Origin: Acidimicrobiia bacterium
Lineage (GTDB): Bacteria; Actinomycetota; Acidimicrobiia; Spongiisociales; Spongiisociaceae
Length of the DNA stretch: 64,000 nt
Direction: 5' to 3'
Assembly: GCA_041576165.1 (NCBI GenBank)
Contig: JBFGLM010000024.1
Location: forward strand, 10,481 to 74,480
Of the stretch, positions 1 to 64,000 are shown piece by piece (the first letter of the stretch is position 1; each line of letters opens with the position of its first letter). The position numbers were made by a program, and so were the translations under genes. The notes beneath the pieces were generated by a model. The model searched no databases, was not told the origin of the DNA, and saw nothing but the letters and a program-made list of their open reading frames with translations.

Positions 1-139
1 GATCGAGGCCCATTCCTACGGACTCCAACGCCCGGATCCGGGCTGTCTCGAAGTAGGCCAGGTAGACCGCATGATTCACATGGTTGTACGGATCGAGTTC
101 GTAGAAGCGAACCTGTATCTGCGTCGCATGCTCGAGCAA
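1..139 (-). CDS. acyl-CoA thioesterase (4HBT/YbgC-FadM family), 5' part; runs off the window start
   Basis: Hand translation from TTG at 139: LLEHATQIQVRFYELDPYNHVNHAVYLAYFETARIRAL, the hotdog thioesterase VRF.ELD..HVN...YL..FE.AR motif. Confidence 0.85.
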   Translation of the reverse strand, partial: MLEHATQIQVRFYELDPYNHVNHAVYLAYFETARIRALESVGMGLD

Positions 140-278
140 AGGCTGGGCCCCCGGTCGTTGCGGGCACCTTAGAGCGTCCCCTGCGCCACGCCGCGTCTCC
201 GGTACCGACGCCCGGGACTCGCCGGCTGGCCAACCTGGCCGCCTGGTCCGGCGACGGCCGGCTTCCTAGGATCGCCCG

Positions 279-1292
279 ATGCGTGCTTGGTACCTCACCG
301 AAACGAACGGCCTCGACTCGTACAGCTTCGGCGAGCTCGAGACCCCGGAGCCCGGCTCAGGGGAGGCTCGGGTGAAGCTGCAGGCTGCTGCCCTGAACCA
401 TCTCGACTTGTGGACCGCCCGCGGTTTACCGGCGCCGAAGACGATGCCCCATGTCACCGGCGGGGACGGGGCCGGCCGGGTTGACCTCGTCGGCGAGGGC
501 GTGACCGGATGGAAGGTGGGCGACGAGGTGGTCATTGATCCTTCGATCCCGCACGGACCTCCCACAGACGGCATTCCCTACGGAGGCAAGCTGGGAATCC
601 TGGGTGAACACCGCTGGGGCACACTGGCCGAGTATGTCGTGGTTCCGGGCGGCAACCTCATTGCCAAACCCGCTTCGCTGGACTGGCACGCGGCGGCGGC
701 CTACGGGCTCACCACCGGCACCGCCTACAGGATGCTGCAGCGCGCCCGGCTGCGGCCGGGGGACGTGCTACTGGTCGTGGGGGTGGGGGGTGGCGTCTCC
801 TCTGCCGGGCTGTCGCTCGGGGTGGCAATGGGCGCCGAGGTGTATGTCACATCCACCAAACAGGAGAAAATCGACCGGGCGGTCCAGCTGGGAGCTGTCG
901 CCGGTTTCGACTCGGCCGCAGAGTTCTCAAAAGAGATCAAGGCGGCAACCGGGAGCGGCGCCCACGTGGTGCTCGAGAATGTCGGGCCTGCCACGTGGAA
1001 CCAGTCGCTACGATCCCTGGCGAGCGGCGGCCGCCTGGTCACCTGTGGCTCCACCACCGGCCCCAAAGTTGAGATCACCGTGCCGGCGCTGTTCTTCAAA
1101 CACCACGAAATCATTGGCTCCACGATGTTTGACCATGCCGATTTCGAGGCCGTCACCGCCATGATCGGGTCGGGTGAGCTGCCGGTGCACGTCGACCGCG
1201 TGTACGCCTTCGAGGATCTCCCGTCTGCGCTGGCCCGCCTCGACGCCGGTGAACAGCTGGGCAAGATCGTGATCAACATCGGCGCTGATTGA
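279..1292 (+). CDS. MDR-superfamily zinc-type alcohol dehydrogenase / quinone oxidoreductase
   Basis: ALNHLDLW, PHVTGGDGAG, GVGGGV nucleotide-binding motif, C-terminal GEQLGKIVI; TAGGAT -10-like hexamer 6 nt before ATG. Confidence 0.88.
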   Translation: MRAWYLTETNGLDSYSFGELETPEPGSGEARVKLQAAALNHLDLWTARGLPAPKTMPHVTGGDGAGRVDLVGEGVTGWKVGDEVVIDPSIPHGPPTDGIPYGGKLGILGEHRWGTLAEYVVVPGGNLIAKPASLDWHAAAAYGLTTGTAYRMLQRARLRPGDVLLVVGVGGGVSSAGLSLGVAMGAEVYVTSTKQEKIDRAVQLGAVAGFDSAAEFSKEIKAATGSGAHVVLENVGPATWNQSLRSLASGGRLVTCGSTTGPKVEITVPALFFKHHEIIGSTMFDHADFEAVTAMIGSGELPVHVDRVYAFEDLPSALARLDAGEQLGKIVINIGAD

Positions 1293-1402
1293 AGATGACC
1301 CGCTGCAGGGGCCTATACTCGCCCGGCTGTCAGATCTCTGTGGTGTCCGCCTGAAACCCTGAGTAATCTGAAAGCGCCCCGTCGCGGGGACCCCCAAACG
1401 CT

Positions 1403-1480
1403 GGGGGCGTGGTGAAGTCTGGAGTTCACGCCGGCCTGTCAAGCCGGAGGTCGCGGGTTCAAATCCCGTCGTCCCCGCCA
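1403..1480 (+). tRNA. tRNA-Asp(GTC)
   Basis: Acceptor GGGGGCG/CGTCCCC, anticodon arm CCGGC-CT GTC AA-GCCGG, T-loop GTTCAAATC, encoded CCA. Confidence 0.96.
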
Positions 1481-1503
1481 GCTGCTCCCCGGAGCCAGCC
1501 CGT

Positions 1504-1530
1504 GGAAGCGGACCCGTCGGGTCCGCTTCC
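1504..1530 (+). other. perfect 12-bp hairpin in the tRNA-Asp/tRNA-Phe spacer
   Basis: GGAAGCGGACCC-GTC-GGGTCCGCTTCC. Confidence 0.6.
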
Positions 1531-1560
1531 GGACAAGTCAGCCAGTTGGCTGATCCAATT

Positions 1561-1636
1561 GGCCAGGTAGCTCAGTTGGCAGAGCACCGCTCTGAAAAAG
1601 CGGGGGTCGGCAGTTCGATTCTGCCCCTGGCCACCA
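1561..1636 (+). tRNA. tRNA-Phe(GAA)
   Basis: Acceptor GGCCAGG/CCTGGCC, anticodon arm CCGCT-CT GAA AA-AGCGG, T-loop GTTCGATTC, encoded CCA. Confidence 0.96.
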
Positions 1637-1913
1637 AGTTGTCGCCGGCCGTGGCAGCAGCAGGCCATCTGCCGGTCTCGATCACAGGTCCGTCATGCGG
1701 CGGGCGAACCGCATCGGCCATCCGCACCGGGAGCGTGAACCCGGCCTTGGGCCGTGGGGAACCGGCATATGCGAACTGCAGGCGGCGGAGTACCGTTCCG
1801 GACGGAATTGGTCGGGCCCGCAGCAGCGGATCACGCCAGTAGTCATCAGGATCGGCGGCCCGCCGTTCAGGCGTGGCCGCAGGTCGGGCTGGAGTGTCGC
1901 CGGGGTGCTCGAT

Positions 1914-2825
1914 CTATCCGGCCGGCATCGGGCTGAGGGGGACGACGTCGACGATCCGGTACTCCGGCGCCGCCTTGGCCGGTAGCCCACCGTAGGCCCG
2001 GCAGGATATCGTCGGTACTTCGCGGGCAACCTCGACCCGCACTCGCCAGGCTGATTCGCCGGCCTCCACGGTGCACTGCGCAGCGGTGGCGGACACCTCT
2101 GACACCGAAATACGGCGGGCCGTATCTTCGAGGTCCCATCCCACCCGGGAGAAGATCTCTCGTTCGGCCGCCTGGCCAAATCCACGCTCTGCGCCGGACC
2201 AGCCGCGACACCGGCCGGCGATGGCCGCAGCTTCTCCTCGCCGCTGTAGGACCGCGTCGAGCAACTCCAGGTCCAGGTGGGCCCACATGCGACCGTCGGG
2301 CAGTGTCATGCCGGTGGGAGCAAAGCGATGCCCACCCGTGTGGCTGATCCGTACCACCTCGACGTGTGGCATGTGCACCTCGACTTCGACGGCAAGCCGC
2401 TCCCCATCCGACCCGCAGCACACGTCGTGGCTACCTTGGGTGCACACCAGCAGGACCGGCCCAACGACCGGCTCGTCGGGCGCAGTCGAAGTACCGAGTC
2501 CCAACAGCTGCGCAGCGAGGTCGGGGGCGCGGGCCTCGTCGATCCGGGTCACCTGGGTCCCGGACCGGCGGAAGCGAGCGACGCGCAGTTCGTGCCCGCG
2601 CGGCACGGACGCAAACAGGCGTGTGCGAGTGTCCAGAGAGCTCACCAAATCCATGGCTCCCGCCAGCACGGGGTGGTCGCCTACCGGCTTCGGCCAGGGT
2701 CGGGGCACGTCCACCACCAGTAGCTGGTCGGCGTTCACGGCCGTACCGACCGGATCGATCCCGAGCTCGCGGGTATACGGAGAACACCGAGGCTGGATGT
2801 CCCGATCCGGCAGCAGAGTGTCCAT
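1914..2825 (-). CDS. sucrase/ferredoxin-like (thioredoxin-like 2Fe-2S) protein
   Basis: LVCTQGSHDVCCG and SHTGGHRFAPT motifs typical of the family. Confidence 0.85.
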   Translation of the reverse strand: MDTLLPDRDIQPRCSPYTRELGIDPVGTAVNADQLLVVDVPRPWPKPVGDHPVLAGAMDLVSSLDTRTRLFASVPRGHELRVARFRRSGTQVTRIDEARAPDLAAQLLGLGTSTAPDEPVVGPVLLVCTQGSHDVCCGSDGERLAVEVEVHMPHVEVVRISHTGGHRFAPTGMTLPDGRMWAHLDLELLDAVLQRRGEAAAIAGRCRGWSGAERGFGQAAEREIFSRVGWDLEDTARRISVSEVSATAAQCTVEAGESAWRVRVEVAREVPTISCRAYGGLPAKAAPEYRIVDVVPLSPMPAG

Positions 2826-3583
2826 CAGCTGTTGAAGCCCACCGCCATGGCTTCAGACCATTTGGTGGCCATTTCGATGTACAAATTGCGGGCTTCCATC
2901 AGGTCACCTGCCTCGAGCGCTTCGACCGACTCCCAGATCTCCTCGACCGAGTCATCGGTCACCAGGTCCTGGTCTGTGAACATGGCGGCCACCGAGCCAT
3001 AGTCGAGCTCCACGAGAGCGTCCTCCCGGAACTCGGCGAGCCACTCCGCCAGCTCTTCGATCTCACCTGTGATACTCGAGGTGAATCCGGCCCGCTCCAG
3101 TGCATCCAGCGCCCGCTGCAAACGGCCCGACGCGGAAAGCCGTCGGGTTCGGTAGCGCACGGCCACTCGCCCGTGGTCGATTATCTCGCGCTCGTCCGGC
3201 GCAAAAGCGAGGAACCAGCGGGGCGGCACGTGCCAGGCCGAGGTGAGGATGTGCGAGCGTACCTCCGGCCGGCTCCGGTGGATGCGCTCCAGTTCCTCGG
3301 CGGCCAGTCGGGCGGTTGCTTCCGGGATGATGAGGCGCGAGCCGTGATCCGCAAACGCATTGTGGAAGGCGAGCACCCCCTGGAGTACGCGAAGGTGGGC
3401 ATTGCGGGGGCACATGTACCGCTCACCGTTCCACTCCGCCAGCAGACCATCGTCCGTCAGAGGTTCGCCGATCAGCCCATAGCGGGAGTCGCTGAGCAGA
3501 TCGGAATCCTGCGCCACGTGGGTCTGGAGGCCCGTGAAGTCTGTCAACGGTAGATAGACCCGAAGATAGGACGTGCGCGTCAT
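2825..3583 (-). CDS. conserved actinobacterial hypothetical protein
   Basis: SYLRVYLPL N-terminus, HILTSAWHVPPRWF, VELDYGSV; TACCCT 7 nt before ATG 3583; TGATG overlap with the next gene. Confidence 0.75.
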   Translation of the reverse strand: MTRTSYLRVYLPLTDFTGLQTHVAQDSDLLSDSRYGLIGEPLTDDGLLAEWNGERYMCPRNAHLRVLQGVLAFHNAFADHGSRLIIPEATARLAAEELERIHRSRPEVRSHILTSAWHVPPRWFLAFAPDEREIIDHGRVAVRYRTRRLSASGRLQRALDALERAGFTSSITGEIEELAEWLAEFREDALVELDYGSVAAMFTDQDLVTDDSVEEIWESVEALEAGDLMEARNLYIEMATKWSEAMAVGFNS

Positions 3584-3975
3584 CCGCCACAGGGTAACCA
3601 ATGGCGCGCATATGAGGGCCGGCCCACATCGACCGGCCCCTGCGCTGCGGTGGCTGCGCCGCGCGGCCCGGTCGTGGAGACTCCCCAGCCGATGAGGCTG
3701 AAGGCCCTGGTGTGTCGCGCTGCGCCCACTAAAGTCGGAGCTAGCGGAACAGGAGCGCGATCCGCTGGAGCCAGTCCGGGCGACCCGCGCAGCACGTTGC
3801 CGGAAGCTCGGGAATGCTTCACGTATATCTGCCTCCTACCTGCGACATCCCGGCAACCCCGGGAGCGCAAGGGACAGATGGGTGCGCCGCGATCCGGCTA
3901 ACCCGCCTGGCCACGGTTGACAGGGTGACGACCTCACCCGGCCGACCCGACGGCACAAGAGAGGAGACAGCCGGC

Positions 3976-6006
3976 GTGGACCTGATTCAGGACCTCAAGG
4001 AAACTCACCGCGAGCTCGGGCTCACCGACGACCAGGTCGTCGAAATGTATCGGCAGATGTTGCTGGCCCGCCGTGTCGACGATCGGATGTGGGCCATGAA
4101 CCGCCAGGGCCGAGCGCCCTTCGTTGTCTCAGCATCCGGGCATGAAGGCACCCAGATCGGCGTGGTGGCAGCACTCGACCGCAAGAAGGACTGGGCGCTG
4201 CCGTACTATCGCGATGTCGGGATGGCGCTGGCGTGGGGCATGACCCCGCTCGATCTGTTTCTGGGCGTCACATCCAAATCGACCGACCCGTCATCCGGCG
4301 GGCGGCAGATGCCCAATCACTGGTCGCATCGCGACCTGCGAATCCTCTCCCATTCCAGCCCCATCGCCACCCAGTTCCCCCATGCCTGCGGAATCGCGTA
4401 CTCACTCCGGACCCGCGGCTCGGACGCGGTCGTCGCCGTCCACGGCGGCGAAGGCTCGACCTCGGAAGGCGACTGGAGCGAGGCCATGAACTTCGCCGGC
4501 ATCCACCAGCTACCCGTGCTCTTCGTGATCGAGAACAACCAGTACGCCATCTCGGTGCCCGTCGAGGACGAGGTCGCGGGTCAGATCGCTGATCGGGCCC
4601 GCGGGTACGGCATTCACGGGGTCTTCGTGGACGGCAACGACGCGCTCGCCGTGTACAAGGTCACCAGCGAGGCGGTGAGGCGTGCCCGGGCCGGAGACGG
4701 GCCAACTCTGATCGAAGCCCAGACGTACCGCTACTACGCCCACACGAGCGATGACGATGACCGGCTGTACCGCACTCGGGAAGAGGTTGAGTACTGGCGC
4801 CGGCGCGATCCGCTGGCGGTGTTGCATCAATACCTGGTGGAAGCCCGGCTGCTATCCGAAGAGTCGGAAGCAGAGATGGAAGGGGAGATCGAACGGGAGA
4901 TTCGGGCGGCGGTGGCAGAGGCCGAAGCCTCACCGGATCCGACTGATGCATTCTCCGGTGTCTACCGGCGCCCCATTCCACCGCACCCGGCCACTACCGA
5001 GGTCCAACCGCCAGCGACCGGCGAGACCGTGAACCTCGTGACCGCTATCAATCGGACGCTCCATGAGATCTTCGAGCAGGACGATCGCGCCTTTCTGTTC
5101 GGCGAAGACGTGGCCGATCCGAAGGGTGGAGTTTTCAAAGCTTCGATCGGTCTGACCGACAAGTTCGGCCAAGTGCGAGCATTCAACAGCCCGCTGGCCG
5201 AATCACTGATCATCGGGCTGGCGCTGGGCATGGCTGCCGCCGGGGACAAACCATTCCCCGAGATCCAATTCGCCGACTTCATCCACCCTGCCTTCGACCA
5301 GATCGTGTCCGAGGTGGCCCGCTTGCATTACCGCAGCAATGGGGATTGGAGCTGTCCGATGGTCATCCGTGTGCCCTATGGCGGCGGGATCCATGGGGCC
5401 CTGTACCACTCTCAATCGATCGAAGCCTTCTACACACACGTCCCGGGCCTGAAAGTGGTAGTCCCCTCGAACCCGGCCGACGCGAAAGGGCTGCTGTGGG
5501 CGGCGTACGAGGATCCAGACCCGGTGATGTTCCTCGAACCAAAACGCCTCTACCGCCTGGTGAAGGCGCCGATGCCCCCAGGGCGCCACGTGGTTCCGCT
5601 GGGCAAGGCTGCGCTGCGGCGGACCGGTGAGCATCTGACGATCATCGCCTACGGCGCCATGGCGTACGAGGCAGAATCGGCGGCGTCGGAGCTTGCCTCG
5701 CTCGGGATCAACAGCGACGTGATCGATTTGCGGACGCTGAAGCCGCTGGACTGGGAGACCATCGCCGCTTCGGTCGCCAAGACCGGGCGGGTTTTGATCG
5801 TCCACGAGGACAACGAGTTCGTGGGATACGGCGCCGAGCTGGCGGCCCAGGTCGCCGATAAGGCGTTCGAACATCTCGATGCACCAGTACTGCGCTATGC
5901 CTCCCCCGATGTGCCGACGTTCCCCTTCGCCGAGTCGTTGGAGAAGCTGGTCATGCCGAACGCGGCCGGCATCGTCGATCGGGGCAAGTGGTTGGTCCAG
6001 TACTGA
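3976..6006 (+). CDS. fused E1 alpha/beta 2-oxoacid dehydrogenase (branched-chain type)
   Basis: TPP motif GEGSTSEG...ENN, YYAHTSDDD, beta-part FGEDV, EIQFADF, GGIHGALYHSQS; GAGGAG SD before GTG 3976. Confidence 0.92.
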   Translation: MDLIQDLKETHRELGLTDDQVVEMYRQMLLARRVDDRMWAMNRQGRAPFVVSASGHEGTQIGVVAALDRKKDWALPYYRDVGMALAWGMTPLDLFLGVTSKSTDPSSGGRQMPNHWSHRDLRILSHSSPIATQFPHACGIAYSLRTRGSDAVVAVHGGEGSTSEGDWSEAMNFAGIHQLPVLFVIENNQYAISVPVEDEVAGQIADRARGYGIHGVFVDGNDALAVYKVTSEAVRRARAGDGPTLIEAQTYRYYAHTSDDDDRLYRTREEVEYWRRRDPLAVLHQYLVEARLLSEESEAEMEGEIEREIRAAVAEAEASPDPTDAFSGVYRRPIPPHPATTEVQPPATGETVNLVTAINRTLHEIFEQDDRAFLFGEDVADPKGGVFKASIGLTDKFGQVRAFNSPLAESLIIGLALGMAAAGDKPFPEIQFADFIHPAFDQIVSEVARLHYRSNGDWSCPMVIRVPYGGGIHGALYHSQSIEAFYTHVPGLKVVVPSNPADAKGLLWAAYEDPDPVMFLEPKRLYRLVKAPMPPGRHVVPLGKAALRRTGEHLTIIAYGAMAYEAESAASELASLGINSDVIDLRTLKPLDWETIAASVAKTGRVLIVHEDNEFVGYGAELAAQVADKAFEHLDAPVLRYASPDVPTFPFAESLEKLVMPNAAGIVDRGKWLVQY

Positions 6007-6012
6007 CGCGGA

Positions 6013-6046
6013 GATGCCGGCTCGCTCACGCCAGCCGGCATCATTT
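6013..6046 (+). terminator. hairpin after the E1 gene (probable terminator)
   Basis: GATGCCGGCT-10nt-AGCCGGCATC then ATTT, 6 nt after the stop. Confidence 0.55.
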
Positions 6047-6312
6047 CCACGATCTGGCGCCGATAAAGCCAGAGTGCCGGGGGCCCTCCAACCGTCATCG
6101 GTGTTGCCGCCGTCGACGTCGACGCCGACGGCCCTGCACAGCAGCACGTTTGCCTCACGTGAGGTCCCTACCCCGGTCGACACCTGGTTGCAGCACCGCT
6201 TACTTTACGGTCCAGATTCCGTCCGGAGCAGTGACCGGCCGTCCGACCATGCCATCGGCCTAACCGCTCGAAATCTTGAACCCACCGAACGGGTATTTAT
6301 GCTGCTTCAAGC

Positions 6313-8073
6313 ATGTCGATCCAGGGTGAACTCTCGGACAAGGTGGGCGACGCGTTCGCTGCGATTGGGCTCGATGCGGAGCTGGGCGCCGTTGTCCCTT
6401 CGCAGCGGCCCGAGCTCTCCCAGTTTCAATGCAACGGAGCGCTGGCGGCCGCAAAGGCCGCCGGCAGAAACCCGCGGGAGATCGCAGCGGATGTCATCGG
6501 CCGGCTGGAATCGGACCCGGTTTTTGCGGAGCTGAGCATCGCCGGTCCCGGGTTCATCAACATCGAGGTCGCCGACGGGTACCTGGCCGACCAGACCGCA
6601 GCGCTGGCGGGTTCGGAGCGGTTTGGCGTCGAAGCGGCGGACGAGCGGAGGATCCTCATCGACTACGGCGGCCCCAATGTCGCCAAGGAGCTGCACGTCG
6701 GTCATATGCGGACCCCTCTCATCGGCGAAAGCCTCAAACGCTGCTTCCGGTTCGCCGGCTATGACGTGACTGGTGACATCCACCTGGGGGATTGGGGCCT
6801 TCCGATGGGCCAGCTCATCGCCGAATTGGCCGAACGCCGGCCCGAGTTGCCGTACCTGGACCCCGGCCACCAGGGCGCCTATCCGGACGAATCTCCGGTG
6901 ACGGTCGACGAGTTGAACGACCTGTACCCCACTGCGTCAGGCCGGGCCGAACGGGACCTGGAGTTCGCGCGCGCAGCCCGGCAAGCCACCTTCGATCTCC
7001 AGGATGGTCGCCCGGGTTATCGCAAGTTGTGGGAGCACTTCCGAGCGGTCTCGGTTGAGGCTATGCAAGAGGTGTTCGATGAGCTCGGCGTCCACTTCGA
7101 CCGCTGGCACGGCGAATCGACGGTACACGACCGTATCAGGCCGATGGTCGAGAATCTCATGAACATGGGCGTTGCACACGAACTGGACGGTGCGATCGTC
7201 ATCGACGTGCAGCAGCCCGGCGACAAGAAGGAAATGCCGCCGTTCGTGCTGGTCAAGTCGGACGGGGCCTACCTCTACACGACAACCGACCTAGCCACCA
7301 TCGAAGACCGGGTGGAAGACGGTTTCGACGTGTGCATCTACGTCGTCGATGTGCGTCAGTCGGATCACTTCGAGCAGCTATTCCGGGCGGCTCGGAAGGG
7401 CAAGATCGCTCCTGCGACTCTGGTGCTGGAACACGCCGGAAGTGGGTTGGTCAACGGGCCGGACGGGCGGCCGATGCGCACCCGGGCGGGCAACCTGCCC
7501 CTCCTCCGGTCGTTGATCGCCGACGCGGTGGAAGAGGCCGGCCGGCGCATGGACGAACGCGGCCTGGCAGCCGACTATCCCGAGGAGGAGCGGGATCACG
7601 TGGCTCGATTGGTGGGGCTGGCTGCGTTGAAGTACGGCGACCTCCAGAATCACCGCACGTCCAATTACATCTTCGATCTGGAGCGTTTCACTTCGTTCGA
7701 GGGCAAGACCGGACCGTATTTGCTGTATGGGGCGGTGCGGATGAAGTCGATCTTGCGCCAGGCGGCAGCCCGCGGGGTCGAATCCGGTCCGATCGCCCCG
7801 CCGTCGAGCGACGCCGACCGCAACCTGATGCTGCGCCTCCTGCGTTTCCCGGACGTGCTGGCCCGCGCGATCGAGTATCGGGCACCGAACCAGGTAGCGG
7901 AACACGCCTACGAGCTGGTAGCCGACTTCAACCGGTTCTACGAAGCGTGCCACATCCTCGACCAGCCCGATCCGGCGATCCAGGGGTCGTGGCTCCGCCA
8001 GGTCGAGGCCACCCGGCGCCAACTCGAGACGCTGCTCGATCTGCTGCTCATCGAGATTCCCGAGCGGATGTGA
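6313..8073 (+). CDS. argS: arginine--tRNA ligase
   Basis: DYGGPNVAKELHVGH (HIGH), HLGDWG, KSDGAYLYTTTDLA, FEGKTGPYLLY, C-terminal IPERM. Confidence 0.96.
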   Translation: MSIQGELSDKVGDAFAAIGLDAELGAVVPSQRPELSQFQCNGALAAAKAAGRNPREIAADVIGRLESDPVFAELSIAGPGFINIEVADGYLADQTAALAGSERFGVEAADERRILIDYGGPNVAKELHVGHMRTPLIGESLKRCFRFAGYDVTGDIHLGDWGLPMGQLIAELAERRPELPYLDPGHQGAYPDESPVTVDELNDLYPTASGRAERDLEFARAARQATFDLQDGRPGYRKLWEHFRAVSVEAMQEVFDELGVHFDRWHGESTVHDRIRPMVENLMNMGVAHELDGAIVIDVQQPGDKKEMPPFVLVKSDGAYLYTTTDLATIEDRVEDGFDVCIYVVDVRQSDHFEQLFRAARKGKIAPATLVLEHAGSGLVNGPDGRPMRTRAGNLPLLRSLIADAVEEAGRRMDERGLAADYPEEERDHVARLVGLAALKYGDLQNHRTSNYIFDLERFTSFEGKTGPYLLYGAVRMKSILRQAAARGVESGPIAPPSSDADRNLMLRLLRFPDVLARAIEYRAPNQVAEHAYELVADFNRFYEACHILDQPDPAIQGSWLRQVEATRRQLETLLDLLLIEIPERM

Positions 8074-8172
8074 GCCCCGGTGCTGCCAACTGGAGGCGCG
8101 TCCCGCAGGCATTCGGTTAGCCCGCCCTGCCGCGGTGGTCGCGGCCGCCGACCATTCCCTAGCCTCGGTCGG

Positions 8173-9036
8173 ATGGAGTCCGACATCCGACCGGCGCGAC
8201 CCGAGGACAAAGCTGCGATCGCCGCGTTCACAGATGCCACGTTCAGTTGGGGTGACTACGTAGCCGATTCCTTCGACGAGTGGCTCACCACCGGCGACTC
8301 AGCCGTGCTGGTGGCCTGTCGAGAGGATCGACCGGTCGCGCTCGCTCGGGTCGTTCAGCTGTCTCCGGACGAGATCTGGCTGCACGCCGCCCGCGTCCAG
8401 CCCGATCATCGGCGGCAGGGCCTCGGCCTGGCGCTGAACGAAGCCTCCCTCGAATGGGGCAGACAGCGCGGAGCGGTCGTCGCCCGACTGATGGTGGAGG
8501 ACTGGAACGACGAGGCCTCCGCCCAGGTCCGTAAGGCCGGCTATCGCCGGGTGGCCGACTGGTTCTTCGCCCGCCGATCCGTGCCGGATTCGAAGCCGTC
8601 CGAGCTCGGCCTCGGCTTGCGCCCATCCGAGCCGCTGCGCCCGGCCCCGGCCCCGGAAGTGGAGGGCGCATACATCAGCTGGTCAACCTCAGAGCTGGCC
8701 CGTGCCGGGCATGGGTTGCTCGGGGTGCGCTGGCATCTGCGGCAAATGCGTATCGACCATCTTCTCGAAGAGGCGGCCGCCCGGCGGCTCTGGGAGGCGC
8801 CTTCGGGCTGGCTGTCGATCGACACCAGCGCGCACCCCGACGCATGGGTGGCATGGCTGATGACCACTGCGAGTGAGGCCGACATTCTGGTCGAAGCTCT
8901 GCTGACGAAGCTGCGCGGCGACGGAATCGCGTCTGTCGGAGCGCTCCTGCCCAGGGTGCCCTGGCTGGTTGCTGCGTTCGAAGCTTCCGGTTTCGAGGTC
9001 CATTCCAACGGCGTCTGGGAGATCCAGATTGGGTGA
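8173..9036 (+). CDS. GNAT family N-acetyltransferase
   Basis: ARVQPDHRRQGLG acetyl-CoA motif A; TAGCCT 7 nt before ATG 8173. Confidence 0.82.
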   Translation: MESDIRPARPEDKAAIAAFTDATFSWGDYVADSFDEWLTTGDSAVLVACREDRPVALARVVQLSPDEIWLHAARVQPDHRRQGLGLALNEASLEWGRQRGAVVARLMVEDWNDEASAQVRKAGYRRVADWFFARRSVPDSKPSELGLGLRPSEPLRPAPAPEVEGAYISWSTSELARAGHGLLGVRWHLRQMRIDHLLEEAAARRLWEAPSGWLSIDTSAHPDAWVAWLMTTASEADILVEALLTKLRGDGIASVGALLPRVPWLVAAFEASGFEVHSNGVWEIQIG

Positions 9037-9044
9037 CGGCCGGC

Positions 9045-9671
9045 TCAGAAGGAGTTGAGCGAGGCGGAAGCCCAGGTCACGAAAACCGCAGCAGGCGCCA
9101 GATCCGCGAAACGAGGCTCTCGTGGGACCACAAACTGGTGGATGGCCCACAATGCAGGCACTCCCACGATCCCGGCGACGAACGCCGCGCTACCGACGGC
9201 GGACATGTACCGGGTGATCAATCCAAATGCGGCCGGAGCGTCGACGATGATCCGCTCGAGCAATGAGCCGGCTACCGACATGAGCCAGGCGAAGATCACC
9301 AGGCCCGGCAAGTGGGCCACGGCCACTTCCCAGGGTTCGGCCGACCAGCGGACGTAGCCGTGTCCAGCCTGGCTCTCAACGCCCAGGCCAAGTGCCAGCG
9401 CGCCGAACACCCCGATAACCAGCCCCGAGGCCAGCGAGGCGCCCAGTTCGTTGGGAAGGTCGATGGTGACCAGGCCGAAGCCGTTCAAAACGATGGTGAC
9501 GCCCAGCGCCACCAGTCCCACGCCAACGACCAGCAAGCCGATTCCGACGCTCGTGCCGACCCCGAACCACAGCAGGGCCAACCGGCGAGACAGGCTCGAA
9601 TCCTTCTCCAGGAAGGCAGGCAGTTGCACGCGCGAAAGGACCCCGCCCCACCGAGGTTTCTCCGTTGTCAC
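9045..9671 (-). CDS. hypothetical membrane protein
   Basis: About 5 hydrophobic segments; fills the gap between convergent/divergent genes. Confidence 0.65.
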   Translation of the reverse strand: MTTEKPRWGGVLSRVQLPAFLEKDSSLSRRLALLWFGVGTSVGIGLLVVGVGLVALGVTIVLNGFGLVTIDLPNELGASLASGLVIGVFGALALGLGVESQAGHGYVRWSAEPWEVAVAHLPGLVIFAWLMSVAGSLLERIIVDAPAAFGLITRYMSAVGSAAFVAGIVGVPALWAIHQFVVPREPRFADLAPAAVFVTWASASLNSF

Positions 9672-9885
9672 GTAATCACAACCTCTCGTTCACGCGTGGC
9701 GTTCGGCGGCTGGCTCTGTCGCGATTGTACTCCCGTGTCGAATTCGCACTCCATCATGAACGCGGGGTCGCAACCAGTCGCGGTGACCCAGCCTCCGCCG
9801 GTAGTGGGCGCGGGTGCTACGGTCCTGAAGAGTCGTTGACGACAGTCAGCCCGTCCGGGACCAGGACCGGCAAGGAGCCCACCGA

Positions 9886-11352
9886 ATGATTCGAGACCGG
9901 CTCACCAAACTGAAGGAGGTTGCGGTCGAGGCCGTCCGCAGATCCCGGAACCGGTCGCTGCGCGGCAGATCCGAGGGGCCCCACGCCGAGCAGCTGACCA
10001 GGATTCTGTACCGTACAGATGGCGCCGTCGAAGGTGACCTACCGGTGCGTGTGGTCATGCCGCGATCGGTGGAAGATGTAGTCGCTGCGGTGCAGGAGGC
10101 CCGGGCGGCCGATCTGGCGGTGGTGGCGCGCGGCGCCGGGACCGGCCTGTCGGGAGGTGCGGTGCCGGTTGGAGATGCAGTTGTCGTCTCACTCATGCAA
10201 CTCGACGAGATCGGCGATATCAACGCGGCGGACGAAACCGCTTGGGTGGAGCCGGGAGTGCGCAACTTGGAGCTGTCCAACGCAACACGTCGATACGGCC
10301 TGCTCTTCGGCCCCGACCCTTCGTCACAATCGGCCAGCACCGTCGGCGGGAACATCGCCACCAACGCCGGCGGGCCCCGCTGTTATGCGCTGGGCAGCAC
10401 CACTTCACATGTGCTGGCGGTTGAAGTGGTGCTGGCCGACGGCTCGCGACTCCAGGTCGGCGATGCCTATGCCGACCCGATCGGGCTGGACCTGCGTTCC
10501 ATAGTGGTGGGGTCGGAGGGCACGTTGGGGGTGGCGGTCCGGTCGCTGGTCCGACTCTTGCCCGTGCCGGAGGTGTCGAAAACGGTTCTGTGCGCTTTCT
10601 CTCAGCTGGAGGATGCCGGAGCTGCCACCGCCGCCATAGTGCGGAGCGGGATCAACGCCACTTCGATCGAGCTGATGGATCAGCTGGCCATCGAAATGTG
10701 CGAGCGTTTCACACAAGGCGGCCTGCCCCTGGACGCCGCCGCCGTCCTGCTGTGTGAGGTCGAAGGGACGGTTGACTCCATCGACGAGGACCTCGAAGAC
10801 TTCTCATCCGCTGTGCAAGCAGCAGGGGCATACGCGGTCAAGGTCGCTGCATCCGATGAGCAAGCCGACAAGTGGTGGCGGGCCCGCAAGGGCGCCTTCG
10901 GGGCCATCGCCCAGCTCGCCTCGCACTATCACCTCCACGATGGGGTCGTGCCCCGCACCCGCCTCGTCGCGGCACTCCAGCAGGTCCAGGAGGTAGCGAC
11001 GGCGGCGGGAACGCCGATGACGTTGATAGCGCACGCCGGTGACGGCAACTTGCATCCGTTGGTGCCGTACGACGGCCGGGACGAGGAGGCCACCAGGGTG
11101 GTGCACGAAGTGTCCGATCAGGTGATGGAGATCTGCCTCGGCATGGGCGGCGCTGTCAGCGGCGAACACGGCATCGGCACATCGAAGGTGCACCTGATGG
11201 AGCGCGTCTTCAGCTCCGTCGACCTCGAATACCAGTGCCATCTCAAGCGGGCGTTCGACCCCGAGGCGGTCATGAATCCATCGAAAGTGCTGCCATCGCC
11301 CAGCTCCTGCGCCGAGCCGGTCATCCCGATCGACTCCGAGATGTGGGTGTGA
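9886..11352 (+). CDS. glcD: FAD-linked oxidase, glycolate oxidase GlcD-like subunit
   Basis: ARGAGTGLSGGA, PDPSSQ..TVGGN, GSEGTLG, AHAGDGNLHP, SGEHGIG. Confidence 0.88.
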   Translation: MIRDRLTKLKEVAVEAVRRSRNRSLRGRSEGPHAEQLTRILYRTDGAVEGDLPVRVVMPRSVEDVVAAVQEARAADLAVVARGAGTGLSGGAVPVGDAVVVSLMQLDEIGDINAADETAWVEPGVRNLELSNATRRYGLLFGPDPSSQSASTVGGNIATNAGGPRCYALGSTTSHVLAVEVVLADGSRLQVGDAYADPIGLDLRSIVVGSEGTLGVAVRSLVRLLPVPEVSKTVLCAFSQLEDAGAATAAIVRSGINATSIELMDQLAIEMCERFTQGGLPLDAAAVLLCEVEGTVDSIDEDLEDFSSAVQAAGAYAVKVAASDEQADKWWRARKGAFGAIAQLASHYHLHDGVVPRTRLVAALQQVQEVATAAGTPMTLIAHAGDGNLHPLVPYDGRDEEATRVVHEVSDQVMEICLGMGGAVSGEHGIGTSKVHLMERVFSSVDLEYQCHLKRAFDPEAVMNPSKVLPSPSSCAEPVIPIDSEMWV

Positions 11353-11392
11353 GCGGCCTCGAGCCCTCGCCGGCCCCGAGCCGCGTGCTCAC

Positions 11393-12433
11393 ATGACGGC
11401 CAAGACTGCCGTCGAGACGGTGCAGGCTCGGGTCCGGGCCGCGGTCGCCGGGCAAACGCCGCTGCGGATCGTTGGATCGGGCTACGAGGCGCAACTGGGA
11501 AACCCCGTCAAGGCCCGGGCCGAGCTCGACACCACGGAACTCACCTGGGTGCGGGACTTCGACCCCGACGAGCTGATCATCCGGGTCGGAGCGGGTACCA
11601 CCGCCGGCGAACTGGCCGCCCGGTTGGGCGAGCAACGGCTGCGCGCCGTTATTCCATCCGAGCCCGCAGGACGAACGATCGGCGGAATCGTCGCCACCGG
11701 TTCATCAGGGTATGCCCGCCTTCGGCACGGGCCGCTCCGCAACCACGTCATCGGCATCACGATCGTGTCGGGCGCCGGCGACTTGGTCTCCGCCGGCGGC
11801 CAGGTGGTCAAGAACGTAACGGGCTACGACCTCTCCCGCCTATGCGTCGCCTCAATGGGACGCTTGGGAGTGCTCGTGGAGGTGGCGCTGCGCGTATACG
11901 CCGTGCGTGACGCCGAACAGGTCATCGAGGTCCGTGATCCAGAGGCGGCGTGGCGGCAGGCGCACCGCCCACTGGCCGTGGTCGGCACGCGCCGGGGAAC
12001 GAGCGTCCTGGTCGACGGATCGGAGGCGGCGGTCGCGGCCATGGCGAAGCGGCTCGGCGGCACCCTTCGGTCCGACGCAGCCTTGCCCAGTACGTCCGGC
12101 TGGCCGTGGAGGGCCACGATCCGCTCCCGCCCATCCCAGCAACCGCAGGCAATCCAGCGCCTCCCCGCCGAGTGGTCCTACATCGCGCAATTCGGGACCG
12201 GCCTGACCGAGGTCGGCGGCGAGCACTTCGACGCCGGCACGCTCGGCTCCCTCCGCCAATGGGTGGAAGCCGGCGGGGGGCGATTGGTGCTCCACCGCGT
12301 CCCGCCCGGCGTTCGGCATGAGCTGGACCCGTGGGGCACGCCCCCCGCCGGCTTGGAAATCCAGCGGAGGATCATCCGGTCGTTCGATCCCCATGGGATT
12401 CTCAATCCCGGAATACTCCCGGGTGGGCTATGA
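11393..12433 (+). CDS. glcE: glycolate oxidase FAD-binding subunit GlcE-like
   Basis: TIGGIVATG, GGQVVKNVTGYDLSRL, FDPHGILNPG; between glcD and glcF. Confidence 0.85.
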   Translation: MTAKTAVETVQARVRAAVAGQTPLRIVGSGYEAQLGNPVKARAELDTTELTWVRDFDPDELIIRVGAGTTAGELAARLGEQRLRAVIPSEPAGRTIGGIVATGSSGYARLRHGPLRNHVIGITIVSGAGDLVSAGGQVVKNVTGYDLSRLCVASMGRLGVLVEVALRVYAVRDAEQVIEVRDPEAAWRQAHRPLAVVGTRRGTSVLVDGSEAAVAAMAKRLGGTLRSDAALPSTSGWPWRATIRSRPSQQPQAIQRLPAEWSYIAQFGTGLTEVGGEHFDAGTLGSLRQWVEAGGGRLVLHRVPPGVRHELDPWGTPPAGLEIQRRIIRSFDPHGILNPGILPGGL

Positions 12434-13686
12434 CGACGCCATCCAGCCAGCTGCCGGTGCTTCCCCCGTCCGACACATGTGTCAAATGCGGATTGTGCCT
12501 GCCGCACTGTCCCACCTACCGCCTCAGCGGCAACGAGAACTACTCACCTCGCGGGCGTCTGGCCGCCATGAGCGCCGTCCTGCATGACGACGCCCCGATC
12601 GACGAGACCTACGACGACGTACTGTCCACGTGTCTCGGATGTCGGGCGTGTGAGGCGGTGTGTCCCGGCCTGGTCCCCTACGGCCTCGCTTTCGAAGCGG
12701 CCCGGGCAGAGCTGACCGAACGCCGGCATACCGTCCCGCGCCGGGTTCGACCGTTGGTGCTCGGCCGGGTGATCGCAACTCGGTCGGCCGTGGCGACGGT
12801 GACTGCCGCGGCACGATGGGCGCAGCGGTTGGGAGCGGGGAGATGGCTGCCCGGCTGGCCCGGCCGCGGGCTGGCTGGGCTGCGCCCGCTCCAGCGAGGC
12901 CGAACGTCGTGGCTGGGTCGGGCCGTGGAAGGCGATGGGCCGAACCGGGGAACCGTGGCGCTCCTGGCCGGTTGCGTGATGGACCCATGGTTCGGGCCGG
13001 TCCACGACGCCACCGTGGGTGTGCTCACCCGGGCCGGGTTCCGAGTGGTGGTCCCCGAATCGCAAACGTGCTGCGGGGCGTTGGCCGCGCACGATGGCCA
13101 CCGCCGGGAGGCATCGCGTATGGCGGCGTCGAATGTAAGGGCGTTTGTGGGCTTCGATCACGTGATCTCGAATTCCGCCGGCTGTACCGCCCATTTGAAG
13201 GAATACGACCACTGGGCCACGGACGGGGCCGCTCTAGCCGACCGGGTTGTCGACGTCACCGAGTTCGTCGCGTTGCTCATCACCCAGGGCGATCTGCCGG
13301 TGTCGGATCGCGAATCCGACAGGGTTGCGATGCAGGACCCGTGTCATCTCCGGCATGCGCAGCGGATAGTGGAAGCCCCGCGGACCATCGTGCGGGCTGC
13401 CGGGCACGAGCTGGTCGAGATCGATCCGATGGGCCTGTGCTGTGGGGCGGCTGGTGTGTACTCGGTCCTGCAACCCGCCACATCCGCGGACCTGGGCCGG
13501 CGGAAAGCGGCTCAGGTGGCGAACTCCGGCGCCACGGTCGTGGCCACGGCCAACCCCGGCTGTGAAATGCAGCTACGGGCCTATCTCGGGCCGGATGTCC
13601 GCGCTGCCCATCCGGTTGAGCTGTACTGGGAGATGCTGTCCGACGGGGACCGGCACCATCCGGCAGACTCGTCGGGTCCCGGCTAA
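12430..13686 (+). CDS. glcF: glycolate oxidase Fe-S subunit GlcF-like
   Basis: CVKCGLCLPHCP, CLGCRACEAVCP, two CCG domains, DPCHLRH; ATGA overlap with glcE. Confidence 0.88.
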   Translation: MTTPSSQLPVLPPSDTCVKCGLCLPHCPTYRLSGNENYSPRGRLAAMSAVLHDDAPIDETYDDVLSTCLGCRACEAVCPGLVPYGLAFEAARAELTERRHTVPRRVRPLVLGRVIATRSAVATVTAAARWAQRLGAGRWLPGWPGRGLAGLRPLQRGRTSWLGRAVEGDGPNRGTVALLAGCVMDPWFGPVHDATVGVLTRAGFRVVVPESQTCCGALAAHDGHRREASRMAASNVRAFVGFDHVISNSAGCTAHLKEYDHWATDGAALADRVVDVTEFVALLITQGDLPVSDRESDRVAMQDPCHLRHAQRIVEAPRTIVRAAGHELVEIDPMGLCCGAAGVYSVLQPATSADLGRRKAAQVANSGATVVATANPGCEMQLRAYLGPDVRAAHPVELYWEMLSDGDRHHPADSSGPG

Positions 13687-13735
13687 GTTCGATCCTGCGC
13701 AGGCTCCCACGGACGAATTCCAGCGAGGTGTTCAG

Positions 13736-14710
13736 ATGTCGAATCCGGTTGTCGCTATAACCGACCACGTCTTTCCCAATCTCGAACCGACCGAGCAGAC
13801 GCTCGAGCCGGTCGGGGCCTCATTGCGGCTCGCCCGGTCCGGAAACCCGGAAGACATCCTGGATGTAGCACGCACGGCCGACGCGGTCATCAACTGCTAC
13901 GCCAAACTGCCCGCAGAAGTGATCGAGCAGTTCGAACGCTGCCAGATCATCGCTCGCACAGGTGTCGGGGTCGACACCGTAGATCTGGACGTCGCGAGCT
14001 CCAAGGGGATCTTGGTCACCAACGTCCCCGAGTACTGCGAGGACGAGGTATCTGATCATGCGATGGCACTGTTGCTGGCGCTCGCCCGAAACGTCACGCG
14101 GGGCAACGCCATGGTGCACAACGGCGGTTGGGACCTCGAAGCCCTGAAGCCCATGTACCGATTGCGCGGGCGAACCGTTGGCCTGGTCGGCTTCGGAAAG
14201 ATCCCCCGACTGGTGGCGACCAAAGCACAAGCGTTCGGTCTGAACGTGCTCACGTACGATCCGTACGTCGATGTGGAGACCGCGGCATCGCTGGACGTCG
14301 GGGTGGTTCCGCTCGATGAGCTGCTCGCGTCGTCTGACTTCGTGTCTGTCCACGCGCCGCTAACGCCAGAGACCCACCACATGATCGGCGCCGATGCGCT
14401 CGGCCGTATGCAACCCCACGCGTTGCTGATCAATACGGCCCGGGGTCCGCTGGTAGACGTCGACGCGCTGGCCGCAGCCTTGGACCAAGGCCAGATCGGC
14501 GGAGCCGCGCTCGATGTGCTTCCGGCCGAGCCTCCTCCCGCTGATCTGGCGCTGCGGGGACGAGCCAATGTGATCCTGACGCCTCACACCGCGTTCTATT
14601 CCGAGCAATCGATGATCGACCTACAGGCCAAAGCGGCGCAGCAGGTGGCGCTGGTCTTGCGGGGAGAAGCCCCTACCTATCCGGTCAACCTGGATCGACT
14701 CGAGGGCTGA
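13736..14710 (+). CDS. D-isomer-specific 2-hydroxyacid dehydrogenase (CtBP-like)
   Basis: GVGVDTVD, NVPEYCEDEVSDH, GLVGFGKI, INTARG, TPHTAFYS; GAGG SD before ATG 13736. Confidence 0.9.
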   Translation: MSNPVVAITDHVFPNLEPTEQTLEPVGASLRLARSGNPEDILDVARTADAVINCYAKLPAEVIEQFERCQIIARTGVGVDTVDLDVASSKGILVTNVPEYCEDEVSDHAMALLLALARNVTRGNAMVHNGGWDLEALKPMYRLRGRTVGLVGFGKIPRLVATKAQAFGLNVLTYDPYVDVETAASLDVGVVPLDELLASSDFVSVHAPLTPETHHMIGADALGRMQPHALLINTARGPLVDVDALAAALDQGQIGGAALDVLPAEPPPADLALRGRANVILTPHTAFYSEQSMIDLQAKAAQQVALVLRGEAPTYPVNLDRLEG

Positions 14711-14743
14711 GCACCGGCCGCGCCGGGACACCTGGCACGTCGG

Positions 14744-15406
14744 ATGACGGTGGTGGCCGGCTTCGACGGCTGGAGAGGCGGCTGGGTCGGCATCGTCCTG
14801 GACGGCGGGACCTATGCCGGCAGCGTGGTGGCGGAGTCGATGGCGGAGGCGATCGCTCGCCTGGAAGAAGCGGCCGTCATTGCGGTTGACATACCGATGA
14901 GCCCGCCGCGAGCCAGGGTGAGAGAGGCCGAGCAGGAAGCCAAGCGGCTGCTCGGATCCCGCTCCTCTACCGTGTTTCTGACTCCTCCCCGCGTCGTTCT
15001 GCGAGCGTCGACGTATGCAGCTGCGCGGGCAGAGGCGACCGCTCGGTTTGGCCGCGGCGTCTCCGCCCAGGCATACGCCTTGCGGCATCGCATCCTCGAA
15101 CTGGAGCCGCTCGCCAGGGCAGACGAGCGGATCCACGAGGTTCACCCCGAGCTGGCATTCCGCGAGATGAACGCCGGCACCCCGGTGGAGGACAACAAGA
15201 AGACGTGGGCGGGCCAGATGAGACGGCGCAGGTTGCTGGCCGGAGAGGGAATCGAGGTGCCCGACGAGTTGGGGGCGGTCGGGATGGTTCCGCCCGACGA
15301 TGTGCTCGACGCCGCCGCCGTCGCATGGACCGCCGAGAGGATCGCAAGCGGTCGCGCCCGGGCCGTGCCCGCGTTCGGACGCCGCGTTGATGCGATCTGG
15401 TACTGA
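14744..15406 (+). CDS. DUF429-family predicted RNase H-fold nuclease
   Basis: VAGFDGWRGGW, IAVDIP, EVHPELAF, DDVLDAAA. Confidence 0.8.
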   Translation: MTVVAGFDGWRGGWVGIVLDGGTYAGSVVAESMAEAIARLEEAAVIAVDIPMSPPRARVREAEQEAKRLLGSRSSTVFLTPPRVVLRASTYAAARAEATARFGRGVSAQAYALRHRILELEPLARADERIHEVHPELAFREMNAGTPVEDNKKTWAGQMRRRRLLAGEGIEVPDELGAVGMVPPDDVLDAAAVAWTAERIASGRARAVPAFGRRVDAIWY

Positions 15407-15412
15407 GCCGCT

Positions 15413-15781
15413 TCAGTCCCGGCTGACCTGAGCCCGCAACGTCTCGACGAACGCGTCCATTTGGGCGGGCTCCAGCACGAGGCGCGTGAAACGGTCATGA
15501 CGGGTGTCGACCACGACAACTTCGGCGGAGCCGGCCGAGGGGCCGACCGCCCAGAACTGGTGGCCGCCGGCTTCTGTTCGGTCCGTGGCGCCCACCCGGC
15601 GCGGGTAGCTCCGGGCGGCGGACTGGTTGGCACCGAGCTCTGCCACACGGCGCTCTACCACCGAAACGCCGGCGACGAGCTGGTAGGGCATGGCCAGGCG
15701 TTGCCGCACCAGCCGTACGGCGTCCCACCCGGACAGGCGGATCTCGACGGCGTCGAACGTCAGCCCGATCCTGAACGACAT
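15413..15781 (-). CDS. hypothetical protein
   Basis: Only plausible ORF in the gap; TACGAT 7 nt before ATG 15781 favours the second Met. Confidence 0.6.
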   Translation of the reverse strand: MSFRIGLTFDAVEIRLSGWDAVRLVRQRLAMPYQLVAGVSVVERRVAELGANQSAARSYPRRVGATDRTEAGGHQFWAVGPSAGSAEVVVVDTRHDRFTRLVLEPAQMDAFVETLRAQVSRD

Positions 15782-15851
15782 CAGCATGATCGTAGGTCGG
15801 CCGCGCGCCTCTGCGCCCCACGGGCCGGCCAGGCCTCCAGAGATGTGCCTG

Positions 15852-17396
15852 CTACGGCGTACCCCAGCCGCCGCCTCCCGGTGTTCGGACCAGCAGGCGG
15901 TCGCCGGGCCGTACCTCCAAGGTCACCTTGCCGGGCAGACGTTCCTTGCGGCCGGCCCGGATCAGCCAATCCTCCCCGGTCGCGCCCGCTCCTCCCCCAT
16001 TCAGCCCCCATGGGGCGAGGCGGCGCCGCTCCCCCATCAATGACAGCGTGGCCGGCTCGGAGAATTCGATCTCCCGCTCGATGCCCTCGCCTCCCTGGTA
16101 CTGGCCGTCGCCGCCACTGCCGTGGCGGAGGCCGTAGCGGATGACCCGGAACGGGTAGTGCTGCTCGATTGATTCGGTCGGCGTGTTCTTGGTGTTGGTC
16201 ATCCCGGATTGGATGCCCGACTCGCCGTGACGCCCCGGCCGGGCGCCCTGTCCACCCGCCACCGTTTCGTAGTAGGCGAATCCGTCGTTGCCGACCAGGA
16301 CGTTGTTCATCGTCCCCTGAGACGCGGCCGGGACCCGACCCGGTGCCGCCTGGGCCAGCGCGCCGAGAACGGTGTCGGCGATTCGCTGGGAGGTCTCGAC
16401 GTTGCCGGCGGCTACCGCCACCGGGGCCCTTGCTGCGACCAGCGACGCCGGCCGGGTTGCCAGGGTGATCGGCCGGTAGCTGCCGCCGTTGGCCGGGACC
16501 GTCGGATCGGCGGCAACTCGCACGGCGTAGTAGAGACAGGAACGGGTCACGGCTTCCACTGCATTGATGTTGCCGGCAATCTGGTCCACGGTTCGGCTGA
16601 AATCGGCATGCAGCTCTCCGCCCTCGATGGTGATCGTTACCGAAATTCCCAGTGTGTCGTCATGCCACTCCATGGCGTCCTCAAACGCGTACGTGCCGGC
16701 GGGGAGTGCCGCAATCGCCGCTCGCATACGCCGTTCGCCGTAGTCGAGAAGCGCGTTGGTGATGGTGGCGAACCGGGCCGGGCCGTCCCGTCGAGCGAGC
16801 GCCAGGAACCGGGCCGCGCCTACCTCATTGGCGCCGAGCTGGGCGGACAGGTCACCGAGCCGTTCGGCCGGGGTCCTGGTTGCGGCGAGAAACGGTCCGG
16901 TGAACGACTCCAGCCACGCACCGTTGCGCACAGCCGGTACAGGCGAGACGACGATGCCTTCCTGGTCGACCCGGACGGCGTGGGCGGGCATCGAGCCGGG
17001 AGCTTCGCCTCCCACGTCCGCGTGATGCGCCCGGTTCCCAACCCAGCCGATGAGATCCGAACCCTCGAACACCGGCCGCACGATTGTCAGGTCATTGAGG
17101 TGGGTTCCGCCGTAGAACGGGTCGTTGACCGCGTACTGGACGCCGGGCTCGACACCCCGGCCAAACCGATCCACCACCGCAGCCACCGACGCCGGCATCG
17201 ACCCGAGGTGAACCGGGATGTGCTCGGCTTGTGCCAGCATGTCGCCACTCGCCACGAAGACGGCGGCCGAGCAGTCGGCCCGCTCCTTTATGTTGGGCGA
17301 ATACGCGGTCCGCCGTAGGACCACGCCCATCTCGTCGGCTACGGCCGCATACTCGTTGCGGGCTATCTCGAGGTCGACGGCTGTGACGGTCACCAT
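15852..17396 (-). CDS. hydantoinase B / 5-oxoprolinase beta-type subunit
   Basis: SPNIKERADCS, HIPVHLGSM, NDPFYGGTHLND, RAHHADVGG, TPGGGG. Confidence 0.92.
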   Translation of the reverse strand: MVTVTAVDLEIARNEYAAVADEMGVVLRRTAYSPNIKERADCSAAVFVASGDMLAQAEHIPVHLGSMPASVAAVVDRFGRGVEPGVQYAVNDPFYGGTHLNDLTIVRPVFEGSDLIGWVGNRAHHADVGGEAPGSMPAHAVRVDQEGIVVSPVPAVRNGAWLESFTGPFLAATRTPAERLGDLSAQLGANEVGAARFLALARRDGPARFATITNALLDYGERRMRAAIAALPAGTYAFEDAMEWHDDTLGISVTITIEGGELHADFSRTVDQIAGNINAVEAVTRSCLYYAVRVAADPTVPANGGSYRPITLATRPASLVAARAPVAVAAGNVETSQRIADTVLGALAQAAPGRVPAASQGTMNNVLVGNDGFAYYETVAGGQGARPGRHGESGIQSGMTNTKNTPTESIEQHYPFRVIRYGLRHGSGGDGQYQGGEGIEREIEFSEPATLSLMGERRRLAPWGLNGGGAGATGEDWLIRAGRKERLPGKVTLEVRPGDRLLVRTPGGGGWGTP

Positions 17397-19360
17397 TCGA
17401 TCTCCAGCGCACCGGTCTCGTGCACACGTACGCGCTCGCCGTCTGCGACAAATGTGGTGGCTTCGAGTTCCTCGACCACGGCCGGGCCGACCAATTCGGT
17501 CCCGGGCACCAGGGCCGGCCGCCACCACACGTCGACCTCATTGGGGGACTGGCCCGAGTCGCTGGTCACCACTTGCCGGCGGGGGCGCACCGGCTCACCG
17601 GTCGGGCGGACCGGCGGCAGCTCGTCGATCGTCATGGTGGGTTTCCCGATCGCAGCAGCCCGTATTGTCACGATCTCCACTGGATCGCCGGCCCGGGCAA
17701 AACCGTTGCGCAGATGGTGCGCGCGGTGGAACCGGTCGGCTACCGCACGCCAATCCATGGTTTCGTCGACTGGAATCGACGTCTCATGAGCCTGGCCGAT
17801 GTAGCGGACGTCCGCCACCAGGCGCACCTCGCGAGGGTCCGCGCCGGTGTCATCGAAAAACTCCCCCGCCGCCTGCCCGCGAAGCTCGGCCAGTCGGCCC
17901 GCCAGCGCCGCCGCGGTGTCTTCGCGGACCGTGAGGCTGCGCGCCAGGTCAACCCTGGGCGGGGACAGCAACAAGCCGAACGCAGAGAAGACCCCCGCGA
18001 TCGGAGGCACGATCACGCCTGCCATCTCGAGACGCCGGGCGAGGGCCGTCGCATGCAACCCGCCGGCGCCCCCAAATGCCACCAGCCTGGCACCGCGCGG
18101 GTCGGCGCCTTCTTCCACCGAGACCTTGCGGATGGCACGCTCCATGTGGGCTTCCACCACGTCCACCATGCCCCGCGCGGTTTCGCGGCCTGTGAGACCC
18201 AGCCGCTCCCCGACCGCGCCCAGCGCCACCGATGCGGCGGCGGGATGAAGGTGCAGATCACCGGCCAGCCGGCTGCCGCCGCCGATCCGGCCCAGTTCCA
18301 GGTTGGCGTCGGTCACGGCAGGCTCTGCCGCTCCCTTCCCGTAGCACGCCGGACCGGGATGCGCGCCTGCGCTGCGGGGGCCTACTCGCAACGCACCGCC
18401 GGCGTCGATCCAACCGACGCTGCCTCCGCCCGCACCCACCGTGTGAATCGCAACCGATGGCATGCGAATCGGGAAACCTTCGATCCAACGCTCGTAGGAA
18501 ACCTCCGGGATGCCGCCGTCGATCCGGGCGACGTCGGTCGAGGTCCCCCCCATGTCGAACGAAACCAGCCGGCGGTCCCCGAGCAACTCTCCGATGGCCG
18601 CAGCGGCCACCACACCACCCGCCGGACCGGAGAGCAGGATGGACACGGGAAGTTCGGCTGCTCGCTCGATCGGGATCAGGCCTCCTGAGGAGCGCATCAC
18701 CATCACCTGGCCCGGCAGCCCAGCGTCTCGCACCCGGGCGTGCAGGTGCTGCAGATAGGTGCCGGTTTCAGGGGCCAGAAATGCGTTCACGATGGTTGTG
18801 GTGGCGCGCTCGTACTCCCGAAACTCTGGGGCGACAACTGACGACCGCGATATCTCGACATCAGGCGGCAGCGCTGCCGCGACACGCTCCTCATCGCCGG
18901 GATGGGCGTATCCGTAAAGCAGGGATATGGCGACCGAATCAGGCCGACCGGCCGCCACCCGAGCGGCCAGGTCGGCCAACTCCCGGTCCGACCAGCTATC
19001 CCCATCGGACAAACGCCGGAGGCCGTGGCGACTGCTCCGCTCGACCAACGGGCGGGAGCGGTCGGCAAACGGGTCGTAGAGCGATGGCCGGTTCTGGCGA
19101 CCGATCTCGATGACATCCTCGAAACCCTCCGTCGTGACCAACGAGACACGCGCACCCCGGCGCTCCAGCAAGGCGTTGGTGGCGACGGTCGTACCGTGAA
19201 GAAGCGCCCCGGTGAGCCGCCCGGCCAATAACTCGACCGAACCCGCTATGACTGCGTCGCTCTGGTCCACGCTCGTCGGGGTTTTGGCGGTCAGGAGCCG
19301 TTCACCGTCCCACCACACGATGTCGGTGAACGTCCCGCCGACGTCGACGCCCAGGGTCAC
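17390..19360 (-). CDS. hydantoinase A / 5-oxoprolinase ATP-binding subunit
   Basis: GVDVGGTFTD, HGTTVATNALLER, SGPAGGV, DMGGTSTD, GAGGGS, PGPACYG. Confidence 0.93.
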   Translation of the reverse strand: MTLGVDVGGTFTDIVWWDGERLLTAKTPTSVDQSDAVIAGSVELLAGRLTGALLHGTTVATNALLERRGARVSLVTTEGFEDVIEIGRQNRPSLYDPFADRSRPLVERSSRHGLRRLSDGDSWSDRELADLAARVAAGRPDSVAISLLYGYAHPGDEERVAAALPPDVEISRSSVVAPEFREYERATTTIVNAFLAPETGTYLQHLHARVRDAGLPGQVMVMRSSGGLIPIERAAELPVSILLSGPAGGVVAAAAIGELLGDRRLVSFDMGGTSTDVARIDGGIPEVSYERWIEGFPIRMPSVAIHTVGAGGGSVGWIDAGGALRVGPRSAGAHPGPACYGKGAAEPAVTDANLELGRIGGGSRLAGDLHLHPAAASVALGAVGERLGLTGRETARGMVDVVEAHMERAIRKVSVEEGADPRGARLVAFGGAGGLHATALARRLEMAGVIVPPIAGVFSAFGLLLSPPRVDLARSLTVREDTAAALAGRLAELRGQAAGEFFDDTGADPREVRLVADVRYIGQAHETSIPVDETMDWRAVADRFHRAHHLRNGFARAGDPVEIVTIRAAAIGKPTMTIDELPPVRPTGEPVRPRRQVVTSDSGQSPNEVDVWWRPALVPGTELVGPAVVEELEATTFVADGERVRVHETGALEIEW

Positions 19361-19405
19361 GCGTACTCGCTACGATCGGCGGCCCCCGGCAGACAAGGAT
19401 CACCG

Positions 19406-19663
19406 ATGCCCGTATCGATCGAACCGACGCCCAATCCCAACGCATTGAAGTTCTCGGTCGGCCGCGATGTCGGCGGCCCCACCACATACGTTGCCGGCAA
19501 AGATGTCGACGACCCGATGTCGTCGTCGATCCTGGAGATCGAGGGGGTGACAAGTGTGTTCATGACCGCAGATTTCGTGACGCTCTCCAAGCATCCTGAC
19601 GCTACGTGGGACACGATCGCGCCAGCAGCCCAGAAGATCCTAGAGAGCTACTTCCCGGACTGA
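19406..19663 (+). CDS. stand-alone NifU/Nfu N-terminal domain protein
   Basis: IEPTPNPNALKF...IEGVTSVF..DFVTLSK....W. Confidence 0.85.
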   Translation: MPVSIEPTPNPNALKFSVGRDVGGPTTYVAGKDVDDPMSSSILEIEGVTSVFMTADFVTLSKHPDATWDTIAPAAQKILESYFPD

Positions 19664-20619
19664 TCTCTCGGCAGAGAGGACGGGCCGGAGCCGTCAACTA
19701 CCACTGAATAGGGCCACCGACCCGATGTGCCGTCACCCCATTCCACGACGACCCGCCACCGGGATCCGTCCGTCTCGGCACCGACGATACGCAGGCCTTC
19801 CCCGCTGTCGGGCAGCTGACTCCGCACACGCTCCAGCACCTGTGGGGGAGGCTCGGCGGGGTGCCATTCGACGGAGCCGACCGGAGGGGTCCCGGTGGGC
19901 AGCTCAACGGGGGCCGGAAAGTCGAGAACAGTTCCGGACCCGTCGGAACCAACCGCAACGGGCACCGTGACGGCCTGGATGTGACCGGCCCGATAGGACT
20001 CACCGTCCGCGGCCACCAAGGTCCGGTAGAGCACCGTCACCAGGTGGGTACCGTCACCCTCAGACTCGATCGATAACGCCCGCACCCAATCGACGTACGT
20101 CGCCAGGCCGGGCGGAGGTTCCGGCACCACGATCTGGCCGGCGAGGGCTGCTCGCACCTTCTCGACCCGGGCGGCATCCGAAGTGGAGAAATAGTCGAGG
20201 ACGAACCACTCGGCGCGCACGGCCGCTGCCCTCTCGCCGGTCGCCGGCGCGAACGCCATCAAATCGGCCTCTGTCACTATTTGCTCTGCGGAGGACACCG
20301 GTGTGGTGGGAGGCGGCACGGCGGCGCGCGTGTCGGCCGTGCGGTCGGATTGTTCGTCTGCCGGGTCGCCGAGCGCATTGGCCGAGACCGAATCTGGCGG
20401 AAGCGTGATCACGCTCGGCTCGGAGGGAGTGGTCCGGAAGGTCAGAATCGCGACCGCAGCAGCTACGGCAACCACCGCACCCAGCAGGTACGGAAGCCAG
20501 GGAGGCCGCTCGGGGGCATTCACGGTCAGCCGGTCCCACGGGATGTGCTCTATTACCTCGTCGCCCGGGCCGGCGCGGGAGTCGTCATCTGATAGGGGGC
20601 GATCGTCGTCGGGCGGCAC
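19648..20619 (-). CDS. single-TM protein with possible TcpC/VirB8-like extracellular domain
   Basis: N-terminal TM, Pro/Thr linker, then AEWFVLDYFS...VTVLYRT...VTVPVAV...VLDFPAPV; GGAG before GTG 20619; family call is by eye. Confidence 0.5.
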   Translation of the reverse strand: MPPDDDRPLSDDDSRAGPGDEVIEHIPWDRLTVNAPERPPWLPYLLGAVVAVAAAVAILTFRTTPSEPSVITLPPDSVSANALGDPADEQSDRTADTRAAVPPPTTPVSSAEQIVTEADLMAFAPATGERAAAVRAEWFVLDYFSTSDAARVEKVRAALAGQIVVPEPPPGLATYVDWVRALSIESEGDGTHLVTVLYRTLVAADGESYRAGHIQAVTVPVAVGSDGSGTVLDFPAPVELPTGTPPVGSVEWHPAEPPPQVLERVRSQLPDSGEGLRIVGAETDGSRWRVVVEWGDGTSGRWPYSVVVDGSGPSSLPRDQSGK

Positions 20620-20734
20620 AGCACTCCATCCCCTCCCGACGCCATTGCCACGATACGTGCGGAACACATGTCCCACAAGATCATCGTTTCGGCTGCCTAG
20701 GAACTGCGGTGGCGTCTACTAACGTTCCTGCCGC

Positions 20735-21367
20735 ATGGTACGGAATCCAGACCCAAAACCCGGTCGCTGGATCCTCCCTCTGGTCGTGCTGGGGATGGTC
20801 TTCTTCACCTGGGCGTTCGTGCAGCGGCTCGAACCCGAGGTGATCGCAGACGATGCCCCCATTTCCACCACCACAACTGTGGCCGAATCTGAGGGTGGAG
20901 AGGGTGAGACCGGCAGCGCGGAAGAGACTCCGGATGAGACCACGGCGACCACTCTCCCGGCCGATCTTGCCGCCTTCCTGACTGACATCGTCGCCGATCA
21001 GGAGGCACTCGCCGTACTCGCCACCGAGATGGACACCGCCAACGCCGCGTGGGACAACGACGAGGCCGGCTACGGAGAAACCGAGACCTCCTTGCTCGAA
21101 CTTCGCGATGAAGCCGCCGTGTTCCGTGACACGGTCGTGCTGCGCCAGGCCCCGGCCGGATACACCGACATCGCCTCCGCATTCGAAGATGCCGTAAACG
21201 CAGCGGAGGGTGTCGCCGGGTCGGCCGAAGACGTGCTGGCCGGTCTGCGGGCCCCGGACACCGGCCAGGCCCGCCGCTCGGCGCTGCTCGAGTTCCGTTC
21301 GGCAGCCGAGGCGTTCAATCAGGCAGTGGCGGCTATGGAGTTGGCAGCCGAGGGTGCCGCCGGCTGA
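20735..21367 (+). CDS. membrane-anchored acidic helical hypothetical protein
   Basis: N-terminal TM (WILPLVVLGMVFFTWAF), Thr/Glu linker, helical C-terminus. Confidence 0.7.
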   Translation: MVRNPDPKPGRWILPLVVLGMVFFTWAFVQRLEPEVIADDAPISTTTTVAESEGGEGETGSAEETPDETTATTLPADLAAFLTDIVADQEALAVLATEMDTANAAWDNDEAGYGETETSLLELRDEAAVFRDTVVLRQAPAGYTDIASAFEDAVNAAEGVAGSAEDVLAGLRAPDTGQARRSALLEFRSAAEAFNQAVAAMELAAEGAAG

Positions 21368-21442
21368 TCGTCCAGTCGACCGGGCCCATACCGATTCTGT
21401 GCGACGTAGACGCATATACCTTCGTGGACGTCCGGCACGCGC

Positions 21443-21469
21443 CGAGGGCCGCCCGGCGGGCGGCCCTCG
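21443..21469. terminator. bidirectional hairpin between convergent genes
   Basis: CGAGGGCCGCCC-GGC-GGGCGGCCCTCG, perfect 12-bp stem. Confidence 0.65.
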
Positions 21470-21486
21470 ATTTGATCAACCGGCAC

Positions 21487-22494
21487 TCAGACCGTTGCGG
21501 CCGAGCAAACCGTTTCGGTGATCAGCCGGGTCACGATGTACGGGTCGCAGTTTGCATTGGGTCGGCGGTCCTCGATGTACCCCTTGCCCTCTTTCTCCAC
21601 CTGCCAGGGAATCCGGACCGACGCCCCCCGGTCAGACACAGCGTAGGAGAAGGTATCCCAGCGCTGGGTCTCGTGCTCACCGGTGAGGCGCAGTTCGATC
21701 CCTGCTCCGTAGTGCTTGATGTGTTCCTCGGCATTCTTCCCGAGGGCCTCACATGCTGCGATCACGGCGTCGTATGTCTCACGCATCTGATTGGTCGAGA
21801 AGTTGGTGTGACAGCCGGCCCCGTTCCAATCGCCGGGCATCGGCTTGGGATGGATCGAAATCTCGAGGTCGTAGTCCTCGCCGATGCGGTACAGCATCCA
21901 ACGGGCCAGGATCAGCTGGTCGGCCATCTCCACCGGGTCGAGCGGCCCGATCTGGAACTCCCATTGACCGGTCATGACCTCGGCGTTGGTCCCGGAGATC
22001 GCCAACCCGGCATCCATGCAGGCCTGGCTGTGGGCATCGGCTATCTGGCGGCCGTAGATGTCGGCCGCGCCGACCCCGCAGTAATAAGGGCCCTGCGGCG
22101 CCGGATATCCACCTTTGGGGAATCCGTGCGGATGACCGTCGTCCATGAAGTTGTATTCCTGCTCCATGCCGAACCAGGGCTCGAAGGACGCGTACTTGTT
22201 GGCGACCTCGACGGTGGCCGCGCGCGTGTTAGTGGGGTGTGGCTCGAGGTCGGTCGTCAAACATTCGGCAAGCACCAGGACGTCATCGCGTCCGCGGATC
22301 GGGTCCGGAACGAGCTTCACGGGTCGCAAGACCACATCAGACGCATCACCGGGTGCCTGGTTCGTGCTGGAACCGTCAAAACCCCAGATCGGCGGTTCGG
22401 CGCCGTCAGGAAGCACCTTGGTCTTCGACCGCAGCAGGTGGGACGGCTCAGTGCCGTCGGTCCAGATGTACATAGCGCGATACGGCAATGTCAT
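21487..22494 (-). CDS. glnII: glutamine synthetase type II
   Basis: 335 aa; YIWTDG, LRSKTK, WGFDGSSTNQA, NAEVMTGQWEFQIG, DWNGAGCHTNFST, RLTGEHET, DRGASVRIP, GYIEDRRP. Confidence 0.95.
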   Translation of the reverse strand: MTLPYRAMYIWTDGTEPSHLLRSKTKVLPDGAEPPIWGFDGSSTNQAPGDASDVVLRPVKLVPDPIRGRDDVLVLAECLTTDLEPHPTNTRAATVEVANKYASFEPWFGMEQEYNFMDDGHPHGFPKGGYPAPQGPYYCGVGAADIYGRQIADAHSQACMDAGLAISGTNAEVMTGQWEFQIGPLDPVEMADQLILARWMLYRIGEDYDLEISIHPKPMPGDWNGAGCHTNFSTNQMRETYDAVIAACEALGKNAEEHIKHYGAGIELRLTGEHETQRWDTFSYAVSDRGASVRIPWQVEKEGKGYIEDRRPNANCDPYIVTRLITETVCSAATV

Positions 22495-22596
22495 TCCTTA
22501 CCTTCTAGGCGGTCCCCGAATGCCAGGGTGCCGCCGCCCGACTTGCCCGAGGCGAGCGCGTTCCAGCGCCCGCCATGAACACGATGACATCAAGCA

Positions 22597-22634
22597 GTTT
22601 CGGAGCGGTTGCCGAAGTGTGAACACTGTGTTTC
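22597..22634 (-). promoter_or_regulatory. GlnR-box-like array
   Basis: Minus strand GAAAC-n6-TTCAC-n6-GCAAC-n6-GAAAC with exact 11-bp period; resembles the actinomycete gTnAc-n6-GaAAc GlnR box. Confidence 0.7.
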
Positions 22635-22716
22635 GGGTCCGCCGATCCGGCCCGGTGGTCTGGAGGTCCACCGACCGGAGGGCTACGGTTCGCGAAGAAC
22701 ACCCAGTGGAGCAGAG

Positions 22717-24042
22717 ATGAGCAAGCAGGCCGAATACGTGCTGCGGACCGTGGGCGAACGCGGGGTGCGCTTCGTCAGACTGTGGTTCACCGACGTGCAG
22801 GGGTTTCTCAAGTCCGTTGCGATCAGCCCTACCGAACTGGAGGTTGCCTTCGATGAGGGCATGACCTTCGACGGTTCCGCCATCGACGGCTACGCCCGGA
22901 TCCAGGAAGCGGACATGGTTGCGAAACCGGACCCCGCCTCGTTCCGGATTCTCCCATGGCGTCCCGACCAGCAGGTCGCCGCCATGTTCTGCAACATCCA
23001 GCGGCCCGACGGCACGTCCTTCGACGGCGATCCGCGTTACGTCCTCCAGCGGAACCTGCAACGAGCCGCCGACCTCGGTTATTCGTTCTTCGTAGGACCT
23101 GAGGTGGAGTACTTCTACTTCCGGGACTCAGGCCCCGAGCCCCAGGTGCTCGATCGAGGCGGCTACTTCGATCTCACCCCGCTCGATGTCGCCCAGGAAT
23201 ACCGGCGGAGCACGATCAACGCGCTCGAACAGCTCGGCATCCCGGTCGAGTACAGCCACCATGAGGTGGCGCCCTCACAACACGAGATCAACCTCCGGTA
23301 CACCGACGCATTATCGATGGCCGACTCGGTGATGACGTTCCGCCTGACCGTCAAGGAGATTGCTCTCGAAAACGGAATCTATGCCACCTTCATGCCCAAG
23401 CCGCTGGAGCAGCACGACGGGAGCGGCCTCCACCTGCACCTGTCGATGTTTCAGGGTGATCAGAACGCGTTCTACGAACCGGGGGCCGAGACCGGGCTGT
23501 CGAAGATCGCAGCAAAGTTCATCGCGGGCATCCTGCACCACGCTCCCGAGTTCACCGCTGTGACGAACCAATGGGTCAACTCGTACAAACGGCTCGTGCG
23601 CGGCTTCGAGGCTCCGATCTACACGTACTGGGCCCGCAACAACCAGTCGGCGCTGGTGAGGGTGCCCACCGTCAAGGCGGGCAAACCCGACAGCACCCGG
23701 ATCGAGTATCGGGCAGCCGACGCCGCCTGTAACCCATACCTGGCGTTTTCGGTGTTGCTTGCGGCGGGATTGCGGGGCATCGAGCAGAGCTATGAACTCC
23801 CACCCGAGCTGACCGGCAATGCACTCGACATGAGCTCTCGCCAGCGACGCGCGGCCGGCCTCACCCGCCTTCCGGAAACGCTGTCCCAGGCGTTGGACGC
23901 CATGGAATCCTCGGAGCTCGTGGCGAGCGCGCTGGGCGAACACACCTTCAACTGGTTCTTGCGCAACAAGCGCAAAGAGTGGGATCGTTACCAGCAACAC
24001 GTCTCCCGATTCGAACTCGAGGAATACCTCCCGGTGCTGTGA
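22717..24042 (+). CDS. glnA: glutamine synthetase type I-alpha homolog (GlnA2-like) with altered active-site residue
   Basis: VRLWFTD, FDGSAIDG, GPEVEYF, HHEVAPSQHE, FMPKP, YKRL..GFEAP, RIEYR, NPYLA; NRSA appears as NQSA. Confidence 0.9.
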   Translation: MSKQAEYVLRTVGERGVRFVRLWFTDVQGFLKSVAISPTELEVAFDEGMTFDGSAIDGYARIQEADMVAKPDPASFRILPWRPDQQVAAMFCNIQRPDGTSFDGDPRYVLQRNLQRAADLGYSFFVGPEVEYFYFRDSGPEPQVLDRGGYFDLTPLDVAQEYRRSTINALEQLGIPVEYSHHEVAPSQHEINLRYTDALSMADSVMTFRLTVKEIALENGIYATFMPKPLEQHDGSGLHLHLSMFQGDQNAFYEPGAETGLSKIAAKFIAGILHHAPEFTAVTNQWVNSYKRLVRGFEAPIYTYWARNNQSALVRVPTVKAGKPDSTRIEYRAADAACNPYLAFSVLLAAGLRGIEQSYELPPELTGNALDMSSRQRRAAGLTRLPETLSQALDAMESSELVASALGEHTFNWFLRNKRKEWDRYQQHVSRFELEEYLPVL

Positions 24043-24677
24043 TGCAGATCGCGGTTTTTCCGTCGGTGCTCTCTCAGGAGCTGAGTGAAGCCCTCCTGCT
24101 GGGTGGCGTCGCGGTCAAGCTGCTCGATGACTCCAACACGGCCGGGATGGACACCAGCGAGTGGTCCGCGCTGCTGGTTGAGCTGGGCGACGATCCGCCG
24201 CGGATGTTGCGCGAAGCCGGGCGGGTGGTGGCGGACACCGGTTTGCCGGTTCTCGTCGTCGCAGCCCGGGATCAGCTGCCCAATTTCGCCACCGAGTTCG
24301 CATTCGATGATTTTGTGGTGGGACCGCCTGACGCACTCGAGCTGAAGGTACGGCTGAGCCGCCTCGGCGGCTCCGAGCCGGACGCCGAGATCCTCGAATA
24401 TCAGGACCTGGTCCTCAACACTGCGACGTATCAGGCCACCGTCGGCGGCAAGCCTGTCGATCTGACGTACATGGAATACGAGCTCCTTCGTTATTTCGTC
24501 GAAAACCGGGGCCGGGTGTGGAGTCGCGAACAGCTGCTCTCCAAGGTCTGGGGCTACGACTATTTTGGGGGCGCTCGCACCGTCGACGTCCACGTGCGGC
24601 GACTCCGGGCGAAGCTGGGGGAAGAGCGCTCCAGCTGGATAACGACCGTCCGGTCAGTCGGCTATCGATTCGGGTGA
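24042..24677 (+). CDS. glnR: GlnR-like OmpR-family regulator with degenerate receiver domain
   Basis: DLTYMEYELL...GRVWSREQLL..VWGYDYFGGARTVDVHVRRLRAKLG..ITTVRSVGYRF matches the actinomycete GlnR DNA-binding domain; TGATG overlap with glnA. Confidence 0.85.
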   Translation: MQIAVFPSVLSQELSEALLLGGVAVKLLDDSNTAGMDTSEWSALLVELGDDPPRMLREAGRVVADTGLPVLVVAARDQLPNFATEFAFDDFVVGPPDALELKVRLSRLGGSEPDAEILEYQDLVLNTATYQATVGGKPVDLTYMEYELLRYFVENRGRVWSREQLLSKVWGYDYFGGARTVDVHVRRLRAKLGEERSSWITTVRSVGYRFG

Positions 24678-25811
24678 AAACACTTCCAGATACAAGGCAC
24701 GGGCTGCAAAAGCCTGACGCACATCCCCCACAACGTCTTCAAAGAACTCGGCCCGGTAGTTGGGGTCGGTGACTGCGGTCACCGCGAAGTAGAGACCGGC
24801 GAACGCAGCCAGGAATCCGGCGACCCGCAACAGCTCCTCGGTGAAGATGACCGAGCGGTCGAACAGCGTCGCCTGCCACAGCACGTTGGGTGCCCGACCT
24901 ATCCACGACGTGATGGTGCCCTCGCCGAGGGCCAGCACGCCGAACAGGGCCAGAAATCCGCCGACGAGGAGGGCAACCAGCAGCACCTGCAGCGCCTGGC
25001 CGAACAGGATCACCAACCCAACATTGACCCACTGCCGCCCGCGCAGTGGTTTGGCCGGCGGGGATTCCGACCGGGGCCGGAGGCTCGCCGCCGGGCTGTT
25101 GGCACATAGCTCGAAGACTCGATCCCAGGTCTCGAAGCGTCCGAGACCCTCGACCTCGTTGGGCAGTCGAAAGATCGAGAACAAAGCACCGAACAACGCG
25201 AACAGCCCCACCGTCGCGACAAACAACGGGCCGAACAGGCCGGACGCCATCTGCCAAACCTCGGCATTGATGAACAGGAAGGTCACGAACAACAGCAGCA
25301 GCGGCAGCGCCCTCGCAAACAACCGGATCGTGTCGCCCAACTGTCGGAACAGGCGCTTGCTGGCCCAGATCGTGATCGGGACGAGGGCATAGCTGGTGCC
25401 GAAATAGATAACCGCCAAAATCACGACGTTGAGCGCCACGATGCCCAACGACCCGGTCAGATTTCCGCCGAACAGCAACGGCACCAAGGCGGGAACAAAC
25501 ACAAATACCCCCAGCTCGACCGAGCCTATCGAGTGGGGAAGCTCGAGTGACCGGCGGCCCCGCCAGCGGTTGATCGCCGCCCACGCCGCAACCACGAACA
25601 CGAAACCTCCAAGTGCGCCCAGGGTGTTGGCCCACCACGACCGGAAGTTGAGCGCACCCAGCGCTTCGACGAGAAAGACGACCGTGAGAAGCGGGGCGGC
25701 CCTGGTGAGAATGTCGCTCGACGCCGAGTATCCCTCGATGAGATGCGGAAGACCGCGGCGGATGAACCACCGTTCGATGTCGCGCAGCTCGGCGTCCCGT
25801 CGGTACGTCAT
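24654..25811 (-). CDS. integral membrane protein (actinobacterial type)
   Basis: ERWFIRRGLPH N-terminus, ARALPLLLLFVTFLFINAEVWQ, many TM helices; 24-bp convergent overlap with glnR. Confidence 0.75.
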   Translation of the reverse strand: MTYRRDAELRDIERWFIRRGLPHLIEGYSASSDILTRAAPLLTVVFLVEALGALNFRSWWANTLGALGGFVFVVAAWAAINRWRGRRSLELPHSIGSVELGVFVFVPALVPLLFGGNLTGSLGIVALNVVILAVIYFGTSYALVPITIWASKRLFRQLGDTIRLFARALPLLLLFVTFLFINAEVWQMASGLFGPLFVATVGLFALFGALFSIFRLPNEVEGLGRFETWDRVFELCANSPAASLRPRSESPPAKPLRGRQWVNVGLVILFGQALQVLLVALLVGGFLALFGVLALGEGTITSWIGRAPNVLWQATLFDRSVIFTEELLRVAGFLAAFAGLYFAVTAVTDPNYRAEFFEDVVGDVRQAFAARALYLEVFSPESIAD

Positions 25812-25990
25812 GAAGCGATTGTCGTGAGTCTCGCATGCGCCACCAAGGATCTGCAGTGATTGGGCATTGGGGGCGGGACGCCGGTCACCATGGCCGGGTG
25901 CTATCAGCTGCCACGCGCCGGTGCTAGTGCCCATCGGCTGACGCCGTTTGCCTCTGGCCCGAGTCTCACCGCCTGACGGACCATAGGAGC

Positions 25991-27211
25991 GTGGCGACGG
26001 ACGAGGGGCTCCGGCGGGAGCTCACTTTGACCGGGCTGGTCCTGTACGGCCTCGGAACCACGATCGGTGCGGGGATATATGCACTCACCGGCGAGATCGC
26101 CGGCGTTGCGGGCCGGCATGCGCCCCTTTCGTTCATGGTGGCAGCGCTGCTGGCGGCCGCCACCGGGCTCGGTTTCGCCGAGCTGACCGGCCGCTTGCCG
26201 AAGGCGGCGGGTGAAGCTGTGTTCGTTCGCCATGCGTTTGGCCTGCCCGTCGCGTCGAAGGCAGTAGGCGCAGCTGTGGTAGCCGCCGGTCTCGTAGCCG
26301 GGGCCGCGATCACCAATGCATTTGCCGGCTATCTCAGCGAGATAACCCGGATACCCAAGGCGCTCGCCGTGTTCTTGCTGGTTGGAACACTCGGGGCGTT
26401 CGCGCTGATCGGCGTCAAGCTCTCCGTCGCGATCGCAGGCACGTTCACTGTGATCGAGGTCATCGGGCTCGGCATAGTGCTCTGGTTCGGAGCCCCCCGC
26501 ATAGACGACCTTGCCGGGCTGGTGCGCGATGCGATGGTGCCGGCTCTCGAGGCTGACGCCATCTTCGGTGTCCTCTCCGGCGCTTTTCTGGCCTTTTTCG
26601 CATTTCTCGGCTTCGAAGACATCGACTCGGTGGCGGAGGAGACCATCGACGCCCGCCGCACCCTGCCCCGGGCGATTCTCTGGACGCTGGGCATAACTGC
26701 GGTTCTGTATGTGACCGTGGCATTCGTGGCCGTGGGTACGTTGTCGCCGGCCCGGCTGGCCGCGGCCGACGCTCCGCTCGCTGCCCTCGCCCGTGCCAGC
26801 GGCGGGCCAGGAGACCTCTTGGCGGTGGTCGGGACGCTGGCGATGGTGAACGGGGCACTGGTGCAGCTGGTCATGGTTCCGAGGATCCTCTATGGAATGG
26901 CGAATCTCGGGGACGCCCCTGCTTTGTTCGCCCGCATCAATGAGAGGACGGCCACTCCGGTGGTCGGGACCCTGACCGCCATGGCCGCAGTTACAGCTCT
27001 CGCGCTCCTTTTCGATCTCGGTCCGCTCGCTCGCGTGACTTCGGCCCTCACGATCGGCGTGTTCGCTTCGGTGAATGCCGCCCTCATCCGGATCAAACGG
27101 CGGGAAGGCCGGCCCGACAGCTACGAAGTGCCCGGCTGGGTGCCGGCCGGGGGCCTGCTGATCTCGTTGGGCCTGTTCGGGGCCGAGCTCGTACGCCTGT
27201 TCGGAGGCTGA
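25991..27211 (+). CDS. APC-family amino acid permease
   Basis: LRREL...GLGTTIGAGIY, FFAFLGFEDI...AEE, ~12 TM; AGGAG SD. Confidence 0.9.
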   Translation: MATDEGLRRELTLTGLVLYGLGTTIGAGIYALTGEIAGVAGRHAPLSFMVAALLAAATGLGFAELTGRLPKAAGEAVFVRHAFGLPVASKAVGAAVVAAGLVAGAAITNAFAGYLSEITRIPKALAVFLLVGTLGAFALIGVKLSVAIAGTFTVIEVIGLGIVLWFGAPRIDDLAGLVRDAMVPALEADAIFGVLSGAFLAFFAFLGFEDIDSVAEETIDARRTLPRAILWTLGITAVLYVTVAFVAVGTLSPARLAAADAPLAALARASGGPGDLLAVVGTLAMVNGALVQLVMVPRILYGMANLGDAPALFARINERTATPVVGTLTAMAAVTALALLFDLGPLARVTSALTIGVFASVNAALIRIKRREGRPDSYEVPGWVPAGGLLISLGLFGAELVRLFGG

Positions 27212-27217
27212 GCGAAG

Positions 27218-27826
27218 TCAGTTGCAGGGTTTGTCTGCCACCAGGATGATGTCGTGTGCTGGGCGGGTCGCATGGCCGGTCGGCAGGTATCGCAAGATCT
27301 TCTCGTTGCGACGGACGACGAGCTCCTCGAAGTCTGACGCAAGCATCGATTCATCGAAGAGCACTTCTGGCATCGGGGGACCACCTACTCCGTGTTCGAG
27401 GTTGTCCCGGTGGTGGGCCACCAGAAACAACGTTCCGCCCGGGGCCAGCGCATCAACAGCTTTGCGGTGTACGGCGCGCCGGGTTCGGCCCGGGAGCTGC
27501 AGGTAGCTGAGCAAGACCAGGTCATACTCGGGATCGGGCATCCAGCTCCGGGCCACGTCCACCGCGTGGAAATCGATCTCGACCCCGGCACGGGCGGCCA
27601 GTTCTCGCGCCTGACCGATCGCGACGTCCGACAGATCCAGCCCGGTCACCCGGTGACCTTGCATGGCCAGCCAGACCGCGTTTCGCCCTTGACCGCAACC
27701 AAGATCCAGAACCCGACGAGGTGACCAGCCTGCCAGCTCGGCCTGGAGGAATTGGTTCGGCTCTGCCCCGTACAGTTCCGAGTCGTCCCGGTAACGGGCA
27801 TTCCACAGTTCGCGGGCTTCAGTCAT
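27218..27826 (-). CDS. class I SAM-dependent methyltransferase
   Basis: WNARY...EPNQFL, VLDLGCGQGRNA, GLDLS, LAPGG. Confidence 0.9.
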   Translation of the reverse strand: MTEARELWNARYRDDSELYGAEPNQFLQAELAGWSPRRVLDLGCGQGRNAVWLAMQGHRVTGLDLSDVAIGQARELAARAGVEIDFHAVDVARSWMPDPEYDLVLLSYLQLPGRTRRAVHRKAVDALAPGGTLFLVAHHRDNLEHGVGGPPMPEVLFDESMLASDFEELVVRRNEKILRYLPTGHATRPAHDIILVADKPCN

Positions 27827-28012
27827 GCGCTATCACCGCGATGTTATCCCGGCGGCCAGCGCTCGCCGGCCGGCTCAGTGAGCGCCGCCGGACCTGGTCA
27901 CGGACGGCGGCCCGTCGAGCGGCGCCGTCGGAGAGTGTCGCGTAGATGTGTCCGTTGTGGACAGGCGACGCGAAACGATGCCGGCAATCCGGGCAATAAG
28001 TCGCGCCGGCGA

Positions 28013-30205
28013 TCAGTAGATGAGTCGTTCCAGCACGCGCTGGGAGAACGGGCGCTGACCCTGGTCAGGAGCGTGCACCACCAGCACCGGCGCACCGACC
28101 ACCTCGGAGATGCGCTCACTCAGGTCGGTGCCGATACCGGCCCGCGACGCACCCATGATCACCAGATCCGACCCTCGCGCCCTGGTCCGGATCGCACTGA
28201 TGAGGTCGTCTGAGCGCTCGATCTCGCACGCCATCTCGTTCCGCACGAGCTCCGCCAGCTGAGCGTGGTAGTCGCGAATGACCTGCTGCTGGATCTCGGT
28301 TGCATCCGACTCGAGTACGTGCATCAACCGGATCTTGGAGCCTTCTGCGTACGCCACCCGGGTGGCGGTATCGATCTTGGCGACGTCAAACGGGCTGGCC
28401 GCCCCGAGCACCGTGATGGTGTTGAGCGACGTAAGCGGCTCGTTCCCCAGATACATGACATCCGAATGGGCGTGCTCTCGAATCCAGGTGAGGTCGAAGC
28501 CATGCCGGTGACGCTCGGCACGCTCACCCAGCTCGCCGAGGATCAGGTCCACCGCGTGCCGGTCCGCATAGTCGACGAGCGCCTGCTGAGCGTCTGGCCC
28601 CCGCGGCCGGACCACCGCGATGTCGAGCCCGAGGTCTTCGGCGACGTCCTTGGCGCCGATGCGGAAGGGGTCGTCGGGACGCGGGAGCCGGTCCCGCCTC
28701 CACCACAGCGCACCCTGCCGTTCGCGGTCGACCCGGGCAAGCGTGACCCTTCCGTCCTCGGCCATCACCGCGCGAGCCAGCCTGAGCAGATCACGCAAGC
28801 GGGCAGTGCTGATCGAGTCATGCACCGGGATCAGCACGTGATCCCGTCCCGGCGACGCGAGCTCCTCGGTGGTGGTCGCCACCAGCCTCCCGATCGAACG
28901 CAGCCGCAGCGCGTCGAGCGCCGCACTCTCCCGGCTTGCGCGCGAGCGCCCGAACCAGCGATACCAGGCGACGCCACCGACCACGATCAGGAGCGAACCG
29001 ACGATGGACACGGTCCCGAGCTGGGTGAGCAAGCCCAGTGAAGCCACGATCCCGAAGATCTGGATCCACGGGTAGAAGGGCGAGCGGAAGTCGGGTCGGT
29101 ACCACGCCGGGCTCGATTCCCGGAAGGCGATCAGGCTGAGGTTGATGAGTGAGAAGACCGTCACCTGGAACGCGGACGCCAGCTTGGCGAGCTCGATGAG
29201 CGGCACGAATGCGATCAGCGCCACCATGACCGAACCGGTGAGCGCGATGCTGGTGATCGGCGTACCGGTCCGGGCACTGACGTGGCTGAGCGCTCGGGGC
29301 GCGAGACGCTCGCGAGCCATGGCCAACGGATATCGTGAGGACGACAGCAGACCGGCGTTCGCCATCGACACCAACGCCAGGACGGCTGTGGCAGATATCA
29401 GGCCCACCCCGAAGCGCCCGAGGAATTGCTCGGCGGTCGTCGCCACCGGCGCCGGGTCATCGCCCAGTGCAGCCAGCGGTCCGGTCCCCACGATCACCGC
29501 CACGATTGACGGATATACGATCAGCATCAGGCCCAGCGAGGTGAGCATGCCGCGCGGTATCGTCTTGCCGGGATCCTTGACCTCCTCGGCCACCGACGAG
29601 ATCTTGGTGACCCCCGCATACGACACGAAAACGAGCCCGGTCGCCGCCATGAGGCCCTTGAACCCCGCCGGCATGAAAGGTTCGAAGGCTCCCGGATCCA
29701 GGTTGGTGGTACCTGACAAGACGAAAAAGGTCAGCACCCCGAGCACCGCGCTCACCACAACCGTTTGGAAACTCCCCGATTGCTTCACGCCGGCCATGTT
29801 GAGCCCGATGAGGAGCAAGGCCAGCACAACACCAACTGGCCTGATCGGAATATCCACAAAGAACACGAGATATCCGCCAAGACCCACCAGGGCGAACGCC
29901 GACTTGAACACCAGGGCAAACCAGACACCGAACCCGGCCACAGTGCCCATGACCGGACCCATGGCCCGGTCGATGAACAGGTACGAGCCCCCAGCCTTGG
30001 GCATGGCGGTCGACATCTCGGATTTGCTCAGAGCCGCCGGAACGACCACCAGACCAGCCAGGAAATAGGCCAGGACCGCGGCAGGACCCGCGATGTCTAT
30101 GGCCAGGCCCGGCAGAACAAAAATCCCGCTGCCGATCATCGCACCGAGGCTGACGGTGAAGACGGCCGACAGCCCCAGGTTGCGTTGCAGTTCCGCCGTA
30201 GCCAT
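28013..30205 (-). CDS. APC amino acid permease fused to tandem universal-stress-protein-like domains
   Basis: GAMIGSGIFVLPG, FVSYAG...VAEEVKDP; C-terminal HVLIPV, DLILGE, RLMHV, DLVIMGAS, PVLVVH. Confidence 0.85.
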   Translation of the reverse strand: MATAELQRNLGLSAVFTVSLGAMIGSGIFVLPGLAIDIAGPAAVLAYFLAGLVVVPAALSKSEMSTAMPKAGGSYLFIDRAMGPVMGTVAGFGVWFALVFKSAFALVGLGGYLVFFVDIPIRPVGVVLALLLIGLNMAGVKQSGSFQTVVVSAVLGVLTFFVLSGTTNLDPGAFEPFMPAGFKGLMAATGLVFVSYAGVTKISSVAEEVKDPGKTIPRGMLTSLGLMLIVYPSIVAVIVGTGPLAALGDDPAPVATTAEQFLGRFGVGLISATAVLALVSMANAGLLSSSRYPLAMARERLAPRALSHVSARTGTPITSIALTGSVMVALIAFVPLIELAKLASAFQVTVFSLINLSLIAFRESSPAWYRPDFRSPFYPWIQIFGIVASLGLLTQLGTVSIVGSLLIVVGGVAWYRWFGRSRASRESAALDALRLRSIGRLVATTTEELASPGRDHVLIPVHDSISTARLRDLLRLARAVMAEDGRVTLARVDRERQGALWWRRDRLPRPDDPFRIGAKDVAEDLGLDIAVVRPRGPDAQQALVDYADRHAVDLILGELGERAERHRHGFDLTWIREHAHSDVMYLGNEPLTSLNTITVLGAASPFDVAKIDTATRVAYAEGSKIRLMHVLESDATEIQQQVIRDYHAQLAELVRNEMACEIERSDDLISAIRTRARGSDLVIMGASRAGIGTDLSERISEVVGAPVLVVHAPDQGQRPFSQRVLERLIY

Positions 30206-30555
30206 GGTTGATCCTTGTCAACAAGGGGGTTGGCCATACCCTATCCCGGGTGGTGCGCTGTCGCACGGAGGCGGCGCCTAGCGGCGCCGCCGCGGCCACA
30301 GCCAAACCCAGCGAAGCGGCAGGCTAGCGGACACCCTTGGCGACGGGCTCTCGCCGCGACGGGCAAAGGGGGTGCGCGCGGGGAATCGGGCTCCGCCGTC
30401 CTCCTCGCAGGCAGCGACCTGAGCGGTGCGAATCTGCAACAAACGGCGCGGCCGCCACGGTGCTCATACGAACGCCACCGGAGGTGGTGCATGCGGCCCG
30501 ATCCTGATCGGACCGCCCCGCCACGCGCCGCCGGCCCGCCGGCGGCGAAACCGGC

Positions 30556-31026
30556 TCATCCCGCCAGCGCTGCCAGGATCAGCGCCACCGCCGTGAAGGT
30601 GGGAGCGATCGCGCGGATGTGGTTCGCTCGGGTCCACTCCGTCGCATAACGTTGCCAGATCGCCGGCGCGTCCGGATCGTCCGGCTCGACAACGGCCAGG
30701 CGATTGTTGCGGGGGACGTGGTACGCCGCGGTCAGCACAAACACTCCGAACACATAGACCACAGCTCCGGCCAGAGCCCACCAGGCCCCGGCTCGGTCGA
30801 GATCGACCAGCGCCATCACAGCAACGACCACACTCAACACGGTGCCGCCGAAGAACAGCGACATGAACGGCGGCTGCACTGCGGTGATGTTGACAGCTTG
30901 CATCGCCTGCATTCCCTGCACCGGGGGCAGGGCCCGGATGCCCTTCATGGCAAAGGTCGAGAAGGCAAAGAAGATGCCGGCCACGAGACCGCTCACAACC
31001 GCGGTGATGATGAGAATCGGGGTCAT
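30556..31026 (-). CDS. DUF1772 / anthrone oxygenase family membrane protein
   Basis: GLVAGIFFAFSTFAM, MQAVN, VPRNNRL, WTRANHIR; AAGGAG SD before ATG 31026. Confidence 0.85.
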   Translation of the reverse strand: MTPILIITAVVSGLVAGIFFAFSTFAMKGIRALPPVQGMQAMQAVNITAVQPPFMSLFFGGTVLSVVVAVMALVDLDRAGAWWALAGAVVYVFGVFVLTAAYHVPRNNRLAVVEPDDPDAPAIWQRYATEWTRANHIRAIAPTFTAVALILAALAG

Positions 31027-31031
31027 GGCGA

Positions 31032-31559
31032 TCAGCTCCTTTCGAGGTCGGCCAGGTCGACGTGTCCACCGGCGTTGAGCGGGTCCCGGATCAAGCTCCA
31101 CAGCGACATCCCAAGACCATAAGTGAACATACGGGCGCGAGGGGTGATGCGGAGAAAGCATGTGTCGGGCAAGTCGAGCTCACCGTGCCCGGTGATCGAT
31201 TTCAGGTGTCCCTCCTCCAGCAGCGCCACCACTTCGGGGTCGTCGACATCGAGCACCTCGACTGTGGCCTGAAACTGGATTGACGACGGCGGGCCAACCG
31301 GCAGCCGCCGGACCGGAATCGTGACGGCAACATCCGGGTTGGCTGCGGCGTTGCGGGCCTTGCGGCTCGTACGCTTGGTGTTCACGAACAGGGTGGTGCC
31401 GATTGCCTCGTAGAGCACTCCGGCGACGTGAGGACGCCCCCTGTCCGACGCGGTCGCCAGCGTTGCGAACGAACGTTTGGCGATTGCCTGGCGGACCCGA
31501 TCCGGATCCGGGGTGACGGCCGTTGCGGCCGCCGGCTGGGTGTGGGTAGTAGTAACCAT
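31032..31559 (-). CDS. pyridoxamine 5'-phosphate oxidase-like (split-barrel flavin/F420-binding) protein
   Basis: FATLATAS..GRPHV, SRKARNAAANPDVAV. Confidence 0.8.
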   Translation of the reverse strand: MVTTTHTQPAAATAVTPDPDRVRQAIAKRSFATLATASDRGRPHVAGVLYEAIGTTLFVNTKRTSRKARNAAANPDVAVTIPVRRLPVGPPSSIQFQATVEVLDVDDPEVVALLEEGHLKSITGHGELDLPDTCFLRITPRARMFTYGLGMSLWSLIRDPLNAGGHVDLADLERS

Positions 31560-32192
31560 GCCAGCACCGTACGCTCAGTCGCTGAGACCTTCCATGGCTC
31601 AAACGCTCGGATTCATACGCGAGCGTCTCCCAGCCGCGTATTGCGGCACTCCGTTTCCAGAACGGGGCCCACCGGGACCTCACGATGGGGGCGACATCCG
31701 CGGTGGCGCGCCTGGCCCACCAGACCGGCGCAAGCGCTAGGCGCATCCGCTTCTGCCCACCCAGCGTCACGCGCTGGTTACTGACTCTCCCAGCGCTCTT
31801 GAGCAGACACCTGATTGGTCACATTCAGCCGCAATGGTGAGATTCCGCCCCAGGGATGATGGTCCGTCCGCATGGATAACCGGCGTTGACAACCGGTCAA
31901 CCGTTTGGAGCACGACGGCTCGCCCGGGGAATGCACACTCCACGGGCCCGCGGAGCACGCTCGCTCGCAGCACAGAATAAGCCGCGCACCGCGGACGATG
32001 CGACGGGCGCGCCGCGGAGGTTGGCTTCACCCTCAGATCGCTCTCACAATCCAAGCTCGAGTTGCTGCAGTCCGGGCTCACATCCATCGGTCAGGCAGCC
32101 GGCGATTTCTGACAATACCTTTGCGGTTCGCAGCCCAGACGCGGCTGGGGCCGGGTGAACGTCACCCGGTCCCAGATCTACGAGCAACGGCG

Positions 32193-33431
32193 TCAGAGGG
32201 CGAAAGCGCGGAGCATCGATGTCTCCGCAAGGGCATGCCACGCCTGCACCGAGTCGCGGAACTCACGCCACGGCTGCAGGATGTCGGCAAACTGTCCATC
32301 GGAGGCGGCCACCCCGTCGAGCACGGACTCGTTCTCGGTCTTGAACGCGGTGAGGAGTTCGTCGGAGAATTGCCTGATCTCGGCGACCTGCTCGACCTCT
32401 GGCAGAGATTGTGAATTGAGCAGGTCATAGTTGGCCATCGTGCCCAGATTGGCGGCCTTGGCGGCGTTTTCCACCGCTGCTTGATACTCCTCCGGAAGCT
32501 CATTCCACAAGTTGAGCGGCATGACCACTTCCAGCGAGGAACCCGGTTCCCACCATCCAGGGTGGTAGTAGAACAACTGGCTGCCCAGCTGCGTCATGCC
32601 GAGAATCACGTCGTCATACGGTCCGACCCATTCGGCCGCATCGATTGCACCGGTCTCGATTGCCTGGCTGATCTCTCCACCAGGCGTGAACACCTGTTCG
32701 GCGCCGAGGTTGTTGATGGTGTTCCCGGCGAGGCCCGGGATACGCATCTTCAGGCCCTGGAGATCGGCGACCGTGTTGATCTCCTTAGTGAACCAGCCGC
32801 CCATTTGGACGCCGGTGTTACCCGCCGGGAACTGGATGAGCCCAAATTCACTGGCATAGAAGTCGCGTAACATCTCCAAGCCCCCGCCTGCGTACAGCCA
32901 GGCGTTCTGCTGCCGGGAGGTGAGACCAAACGGCACTGCCGTTCCGAACTGGGTGGAGGGGCTGATGCCAACGTAGTAGTAGGACGCGGTATGGCCCGCT
33001 TCGGCGCCTCCGTCGCGCACGGCCGGCAACACCTCGCCGCCCGGCACGAGCTCGCCAGAGACCCGCGGTGTAATCGTGAATTTGCCGCCGGTCAACTTGC
33101 CCACTTCGTCGGCAAAGATCTGCGCTCCGGCCCCGATGGTCCCGATCAGCGAACCGGGCCAACTGGTCGGCATTTGCCAGTTGATCTCGGGCAGATCTGA
33201 CTGTGACAGAATGACTTCTGTGAGCTCGGTGGTTTCCGCTGCGTCGTCGGTAACGGCCGTAGCACCAGTACCGGGCTCACTCTCGTCGTCGCTCCGAGTA
33301 CATGCGGCGAGAAGCGATCCGGCTGCTGCAAATCCGGCTACGCCGATGCCAGACCTGATGAACTGGCGCCGGTTGACGCCTCTGGGTCCGTCTGCGATCG
33401 AGTGCTCTTCAGGTAATAGGTTCTCGAGCAT
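32193..33431 (-). CDS. dctP: TRAP transporter substrate-binding protein (TakP-like), Tat lipoprotein
   Basis: NRRQFI Tat motif, LLAAC lipobox, WQMPTSWP, HTASYY, GNTGVQMGGWF, GLKMRIPG, IDAAEWVGPYDD, YYHPGWWE. Confidence 0.9.
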   Translation of the reverse strand: MLENLLPEEHSIADGPRGVNRRQFIRSGIGVAGFAAAGSLLAACTRSDDESEPGTGATAVTDDAAETTELTEVILSQSDLPEINWQMPTSWPGSLIGTIGAGAQIFADEVGKLTGGKFTITPRVSGELVPGGEVLPAVRDGGAEAGHTASYYYVGISPSTQFGTAVPFGLTSRQQNAWLYAGGGLEMLRDFYASEFGLIQFPAGNTGVQMGGWFTKEINTVADLQGLKMRIPGLAGNTINNLGAEQVFTPGGEISQAIETGAIDAAEWVGPYDDVILGMTQLGSQLFYYHPGWWEPGSSLEVVMPLNLWNELPEEYQAAVENAAKAANLGTMANYDLLNSQSLPEVEQVAEIRQFSDELLTAFKTENESVLDGVAASDGQFADILQPWREFRDSVQAWHALAETSMLRAFAL

Positions 33432-33507
33432 GTCCGATCCTCCTTGGGCGGATGATCAGTTCTAGCATCTTCATCCGTCCGATGCCGCGATTCGTAGCGA
33501 GGCCGTG

Positions 33508-34914
33508 TCATCCCCCTGGGACGAACAGGTTGAACGATGCTGCAACCACTCCGGGGAAGACGGCCAGTATCACTAGCGCTACTCCTTGCAGCGCCATGAA
33601 TGGCAGTGCGCCTTTGTGGATATCTGCGGTTCTCACCTCGGAGGGCGCCACGCTCTGCAGATAGAACAGAGAGAATCCGACGGGCGGTGAGATGAATGCC
33701 ATGTTCAGGTTCACCGCCATCAGCACCGTGAACCAGATCTTTTCCTGGTCGGTGAAGCCGAGGGCCTCCATCGCTGGAAGAAAGATAGGTACGACGATGA
33801 AGGTGATCTCCAAGAACTCGAGATTGATGCCCAACAAGAAGACCGCAACCATTGCCACCAACACGAAGCCGGTCTTGCCACCGCCGATACCCGACAAGAA
33901 GTCGGCGGTGGCATCGGAGCCGCCGAGCTGCAAGAACATGAGCGAAAAGAACGACGAGGCGAACAGCAGCGTCATGACAAGGATGCTGATGTTGGCGGTT
34001 GACCGGGCCGCCTCAATCAGAGCCCTCGGAGTGAGTCGCCATCGCGGGATGATGTGGTTCGCGCCGGCCCGCACGAGAACCTTGTCGAACCAGTAGGAGA
34101 GCACCGCCAGGAGGAGAGCGCCAAAGACGCCCACCGCGCCCGACTCAGATGGTGTTGCTATGCCCTGGAAGATCGAAAATAGAACACCAACGATCAACAG
34201 GACGATCGGGACTACGGAAAAAAGCACCTCGAGCGCCAACACCTTCCCCGTCAGAGTGCGTTCCGTCGCCGGCATGGCGGGGCCCAGGCCGGGGCGGGCA
34301 TAGGAAATGCCCACTGCATACGCGGCATAGAGTGCGCTGAGGAGGAGCCCTGGGAGCAACGCACCGGCAAACAGTCCCAGAATCCCCACCCCCATCTGCT
34401 GGGCCAGCAGAATCAATACGAGGCTGGGAGGCAGTAACTGGGCCAGCGTCCCCGAGGCGATGATCACTCCGGTCGCCAGTTTGTGGTCGTACCCGAGCCG
34501 AATCATGGCGGGCAACGAGAGCAAGCCCATCACGATGACGGTCGCGGCGACAACACCAGTCGCAGCCGCGAGGAGCGTGCCCACCACCACAACGGCAGCC
34601 GCCACTCCGCCTTTGAGGGGTCCGAGGAGCATTCCGATGGCTGAGAGCAAGCGCTCGGCCAGACCGGACCGCTCGAGGATCGCTCCCATCAGCACGAAGA
34701 ACGGCACCGCCAGCAGGGTGGAGTCCGACGTGGCGCCAAACCACCGGCTAGGCAGGACTGATAGGGCGCTGGGATCAAACGTCCCGGTGAGATCGCCAAT
34801 AAAGGAGAACAAGAGCGCACTGGAGGCGAACGAGAAAGCCACGTTGTAGCCAATGAGGATCAGCACCAGGAATACGGCGAACATGGCCAAAGAAAGGGCG
34901 ACGCCGAGATCCAT
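33508..34914 (-). CDS. dctM: TRAP transporter large permease
   Basis: LLAVPFFVLMGAILERSGLA, SGTLAQLLPPS, ISPPVGFSLFYL. Confidence 0.92.
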   Translation of the reverse strand: MDLGVALSLAMFAVFLVLILIGYNVAFSFASSALLFSFIGDLTGTFDPSALSVLPSRWFGATSDSTLLAVPFFVLMGAILERSGLAERLLSAIGMLLGPLKGGVAAAVVVVGTLLAAATGVVAATVIVMGLLSLPAMIRLGYDHKLATGVIIASGTLAQLLPPSLVLILLAQQMGVGILGLFAGALLPGLLLSALYAAYAVGISYARPGLGPAMPATERTLTGKVLALEVLFSVVPIVLLIVGVLFSIFQGIATPSESGAVGVFGALLLAVLSYWFDKVLVRAGANHIIPRWRLTPRALIEAARSTANISILVMTLLFASSFFSLMFLQLGGSDATADFLSGIGGGKTGFVLVAMVAVFLLGINLEFLEITFIVVPIFLPAMEALGFTDQEKIWFTVLMAVNLNMAFISPPVGFSLFYLQSVAPSEVRTADIHKGALPFMALQGVALVILAVFPGVVAASFNLFVPGG

Positions 34915-35631
34915 CTACTCTACCCGCAGCGGCGCTTCGAGGACATCGATTCCGGCGAGGTCCTCGCGACCCTTCAGTACCAGTATTTGCTTGATAATCT
35001 CGGCCACGATCTGGACGGCCATCAGGAGGAATCCGATCAGGATCAGAAGTTTGATCGGTCCTCGAGGCAGGCCACCAGCGTCGGTCGACTGCTCCCAGAT
35101 CTCCCACAACTTCCACGTGCGCCACGACCCGTCAAAGGACCGACCCATCGCAGACAGCGACCAACCCCACACCGTCCGCATCGCCATGACAAGGAACGGC
35201 AAGAACAGCAGCGCATGGAAGATCAGGTCGAAGACTGCTTTTCGTTTGTTTGAGAAATCGGCCCACCAGAAGTCGATCCGGGGATTGACTCCCTCGCGCA
35301 CGCCGTAGTTGAGACCCAGAAGAAACAGTGCACCAAAGATCATCCATTGCAGATCGAAGACCTGACCGACAATGATGTCACGCTCGATGAATCTCGCTAC
35401 ATAGCGAGTGACCACATTGAACAGGCCGAGTAGGAATACCACCCACACCAGAACCAAGGACAGACGCCCGGTGACGGTGGCGATCTTCTCGAGCTTGACC
35501 CATGCGACGAACAGGACACCGACCATGCCACCGGGACGCTCCATCGCCTCGAGTGCGGCCCGCCGCTCGTGACGTGTGAGCAGCTCCTCGGCGACTTCGG
35601 TGACGTCGCGGCTCTCTGCCAGGTCACTCAT
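34915..35631 (-). CDS. dctQ: TRAP transporter small permease
   Basis: NVVTRY, LQWMIFGALFLLG, RIDFWW, 4 TM; directly upstream of dctM. Confidence 0.88.
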   Translation of the reverse strand: MSDLAESRDVTEVAEELLTRHERRAALEAMERPGGMVGVLFVAWVKLEKIATVTGRLSLVLVWVVFLLGLFNVVTRYVARFIERDIIVGQVFDLQWMIFGALFLLGLNYGVREGVNPRIDFWWADFSNKRKAVFDLIFHALLFLPFLVMAMRTVWGWSLSAMGRSFDGSWRTWKLWEIWEQSTDAGGLPRGPIKLLILIGFLLMAVQIVAEIIKQILVLKGREDLAGIDVLEAPLRVE

Positions 35632-35785
35632 GACGATCCTGTTGCGTTCTGCTCGGCGCTCGCCACGTAGCCAATCCCAGGAGTGCTCGTTTCGTGCCTC
35701 TGACCGGTGGCCGGCACGGTACCACCCGCCGGCATCGCAGGGCGACTGGATACCACTCACGCACCAAGTGGGTACGGTGGCTGCC

Positions 35786-36478
35786 ATGTTCCGGGTTCGA
35801 GTGGTCATGTGGGGCTTCGCCGGCATGTTCGCCCTCTTTGCGGTGCTCTCCGCAGCCAGAGCACCGGGTGGAGCGACGCCTGCCGATCGTGCCGTCCGTA
35901 TCGACTCGCCTGGATGCGGACTCGCCAGCGATACGTTCGGATCCGGCATCATCATCGGTGAGAAACGCGTCCTAACCGTGGCACATACGGTGGCTCGGGC
36001 GAGCGACCCATCAGTGACCGACTCGTCCGGCGCCGTCCATTCGGCACAGCTTGTCGCCATCGATCTCGCCAACGATCTTGCGTTGCTCGAGGTCGACGAC
36101 TTGGGATTCGTGCGACCTACGTTCGGCATCGCAGACGACACGACTACCGGTCTCATCCATCGAGCACCCAACTCCGGCACCGCCGGGTACAAGGTGATTC
36201 GGAGAGTCAACGTGATGATAGAAGAGGTGCTCGGAACTCAGTCTCACCAACGGCCGGGCTACGAAGTTGCAGCGACCACTGAGCGAGGAGATAGCGGTGC
36301 AGGCGTCTACGACCAGGATCATCGCCTCGTCGGGATCGTGTTCGCGGTCAGTGCTGAGCGTGCCACTACATGGGTCACGGCGAGTTCGGTGATTGAGCAA
36401 TTCCTGGCCGCCTCGGCCGGCAAGGAGGCTGACCTTCGATGTGATCCCACTCGATCCCAGATATCCGAAGAGGCCTAA
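35786..36478 (+). CDS. trypsin-like serine protease (membrane-anchored or secreted)
   Basis: Triad motifs LTVAHTV, DLALL, GDSGAG; TACGGT 7 nt before ATG. Confidence 0.85.
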   Translation: MFRVRVVMWGFAGMFALFAVLSAARAPGGATPADRAVRIDSPGCGLASDTFGSGIIIGEKRVLTVAHTVARASDPSVTDSSGAVHSAQLVAIDLANDLALLEVDDLGFVRPTFGIADDTTTGLIHRAPNSGTAGYKVIRRVNVMIEEVLGTQSHQRPGYEVAATTERGDSGAGVYDQDHRLVGIVFAVSAERATTWVTASSVIEQFLAASAGKEADLRCDPTRSQISEEA

Positions 36479-36918
36479 CAGCCTGCGATGTGGTGTATCG
36501 CCCTCTCAGAGCTCTTCGGCACGGTGTAGGTGCGGCCCGCGATGTGCCAATCCGTGGCCAACAAGGTCCCGCCCACTCGGGTGATCTCGACCGAAGCCGG
36601 TAGTACCTCTATGAGCCGTTTGGCGAATTGCCGAATCTTGCTCGCTTCGAAGATCATGATGCCATGTCGCGTCTTGGCGAGCGCCCGATAGTTGGTCGTC
36701 GCCGTGACGGCGATCGCCGCAGACGCCACGCCGAGCGCAATTCGCGAACTCCACTCTTCGAAGCCGGCCAACTCGGCAATTAGGAGCATAGCTACGAAAG
36801 CTCCGGCCGCGAACGGGAGCATCCATCGGTGCCTGCTCCACATGAAGGCAGCTTCGATCACCTCGTCACCTTCGGCCAGGAGGCGTTGCACGGATCTCAA
36901 CAGCACGGCGCGGCGCAT
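36475..36918 (-). CDS. hypothetical membrane protein
   Basis: Two TM helices plus a beta-rich tail; TACCAT 6 nt before ATG 36918. Confidence 0.6.
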   Translation of the reverse strand: MRRAVLLRSVQRLLAEGDEVIEAAFMWSRHRWMLPFAAGAFVAMLLIAELAGFEEWSSRIALGVASAAIAVTATTNYRALAKTRHGIMIFEASKIRQFAKRLIEVLPASVEITRVGGTLLATDWHIAGRTYTVPKSSERAIHHIAGC

Positions 36919-37245
36919 CATTCGATGGTAGGTGCTATCGGCATATCGCCTGGATCGAGGTTCACTACCACGTTCGTGAACAGCTGGACCACGATGCGGC
37001 CGGGGCTCACGGATGCCATCACCGATGCGTACGAGGTCGACCTGGTTCGGCTCGAAGAACCGTCCGACCACGCATTCGAGTCCCCTGACCATCGCAAGCC
37101 CATGCGCCATACTCGGCGCCATCGGGGAACTCACCAGAAGGCAATTCGGGGCGGTCGCCCGATGATCGTGCCCCGCCCGCCCGGCAACCTCGAGCAACGC
37201 CGGACGAAATCACCTGTGCGGCCGCCAGCGCTCGGGTAAAGCCGG

Positions 37246-38766
37246 TCAGCCGAACTCGATGCCCTGCGCGAGGGGCAGATCGCCGCCCCAGTTGATGGTG
37301 GTGGTTTGCCGGCGCATGTACGCCTTCCAGGCGTCTGAGCCGGCCTCCCGGCCTCCCCCGGTCTCCTTCTCGCCACCGAATGCGCCCCCGATCTCGGCGC
37401 CGGACGTCCCGATGTTGACGTTGGCGATCCCGCAGTCGGAGCCGGCGTGGGATAGGAAACGCTCTGCGTTGGCAAGCGAGTCGGTGAAGATCGCAGACGA
37501 CAGGCCCTGGCGGACGCCGTTGTGGACTTCGATCGCCTCGTGGAGCGAGTCGACGGTGATGACCCACAAGATGGGCGCGAATGTCTCCTCCTGCACGATC
37601 GGCGCGTCTTTGCCGATGGTGACGATCGTCGGTTCCACGAAACGGTCGCCGAGACCGTCCAGCTGCACCCGGTTGCCGCCGTAGACCACCTTCCCGCCTT
37701 GGTCGCGGGCGGCGTCAAGTGCCGCCATCATGTTCTCCACGGCGGTCGAGGAGACCAGCGGGCCCATCAGCACACCCTCCTTCATCGGGTCACCGATCGG
37801 GACCTGCGCATACGCATCAGCCAAGCTCGCCACGAGGTCGTCGGCGATGGCCCGGTGTGCGATGAGGCGGCGCAGTGAAGTGCAGCGTTGCCCGGCTGTC
37901 CCAACTGCCGCGAACAAGACTGCCCGCGTGGCCAGGTCCAAGTCGGCGTCATCCATGACGATGATCGCGTTGTTGCCGCCCAGTTCGAGTATGGACCTCC
38001 CGTACCGCTCCGCCACTGCCGGGCCGACGATCCCGCCCATCCGGCACGATCCGGTGGCGGAGATCAGGGGCAGGCGGCGATCGGCGGTCATCAACTCCCC
38101 GACCGCCGGGCTGCCCGCGGCAAGCCCGAACACCGGTTCGAAACCGGTCCCGGCCATGACCCGTTCGCAGATCTTCGTCACGGCGATCGCAGTCAGCGAG
38201 CTGCGCTCGGAGGGCTTCCAAATCACCGTGTCGCCACACACCGACGCAATGAAGGCGTTCCAGGACCATACGGCGACCGGAAAGTTGAACGCGGTGATGA
38301 CCCCGACCGGCCCCAGCGGGTGCCACTGTTCGTACATGCGGTGGCGCGGTCGTTCCGAAGCCATGGTGAGTCCGTACAACTGACGCGAAAGCCCCACGGC
38401 GAAGTCGGCGATGTCGATCATCTCCTGGACCTCGCCTTCCCCCTCGGCGCGGATCTTGCCCATTTCCATCGTCACCAGCGCGCCCAGTTCCGCCCTGACG
38501 TCTCGCAAGGCATTGCCGATCTGGCGGACATAGTCGCCCCGTTTCGGGGCCGGAACCATTCGCCACTCCTCGAACACTTCCACCGAGGCCGAGACGATCC
38601 GGTCATAATCATCGGGGCCGGCGTTGGTGACCGCCCCGATGACCGTGCCGGTGGCGGGGTTGTGGACTTCGACGGTCTCGCCGCCGGCGTCGAGCCAGGT
38701 GCCGGCGAACGCTCCGGAGTTGGTGGCGCCCAGTCCCAGGTTCTTGAAGACAGTGTTGTGATCCAT
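37246..38766 (-). CDS. aldehyde dehydrogenase family 7 (aminoadipate-semialdehyde / piperideine-6-carboxylate dehydrogenase-like)
   Basis: GEVQEMIDIADFAVGLSRQLYG, TAFNFP, WKPSE, ELGGNNA, AGQRCT, DCGIANVNIGTSGAEIGGAFGGEK. Confidence 0.93.
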   Translation of the reverse strand: MDHNTVFKNLGLGATNSGAFAGTWLDAGGETVEVHNPATGTVIGAVTNAGPDDYDRIVSASVEVFEEWRMVPAPKRGDYVRQIGNALRDVRAELGALVTMEMGKIRAEGEGEVQEMIDIADFAVGLSRQLYGLTMASERPRHRMYEQWHPLGPVGVITAFNFPVAVWSWNAFIASVCGDTVIWKPSERSSLTAIAVTKICERVMAGTGFEPVFGLAAGSPAVGELMTADRRLPLISATGSCRMGGIVGPAVAERYGRSILELGGNNAIIVMDDADLDLATRAVLFAAVGTAGQRCTSLRRLIAHRAIADDLVASLADAYAQVPIGDPMKEGVLMGPLVSSTAVENMMAALDAARDQGGKVVYGGNRVQLDGLGDRFVEPTIVTIGKDAPIVQEETFAPILWVITVDSLHEAIEVHNGVRQGLSSAIFTDSLANAERFLSHAGSDCGIANVNIGTSGAEIGGAFGGEKETGGGREAGSDAWKAYMRRQTTTINWGGDLPLAQGIEFG

Positions 38767-38795
38767 GTCCACTCCGTTTCTACGCGACGCCACCG

Positions 38796-39179
38796 TCAAG
38801 TTCGGCGTGCGACCACCATCTCGATCTCGACCAGGAATCCGCCCGGTAACGCCGCCACCTGGACGGCGGATCGGGCCGGCGCCGCTTCCTCGAAATACTC
38901 TGCGTAGATCGCATTGATCGTGGCGTAGTCGTTCATGTCCGTCATGAAGATGGTCGTCTTGACGACGTCGCTCAGGTCGTGCCCGAGGTCATCGAGTATG
39001 GCCGTGATGTTGTCCATGATCCGGCGAGTCTGCTCAGCGACCCCGTCCTCTTCCCTGCCTCCCGACGGTATGAGGGCTACCTGACCCGACAGGAAAATGA
39101 ACCCATTCGATTGTACGGCGACGTTGTAAGGGCCCATCGCGGCCGGTGCGCTGGGGGTGTCCAGCACCACCTTGGACAT
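38796..39179 (-). CDS. ridA: RidA/YjgF family enamine deaminase
   Basis: APAAMGPY, FLSGQV, VVKTTIF, PARSAVQVAALP, VEIE; AAGGAG SD. Confidence 0.9.
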   Translation of the reverse strand: MSKVVLDTPSAPAAMGPYNVAVQSNGFIFLSGQVALIPSGGREEDGVAEQTRRIMDNITAILDDLGHDLSDVVKTTIFMTDMNDYATINAIYAEYFEEAAPARSAVQVAALPGGFLVEIEMVVARRT

Positions 39180-39271
39180 GCTGACTCCTTGGTCGTAGCG
39201 GCTGGGCAAAGCGTACCGGTTCGGGCCCAGGGCAGCGCACTCAACGCAGCCCGCCTGGTAGCGTCACAGAT

Positions 39272-39601
39272 ATGGGTCGAATCCGCGAGTTTGTTTCTGA
39301 GTGGAAGGCGCGCCGCGCCGGCGCGAAATACCTGTCGAATTCCATCCGCACATCGGCTAGGGAGATCATCGGACCGATCGGCGATCTGTACTCAAACGCA
39401 TGGAAACTGCTCGAAACCGACGGGGATCGCTACCTCGAGTCGTTCGACCGGCGGGTACCGCCCAGCTTGCACATCTCGCAACGCGACCGGACCAGGTGGA
39501 ACATGCCGGTTCCGCTACCGGAGCGTTGCATCGAGGACTGGAACGAATCCCACCGACCCGAGGCCGACCCGGACGAGTTCACCGCCGACGATTACGCCTG
39601 A
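39272..39601 (+). CDS. hypothetical protein
   Basis: Protein-like composition; TAGCGT 7 nt before ATG. Confidence 0.6.
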   Translation: MGRIREFVSEWKARRAGAKYLSNSIRTSAREIIGPIGDLYSNAWKLLETDGDRYLESFDRRVPPSLHISQRDRTRWNMPVPLPERCIEDWNESHRPEADPDEFTADDYA

Positions 39602-39705
39602 TACGGCAATTCGATCGGTCCGGCCGACCAGGCCACGGTGGGGGCATTTGCAAGGCACCCGCAGGGTCCCGCGTCCGGAACGGCGGCGGCCGACCGCCGG
39701 CGGCC

Positions 39706-40071
39706 TCAGCTGAAACTGTTACCGCAGCCGCAGGATCGGGTGACGTTGGGGTTGTTGATGGCGAACCCGGCGCCCATCAGCCCATCCTGGTAGTCGAGCG
39801 TCGATCCACGGAGATGGTTGATGCTTTGATCGTCGACGACCACTCGGACGGTCTCACCGAACGACTCGACGATGTCGGTGTCGTCTACCTCGTCCGTGAA
39901 GAACATGTCGTAGGAGAACCCGGAGCAACCGCCCGGGCGGACGGCCATCCGCAGCACGAGGTTCTCGTCGCCCTCGGACGCGATCAGCTCGCCGACCTTT
40001 TCGATCGCACCCTCTGTGAGAGTGACGGCCCGTTCCGGGGTCCGCCGCTTGATCGAGACGAGTTGTTCCAT
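39706..40071 (-). CDS. HesB/IscA/ErpA-type Fe-S carrier
   Basis: GGCSGFSY and NNPN...SCGCGNSF. Confidence 0.93.
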   Translation of the reverse strand: MEQLVSIKRRTPERAVTLTEGAIEKVGELIASEGDENLVLRMAVRPGGCSGFSYDMFFTDEVDDTDIVESFGETVRVVVDDQSINHLRGSTLDYQDGLMGAGFAINNPNVTRSCGCGNSFS

Positions 40072-40277
40072 GTGGTGGTCACCTCTACAAATCGACAGCC
40101 ATGAGTATACCGGTCGGAGGCCGATACTCCGACCTCGGGGAAGTGGCCGCAACAGACGCCCGCCCGGGTTGCAACCAGCAACGCCGGACGCCCGGGCTGA
40201 ATTCCAATGTCGCCATAGTGCTTAGAAGAACTACGATGAATGTGGCCCCCGCCGGGAGACCTACTGTGGAGCCGAAC

Positions 40278-41420
40278 GTGCCGATCGAACACGATGTGAT
40301 GGAAGCCCTGCGGGGCGTGGTCGACCCCGAGCTGGGGGGCGACATCGTCGAACTAGGGATGGTTCATCGAATCGACGTCGCCGATGGCGTGGCAACCATC
40401 GGTCTCGCACTCACGATCGCCGAATGCCCCATGCGCGGCCAGATCGAACAGGACACACGACGCAAGATCGAGGCGCTGCCAGGCATCGTTGATGTCAAGG
40501 TCGAAACCACCGCGATGACCAAGGCGCAGCGAGCGGAGCTGATGTCGGTCGCCCGCAAGCGAGTTCGAGAAAACGCCGAACCAACCCAGGTCTCGCCAAC
40601 TACGAGGGTGATCGCGGTCGGAAGCGGCAAGGGCGGAGTCGGAAAATCATCAGTCGCCACCAACCTGGCCGTTGGCCTGGCCGACCTGGGCCACCAGATC
40701 GGGCTGCTGGACGCCGACATTTGGGGGTTTTCGATTCCCCGAATGCTGGGCACGGACGAGCGGCTCGGGGCAGACGAAACGACCAAGCTCATCATCCCGG
40801 TCGAAGCGCAGGGCATCAAGGTGGTGTCAACTGGGCTGATCGTCGAGACGGAGGAAACCGCCCTCATGTGGCGTGGCCTCATGTTGACCCGGGCGCTCGA
40901 GCAATTCCTGAAACAGGTCGAATGGGGCGAGGTCGACTACCTGATCATCGACATGCCGCCCGGGACCGGTGACATCCAGATGGCCCTGTCGCGGCTGCTC
41001 CCGCAGGCAGAGATGATCATTGTCACCACACCCCAAAAGACCGCTCAGAAGGTGGCGGTGCGGATCGGCGACATGGCCCGGCGCTCCTACATGCCGATCG
41101 TCGGCGTGATCGAAAACATGAGCAGCTTCACCAGCAACGACGGCGAGGTACACCATCTCTTCGGCCGGGGCGGCGGTCAGGAACTCGCCGATGAACTCGG
41201 CGTCCCTCTGATCGCACAGATCCCGCTCGACCCGAGTTTGGTAGAGGGGGGCGACACCGGCCTGCCGGTGACCCGCCACCAACCTGCCAGCGCCTCCGCC
41301 CGGGCATTCATCGAAGCGGCCTCCCGAATCACCGCGCTCGTGCCTCCGGCCGAGGACGAAACCTGCACCGGACGGATCGCCAAGCTGCTCGCCGATCTCG
41401 ACGCTCCCGCCCCGGCGTAG
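40278..41420 (+). CDS. mrp: Mrp/NBP35 (ApbC) ATP-binding Fe-S carrier with N-terminal DUF59 domain
   Basis: VVDPELG..IVELGMV, LTIAECP, SGKGGVGKSS, DADIWG, DMPPGTGD, ENMS; start uncertain (40266 or 40278). Confidence 0.9.
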   Translation: MPIEHDVMEALRGVVDPELGGDIVELGMVHRIDVADGVATIGLALTIAECPMRGQIEQDTRRKIEALPGIVDVKVETTAMTKAQRAELMSVARKRVRENAEPTQVSPTTRVIAVGSGKGGVGKSSVATNLAVGLADLGHQIGLLDADIWGFSIPRMLGTDERLGADETTKLIIPVEAQGIKVVSTGLIVETEETALMWRGLMLTRALEQFLKQVEWGEVDYLIIDMPPGTGDIQMALSRLLPQAEMIIVTTPQKTAQKVAVRIGDMARRSYMPIVGVIENMSSFTSNDGEVHHLFGRGGGQELADELGVPLIAQIPLDPSLVEGGDTGLPVTRHQPASASARAFIEAASRITALVPPAEDETCTGRIAKLLADLDAPAPA

Positions 41421-41590
41421 GAACCTACATTTCGCGCGTAACGTAGCGCCCGCCGGGACGGCTGGGCGGCACCCGTGGTCACTCACCGCAGCATGGCGAG
41501 TGGGGCCCCCAACCCAGGTGGTAACTAGTCACTTCGCGTGTTTCCAATACGGCCCCCATGCCAGCTTTCATCATGGCCGATACTGAGATA

Positions 41591-41734
41591 GAACGTGCCG
41601 GAAGCGGCAAACGGGAGGCGAACCCGCAGAGGGGCATCACCGCCAGAAATACGATCTCAGGTTCCTCAACCAAGCATCCCCCTTGACTGGTTGAGACCGG
41701 GCCGGACCGTCAAAGGTCCGGCCCAATCTTTTCT
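41591..41734 (+). ncRNA. candidate structured small RNA
   Basis: Between convergent genes; hairpins TGCCG-GAAG-CGGCA, CGGG/CCCG, CTCAACCA/TGGTTGAG with a C-rich loop, then a 10-bp terminator stem and T-rich tail. Confidence 0.45.
41699..41734 (+). terminator. intrinsic terminator
   Basis: GGGCCGGACC-GTCAAA-GGTCCGGCCC followed by AATCTTTTCT. Confidence 0.75.
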
Positions 41735-41821
41735 CGGGTACTGGCCTTATCAGGAACTGGCCACTGTGCGTAACTCATCGACCTCGAGGGCGTATATCAC
41801 CAAGAGTGGTGGGATCGGCGT

Positions 41822-42985
41822 TCACCCGCACAGCTGGCTGGCGAGCGGTGTCGGATTGACCGCTCCGCCACCGCCCGGGTGGTATTCCCAATGCAGATGG
41901 GGGATGTGGGCCGGCGCGTTGCCGGTGGTGCCGACGGTGCCGAGGGGGTCTCCTGCGGCCACCCGCTGACCGGCGGACAGCCCGGACGCCCAGGAGTCGA
42001 GATGGGCGTAGTAGAACTCGTCGCCGTCGTCGGTTTTCAGCCAGACCGTGATGCCGCCCAGCCCGCCGTTGCGCATGCGGAGTACAACGCCCGAACCGAC
42101 TGCCACCACCGGGGTGCCGCGAGCGGCCAGCATGTCGACTCCTTGATGGAATCGTCCGCCCGACCGCGGCGCGCCCCAGGTGTCGGTGAAGGCCACAAAC
42201 CCTCTGACCGGGCATACACGTGAGGGGGACGACGAGGGACTGTCCGCGACGGTGGTCGTGGTGGTTGTCGTCTCCGCCGCAGCGGTGGTCTCGGTTGTTT
42301 CAGCGTCCGCGGCTGCTGTGGTACTGGTTGCCTGCCGCCTCGCTTCTTCCTCGGCTTCGGCCCGGCGGCGCGCTTCCTCCTCCGCCCGGCGACGCGCCTC
42401 CTCCTGGCGGCGCCGCTCCTCTTCCTCAAACTGGGCGTAGAGGGTGTTGTATTCGGCTTGGGCGGCCTCGAGTCGCGAGTTGAGATCGGCGGCGATGACC
42501 TCGAGCTCGTCGATGGCCGCCTGATGTTCGGCCCGGACGCCTTCCAAATCCCTGGTTTCGGCATCGAGCTGGACGTTGAGCACCTCCAGCTCGTTGAGGA
42601 GCTCACGATCCGTCACGCCGAGATCACGCAGGTACTGGCTGCGCGTCTCGACATCGGTCGGTTCCTCCGCTGCGAACAACACGGCGATGCCCACCTCGGC
42701 GGCGTCCGTGTACATCTCCACGAGCCGTTGCTCGAGGCGCCGGCGTAGATCGACCGCTTCCAGCCGGCGCGCCTCCAGCCGCACTTCCAACGCCTTGATG
42801 CTCGATCCGAGCTCGGCGTCTCGCGTGAGCGCGTTCTCATAGGCAATGGTCAGCTCGAGCAGATCAGCCCGAAGGTCTGCCAGCCGTTCCTGGGCCTCAG
42901 CAAGATCGCCCGGGGTCACCTGGGCGGCGGCAGGCAACGCGAGCAACGCAAGGATGAGGGCGGCGGCCAGCAGCCGAGTTGCCAT
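41822..42985 (-). CDS. secreted coiled-coil M23 peptidase (cell-wall endopeptidase)
   Basis: Signal peptide, long coiled coil, Thr-rich linker, FHQGVD (HxxxD), YYAHL, PHLHWE (HxH). Confidence 0.9.
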   Translation of the reverse strand: MATRLLAAALILALLALPAAAQVTPGDLAEAQERLADLRADLLELTIAYENALTRDAELGSSIKALEVRLEARRLEAVDLRRRLEQRLVEMYTDAAEVGIAVLFAAEEPTDVETRSQYLRDLGVTDRELLNELEVLNVQLDAETRDLEGVRAEHQAAIDELEVIAADLNSRLEAAQAEYNTLYAQFEEEERRRQEEARRRAEEEARRRAEAEEEARRQATSTTAAADAETTETTAAAETTTTTTTVADSPSSSPSRVCPVRGFVAFTDTWGAPRSGGRFHQGVDMLAARGTPVVAVGSGVVLRMRNGGLGGITVWLKTDDGDEFYYAHLDSWASGLSAGQRVAAGDPLGTVGTTGNAPAHIPHLHWEYHPGGGGAVNPTPLASQLCG

Positions 42986-42986
42986 A

Positions 42987-43793
42987 TCAACTGCCGGCGC
43001 GGGTGGTCACCGGTTCCTCCCACAGTCCTGGTTCGCCATGGTCGTAGCGGCGGCGGGTGAAGCCCACTACGCCGTCATCGACCAGCTTTGCGAGGTGGGC
43101 TGCCACCGAATGGGCTGCCACCGGGTGCAAAGCCGGATCCACGTCAGCGTAGACTCGCTCGACAATCTCTCCCACCGTGGCCGCCCCGTCGTCGAGCGCG
43201 GCGACGATCTGCTGCTCGCGCTCCAGCCGGTGGTCGATGTATTCCTGGATCAAGGATGGAGCGTCGTCGATTTCTGGTCCGTGGCCGGGATACAGCTTGG
43301 TCCAGTCGAGGCTTTGCAGCCGGCGCAGCGACCGCAGGTACGCGCTCAGATCTTCGATCACGACGGTGGAGCCGCCCATGATGTGGTCACCGGTGAAGAG
43401 CACCTCGTCGACCGCAAAACATACGTGGTCGCCGCTGTGCCCAGGCGTGAATAGCACCTGCGCCCGGGTACGACCGAACGGCACCCGGGAGCCATCGGTG
43501 AGCGTCCCGTCCGGCTCGAACTCCGGGCCGGGGGCGAAGCCGAGCGCCGGTACCCCCAGGCCAGCAGCCAGCGGATTTGCCAGCGGCGCATGGTCGGGAT
43601 GGGTGTGGGTGACCAGCACCGCTTGGGGCTGGAGGGCAGCGACCGCGTTTGTGATAGCGGCTCGGTGCTCGCTGATGATAGGTCCGGGGTCCACGATGAG
43701 ACACTCGTCCTGGCTGGTGATCACGTAGGTGTTGGTGCCCGAGCCGGTGTAGAGGCCGGGATTGGGCGCGAGGATACGATGGACCTCGATCAT
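42987..43793 (-). CDS. MBL-fold metallo-hydrolase with C-terminal winged helix (LACTB2-like)
   Basis: APNPG..TG.GTNTY, THTHPDH, TPGHSGDH, FTGDH, PGHG. Confidence 0.88.
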   Translation of the reverse strand: MIEVHRILAPNPGLYTGSGTNTYVITSQDECLIVDPGPIISEHRAAITNAVAALQPQAVLVTHTHPDHAPLANPLAAGLGVPALGFAPGPEFEPDGTLTDGSRVPFGRTRAQVLFTPGHSGDHVCFAVDEVLFTGDHIMGGSTVVIEDLSAYLRSLRRLQSLDWTKLYPGHGPEIDDAPSLIQEYIDHRLEREQQIVAALDDGAATVGEIVERVYADVDPALHPVAAHSVAAHLAKLVDDGVVGFTRRRYDHGEPGLWEEPVTTRAGS

Positions 43794-44533
43794 CGGCGAG
43801 CCGAGTGAGGCACCTGGGCCGCCAGCACCTCGTCGTATCCATCGTCGCCGGGGACGAGCAGCTTGTGCAGCGCTCCAGTCTCATCCAGCACGGGTGCCGG
43901 TTCGATTGGGCTCACATGCTGGGCGGCGGCGGCGGCGATGGCCTGGCCGGGGGCGTCGAAGTGTGACAGACGGACCAAGTTACGGATGGTGGGGAACATC
44001 ATGCGGTACGTGTCCTTGCGTCCTGCCAGGGCCGTGGTGGGGCTGAGCCAGGCAACCTCCACGATCTCGCTCCCGTCGGGCTCGAAGCCCAGATCCGGTT
44101 CGACCTCGACGATGAAAAACCGGGTGTCGTATCGCTTGGGCTGGGAGCGGGGTGTGATCCAGTTCGACCAGTAGGTCACGTTTGCGAACCGCAGACCGGC
44201 CGCGTCCATCGCCGAGAGCAGATCGTCGCCGTCCAGCCGACCGAGTGTGGCCCGCAGGCCGGCGAGCGGCGGCGCCGTCGTGACGAACGCGTTGATTTCT
44301 TCCGCCGTCTCCCGCAGCGCGGCCGACATGAACGGTGCGGCCTCGACGTCCGACGCCGCGGTGCCGAGCAGCCGCATGGCCAGGTCCGACGAATCCACCT
44401 CTTCGACCACGCCGCCAGGGAAAACCCACAGTCCGCCGGCAAATGAGGCCGACGCGGTACGACGGGCCATCAGAACTTCGAGCCCGGCGGGGCCGGCGCG
44501 GGTCACCAGCAGCGTGGCAGCGGATCGAATCAT
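43790..44533 (-). CDS. NUDIX hydrolase (NUDT19-like)
   Basis: AATLL, EVLMARR, WVFPGG, ALRETAEE, WITP....RYDTRFF. Confidence 0.87.
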   Translation of the reverse strand: MIRSAATLLVTRAGPAGLEVLMARRTASASFAGGLWVFPGGVVEEVDSSDLAMRLLGTAASDVEAAPFMSAALRETAEEINAFVTTAPPLAGLRATLGRLDGDDLLSAMDAAGLRFANVTYWSNWITPRSQPKRYDTRFFIVEVEPDLGFEPDGSEIVEVAWLSPTTALAGRKDTYRMMFPTIRNLVRLSHFDAPGQAIAAAAAQHVSPIEPAPVLDETGALHKLLVPGDDGYDEVLAAQVPHSARR

Positions 44534-44904
44534 CGAACGATGATCGTACGACTTCTCAGCAGCCTGCGCCCGAACCGATAGATCAGCTCCCGGACCGGTG
44601 GCACCATCAGCGCAAAACCGACGGTGTCGGTCAAGAAGCCCGGGGTGAGCAGCAATGCCCCTCCCAGGAGGATGAGCACGCCGTGCACGATAGGAGAGGT
44701 CGGGATCTGCCCGACCCGCTGTCGCTGCCGGAATTTCCGAAACACGCTCAGGCCCTGCCACCGCACCAGCGTGGCGCCGATGACGGCGGTGATGATCACC
44801 AGCAGCAACGTGTTCCCCAGCCCGATGAGATCGCTGATCACCGTGAAGATGACCAACTCCAAGACAGGGATGACAACGAACAGCAGCGTGAGGAGGACGC
44901 TCAT
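44530..44904 (-). CDS. fxsA: FxsA family membrane protein
   Basis: FVVIPVLEL, VRWQG, GGALLLTPGFLTD; TACACT 7 nt before ATG. Confidence 0.9.
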   Translation of the reverse strand: MSVLLTLLFVVIPVLELVIFTVISDLIGLGNTLLLVIITAVIGATLVRWQGLSVFRKFRQRQRVGQIPTSPIVHGVLILLGGALLLTPGFLTDTVGFALMVPPVRELIYRFGRRLLRSRTIIVR

Positions 44905-45022
44905 TGGCGTGAGTGTACGGCGCCCCCGAGAATAGCCGCCAGTGCGGGGCCGCCGTGCCGCCTGCGGGGGAGCCGCGCGGGACTCGCCTCCGGTACCGGT
45001 CCGTGACGCTAACTTGACGGGC

Positions 45023-46356
<1,334 letters not shown>

Positions 46357-46369
<13 letters not shown>

Positions 46370-48150
46370 GAACCGCCGGTCACGTTGACCACGGTAAGTC
46401 GACGCTCGTCCAGGCGTTGACGGGTCGCGACCCCGATCGTTGGGAGGAGGAGAAGGAACGCGGCTTGACGATCGATCTCGGCTTTGCATGGATGACACTA
46501 CCTTCCGGGACGACGATCTCGTTTGTCGACGTGCCCGGCCACGAACGGTTCATCAAGAACATGCTGGCGGGGACCGACGGCTTCGACATCGCCTTGTTCG
46601 TCGTGGCAGCCGACGAAGGCTGGATGCCGCAGTCCGAAGAGCATCTGGCGGTGCTGGACCTCCTGGGTATCCGCCACGGCGTCGTGGCGCTCACCAAGGT
46701 GGACCGGGTCGACGACGAGTTGGTGGAGCTGGCCACTCTCGACATCACCGAGCACCTCGAGGGCACCGGCCTGGAGCAGGCTCCTGTCATTCCGTGTTCG
46801 GCCGTGGCCGGGCTCGGGCTCGATGCCTTGCAGGCGGCGCTCGACGCAGCTGTCGCGGCTGCGGCCGGCACCCGGCCGCCGGGTCGGCCGCGGCTGTGGG
46901 TCGACCGGTCGTTCACCATCAGCGGCGCCGGGACCGTGGTTACCGGCACCTTGACCGGCGGCGAGCTGGCCGTCAGCGACCGGGTGGCGATTCACCCCGG
47001 CCCGCTGGAAGGGCGGGTGCGGTCGTTGCAGAGCCACGAGGAGAGCCGCGAGACCGCGCAACCCGGCGCCCGGGTGGCGGTGAACATCGTCGGGCTTGAT
47101 CGTGGCGACGTCGGGCGCGGTTCCATGCTCGGGCGGGTCGGCGACTGGGTGCCCAGCGACCGCCTGCTCACGGCCTTCCGGCGGGCCCGGTATGTGGACA
47201 GTCCCCTCACCAACCGGGGCGCCTATCACCTGCATCTGGGCAGCGGCGCCTGGCCCGTCCGCCTTCGCAGTGCCGGCACTACGCCCGACGGGAGAGAAAT
47301 CGGCGTGCTACACGTGAGCCAACCGATCCCGGTGCAGATCGGGGATCGGTTCATTCTGCGGGAGGTCGGGCGCCGGGCGGTGGTAGCCGGGGGCCGGGTA
47401 CTCCTGCCGGAAGTCCCGCGCCGGTCGGCCGACGCTCGGGCTGCCGCGCTACGCCTGCTGGAAACCCTCGACGCCGAACCGGATCAGCAGGCTGATGCGC
47501 TGGTCGAGATCCGGGGAGTGGCCGATCTGGGCACCGTCGCCGCCCACACCGGGGGCGGCCGACCGACCGCCGCCGTCATCGTCGGAACGGCCGCACTCTC
47601 CAGCTCGCGGGCGGCCTCGTTGACCCAACGAGCCACCAACGCGGTTGCCCAGTTCCACCGCGACAACCCGCTGCGCCCGGGTATGCCGCTCGCCAGCCTC
47701 GCTTCGGCGCTCGACGTCCCCCAAGACACACTCGATGCGCTGCTGAGGACAACCCCGGCGCTGCGCATCGACGGATCGGTTGTTGTTTCGGTTGGCTTCG
47801 CGGGAGGTCTCACTGCCGCCCAAGAAGAGCAGTTCGCAGATGCTGCGCGAACGCTGGCCGACGCAGGACTGAACGTGCCCAGGATTCGGGATTTGCAGTT
47901 GGGCGACGAGCTGCTTCATGCCCTTCTGCGGGAGAGCCGGCTGGTGCGGATCTCGGACGACTTCGCGTATCTTCCTGAGCAGATCTACGAGATAAGGACG
48001 CGGCTGGCCGACCTGCCCGACCCATTCACGGTTGCCCAGTTTCGCGACGCATACGGGGTGAGCCGCAAATACGCAGTGCCGCTGCTGGAATGGCTGGATC
48101 GCCAGAACGCAACTGTTCGCCGCGGCGACCTGCGTTCGGTTCGCACGTGA
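46357..48150 (+). CDS. selB: selenocysteine-specific elongation factor
   Basis: GTAGHVDHGKS, RGLTIDLGFA, DVPGHERF, TKVD; C-terminal SECIS-binding winged helix FRD..GVSRKYAVPLLEWLDR. Confidence 0.96.
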
Positions 48151-48217
48151 CCCGCTCCGCTCACTGACCCGGTGGAGCGGACCGCAATGGGAGAGGTCGA
48201 GTTTCGCCTGCGTTATG

Positions 48218-48463
48218 TCACGCCGGGACGAGGTCCCGCCGTTCTGACTCCGTGTAGCCACCCCAGATTCCGTAGGGCTCACGGATCACCATTGCAAACT
48301 CCAGGCAATCTCGCTGTACCGGGCACACTTTACAGATGGCCCTCGCTCGCATCTCCCGCCTTTCACGCTCGTCCTTGCGTTCGAACGTGCTAGGGGGAAA
48401 GAACAAGTGCGAGTGATTCCCGCGGCACAACGCCCGCAACTGCCAAGAGTCATTGGTAGCCAC
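48218..48463 (-). CDS. whiB: WhiB family Fe-S transcriptional regulator
   Basis: WQLRALC, FFPP, AICKVCPV..DC, GIWGG.TE.ER; GGAGG SD before GTG 48463; subfamily not assigned. Confidence 0.92.
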   Translation of the reverse strand: MATNDSWQLRALCRGNHSHLFFPPSTFERKDERERREMRARAICKVCPVQRDCLEFAMVIREPYGIWGGYTESERRDLVPA

Positions 48464-48501
48464 GCAACTTCCTCCCAGTTTCCCGCCACTGACGAGGGCG
48501 G

Positions 48502-48590
48502 AAGGTAGTGCGAACGTTTGCAGGGCACAAGGAAAATTCTGGGTATTTGATCGGAAAGTTCGTGATTGCGCCCGGAGTGTCGATCGACAC
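48502..48590 (-). promoter_or_regulatory. whiB promoter with upstream palindromic operator
   Basis: TTGTGC-17-TACCTT on the minus strand; perfect palindrome GTGTCGATCGACAC at 48577-48590. Confidence 0.5.
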
Positions 48591-48658
48591 GCACCGCCGC
48601 TACTCGCCGGACGATGCATGGAGCAGAGTTTGGCGGGCCGCCGCACCTGCTCCTGGCC

Positions 48659-49924
48659 TCACCGCCGATCGGCCTGTTCCCCGTGCCCCTGATCCGTCGC
48701 CTCGTCGGGCTCTACTTGAAGATAGCGGCCATCGATAGACGCCACAGTGACCGGATCCCCTTTCCGGATGCCGGCTTCTCGGTGAGCAGCAGCCAGCCAG
48801 CGGGCGCCGTCCACGTCCACCTCCCCGTTCGGGCCGAAGTCGGTGAGTGCTGTCCCGGAGCGTCCGATCAGGTGCTCGCGCCCGAGCGTCGGCGTCGAAA
48901 AACGGGCACGGGCCACGGTCGTCATCGCAAACAGGTAGAACAGGACCACCGACGCGGCCGTCGCAACGACGGCCCACCAGCGGGGCACGATCTGCGGGGC
49001 GCCGTCGGTGAAGAACAAGCCGCCGACGGCCAGCAGCGCACCGCCCAGCACCGTGAGCGGGAGCCGGGACCCGCGTTGGAACGCGAAAGTGAGCAGCCAC
49101 ATGCCGGCCAGGGTGACCACCACGGCCCACCACCGCAGCGGGAGCACGGCCAGTCCATAGCCGGAAAGGAGCAAGGTGAGCACCGCCACCCCCGCCGCCA
49201 CGCCGGGTCCGACGGCATAGAACTCGAAGGCCGCGATGGTCAAACCGGCCACCAAGAAAAAGAAGGCGGCCTCGGGTCGGATCGCCAGGCGCAGCGCCCG
49301 GGTACCCAGCCCCGGCTCGCGGAAGATCGTTTCGGCGGCGACAGTGGCGCCATCCAGCTCCTCGACCGTCTGCAACGTCACCGGTTGGCCCGCAACACTG
49401 ACGGCCCGTCCGTCCAGCTCCACCAGCAGGTTGTTGATAGTGGGAGCGAGGATATCGACCTGGGGCGGCAGCTCCGCGGTGACTCGCACTGCGCTGTCAT
49501 CAAGCGGGCTCGACGTCGTAGCAGAGATTGACCCACCGGCCACGAGCGGACGGCCGTAACCGATCTCGACTCCCGGCGCAGCCGCACCCACCGAAGCTGC
49601 TTCCAGCAGAGCCACGGTCGCGCCGTAGCCGGCGGCCGGTTGCGGCCCAACCCACACAACCACGGGCAGCGGGGGATCTGCAATCAGCTCCACAACCCGC
49701 TGCACGTCACCCGTCAACGCGCCGGGCGAGTCGATCTGGACGATGGCGACCGGGGCCCCGCGGGAGGCCGCGTCCCGCACGGCATCTTCCAGAAACGTGA
49801 CTGCCAGGGGATCGATGGGACCAGAGATATCGATCACTTCGACGGGGGCGTCTCCCTGAGCTGCGACGGAACCCACGCCCAGCGCCGCGAGAATCAGGGC
49901 CAACGTCAGTCTGATCGGGGACAT
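48659..49924 (-). CDS. nfeD: long NfeD-family membrane protein (ClpP-like, TM and OB domains)
   Basis: ISGPIDP, IDSPG, PVVVWVGP, TM bundle, C-terminal G.ALTD..P.GEV.VDG.RW OB fold. Confidence 0.85.
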   Translation of the reverse strand: MSPIRLTLALILAALGVGSVAAQGDAPVEVIDISGPIDPLAVTFLEDAVRDAASRGAPVAIVQIDSPGALTGDVQRVVELIADPPLPVVVWVGPQPAAGYGATVALLEAASVGAAAPGVEIGYGRPLVAGGSISATTSSPLDDSAVRVTAELPPQVDILAPTINNLLVELDGRAVSVAGQPVTLQTVEELDGATVAAETIFREPGLGTRALRLAIRPEAAFFFLVAGLTIAAFEFYAVGPGVAAGVAVLTLLLSGYGLAVLPLRWWAVVVTLAGMWLLTFAFQRGSRLPLTVLGGALLAVGGLFFTDGAPQIVPRWWAVVATAASVVLFYLFAMTTVARARFSTPTLGREHLIGRSGTALTDFGPNGEVDVDGARWLAAAHREAGIRKGDPVTVASIDGRYLQVEPDEATDQGHGEQADRR

Positions 49925-50035
49925 GGCGCGGCATGTTAGGGCGGGGAGCAGGAGCTGCCGCCGCCGCCTGTGCAGGCGACAGCAGGAGGGAACGTACGGT
50001 TATTCCAGGCTCGGTGCCGCCGGTATGCTCTGCCC

Positions 50036-50413
50036 ATGGCAAGAGTCTTGCTGGTAGCCGACGCCGCCTGGGTTCGCAATCAAACGCTGGCGGCCCTCGG
50101 CGGACCCGAGCACGAAATCACTGAGGTGGCAGATCCGCGCCTCGTGCTGGACGAGGCGGCTGAAGCCGATTCCGAGATTGCAATCATCGACATGCAGATC
50201 GGGAGCATGGGTGGCATGGCCCTCACCCGCACCCTGAAGGACGGGGCGATGGCAGGTGACGTCGCTGCAATGCCGATCCTCTTGTTGCTCGATCGCTCGG
50301 CAGATGTGTTCCTGGCGCGTCGGGCAGGCGCCAGCGCCTGGCTCGTCAAGCCCTTCACTCCCCAGGATCTACGCACCACGGTGGATTCGCTGCTGGGAGC
50401 CAAACACCCGTGA
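50036..50413 (+). CDS. single-domain response regulator (atypical receiver)
   Basis: RVLLVAD, IIDMQI..MGG, AGASAWLVKPF; TATGCT 6 nt before ATG. Confidence 0.82.
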   Translation: MARVLLVADAAWVRNQTLAALGGPEHEITEVADPRLVLDEAAEADSEIAIIDMQIGSMGGMALTRTLKDGAMAGDVAAMPILLLLDRSADVFLARRAGASAWLVKPFTPQDLRTTVDSLLGAKHP

Positions 50414-50451
50414 GGACCGGGCATACGCCCGTTCGTGCCCGCTGAGGACTG

Positions 50452-51729
50452 ATGCTCGGAACCAGCAGCTCGCTCCTGATCGTGTTCGGGGTCTGCGTCC
50501 TGGCCTCGGGGTTCCTGTCGGGAAGCGAGACCGCGCTCACTGCGATTCCACGGGAACGGGTCCACCTGCTGGCCGAGCTGGGCGGCCGGGGCGCACACCT
50601 GGAGGAGCTCACCGGCGACCCCGATCGCACTCTGAGCACGATCCTGGTTGCCAACAACTTCGTCAACATCCTGGCCACATCCGTCGCAACTGTGATCGCT
50701 ATCGACCTGGTCGGCGAGGCGTGGGGACCGATCGTTTCGACCGTGGCGGTCACAGCGCTGATCCTAGTGATAGGCGAGGTCACCCCCAAGACACTGGCGG
50801 CCCGGCGGCCCGAGCAGTTCGCCATGATCGTGGCGACCCCCATTTGGTTCTTGGCCCGCGTGCTCGACCCGATTTCGCGGGTGTTCGTCGCCCTCGGACG
50901 CTTGATCCTGCGCCTCTTTGGGCTCAGGTCGGGCCACGACCGGGGCATCACCGAGGCCGACATACGAGCCATGGCTGTGCTGGGCGAGCGGGAAGGCCAG
51001 ATCGAAGCAGACGAGCGTGAGATCATCGAGTCGCTGTTCGAGGTGGGTGACCAGCCGGTACGCGAGGTCATGACGCCCCGGGTCGATGTAGCGGCGCTGG
51101 TAGCACCGGTTTCCAGCGAAGACGTCCGCCTGGCGGTTGCGGCCACCGGCCACTCCCGATTCCCGGTCGTGGCAGAAGGAGGTGACCTGGATTTCCTGCT
51201 CGGCGTCATCTACGCCAAGGACGTCTTCCGGTCGGACCGGGTGCTGAGCCCGGTGGAGGTTCACCGCCTGATCCGGGAGCCGTATTACGTGCCCGAAAGC
51301 CTGCCGGTGCTACGCACCCTCCGCGACCTGCGAGCGCGCAAGAAGAGCCTGGCCGTGGTCATGGATGAGCACGGCGGAGTGGACGGCCTGGTGACCGTCA
51401 AGGATCTGGTGGGTGAACTGGTCGGTGCGATCTCGGACGAGTACGACCCGGGGATCCCGACGTCGGTGCCGGCGGGTGAGGGTGCCTGGCTGGTCGACGG
51501 CCGGCTCCCGGCAGATGAACTAGAAGAGGAGCTGGGTGTTGATTTGCCCGAGGGCCCCTTCACCACGGTCGGGGGGCTCTACATGTACGTGTCGGGCAGA
51601 ATCCCGACGCCGGGCGAGAGGATCGACGTCAGCGGACTGCGCATGACCGTGCTCTCGATGCACAAGCGCCGAATCAACAAGCTGCGGATCGAACAATCGA
51701 CTGGCGACGCACTGCCCGCGTCTGGGTAA
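50452..51729 (+). CDS. CNNM/CorC hemolysin-family CBS-domain protein
   Basis: SGSETAL, ILVANN, GEVTPK, VREVMTPR, HSRFPV, DEHGG..GLVT..D, C-terminal CorC domain. Confidence 0.92.
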   Translation: MLGTSSSLLIVFGVCVLASGFLSGSETALTAIPRERVHLLAELGGRGAHLEELTGDPDRTLSTILVANNFVNILATSVATVIAIDLVGEAWGPIVSTVAVTALILVIGEVTPKTLAARRPEQFAMIVATPIWFLARVLDPISRVFVALGRLILRLFGLRSGHDRGITEADIRAMAVLGEREGQIEADEREIIESLFEVGDQPVREVMTPRVDVAALVAPVSSEDVRLAVAATGHSRFPVVAEGGDLDFLLGVIYAKDVFRSDRVLSPVEVHRLIREPYYVPESLPVLRTLRDLRARKKSLAVVMDEHGGVDGLVTVKDLVGELVGAISDEYDPGIPTSVPAGEGAWLVDGRLPADELEEELGVDLPEGPFTTVGGLYMYVSGRIPTPGERIDVSGLRMTVLSMHKRRINKLRIEQSTGDALPASG

Positions 51730-51783
51730 CATACCGGCTGTCCCCTGAGGACAGCACAAGTCGAATCCGCATCGGATCAATCA

Positions 51784-51860
<77 letters not shown>

Positions 51861-52016
51861 CATCGTCGAGGGGCCGGGCGCAAGCGTCGACCAACGGCAG
51901 CCCGGCAGTCCAAACCACAATCCGAATGTCTTGTGTCCCGGTGCCAAGCAACTCCGCCGTCCGACGGGCGGAGGCGCTGCTCGGCTGGGGGCCGTGGCAT
52001 CCACGTGATCCACCCG

Positions 52017-52424
52017 ATGACAGCGGAGATACCCATCCCTCTCGAACGGGATGACCGGCGGGTCACGCCGGACTCGGATGCACGGGGATTGGCTGTTGCG
52101 AACGGCGTAGATGAGAAGGTCGGCCAGCCTGAATTGCGCGGGTGGAAACGCGCAGTTCGATACGCGTTGCTGTATCTCGCGCACCATCGGCTGACCAACA
52201 AGCAATCGGATACGTCTGTCACATACACGATCTCCGACTACGGCAAACGAGTTCTCAATTCCGCTGAGGTGCGGAAGCGTTTCAGGGACGCATATGAGAA
52301 ACCACTCGTCCCGCTGGGGGATCAACGACCCGTAGGCCGTTCGCGCCTCGCTTGTGACGTTCGGGGAAGCGAGGTTTTCGCCATTTGGATCGCTCAGCCC
52401 AGTAGCTCCCGCAGGCCTCGGTAG
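52017..52424 (+). pseudogene. possible foreign gene fragment with Mrr N-terminal-like winged helix
   Basis: Locally A/T-richer; WKRAVRYALLYL...YTISDYGKRVL resembles the Mrr_N pattern; directly downstream of tRNA-Pro. Confidence 0.35.
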
Positions 52425-53197
52425 GCGGCTTCTGCGGCTCGCAGGTCGGACTCCCCCTGTTGGAGGGCGTAGCCGTCCGCCGGCCGCCGTAGGGCCTCCC
52501 GCGCCCGCTCCAAGGCCGCAGACGCGCGCTCGTAGGCCGCTGTTATGTCGGGCCGGCGGGCCGCCGCGGTCGGGCCGGCCGTGCCGGCCAACTCCGTTTC
52601 CATCATCCCGATCCGATCGGCGAGGTCGGCTCGACGCCGCTCGAGGGGGTCCGTGGCGCGGTCGTGACGCCGCCGGCGATCGTATACGTAACCACCGAGG
52701 GCTACGACCAGGATCAGGCCGGCGATCCCGGCGCCGATCACCGTCAGCGAACGTCCCGCATCCGAGGGGTCGAGGGCTGCGACCAGCGCCGCCGCCGCTT
52801 CCTCGGGGGTCCCGGCCTCCAGCACCGGCGCTACCGCCGACAGTGCCCGGTCCAGCCGCCTGGGATCGAACTCGCTGCTTGCCACCCCGTAGCCTCCCGG
52901 CGTGAAGAGGAGAATGGTGGCGCCTTCGATGAGGTTCCCGACCTCCACCGCCAGGGCTTGGGCGTCGCCCGGGTCGGCAAGCACCGCGATGCGAAGGTCG
53001 AGGTCGTACCGGCCGCCATCGGTAATGGCCCGGGTCAGTTTGGCGCGGTCCAGTTCGGCGACGCCCTCCTGCACGAACAGGCGATCGGCCTCGAGCGCGT
53101 CAGCAACCTCGGATGCCGGAATGGCAGCCGCCGGAGCCGCAGCGACCATGGCTACGACCACGGAGCTGATAACGAAACGCCGACCGGGGCCCGACAT
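52394..53197 (-). CDS. secreted/membrane hypothetical protein (TPM-like N-domain, TM, coiled C-terminus)
   Basis: Signal peptide, alpha/beta domain, TM at IGAGIAGLILVVALGG; TATCCT 7 nt before ATG. Confidence 0.65.
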   Translation of the reverse strand: MSGPGRRFVISSVVVAMVAAAPAAAIPASEVADALEADRLFVQEGVAELDRAKLTRAITDGGRYDLDLRIAVLADPGDAQALAVEVGNLIEGATILLFTPGGYGVASSEFDPRRLDRALSAVAPVLEAGTPEEAAAALVAALDPSDAGRSLTVIGAGIAGLILVVALGGYVYDRRRRHDRATDPLERRRADLADRIGMMETELAGTAGPTAAARRPDITAAYERASAALERAREALRRPADGYALQQGESDLRAAEAAYRGLRELLG

Positions 53198-53227
53198 GCG
53201 ACCCAGGATACGACCCGGGACCGTTAG

Positions 53228-54232
53228 CTACAGCTGTTCGGCGATCTGGACCGCGTTGAGGGCGGCCCCTTTGCGCAGGTTGTCGCCCACGACCCACAAG
53301 TTGACGCCACCCGTGTCTCCCACCGTGTCGCGGACCCTCCCCACCAGTACGTCATCGATCCCCGCCGAATCGAGCGGAGTGGGTGTCACGTCAGCCCAGA
53401 GCTCGATTCCGGGGGCTGAGGTCAAGATGTCCCGGGCCGTCGCTGCATCCAGCGGCTCGTCGAACAGCATGGTTGCCGCCAGGCCGTGGCCGACCATCAC
53501 CGGGACCCGGACGCAGGTCGGCTCGACCGCGATACCAGGCGCCTCCAGGATCTTGCGCGTCTCGTTGACGAGCTTCCATTCTTCATCGGTGTAGCCCCGG
53601 TCGGTGACGCTGCCGGCCATGGCCAGGACGTTGAACCCGATGGGGCGCTCGTAGAGGTCGTCCTGGGGGTCGACCCAGCCGCCCTGCTGCAGGGCCGCGC
53701 GGTCCTCCATGAGCGAACGGGTCTGGTCGTAGAGGACGTCCATACCCTGCATGCCCGACCCGGAGACGGATTGGTAGGAGGTCGCCACCATCCGACGCAG
53801 CCCGTACCGGCGGTGAAGAGGACCGGCCGCCATCATGAGCACCATCGTGGTGCAGTTCGGGTTGGCGATGATCCCATCGTGGCCGGCGATTGCATGGTCG
53901 TTGACCTGGGCGACTACCAGGGGGACGCTCGATTCCATCCGGAACGCCGACGAGTTGTCGACCACCGTGGCGCCGGCGGCTGCGAACCGGGGCGCATACT
54001 CCTTGGAGCGCGACCCGCCTGCCGAGAACAGGGCAACATCGATCCCGGTCGGGTCGGCGACCGCCAGGTCTTCCACCTCCACTTCGCCCCACCTGGTCGG
54101 TACCCTCGTTCCCGCCGACCGGGACGACGCAAATAGGCGGAGGTCCTTTACCGGAAAGTCGCGCGACTCGAGGATTGACAGCATGGTGCGGCCCACGGCG
54201 CCGGTGGCGCCGACTATGGCTGTGTTCTTCAT
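53228..54232 (-). CDS. asd: aspartate-semialdehyde dehydrogenase
   Basis: [57 protein letters not shown]. Confidence 0.97.
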
Positions 54233-55461
54233 GCCCCCACCTCCTCGAAGACCATGGGTGGATCGAACTCGTCGTGTAGTGCCCGCACTGCCGCCTCGAC
54301 CCTATCGGCCCGCACCACGCAGGACACCCGAATTGTTGACGTGGAGATCATCTCGACGTTGATACCGGCGTCGGCCAGGGACCGGAACACCCGGGCGGCG
54401 ACTCCCGGGTGTGACTTCATCCCCGCCCCGACCAGGGACACCTTCCCGATCCCGGGGTCGACATCTGCCCGGGCGCCTCCCATGTGCGAGGCGACGCGCG
54501 CGGAGACCTCGAGCGCTCGGTCGGCGTGGTATTTGGGAACCGTGAAGCTGATGTCGGTGTGTCCATCGCTCGAGACGTTCTGCACGATCATGTCCACATT
54601 GACGCCGTCAGCAGCAAGCGGTTCGAAGAGGGCAGCAGCCACCCCCGGTTGATCAGGCACGCGGTGGACGGTCACCTTCGCTTCGGACGTGTCGTGCGCG
54701 ATGCCGCTGATGATTGCCTGTTCCATCGTCTCCTCTTTCACCCAGGTGCCTTCACCGTCGTGAAACGACGATCGCACGTGAATCGGCACGTTGAACCGCC
54801 GGCCGAACTCGACCGAGCGGGCCATCAGCACGCCCGCTCCTGACGCCGACAACTCCAGCATTTCCTCAAATGAGACTTCGTCCAGTTTGCGGGCGTGGGG
54901 CACCACTCGAGGGTCGGCCGTGTAAACGCCCTCGACATCCGTGTAGATCTCACAGGCGTCAGCCTGGTGGGCGGCGGCCAGCGCTACCGCTGTCGCATCC
55001 GATCCGCCCCGCCCGAGCGTGGTGATCTCCTTCGACTCCGGATCCACGCCCTGGAAGCCAGCGACGATGACCACCCGCCCATGGTCGAGACCCTCTCGCA
55101 CCCGGGTGCCCCGAATGTCGGTGATCTTGGCCTGACCGTGCGCAGCATCGGTCATGATGCCCGCCTGGGAACCGGTCAGGCTCATTGCATCAATTCCTTC
55201 TTCGTGCAGCGCCATCGCCACCAGCGCCATCGAGATCCGCTCGCCAGCCGTCAACAGCATGTCCATCTCTCGTCTGGGCGGATCAGGGGTGATCTTGCCC
55301 GCCAGGTAGATCAGCTCGTCGGTGGTCTTGCCCATGGCAGATACGACAACGATCACCTCGTTGTTGCTGCGTTTGGTCTCAGCAATGCGCGCGGCCACAT
55401 GCTTGATGCGGTCGGGGTCGCCGACAGACGTGCCGCCAAATTTCTGAACGATCAGGGCCAT
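54229..55461 (-). CDS. ask: aspartate kinase (alpha subunit; in-frame beta subunit probably from ATG 54726)
   Basis: [38 protein letters not shown], two ACT domains; GAGGAG before internal MEQAIISG. Confidence 0.96.
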
Positions 55462-55587
55462 GACCCGGGGAAGTGTATTGACGTAACGGGTATCTACGAA
55501 TCAACCTCGTGCCGGCGGCGACACTCCGTCCGCGACCGGCCCCTCTCCATATGTCTTCGTGTGGTGCCACTCCTACAATCTTTCCCC

Positions 55588-56424
55588 ATGCCCACCGATA
55601 AAAGGGAACGCCAGCGGATCAACCGGGCGGCCAAGCTGGCCGCCCAACAGAAACGGGAGCGACGCGAGAAGACGCGCCGCACTGTGACGCGGTGGTCGAT
55701 CATCGCGCTCATCGTTGTCGGCGCGTTGTACATCTTCAGCCTCCGCGGAGGTGACGACACCGCCACCGAGGACCCGGAGAGCAGCACGCTCGCCACGGAT
55801 CCGGCCGCCACCACTTCGGTGACTGTTGCCGGGCCCGACAGCTATGCCGCGTATCGGGCCCAGCCGACCGCTTGTGGGGGCGAGCCGCCGCCCGCACTCA
55901 CTGAGATGTCATTCGACGGGCCCGAGGACGAGGGTCTCAGCGGGAGCCTCGAAGCAGTCGTGACAACCTCATGCGGCGACATCACCATCGCGCTCGACGC
56001 CGACGCCTATCCCGAGACGGTCAACAGCTTCGTGTTCCTGGCCCGTCAGGGCTTTTTCGATGGCACCGCCTGCCACCGGTTCCTCGATGGCTTTGTCTTG
56101 CAGTGTGGCGACCCGACCGCCACCGGGAGGGGCGACGCAGGGTACGAGATCCCGGACGAATTCCCCGATGATTCATTTGTGTATGGCCGCGGCGTGGTGG
56201 CGATGGCCAACGCCGGTCCCGGCACCACAGGCAGCCAGTTCTTCATCGTGACGGGCGATGCCGGCGCGCTACCCCCTCAATTCTCGATCCTGGGAGAAGT
56301 GGTGGGCTCTGACCAGACGCTCACCGCTCTCGACGACGTCCCGCGTGGTAGCCAGGCGGCCACCGGCGAGCCGAGTGCGCCGCTCGAGACCATCTATATC
56401 GAGCAGATCGAGATCGTGAGCTGA
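55588..56424 (+). CDS. ppiB: membrane-anchored cyclophilin-type peptidylprolyl isomerase
   Basis: Basic N-terminus, TM, PETVNSFVFLA..GFFDG..CHR, QCGDPTATG, AMANAGP.T.GSQFFI; TACAAT 8 nt before ATG. Confidence 0.9.
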   Translation: MPTDKRERQRINRAAKLAAQQKRERREKTRRTVTRWSIIALIVVGALYIFSLRGGDDTATEDPESSTLATDPAATTSVTVAGPDSYAAYRAQPTACGGEPPPALTEMSFDGPEDEGLSGSLEAVVTTSCGDITIALDADAYPETVNSFVFLARQGFFDGTACHRFLDGFVLQCGDPTATGRGDAGYEIPDEFPDDSFVYGRGVVAMANAGPGTTGSQFFIVTGDAGALPPQFSILGEVVGSDQTLTALDDVPRGSQAATGEPSAPLETIYIEQIEIVS

Positions 56425-56482
56425 CCGGACCTGGTCGCACCGCGCTCCCGGCCCGTCACGGTCCGGCGTTACCCTCAGACCG

Positions 56483-57325
56483 ATGGCAGTTGATCTCCAC
56501 ACCCACTCGACATTCTCGGACGGATCGGACACACCGGCCGAGCTGATGTCGAAAGCTGCCCAGCTTGGATTGGAGGCAGTGGCGCTCACCGACCACGACA
56601 CGCTGGAAGGCATACCCGAAGCGGCGGCCGCCGCCCAGCACGCCGGGGTCGAGCTGATAGCCGGAACGGAGATCTCATGTGAGTGGCCTCCCGGCACGAT
56701 GCACCTGGTCGTTCTGTTTCTGGAGCCCGGCCCGGGTCCGCTCCAGGACCGGCTGCACGGCCTGCAGGAAGCCCGGAGCCGTCGAAATGAGGTCATCGTC
56801 GAGCGACTCCAACGGATGCAGATGGACATCACCCATGACGAGATCCTCGCCGAGGCCGGCGACGGGTCGGTGGGCCGCCCGCATTTCGCAGCCGTGATGG
56901 TTCGAAAGGGATATGCCACGGATATTCCGGCAGCATTCGACGAGTACCTGGCGGCCGGCCGGCCCGCATACGTTGCTCGCGAACGCCTCGGCCCGGAGGA
57001 CGCCATCCGCCTGTCGCTGGCATCAGGCGGCGTGCCGATCGTGGCCCATCCCCACACGCTCGGCTTGGACACTGCGGTCGAGTTCGCGGAGACTTTCGAG
57101 ATGCTCCAGGATGCCGGCCTGGTCGGGGTGGAATGCATTTACGGTGAGTACGAACCGTACGAGCAGGCCATCTACACCGACCTGGCCCGCCGGTTCGGGC
57201 TCACGCCATCCGGCGGTTCTGACTACCACGGAACCTACAAAGAGGGCCTGGAACTCGGTAGCGGCCGGGGCTGGTTGAACATCCCCATGCAGGTGCTCGA
57301 TGAGCTGAGAGCCGCCGTGCCGTGA
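56483..57325 (+). CDS. PHP-domain phosphoesterase (TrpH/YciV-like)
   Basis: DLHTHSTFSDG, LTDHDT, GTEIS, GRPHFA, AHP, GGSDYHG. Confidence 0.9.
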   Translation: MAVDLHTHSTFSDGSDTPAELMSKAAQLGLEAVALTDHDTLEGIPEAAAAAQHAGVELIAGTEISCEWPPGTMHLVVLFLEPGPGPLQDRLHGLQEARSRRNEVIVERLQRMQMDITHDEILAEAGDGSVGRPHFAAVMVRKGYATDIPAAFDEYLAAGRPAYVARERLGPEDAIRLSLASGGVPIVAHPHTLGLDTAVEFAETFEMLQDAGLVGVECIYGEYEPYEQAIYTDLARRFGLTPSGGSDYHGTYKEGLELGSGRGWLNIPMQVLDELRAAVP

Positions 57326-58908
57326 CCGAACCGCGGTCCCTCGGGAGCCGCATGGGCCGGGCGGCCGTCCTGGTCGCGAGCGGGGTGCTCGTCTCGCGCC
57401 TGGCCGGCCTGCTTCGTGACATCATCCTGGCGGACCGCCTGGGAGACACACCCCAAGGTGATGCCTACGACGCCGCGTTTCTGATCCCTGACTACCTCAA
57501 CTACCTGTTGGCGGGGGGGTTTCTGGCGATCACGTTCATTCCCATCATCAGCCGCCACCTTGCGCACAACGATCGGGATGGGGCGTGGCGCGCCTTCTCG
57601 GCGGTATTTCGACCGATCGCGCTCCTAATCGTGGTCCTGACGGTGCTGGCGATACTGGCCGCCGGTCCGCTGGTCGAAATGGTCTACGGTTGGGTCGGGG
57701 GTTTCGACGGCGGACAGATCGATGAGGTCGCTCGGCTCACCCGACTGGTGCTGCCCGCACAGATCTTCTTTGTGTTGGGCGCGTTGTTCACGGCCGTCCA
57801 GTACGCCCACGAAAAGTTCTTCATACCCACCCTCGCCCCCATCATCTACAACGTCGGGATCATCGCCGGAGGCATCATTGGATCCCGGCCGGGTGAGCCC
57901 GACGCCACCGGCTTTATCGTCGGAGCGGTGGCCGGAGCGTTTGTCGGCAATTTCGCGCTGCAATGGTGGGGGGCCCGCCGGGTCGGTCTCAGATGGGTAA
58001 CCGGACAGCCACTGCTCGGACCGGATGTTCGGGAGTACCTTGCACTCGCCCTGCCACTGATGATCGGCCAATCCGTGGTCGTCCTGGACGAGTCGTTTAC
58101 ACGCGTGTTCGGGTCTCTCGGTGATCCCGGCTCAGTTTTTGCGTTGAGTCGGGCCCGACGGCTGAACATGCTGCCGATCGGTGTGATCGCGCAGGCGGCG
58201 GGGGTCGCGGCCTACCCGTTCCTGGCGCGGCTCGCCGCGGAGGGCAGACACCGCCAGATGGCGGCGGCGGTCGTCACGGCGCTGCGCTATGTGATCTTCG
58301 CCGGTATCGCAGCCACCGCCGTGGTGCTGGCCGTGGCCCAGCCTGGGGTTCGCGTGGTGCTCCAGCGTGGCGCCTTCACGGCCGAGGGGACCGCAGTCGC
58401 GGCCGGGGCTCTGGCGCTGTACGCCTTGAGTATTCCGGCGTGGGGCGCGCAGCAGGTGTACGCCCGCGGGTTCTACGCCCTGCGGCGCATGTGGATGCCG
58501 GTCGGGGTGGGGAGCGCATGGACTGTGCTGGCCATCCCGCTCTTCTTTGCCCTGCACGCCTCGCTCGGAGTTCTCGGCGTGGCACTGGCCAGCACTGTGG
58601 CAGTCGGAGGCTATGCCGCCACGTTGGGCGTCCTGTGGCACCGCACCGACGCCTCCGGCGCCGGTGCCGTGGTCTCATCTGGCGTCCGAGCGCTCGGCGC
58701 CGCGATACCCGCCGGATTGGCCGGCTGGCTGGTAGCCAGAACGGTCGGCGGGCCAGACGTACCGGGCTTCTGGCCCGGGCTGGCGGCCACCTCGGCCGGA
58801 GTCGTCGTTACGGTGGCCGTCTTCATGGGTGTTGGACTAGCGCTCAGAAGCCCGGAGCTTGGGGAGCTGCTCAAACGTGGAGACGGCCGCCCCGCAGCAC
58901 CCGACTGA
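57322..58908 (+). CDS. murJ: lipid II flippase MurJ/MviN
   Basis: SRLAGLLRD, DAYDAAFLIPD, AGGFL..FIP, RLNMLPIG, RGAF, ~14 TM. Confidence 0.9.
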   Translation: MTEPRSLGSRMGRAAVLVASGVLVSRLAGLLRDIILADRLGDTPQGDAYDAAFLIPDYLNYLLAGGFLAITFIPIISRHLAHNDRDGAWRAFSAVFRPIALLIVVLTVLAILAAGPLVEMVYGWVGGFDGGQIDEVARLTRLVLPAQIFFVLGALFTAVQYAHEKFFIPTLAPIIYNVGIIAGGIIGSRPGEPDATGFIVGAVAGAFVGNFALQWWGARRVGLRWVTGQPLLGPDVREYLALALPLMIGQSVVVLDESFTRVFGSLGDPGSVFALSRARRLNMLPIGVIAQAAGVAAYPFLARLAAEGRHRQMAAAVVTALRYVIFAGIAATAVVLAVAQPGVRVVLQRGAFTAEGTAVAAGALALYALSIPAWGAQQVYARGFYALRRMWMPVGVGSAWTVLAIPLFFALHASLGVLGVALASTVAVGGYAATLGVLWHRTDASGAGAVVSSGVRALGAAIPAGLAGWLVARTVGGPDVPGFWPGLAATSAGVVVTVAVFMGVGLALRSPELGELLKRGDGRPAAPD

Positions 58909-59245
58909 GCCTGCCCGGGCGGGCGTGCCGCCCCCGACTCTTCCGATGCGCACGACCGGCGACTCGAACCATGATCGCGATGACTCCAACGCTTCCGATG
59001 ACGAGCCCGGCGGCGGCCAGTGCGTGGGCCACCTGGGCGAGCAATATCATCGCCACCGCGGCAAGAAGGGTGGCGCCCAGCAACAGGCCGAACACCGGCC
59101 AGCTGCTGTGCCCCCGCCGCGATACGAGTGCCCGGCGCTGGCGGTCGCCAATCGGCCGCCCTTCGGCCCCCGCGAACCACGTCAGTTCTCCGGCCCCGCC
59201 GGTCTCTTCCGGATGTGTCACTTGCCCCGAATGTCGTGCCATCAT
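58871..59245 (-). CDS. small hypothetical membrane protein
   Basis: Two TM helices followed by a basic tail; overlaps the murJ 3' end. Confidence 0.4.
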   Translation of the reverse strand: MMARHSGQVTHPEETGGAGELTWFAGAEGRPIGDRQRRALVSRRGHSSWPVFGLLLGATLLAAVAMILLAQVAHALAAAGLVIGSVGVIAIMVRVAGRAHRKSRGRHARPGRLSRVLRGGRLHV

Positions 59246-59362
59246 GCCTGTTTTCGCCCCTGTTCCTGCCCCAGTGTCTTCTCATCTGATTTCGTCCCCC
59301 CGGCGCCGTTTCTTGAATCCCGGGCGGTGCTTCTTGCGCTGGATTGGGGCGGCAGCCGCTTT

Positions 59363-59395
59363 TCTCATCGACCGCTCATTCACGCTGCCGATAAT
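59363..59395 (+). promoter_or_regulatory. OmpR-type direct repeat and -10 element of the response regulator
   Basis: TCTCAT-n5-GCTCAT (11-bp period), then GATAAT 6 nt before ATG 59402. Confidence 0.5.
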
Positions 59396-59401
59396 GGCCC
59401 T

Positions 59402-60070
59402 ATGAAGCCCCGGATACTGGTGGTCGACGACGACGAACGAATCGCCGCGTCGGTGCGCCGCGCGCTGGCCTACGAGGGGTATGCCGTCACCGAGGCCCAC
59501 GATGGCCATGCCGCGCTGGCGGCAGTCCGCAACCATGTGCCTGACCTGGTCGTGCTCGACGTCATGCTCCCCGGAATCGACGGTATCGAGGTCTGCCGCC
59601 GGATGCGGGCGGCCGGAGATGACGTTGCGGTGCTCATGCTCACAGCCAAAACCACCGTCCCCGATCGAGTGGAGGGCCTCGACAGCGGTGCCGACGACTA
59701 CTTGGTCAAGCCCTTCGCCCATGAAGAGCTGCTGGCCCGGGTGCGATCACTGCTACGCCGCAAGGCGCCGTCCGGTCGGGAGGTTCTGAGCTTCGCCGAC
59801 GTACGGATGGACGTCGACGCGATGGAGGTCGAGCGGGCCGGTCGGACCATCGACCTGACCGCACTGGAATTCCGGCTGCTGGAGTACCTGCTGCGCAACC
59901 AGCGGATCGTGTTGAGCCGTGCCCGCATCCTGGAAGCGGTGTGGGGCCTCGATGCCGACACCACCTCGAACGTAGTCGACGTCTACGTGCGCTACCTGCG
60001 CCAGAAGCTCGGAGACCCGACGATCATTCAGACCGTGCGCAGCGTTGGCTACATCGTCAAGACGGCCTGA
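59402..60070 (+). CDS. OmpR-family response regulator (MprA/PrrA-like)
   Basis: ILVVDDD, LDVMLPG, LMLTA, GADDYLVKPF, SNVVDVYVRYLRQKL, TVRSVGY. Confidence 0.93.
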   Translation: MKPRILVVDDDERIAASVRRALAYEGYAVTEAHDGHAALAAVRNHVPDLVVLDVMLPGIDGIEVCRRMRAAGDDVAVLMLTAKTTVPDRVEGLDSGADDYLVKPFAHEELLARVRSLLRRKAPSGREVLSFADVRMDVDAMEVERAGRTIDLTALEFRLLEYLLRNQRIVLSRARILEAVWGLDADTTSNVVDVYVRYLRQKLGDPTIIQTVRSVGYIVKTA

Positions 60071-61470
60071 TGCGCTACCGGTGGCGCTTGGCGCTGTACG
60101 GGGCAGGGTTAGTCGCCATCATGATGCTGTTGTTTGGCGGGCTGCTGTCCGGATTGGTGACGGCAGCGGCGCCGGACGAGCAGGCCAAGACGTTGGGCAA
60201 CCAGGCGCAGGCCTTGGCCGACGCGTTAGACGGCGCCGAGCCGGCAGCCGTGGCGTACCCCGCCCTGGCCCGGGTCGACGTGGCGACCGGTCAGGAGGCG
60301 GCGATCAGCGTGGTCGACGAGTCGGGCACGCTGATCGGCGGCACTGCGCTGGTGGGAGCCTCTCCGCCCGCCTTCGATCGGGCGTTCATCGAGCGAGTGG
60401 TGGCCGACGGAACCGCCGGAGATGTCGTGCAGATCGGGCCGGTGGAGATCCGAGCGGAGGGAGCCGCCTTCATCCTGGCCGACGGCAGCCCCGCCGCTGT
60501 CTTTGCTGTCCAGCAAACGTCCGCGGTGGAGGAACAACTTGCCGGGTTGCGCGCCGTGGTGTGGATCGCAGCCGCGATCGCGTTCGTCGTGGCTCTCGCC
60601 GCCAGCTGGCTCGTGTCCGGACGGGCACTGCGACCGTTGCGCCGCATGGCGGCCATCGCCGACGAGATCCGGGAGACCGGCGATCTTTCGCGCCGGTTGC
60701 CCCGGGTGAGGTCGAAGAAGGACGAGCTGGCCAGAATCACGACCAGCTTCAACGACATGGTCTCCCAACTCGAGGTGAGTCAGGATGAGCTGGCGGCCGC
60801 CCTGGCAGCCCAACGGCGGTTCGTCGCCGACGCGTCGCACGAATTGCGCAGTCCGCTGACGACGATCCGCAACAACGCGGAGTTCCTGCTCGAGCGAACC
60901 GACATCGATCCCGCCGACGAACGGGACGCAATTGCGGACATCTCGGCCGAGGCGAAACGCATGGCCGGCCTGGTGGACGACCTGCTGGCGCTGGCGCGAG
61001 GCGAATCGCTTGACCGCCGGACTCGCGTCTCGATCGAGGAGCTCATTGAGGCGGAGGCCGACCGTTTGCGACGTGCCGGGCACGCCGTTGACGTCCACAT
61101 CGAACGTGGGGCCGTCATGGGGGATGCCGCTGCGCTGGAACGACTGCTGCGCATCCTCACCACTAACGCACTCCACCACGGTCGGGCGCCACTCACCCTG
61201 CGCTGTGGACACCGGCGCGGAAACATATTCTTCGGCGTGGCCGACCAGGGCGAAGGCTTCCCGTCCGAAGACCTGGTGTCGATATTCGACCGGTTCTACC
61301 GCGCCGATCCGGCCCGACGCCGCACCGGTACCGGGTTGGGATTGGCCATCGCCAACAAAATCGCCGAAGCGCACGGTGGGCGCATGATTGCGGCCAATCG
61401 TCCGGGGGGCGGGGCGGTGGTAGAGGTGGAACTCCCGGTGGCGGAAGCGATCGAGGTCACCGACGATTGA
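60070..61470 (+). CDS. HAMP-domain sensor histidine kinase
   Basis: Two TM, HAMP, FVADASHELRSPL, DQGEG, IFDRFYR, GTGLGLAI; TGATG overlap with the regulator. Confidence 0.93.
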   Translation: MRYRWRLALYGAGLVAIMMLLFGGLLSGLVTAAAPDEQAKTLGNQAQALADALDGAEPAAVAYPALARVDVATGQEAAISVVDESGTLIGGTALVGASPPAFDRAFIERVVADGTAGDVVQIGPVEIRAEGAAFILADGSPAAVFAVQQTSAVEEQLAGLRAVVWIAAAIAFVVALAASWLVSGRALRPLRRMAAIADEIRETGDLSRRLPRVRSKKDELARITTSFNDMVSQLEVSQDELAAALAAQRRFVADASHELRSPLTTIRNNAEFLLERTDIDPADERDAIADISAEAKRMAGLVDDLLALARGESLDRRTRVSIEELIEAEADRLRRAGHAVDVHIERGAVMGDAAALERLLRILTTNALHHGRAPLTLRCGHRRGNIFFGVADQGEGFPSEDLVSIFDRFYRADPARRRTGTGLGLAIANKIAEAHGGRMIAANRPGGGAVVEVELPVAEAIEVTDD

Positions 61471-62221
61471 ACAACACGCTCTTGCAGCTGATGGCACCCT
61501 CGGCTTTGGCAAACTCAGACACGTCGAGCGCCGTGACCTCATAACCATGGGCGGCCAGGTTGTCGATCGTCCGCGGCGCAGAGAGATCCGCTAACAACAC
61601 CTCTCCGATCCGGACCACGTTGGCGCCCTGAGGCTCGTCGGGGTGAACCTCGATCACTTTGGCGTCGACCTGCGAGAGGTCCACAAACGGCGGATGGGCG
61701 ACGATCGTGTCCGGGTCCGGTGCGGTGGCGGCTGTTTTGAGGTGCAAACATCCGCTGACCGGAACACTTTGCACCCGATACCCCCACGGCTCCACCAGAT
61801 CGGCCAGCGCCCGAGCGCCCCGTGAGGTTGTGCGGTCCGTCGCTCCAACCAGAATGGTGCGGTCCATCACAATGATGTCGCCGCCGTCGATGGTCGCCGG
61901 CGCCCCTACACGGACCAGCTCACGATACGGTTCGATCGCCGTCGCCAGGCTGTCCAGCTCGCCCAGCCGCGGTCGTGCTCCGGGGCGCAGCAGGACGGCC
62001 ACTTCATCCAGAACCAGAAGGGGGTCTTCGACGAAGACGGCATCGGGATGGTCCGCCAAGCGCTCCAGCTCGATCACCTCCACCCCGAGGTCCTTCAGAG
62101 CCTGCACGTACGCCGCGTGCTGCTCGTGCGCCAAATCGATATCGATGGGCGTGCGTGCCAGGTGGGTGAGCTCGCACCGTTGTAGCTCAGGCCCGGTCGG
62201 CCGGGTCAGGGCGGTCAGCAT
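61457..62221 (-). CDS. dimethylarginine dimethylaminohydrolase (amidinotransferase fold)
   Basis: CELTH, PDAVFVED, IDGGD, LHLKT, AN, KAEGAISC catalytic Cys; TATGCT 6 nt before ATG. Confidence 0.88.
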   Translation of the reverse strand: MLTALTRPTGPELQRCELTHLARTPIDIDLAHEQHAAYVQALKDLGVEVIELERLADHPDAVFVEDPLLVLDEVAVLLRPGARPRLGELDSLATAIEPYRELVRVGAPATIDGGDIIVMDRTILVGATDRTTSRGARALADLVEPWGYRVQSVPVSGCLHLKTAATAPDPDTIVAHPPFVDLSQVDAKVIEVHPDEPQGANVVRIGEVLLADLSAPRTIDNLAAHGYEVTALDVSEFAKAEGAISCKSVLFNRR

Positions 62222-62273
62222 GCAACCAGCATACGGACCCAGCGGCCCTCGCCGGGGCTGGTGATCGGCGCAG

Positions 62274-62328
62274 TCTCACCATCCCCTCATGAAACTCCCA
62301 CCGGCACCCAACCGGCCCATTCGATGCT
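62274..62328 (+). promoter_or_regulatory. triple 11-bp-period direct repeat and -10 element
   Basis: TCTCAC (62274), CCTCAT (62285), TCCCAC (62296); GATGCT 6 nt before ATG 62335. Confidence 0.45.
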
Positions 62329-62334
62329 GGGTCC

Positions 62335-62748
62335 ATGGCATCAACACTGACACCAGCCGTTCGAGCGGGCATAGCGGCGCAGACGGGTCGCGTGGAGCGG
62401 CTCCGCATCCTGGTTCTCATACAGGCGGTGATCGCCGGGACCTCCGCCGTCGAAGCGACGATCTTCTCTGCGCTGGGTGGAGGACATCCGCTACCCATGT
62501 TCCTGACCATCGGGGGGACCGCCCTCACGGCCTGGTTGGCGTGGCGGCTGCGCCGGCCCCGCCGCCGCACCTTTCGCACCGTACGGCGGATCCAGATCTG
62601 CTGGCTGTTCTTCGGGCTGATCGACCTGGGGCTGTCGCTGTTCCTCGCACAGCGGGGACTGAGCCCGGTCGCGGTGCTGACCCGCTTCGTATTGCCGATC
62701 TGGATCTACGTCATCGCCAGGAAGGAGTCCCGCCGTGCAATGGCATGA
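62335..62748 (+). CDS. small integral membrane protein (4 TM)
   Basis: Hydrophobic helices; overlaps the next gene, whose AAGGAG SD lies inside it. Confidence 0.7.
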   Translation: MASTLTPAVRAGIAAQTGRVERLRILVLIQAVIAGTSAVEATIFSALGGGHPLPMFLTIGGTALTAWLAWRLRRPRRRTFRTVRRIQICWLFFGLIDLGLSLFLAQRGLSPVAVLTRFVLPIWIYVIARKESRRAMA

Positions 62749-63925
62749 GACCATTCCCCTCCCACCCGGAACCCCGCCGCCTCCCGACGCCAGCGCCGCT
62801 CAGGTGGTCGATGCGTACGTCGGCAGCGCCATGTACGAGGTGATCGAGGAGCATCAACTGGCATTGCTCATGGCGCTGGCATTACCGCTGGTCGTGTGGG
62901 GACTGCGCCGCTGGCGACCCCATCGCCTAACCCGCCTCGACGCACTGCAACCGCTGGAGCGCATGCTGGCCTGGATTCTGGTGCTTTCAGCCACAATCCA
63001 CGCCGGCCTGGCGCTGGGGCATGAGCCGTCCGGGTTTTCTTTGCTCTACATCGGCGGCACCATTGCGCCGTGGCTGGCCCTGCGCAGGATGCTGGCCGGC
63101 GAGCCCTGGAAGCGCACCGTCCGGCTCGTGCTGCTGGGCTTGACCATTGGCTATGCGGTCGTATCGTTCAGTGAGCCGCCGGACTCGTTCGGGTTGGCGA
63201 CCAAACTGCTTGAGCTGACTGGTCTGGCGATCGCACTGCGGCCGGCGGTCGAAACCCGCTGGCGGGCTATGGGAGCGTCGGTCGGTACATTCCTGGTGGC
63301 CATCGTCGTGTCGTTGGGCGGGTGGGTCGGTGCCATGTCGGCGGGTGATGGCGGCCATCACCTCGGTGCCACCCCGCCTCCAGGCGTGCTCTTGCCGCCG
63401 GGCGAGGATCGTCCTCCGACAGCAGCCGAGCGCGCCGCGGCCGAGGTCCTCTACCACGAGACGGCGCACTCGCTCGAGCGGTTTGCCGATCCGGCCGCCG
63501 CGGCAGCGGCGGGTTATCAGGTCGACGGCATGTCTGCCTTCGAAGGCCACGCCGACAATCCTGCCTACCAGCACGACGGGCGCGTCCTTGATCCCGATCA
63601 CCCGGAAACACTCGTGTATTCACGGGCCGCATCGGGTGAATGGGTGCTGCTCGGCGCCATGTACCAGACCGATGAGATCGGGGACGTGGGTCCTGCGGTC
63701 GGTGGCCCGCTGACGGTGTGGCATGCGCACGACCATGTGTGCATTTCGCTACCGATCGGCCTGTCGGGACTGACGTCGCCGTTCGGTCTTTGCCCGCTGG
63801 GGTCGATCACGATCCCGGTGACGAACGAGATGTTGCACGTATGGACACTGCCCGGCCTGGATGCCGGCGAGGTCTTCGGCGACATCGACGAGGAGCGGCT
63901 TGCCGCGTATCTCGCCGAGCGTTGA
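62735..63925 (+). CDS. membrane protein with His/Met/Cys-rich extracellular domain
   Basis: About 6 TM with IHAGLALGH, then GGHH, HADNP...LDPDHPETLVY, LLGAMY, WHAHDHVC, MLHVW. Confidence 0.75.
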   Translation: MQWHETIPLPPGTPPPPDASAAQVVDAYVGSAMYEVIEEHQLALLMALALPLVVWGLRRWRPHRLTRLDALQPLERMLAWILVLSATIHAGLALGHEPSGFSLLYIGGTIAPWLALRRMLAGEPWKRTVRLVLLGLTIGYAVVSFSEPPDSFGLATKLLELTGLAIALRPAVETRWRAMGASVGTFLVAIVVSLGGWVGAMSAGDGGHHLGATPPPGVLLPPGEDRPPTAAERAAAEVLYHETAHSLERFADPAAAAAAGYQVDGMSAFEGHADNPAYQHDGRVLDPDHPETLVYSRAASGEWVLLGAMYQTDEIGDVGPAVGGPLTVWHAHDHVCISLPIGLSGLTSPFGLCPLGSITIPVTNEMLHVWTLPGLDAGEVFGDIDEERLAAYLAER

Positions 63926-64000
63926 GCTCCCAGCAACCGGTGCGCAGGCTCGTCTGCCGGAACCGGCGGCTCAGGATTCGAGGACCTCGTCGATCCAACC

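What the first reader, a model, noticed from the sequence alone, without database searches (positions are those of the whole stretch)
21487..24677. Candidate pseudo-GS/GlnR nitrogen-sensing module driving a type II glutamine synthetase
Seen: glnII is intact and divergent from a GSI-alpha homolog whose stop overlaps the glnR start (TGATG, 24040-24044). In that homolog the near-invariant NRSA motif reads NQSA (CAG at 23644-23646), and the usual NGSG reads DGSG. Metal ligands (E.E, HHE..QHE, H, E.R), the flap Glu (GFEAP) and the Arg of GYARIQE are retained. Established: the NRS Arg (R339 in enteric numbering) supports phosphoryl transfer. In Bacillus GS the matching Arg62/Glu304 pair mediates glutamine feedback, and feedback-inhibited GS controls transcription factors directly. 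Actinomycete GlnR is an orphan regulator without a cognate kinase. Inference: GSII does the catalysis while the weakened GSI serves as a glutamine sensor for an OmpR-type GlnR, a convergent version of the Bacillus logic with an unrelated regulator.
Basis: partly seen in the sequence, partly recalled or inferred. Interest (0 to 1): 0.8.

Follow-up and report, generated by a model that had tools for sequence, protein, structure and literature searches.

The report
Arginine-less GlnA2 synthetase fused to glnR operon
In this Acidimicrobiia genome a second, GlnA2-type glutamine synthetase that has lost a key catalytic arginine is co-transcribed with the nitrogen regulator GlnR next to a normal type II synthetase, a conserved arrangement that may show how this orphan regulator senses nitrogen.

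Summary
glnII (21487-22494, -) lies divergent from a GlnA2-type GSI-alpha gene (22717-24042, +) whose stop overlaps the start of an OmpR-type glnR (24042-24677, TGATG). The NRS arginine (E. coli R339) is Gln (CAG 23644-23646); all metal and glutamate ligands are kept.

It is not an error or a private mutation. In an even sample of the class, 108 of 151 genomes have this GS; 105 of 108 have glnR directly downstream. 58 of 108 lack the arginine (Q 42, E 10, K 3, S 2, P 1), through at least 6-8 separate changes. Outside Acidimicrobiia, 100 of 100 fetched orthologues keep it, including 29 with an adjacent glnR. So the R-to-Q change does not simply track glnR linkage.

A conserved four-box operator (22597-34, 11-bp period) sits between glnII and glnA2. 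GlnR has a receiver-like domain with Glu at the phospho-acceptor site.

The sensor idea remains untested: the one complex prediction gave no verdict. It agrees with published hints: M. smegmatis glnA2 essentiality is bypassed by glnR overexpression, and Mtb GlnA2 forms the tetradecamer seen in Bacillus GS-GlnR complexes. A slow or altered enzyme merely co-transcribed with glnR is about equally likely. Interest is fairly high.

The parts
21487..22494 (-). glnII, type II glutamine synthetase, 335 aa, intact (its own ...DRGASVRIP... arginine is present)
   Evidence: (NF041605 582 bits, cut-off 500)
22597..22634 (+). Operator-like array of four 5-mers at an 11-bp period (GTTTC-n6-GTTGC-n6-GTGAA-n6-GTTTC). 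On the other strand it reads GAAAC/TTCAC/GCAAC/GAAAC and resembles actinomycete GlnR boxes (the consensus is recalled). It lies 83-120 bp before glnA2 and 103-140 bp before glnII.
   Evidence: sequence; unique in the window, 0 of 100 shuffles with a match; core GTTGC-n6-GTGAA at 78-120 bp (two at 167 and 279 bp) before the GS start in 35 of 96 orthologous upstream regions; the only site in the genome above 14 bits with the 38-nt matrix.
22717..24042 (+). GlnA2-type GSI-alpha homologue, 441 aa, with Gln310 at the position of the phosphoryl-transfer Arg (E. coli R339)
23644..23646 (+). CAG codon, Gln310, in NNQSA (canonical NRSA)
24040..24044 (+). TGATG: the stop of glnA2 overlaps the start of glnR (translational coupling inferred)
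   Evidence: orthologous GlnR proteins align from residues 1-5
24042..24677 (+). glnR, OmpR-type regulator, 211 aa. N-terminal receiver-like (beta-alpha)5 domain with Glu47 at the acceptor position, then a winged-helix domain that ends the protein, with no C-terminal tail.
   Evidence: PF00486 only; 8hig E 6e-37, 8hih 3e-35; next is RegX3 at 8e-23; AF2 pLDDT 85.2

Best explanation
This is the nitrogen-assimilation core of an Acidimicrobiia bacterium. A working type II GS (glnII) and a divergent two-gene operon, glnA2-glnR, share one GlnR-box-like operator. The GlnA2-type protein keeps every metal, glutamate and ATP-contact residue except the Arg of the NRS loop, which is Gln. I read it as a GS paralogue released from bulk glutamine synthesis, which GSII here and GSI-beta in relatives carry out. 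On this reading it is retained as a ligand-binding partner of the co-translated orphan regulator GlnR. It would report the Glu/Gln/ATP state to GlnR, probably through GlnR's receiver-like domain, because this GlnR has no C-terminal tail of the Bacillus kind. GlnR would then act on the shared operator to set glnII and its own operon. Shown: the anatomy, the conservation of the operon, the recurrent loss of the Arg, the retention of the other ligands, the operator, and the non-Asp acceptor site. Inferred: reduced catalysis, GlnA2-GlnR contact, and the direction of regulation.
For: (1) Operon: in an even class sample 108 of 151 genomes hold the orthologue, and 105 of 108 have glnR directly downstream on the same strand; 1 is cut by a contig end and 2 have no GlnR hit. 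(2) The association extends beyond the class. Among 126 other Actinomycetota genomes with a listed GlnA2-type row, glnR is adjacent in 30 and within 25 kb in 28, out of 86 with a listed GlnR row. These are lower bounds because the tables were truncated. (3) The NRS Arg is non-R in 58 of 108 class members (Q 42, E 10, K 3, S 2, P 1), with 8 R/non-R changes on the tree and 6 independent pairs on starred branches. It is R in 100 of 100 fetched orthologues outside the class. A Glu at a gamma-phosphate contact is hard to reconcile with normal phosphoryl transfer. (4) D52, E131, E183, E190, H239, R292, E330 and R332 are kept in 108 of 108, so the site stays under selection. (5) E. coli R339C raises the KM for ATP and Glu 40-100-fold and lowers kcat similarly (passage in the review PMC12018205 citing Dhalla 1994). 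(6) The own assembly has only three GS-family genes (this one, glnII and a GlnA3/4-like gene) and no GlnE. (7) GlnR acceptor position: Glu47 here, and A, C, D, E or M in other Acidimicrobiia. The review PMC10704036 (passages) states that the signal and sensor for GlnR are unknown. (8) Independent hints in print. M. smegmatis glnA2 is essential, is not rescued by L-, D- or iso-glutamine, but can be deleted when glnR is overexpressed; the authors raise GlnA2 stabilising GlnR as one possibility (PMC6142876, sections 9-10 read). Apo Mtb GlnA2 is a tetradecamer like the inactive Bacillus GS-GlnR complexes and has low activity (PMC13740247, passages). The Bacillus precedent is in PMC9249791 (passages).
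Against: There is no evidence of GlnA2-GlnR contact. Half of the class (50 of 108) keeps the Arg in the same operon, and 29 of 29 glnR-adjacent orthologues outside the class keep it, so linkage alone does not predict loss. Adjacency of a regulator and an enzyme gene is also what a plain autoregulated operon looks like. Strict retention of both metal sites and of the R321 and R359 equivalents fits continued catalysis as well as sensing. Non-R lineages show no obvious lengthening of branches relative to R sisters (for example L145 0.13 against L147 0.15; L172 0.15 against L149 0.18). Genome-level absences rest on a MAG with 7.5% contamination.
Confidence: 0.4

Rival explanations
1. GlnA2 is still simply an enzyme: a slow GS, or a gamma-glutamyl ligase for another amine as in Streptomyces GlnA2. 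Its chemistry tolerates loss of the NRS Arg in this class. glnR sits behind it only because the pair forms an autoregulated nitrogen operon. No protein-protein signalling is involved.
For: All metal ligands and the R321 and R359 equivalents are kept in 108 of 108. TIGR00653 scores above its cut-off. S. coelicolor GlnA2 is a gamma-glutamylpolyamine synthetase lacking S53 and N264, and GlnR binds its promoter (PMC8998196, passages); the window protein also has A55 and D234 at those two positions. All four Mtb GS isoforms show some activity (PMC13740247 abstract and passages). R-type and non-R proteins share the same operon. An Arg three residues upstream (R307) is present in 104 of 108 and might reach the site.
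Against: E. coli R339C loses 40-100-fold in kcat and in KM. Ten class members carry Glu at the position, and 3 of the 58 non-R proteins also lack R307. R307 is equally common outside the class (74 of 100), where the NRS Arg is never lost, so it does not explain the class-specific loss. The gamma-glutamylputrescine synthetase model scores 327 bits against a cut-off of 650. D52, the Tyr of GGYFD and E298, which form the ammonium site, are kept.
Confidence: 0.35
2. GlnA2 acts on the neighbouring true GS rather than on GlnR. For example, it could form mixed oligomers with GSI-beta or GSII, or titrate its regulators. glnR linkage would then be incidental co-regulation.
For: A true GS gene (glnII, GSI-beta or both) lies directly upstream and divergent in most fetched loci. 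GS proteins exchange subunits (PMC9249791 discussion passage).
Against: The neighbour changes type (GSII decamer-type or GSI-beta dodecamer-type; oligomer states are recalled) while GlnA2 stays the same. Two clade members (L017, L020) have no GS within the flank. Nothing here tests it.
Confidence: 0.07
3. The substitution is functionally neutral drift at a position that matters less in GlnA2-type proteins than in E. coli GS. Nothing special follows from it.
For: Fifty R and 58 non-R proteins sit in the same context. One R-bearing member (L018) is nested in the window's Q clade. 21 of 140 related representatives lack the Arg.
Against: 100 of 100 orthologues outside the class keep R across far greater divergence. 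Inside the window's order 36 of 36 sampled are non-R (35 Q, 1 E), so the state is held, not drifting freely.
Confidence: 0.1

Closest known systems
Bacillus/Listeria glnRA circuit: GSI-alpha plus MerR-type GlnR (and TnrA)
   Same: A GSI-alpha gene and the nitrogen regulator share one operon. In Bacillus the glutamine-feedback-inhibited GS binds GlnR and switches on DNA binding (PMC9249791, abstract and passages). The window protein keeps the R62 and E304 equivalents, R61 and E298 (residue roles recalled from Murray et al. 2013, not seen here).
   Different: The regulator belongs to an unrelated family (OmpR winged helix with a receiver-like domain, not MerR). Gene order is reversed (GS first). 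This GlnR has no C-terminal tail, which is the part that enters the GS cavity in Bacillus. The Bacillus GS is the cell's working enzyme, whereas here a separate GSII is present and the linked GS lacks a catalytic Arg. Binding is not shown here.
Actinomycete GlnA2 (M. tuberculosis Rv2222c/MtbGS2, M. smegmatis GlnA2, S. coelicolor SCO2241)
   Same: Same GSI-alpha subgroup. Orthologues in 238 of 251 Actinomycetota genomes sampled, at 56-65% identity outside the class. S53 and N264 equivalents are replaced as in S. coelicolor GlnA2. There is a genetic tie to glnR in M. smegmatis and a tetradecameric apo form in Mtb.
   Different: The studied proteins keep the NRS Arg (recalled for the model species; 100 of 100 fetched non-Acidimicrobiia orthologues do). 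In the model species the gene is not next to glnR (recalled). I could not align the window protein directly to the named model proteins, because no tool supplied those sequences.
Actinomycete GlnR (OmpR-type orphan response regulator)
   Same: Best solved matches are the GlnR transcription-activation-complex chains 8hig and 8hih. The ...VWGYDYFGGARTVDVHVRRLRAKLG... recognition region is shared. There is no partner kinase beside it. The operator is made of 5-mers at an 11-bp period.
   Different: Glu47 replaces the Asp50 that Amycolatopsis GlnR uses for dimerisation (review passage). That position is not conserved at all among Acidimicrobiia GlnR. Pfam does not recognise the receiver domain.
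S. coelicolor glnII-glnRII neighbourhood
   Same: A GlnR-like OmpR regulator encoded near glnII (recalled; the review passage describes GlnRII but not the gene map).
   Different: There is only one GlnR-like gene in this assembly (next best 39% identity), and a GS paralogue lies between it and glnII.

Membership tests
Type I glutamine synthetase, GSI-alpha (TIGR00653 / PF00120+PF03951) | Sequence model above curated cut-off; both domains present | tested here: met
   TIGR00653 470.1 bits against 429.15; PF00120 409 bits; PF03951 93.9 bits. Best solved matches are GSI-alpha enzymes (8s59, 8tfb, 4lnf).
Type I glutamine synthetase, GSI-alpha (TIGR00653 / PF00120+PF03951) | Full catalytic set: D50, E129, E131, Y179, E212, E220, N264, G265, H269, H271, R321, E327, R339, R344, E357, R359 (list from Table 2 of PMC8394153) | tested here: not met
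   R339 is Q310, N264 is D234 and S53 is A55; all the others are present.
Catalytically active glutamine synthetase | ATP-dependent glutamine synthesis | not testable with these tools
   Only inference from E. coli R339C.
Actinobacterial GlnA2 orthologous group | Groups with GlnA2-type proteins of other Actinomycetota rather than with GSI-beta or GlnA3/4 | tested here: met
   56-65% identity to a near-universal orthologue, usually single-copy (two matches in some genomes), in 238 of 251 phylum genomes. GSI-beta and GlnA3/4-like paralogues score 33-43%. Identity to the named Mtb and S. coelicolor proteins was not computed.
Gamma-glutamylputrescine/polyamine synthetase | NF045547 above cut-off | tested here: not met
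   326.9 bits against a cut-off of 650.
Type II glutamine synthetase GlnII | NF041605 equivalog above cut-off, open frame | tested here: met
   582 bits against 500; 335 aa without stops.
Actinomycete GlnR (OmpR-type) | OmpR winged helix closest to solved GlnR | tested here: met
   PF00486 99.3 bits; 8hig E 6e-37 and 8hih 3.2e-35, against 7.8e-23 for the next regulator.
Actinomycete GlnR (OmpR-type) | Receiver-like N-domain with conserved Asp50 | tested here: not met
   The fold is receiver-like (AF2 pLDDT 85.2, beta1-alpha5 pattern), but the aligned residue is Glu47 and the column varies in the class.
Actinomycete GlnR (OmpR-type) | Orphan: no cognate histidine kinase beside it | tested here: met
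   The neighbours are glnA2 upstream and a convergent 426-aa ORF without a Pfam match downstream.
Bacillus-type GS-GlnR sensor circuit | MerR-family GlnR with an autoinhibitory C-tail | tested here: not met
   The regulator is OmpR-type and ends at the winged helix.
Bacillus-type GS-GlnR sensor circuit | Direct binding of GS to the regulator | not testable with these tools
   Needs bench work or a larger multimer model; see Tried and rejected.

The most novel reading that the evidence does not exclude
GlnA2 is the missing nitrogen sensor of the orphan OmpR-type GlnR throughout the Actinomycetota. It reads Gln/Glu/ATP at a GS active site and controls GlnR dimerisation or DNA binding. The ancestral glnA2-glnR gene pair survives in Acidimicrobiia and many other lineages but was split in Streptomyces and Mycobacterium. 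Acidimicrobiia show the end state, in which catalysis has repeatedly been given up (NRS Arg lost at least 6-8 times) while the sensing site is kept. This would be a convergent reinvention of the Bacillus GS-GlnR logic with an unrelated regulator.
Probability: 0.25. Interest if true: 0.9.

Novelty: new variant of a known kind. Interest (0 to 1): 0.68.

Why it matters
How actinobacterial GlnR senses nitrogen is an acknowledged open question. The 2023 review still writes of 'unknown nitrogen signal(s)' and 'unknown sensory kinase(s)' (PMC10704036). The function of GlnA2 is also unsettled: D-glutamine synthesis, polyamine glutamylation, and an unexplained essentiality in M. smegmatis have all been reported. 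This locus, and the survey it prompted, tie the two questions together. The two genes form one operon in 105 of 108 sampled Acidimicrobiia and are neighbours in many other Actinomycetota. In one class the enzyme has repeatedly lost a phosphoryl-transfer arginine while keeping the rest of the site. That gives a concrete, cheap experiment: GlnA2 with and without ligands on GlnR DNA binding, and natural R and Q forms as ready-made controls. My searches for Acidimicrobi* with GlnR and glutamine synthetase (0 papers) and for glnA2, glnR and operon (29 papers, 12 listed, none on this gene pair by title or abstract start) found no description of the arrangement. Subscription journals are not covered.

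Tried and rejected
1. Complex prediction of GlnA2 (alignment A1, 94 rows) with GlnR (A2, 58 rows), 1:1: no verdict (ipSAE 0.02 and 0.00, mark 0.32, controls not run). It is no evidence either way. An oligomeric GS with a GlnR dimer exceeds the size limit.

2. Co-variation of the Arg loss with three other columns: Y195 against H (the adenine-stacking position, role recalled), A365 and P295. It looked striking in the similarity-selected set. It did not hold in the even class sample: 29 R-type proteins also have Y195, and the independent-pairs test gave median p 1. Dropped.

3. A compensating basic residue in the flap (R295 in the window): the column is R, K, Q, A, P, S, E or G within the clade. 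Rejected.

4. R307, three residues before the site, as a class-specific substitute: it is present in 74 of 100 orthologues outside the class too. It does not explain the pattern, though it cannot be excluded structurally.

5. Regulon search with the operator. The 38-nt matrix finds only the glnII/glnA2 site in the genome. A loose three-box pattern gives 14 hits against 8-15 in shuffles. No regulon could be called.

6. Sigma-70 promoter scan of 22400-24800: 0 sites.

7. The search of earlier findings by place and by sequence: nothing.

8. Script slips. One search failed on an index error and was rerun. One search picked the wrong strand for some loci and was redone; the counts are not used.

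9. Association of Arg loss with glnR linkage within the first 96-row set: three loss clades, all linked, and 16 unlinked rows all R. This is too few events to mean anything, and it was superseded.
Full report
WHAT IS THERE. The window comes from contig C24 of an Acidimicrobiia metagenome-assembled genome. The assembly has 161 contigs and 5.1 Mb, and is 96.5% complete with 7.5% contamination. Related records are titled Acidimicrobiia or Acidimicrobiales. On the minus strand, 21487-22494 encodes a 335-aa type II glutamine synthetase; the NF041605 GlnII equivalog scores 582 bits against a cut-off of 500. Divergent from it, after a 222-bp spacer, 22717-24042 encodes a 441-aa type I GS of the alpha subgroup. 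TIGR00653 scores 470 bits against 429, and the best solved relatives are the GSI-alpha enzymes 8s59, 8tfb and 4lnf. The listed ORF starts at TTG 22609. However, orthologues align from residues 1-3 of the ATG-22717 form, and a GGAG precedes that ATG. The stop TGA 24040-24042 overlaps the ATG 24042-24044 of a 211-aa OmpR-type regulator that runs to 24677. The best solved matches of this regulator are the GlnR chains of the GlnR transcription-activation complexes: 8hig at E 6e-37 and 8hih at 3.2e-35. The next regulator, RegX3, scores 7.8e-23.

Codon 23644-23646 is CAG. In the HMMER alignment to 8s59 the window's ARNNQSALVRVP lies over SAQNRSSLIRIP. The Gln therefore occupies the place of E. coli R339, using the residue list in Table 2 of PMC8394153. 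The other listed residues are present: D52, E129, E131, the Tyr of GGYFD, E183, E190, G235, H239, H241, R292, flap E298, R315 (R344), E330 and R332. The exceptions are D234 for N264 and A55 for S53.

NOT A PRIVATE MUTATION. Nineteen orthologous loci from relatives of the same order and family and 80 from public genome contigs were read. After removing 3 duplicates, 96 remained. The window's clade has 20 rows with SH-aLRT support of 98. It carries Q in 17 rows, E in 2 and R in 1, the last being L018 with AHSHRAA. Two of these 20 rows, L015 and L019, come from unpublished genomes G039 and G028. Two other clades had lost an arginine independently. L043 and L057 read NNSSALARVP. A 13-row clade reads NNRSVIVNVP, in which the second arginine, the R344 equivalent, is Asn.

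AN UNBIASED SAMPLE OF THE CLASS. The first set was chosen by similarity, so I also searched an even sample of the class: 151 genomes including the window's own. Of these, 108 have the orthologue at E <= 1e-120. The 43 without it include 35 of 35 genomes of one family of about 1 Mb. A search with GlnR on the same genomes, compared by coordinates, gave 105 of 108 with glnR directly downstream on the same strand. Most gaps are 3-110 nt. Larger gaps occur where only the C-terminal half of GlnR aligned. One GS sits at a contig end, and two genomes gave no GlnR hit at E <= 1e-28. I then fetched all 98 orthologues not already held and aligned all 108. One search had mis-chosen the strand for some loci and is not used. 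At the NRS Arg the residues are R 50, Q 42, E 10, K 3, S 2 and P 1, so 58 of 108 lack the arginine. The R344 equivalent is Asn in 1. D52, E131, E183, E190, H239, R292, E330 and R332 are kept in 108 of 108. E129 is D in 18 and Q in 1. H241 is N in 1. The flap Glu is Asp in 26. With the motif columns removed, both a FastTree tree and an IQ-TREE quick tree need 8 changes between R and non-R, or 7 if K is counted with R. They need 12 multistate changes, and 6 independent R/non-R pairs lie on starred branches. All 36 sampled members of the window's order, including the window itself, are non-R (35 Q, 1 E). The other 22 non-R proteins are spread over other families of the class.

OUTSIDE THE CLASS. 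In an even phylum sample of 251 genomes, 238 have a GlnA2-type hit at E <= 1e-110. Only 150 of 267 GS rows and 150 of 181 GlnR rows were printed, so the following counts are lower bounds. They also include coordinate rows of nine unpublished genomes. Among 126 non-Acidimicrobiia genomes with a listed GS row, glnR is adjacent on the same strand in 30; counted by rows, 13 are GS-then-GlnR and 17 are GlnR-then-GS. It lies within 25 kb in 28. It is on another contig or far away in 28, and no GlnR row was listed for 40. I fetched 100 of these 136 GS rows, leaving out the unpublished genomes. All 100 keep both arginines: 29 adjacent, 22 within 25 kb, 28 elsewhere, and 21 without a listed GlnR. Two conclusions follow. 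First, glnA2 and glnR are genomic neighbours far beyond this class, which argues for an old functional tie. Second, the arginine loss is a feature of Acidimicrobiia and is not predicted by adjacency alone.

HOW RARE IS THE LOSS? Among the best 150 representatives of 50%-identity clusters in a 1.84-billion-protein library, 140 alignments cover the site. Of these, 119 have R and 21 have something else, many with intact metal ligands. Cluster representatives over-weight odd sequences. Even so, the residue is less invariant among GSI-alpha-like proteins than 'near-invariant' suggests.

THE REGULATOR. Pfam sees only the winged helix. An AlphaFold2 model built on 58 orthologues has mean pLDDT 85.2. 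It shows a receiver-like beta-alpha pattern over residues 2-108, followed by the winged helix. The residue aligned with the Asp of solved GlnR is Glu47. In other Acidimicrobiia GlnR proteins that column is A, C, D, E or M, whereas the alpha4-beta5-alpha5 region (D90, F91, P95, E100, R104) is invariant. The protein ends at ...VGYRFG, so it has no C-terminal tail. No paralogue above 39% identity exists in the assembly, and no kinase gene flanks it.

THE OPERATOR. Positions 22597-22634 read GTTTC-n6-GTTGC-n6-GTGAA-n6-GTTTC, four 5-mers at an 11-bp period. The three-box pattern is unique in the window, and none of 100 shuffles matched it. The core GTTGC-n6-GTGAA recurs mostly 78-120 bp before the GS start, with two sites at 167 and 279 bp, in 35 of 96 orthologous upstream regions. 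By group that is 13 of 20 in the window's clade, 13 of 13 in the R344N clade, 9 of 48 other Acidimicrobiia, 0 of 13 non-Acidimicrobiia and 0 of 2 in the R-to-S clade. Read on the other strand, GAAAC / TTCAC / GCAAC / GAAAC resembles the a-site and b-site boxes of actinomycete GlnR. That consensus is recalled; only the gTnAc motif and a 5-nt GlnR box as the basic binding unit appear in passages I read. No further sites could be called in the genome.

GENOME CONTEXT. The assembly holds three GS-family genes: this one, glnII, and a GlnA3/4-like gene on C43 with NRTA. No GlnE domain was found, and there is one PII gene. GSII is therefore the only canonical GS found. This is subject to 96.5% completeness and 7.5% contamination. 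In relatives the divergent neighbour is GSI-beta (...SQRNRSAAVRIP...), glnII, or both.

INTERPRETATION. Shown: a conserved operon, a shared operator, a recurrently lost phosphoryl-transfer arginine in an otherwise preserved site, and a regulator with no usable acceptor Asp. From established knowledge: E. coli R339C raises the KM for ATP and Glu 40-100-fold and lowers kcat similarly (passage in the review PMC12018205 citing Dhalla et al. 1994; the original paper was not read). A Glu at that position, found in 10 genomes, should repel the gamma-phosphate. Inferred: these GlnA2 proteins are poor ligases that still bind their ligands, and they act with GlnR.

Three published observations fit this inference. 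First, in M. smegmatis glnA2 is essential and is not rescued by L-, D- or iso-glutamine. It becomes deletable when glnR is overexpressed, and the authors themselves raise GlnA2 stabilising GlnR as one possibility (PMC6142876, abstract and sections 9-10 read). Second, apo Mtb GlnA2 is a tetradecamer like the inactive Bacillus and Listeria GS-GlnR complexes, with low activity and weak computed ATP binding (PMC13740247, abstract and passages). Third, Bacillus feedback-inhibited GS binds GlnR and activates it (PMC9249791, abstract and passages). The 2023 GlnR review states that the signal and its sensor remain unknown (PMC10704036, passages).

Several points weigh against the sensor reading. No contact is shown. 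R-type proteins occupy the same operon. Adjacency is also what an autoregulated enzyme operon looks like. The strictly kept metal sites fit catalysis as well as sensing. Sister branch lengths show no clear relaxation. S. coelicolor GlnA2 is a real gamma-glutamylpolyamine synthetase that lacks the same S53 and N264 (PMC8998196, passages). I therefore put the sensor reading at about 0.4 and the plain-enzyme reading at about 0.35.

COMPARISON AND NOVELTY. The circuit would work like the Bacillus glnRA system, but it is not a member of it. The regulator family, the gene order, the missing C-tail and the separate working GS all differ. The GS belongs to the GSI-alpha family by sequence model but fails the full catalytic-residue test. 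It belongs to the GlnA2 orthologous group by its relatives. I found no paper describing the glnA2-glnR operon of Acidimicrobiia or the arginine loss. These searches cover open-access text and bioRxiv only, and supplements were not consulted. I class it as a new variant of a known kind, GS-coupled nitrogen regulation, with a bolder reading still open: GlnA2 as the general sensor for GlnR across the phylum.

CLAIMS RESTING ON UNPUBLISHED GENOMES. Two of the 20 rows of the window's clade (L015, L019) come from unpublished genomes. Nine genomes' coordinate rows enter the linkage counts. The class-sample results and the 100 fetched phylum sequences do not use them.

Noticed in passing
window 15852-19360 (-): Hydantoinase/oxoprolinase B (558 aa, PF02538 611 bits) and A (656 aa, PF01968/PF05378) genes lie on the far side of glnII. 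They may encode a 5-oxoprolinase that feeds glutamate. Two ORFs between them and glnII (19648-20676 and 20681-21415, -) have no Pfam match.
   Followed up: partly
window 24654-25934 (-), 25991-27211 (+), 28013-30205 (-): A 426-aa ORF without a Pfam match converges on glnR and overlaps its end by 24 nt. Two amino-acid permease genes follow (PF13520/PF00324), one of them 730 aa long.
   Followed up: partly
P0004, P0005: The two top hits in the representative library are giant proteins of 4424 aa and 2757 aa, with 12 and 6 separate GS-like stretches at about 34% identity. These are either tandem arrays of whole GS units in one frame or gene-calling artefacts.
   Followed up: no
phylum sample, family code f50 (e.g. 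L228-L246): One non-Acidimicrobiia family has two GlnA2-type copies per genome. One copy lies directly behind glnR (order glnR then glnA2), the reverse of the Acidimicrobiia order. Another family (f41) keeps glnR 2-4 kb away on the opposite strand, and several others keep it 7-19 kb upstream on the same strand.
   Followed up: partly
same-family genomes G001-G024: 22 of 24 genomes placed in the window's own family have no GlnA2-type orthologue (best hits 33-36% identity). The two that do (G004, G005) have the closest sequences (75-80%). The gene has therefore been lost in most genera of this family, or the family assignment of this MAG is loose.
   Followed up: no
L042: The closest public relative of the whole locus (GS 88% identical, with glnII and glnR in the same order) sits in a MAG titled Pirellulaceae. 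This is most likely a mis-binned Acidimicrobiia contig.
   Followed up: no
class sample, family code f16: 35 genomes of about 1 Mb in one family lack the GlnA2-type gene (0 of 35), yet 32 of 35 keep a GlnR-like gene in which only the C-terminal DNA-binding half aligns. This looks like a natural case of GlnR without GlnA2.
   Followed up: no
L018 / G004: One member nested inside the window's Gln clade reads AHSHRAALVRVP. It has an Arg back at the site and altered flanking residues, and its contig ends 304 bp after the gene. It may be a reversal.
   Followed up: partly
genome C35:30097 and C35:32463: The same 27-nt three-box sequence, differing by one base, occurs twice 2.4 kb apart. The two copies flank another OmpR-type regulator gene (C35:30587-31069).
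   Followed up: no
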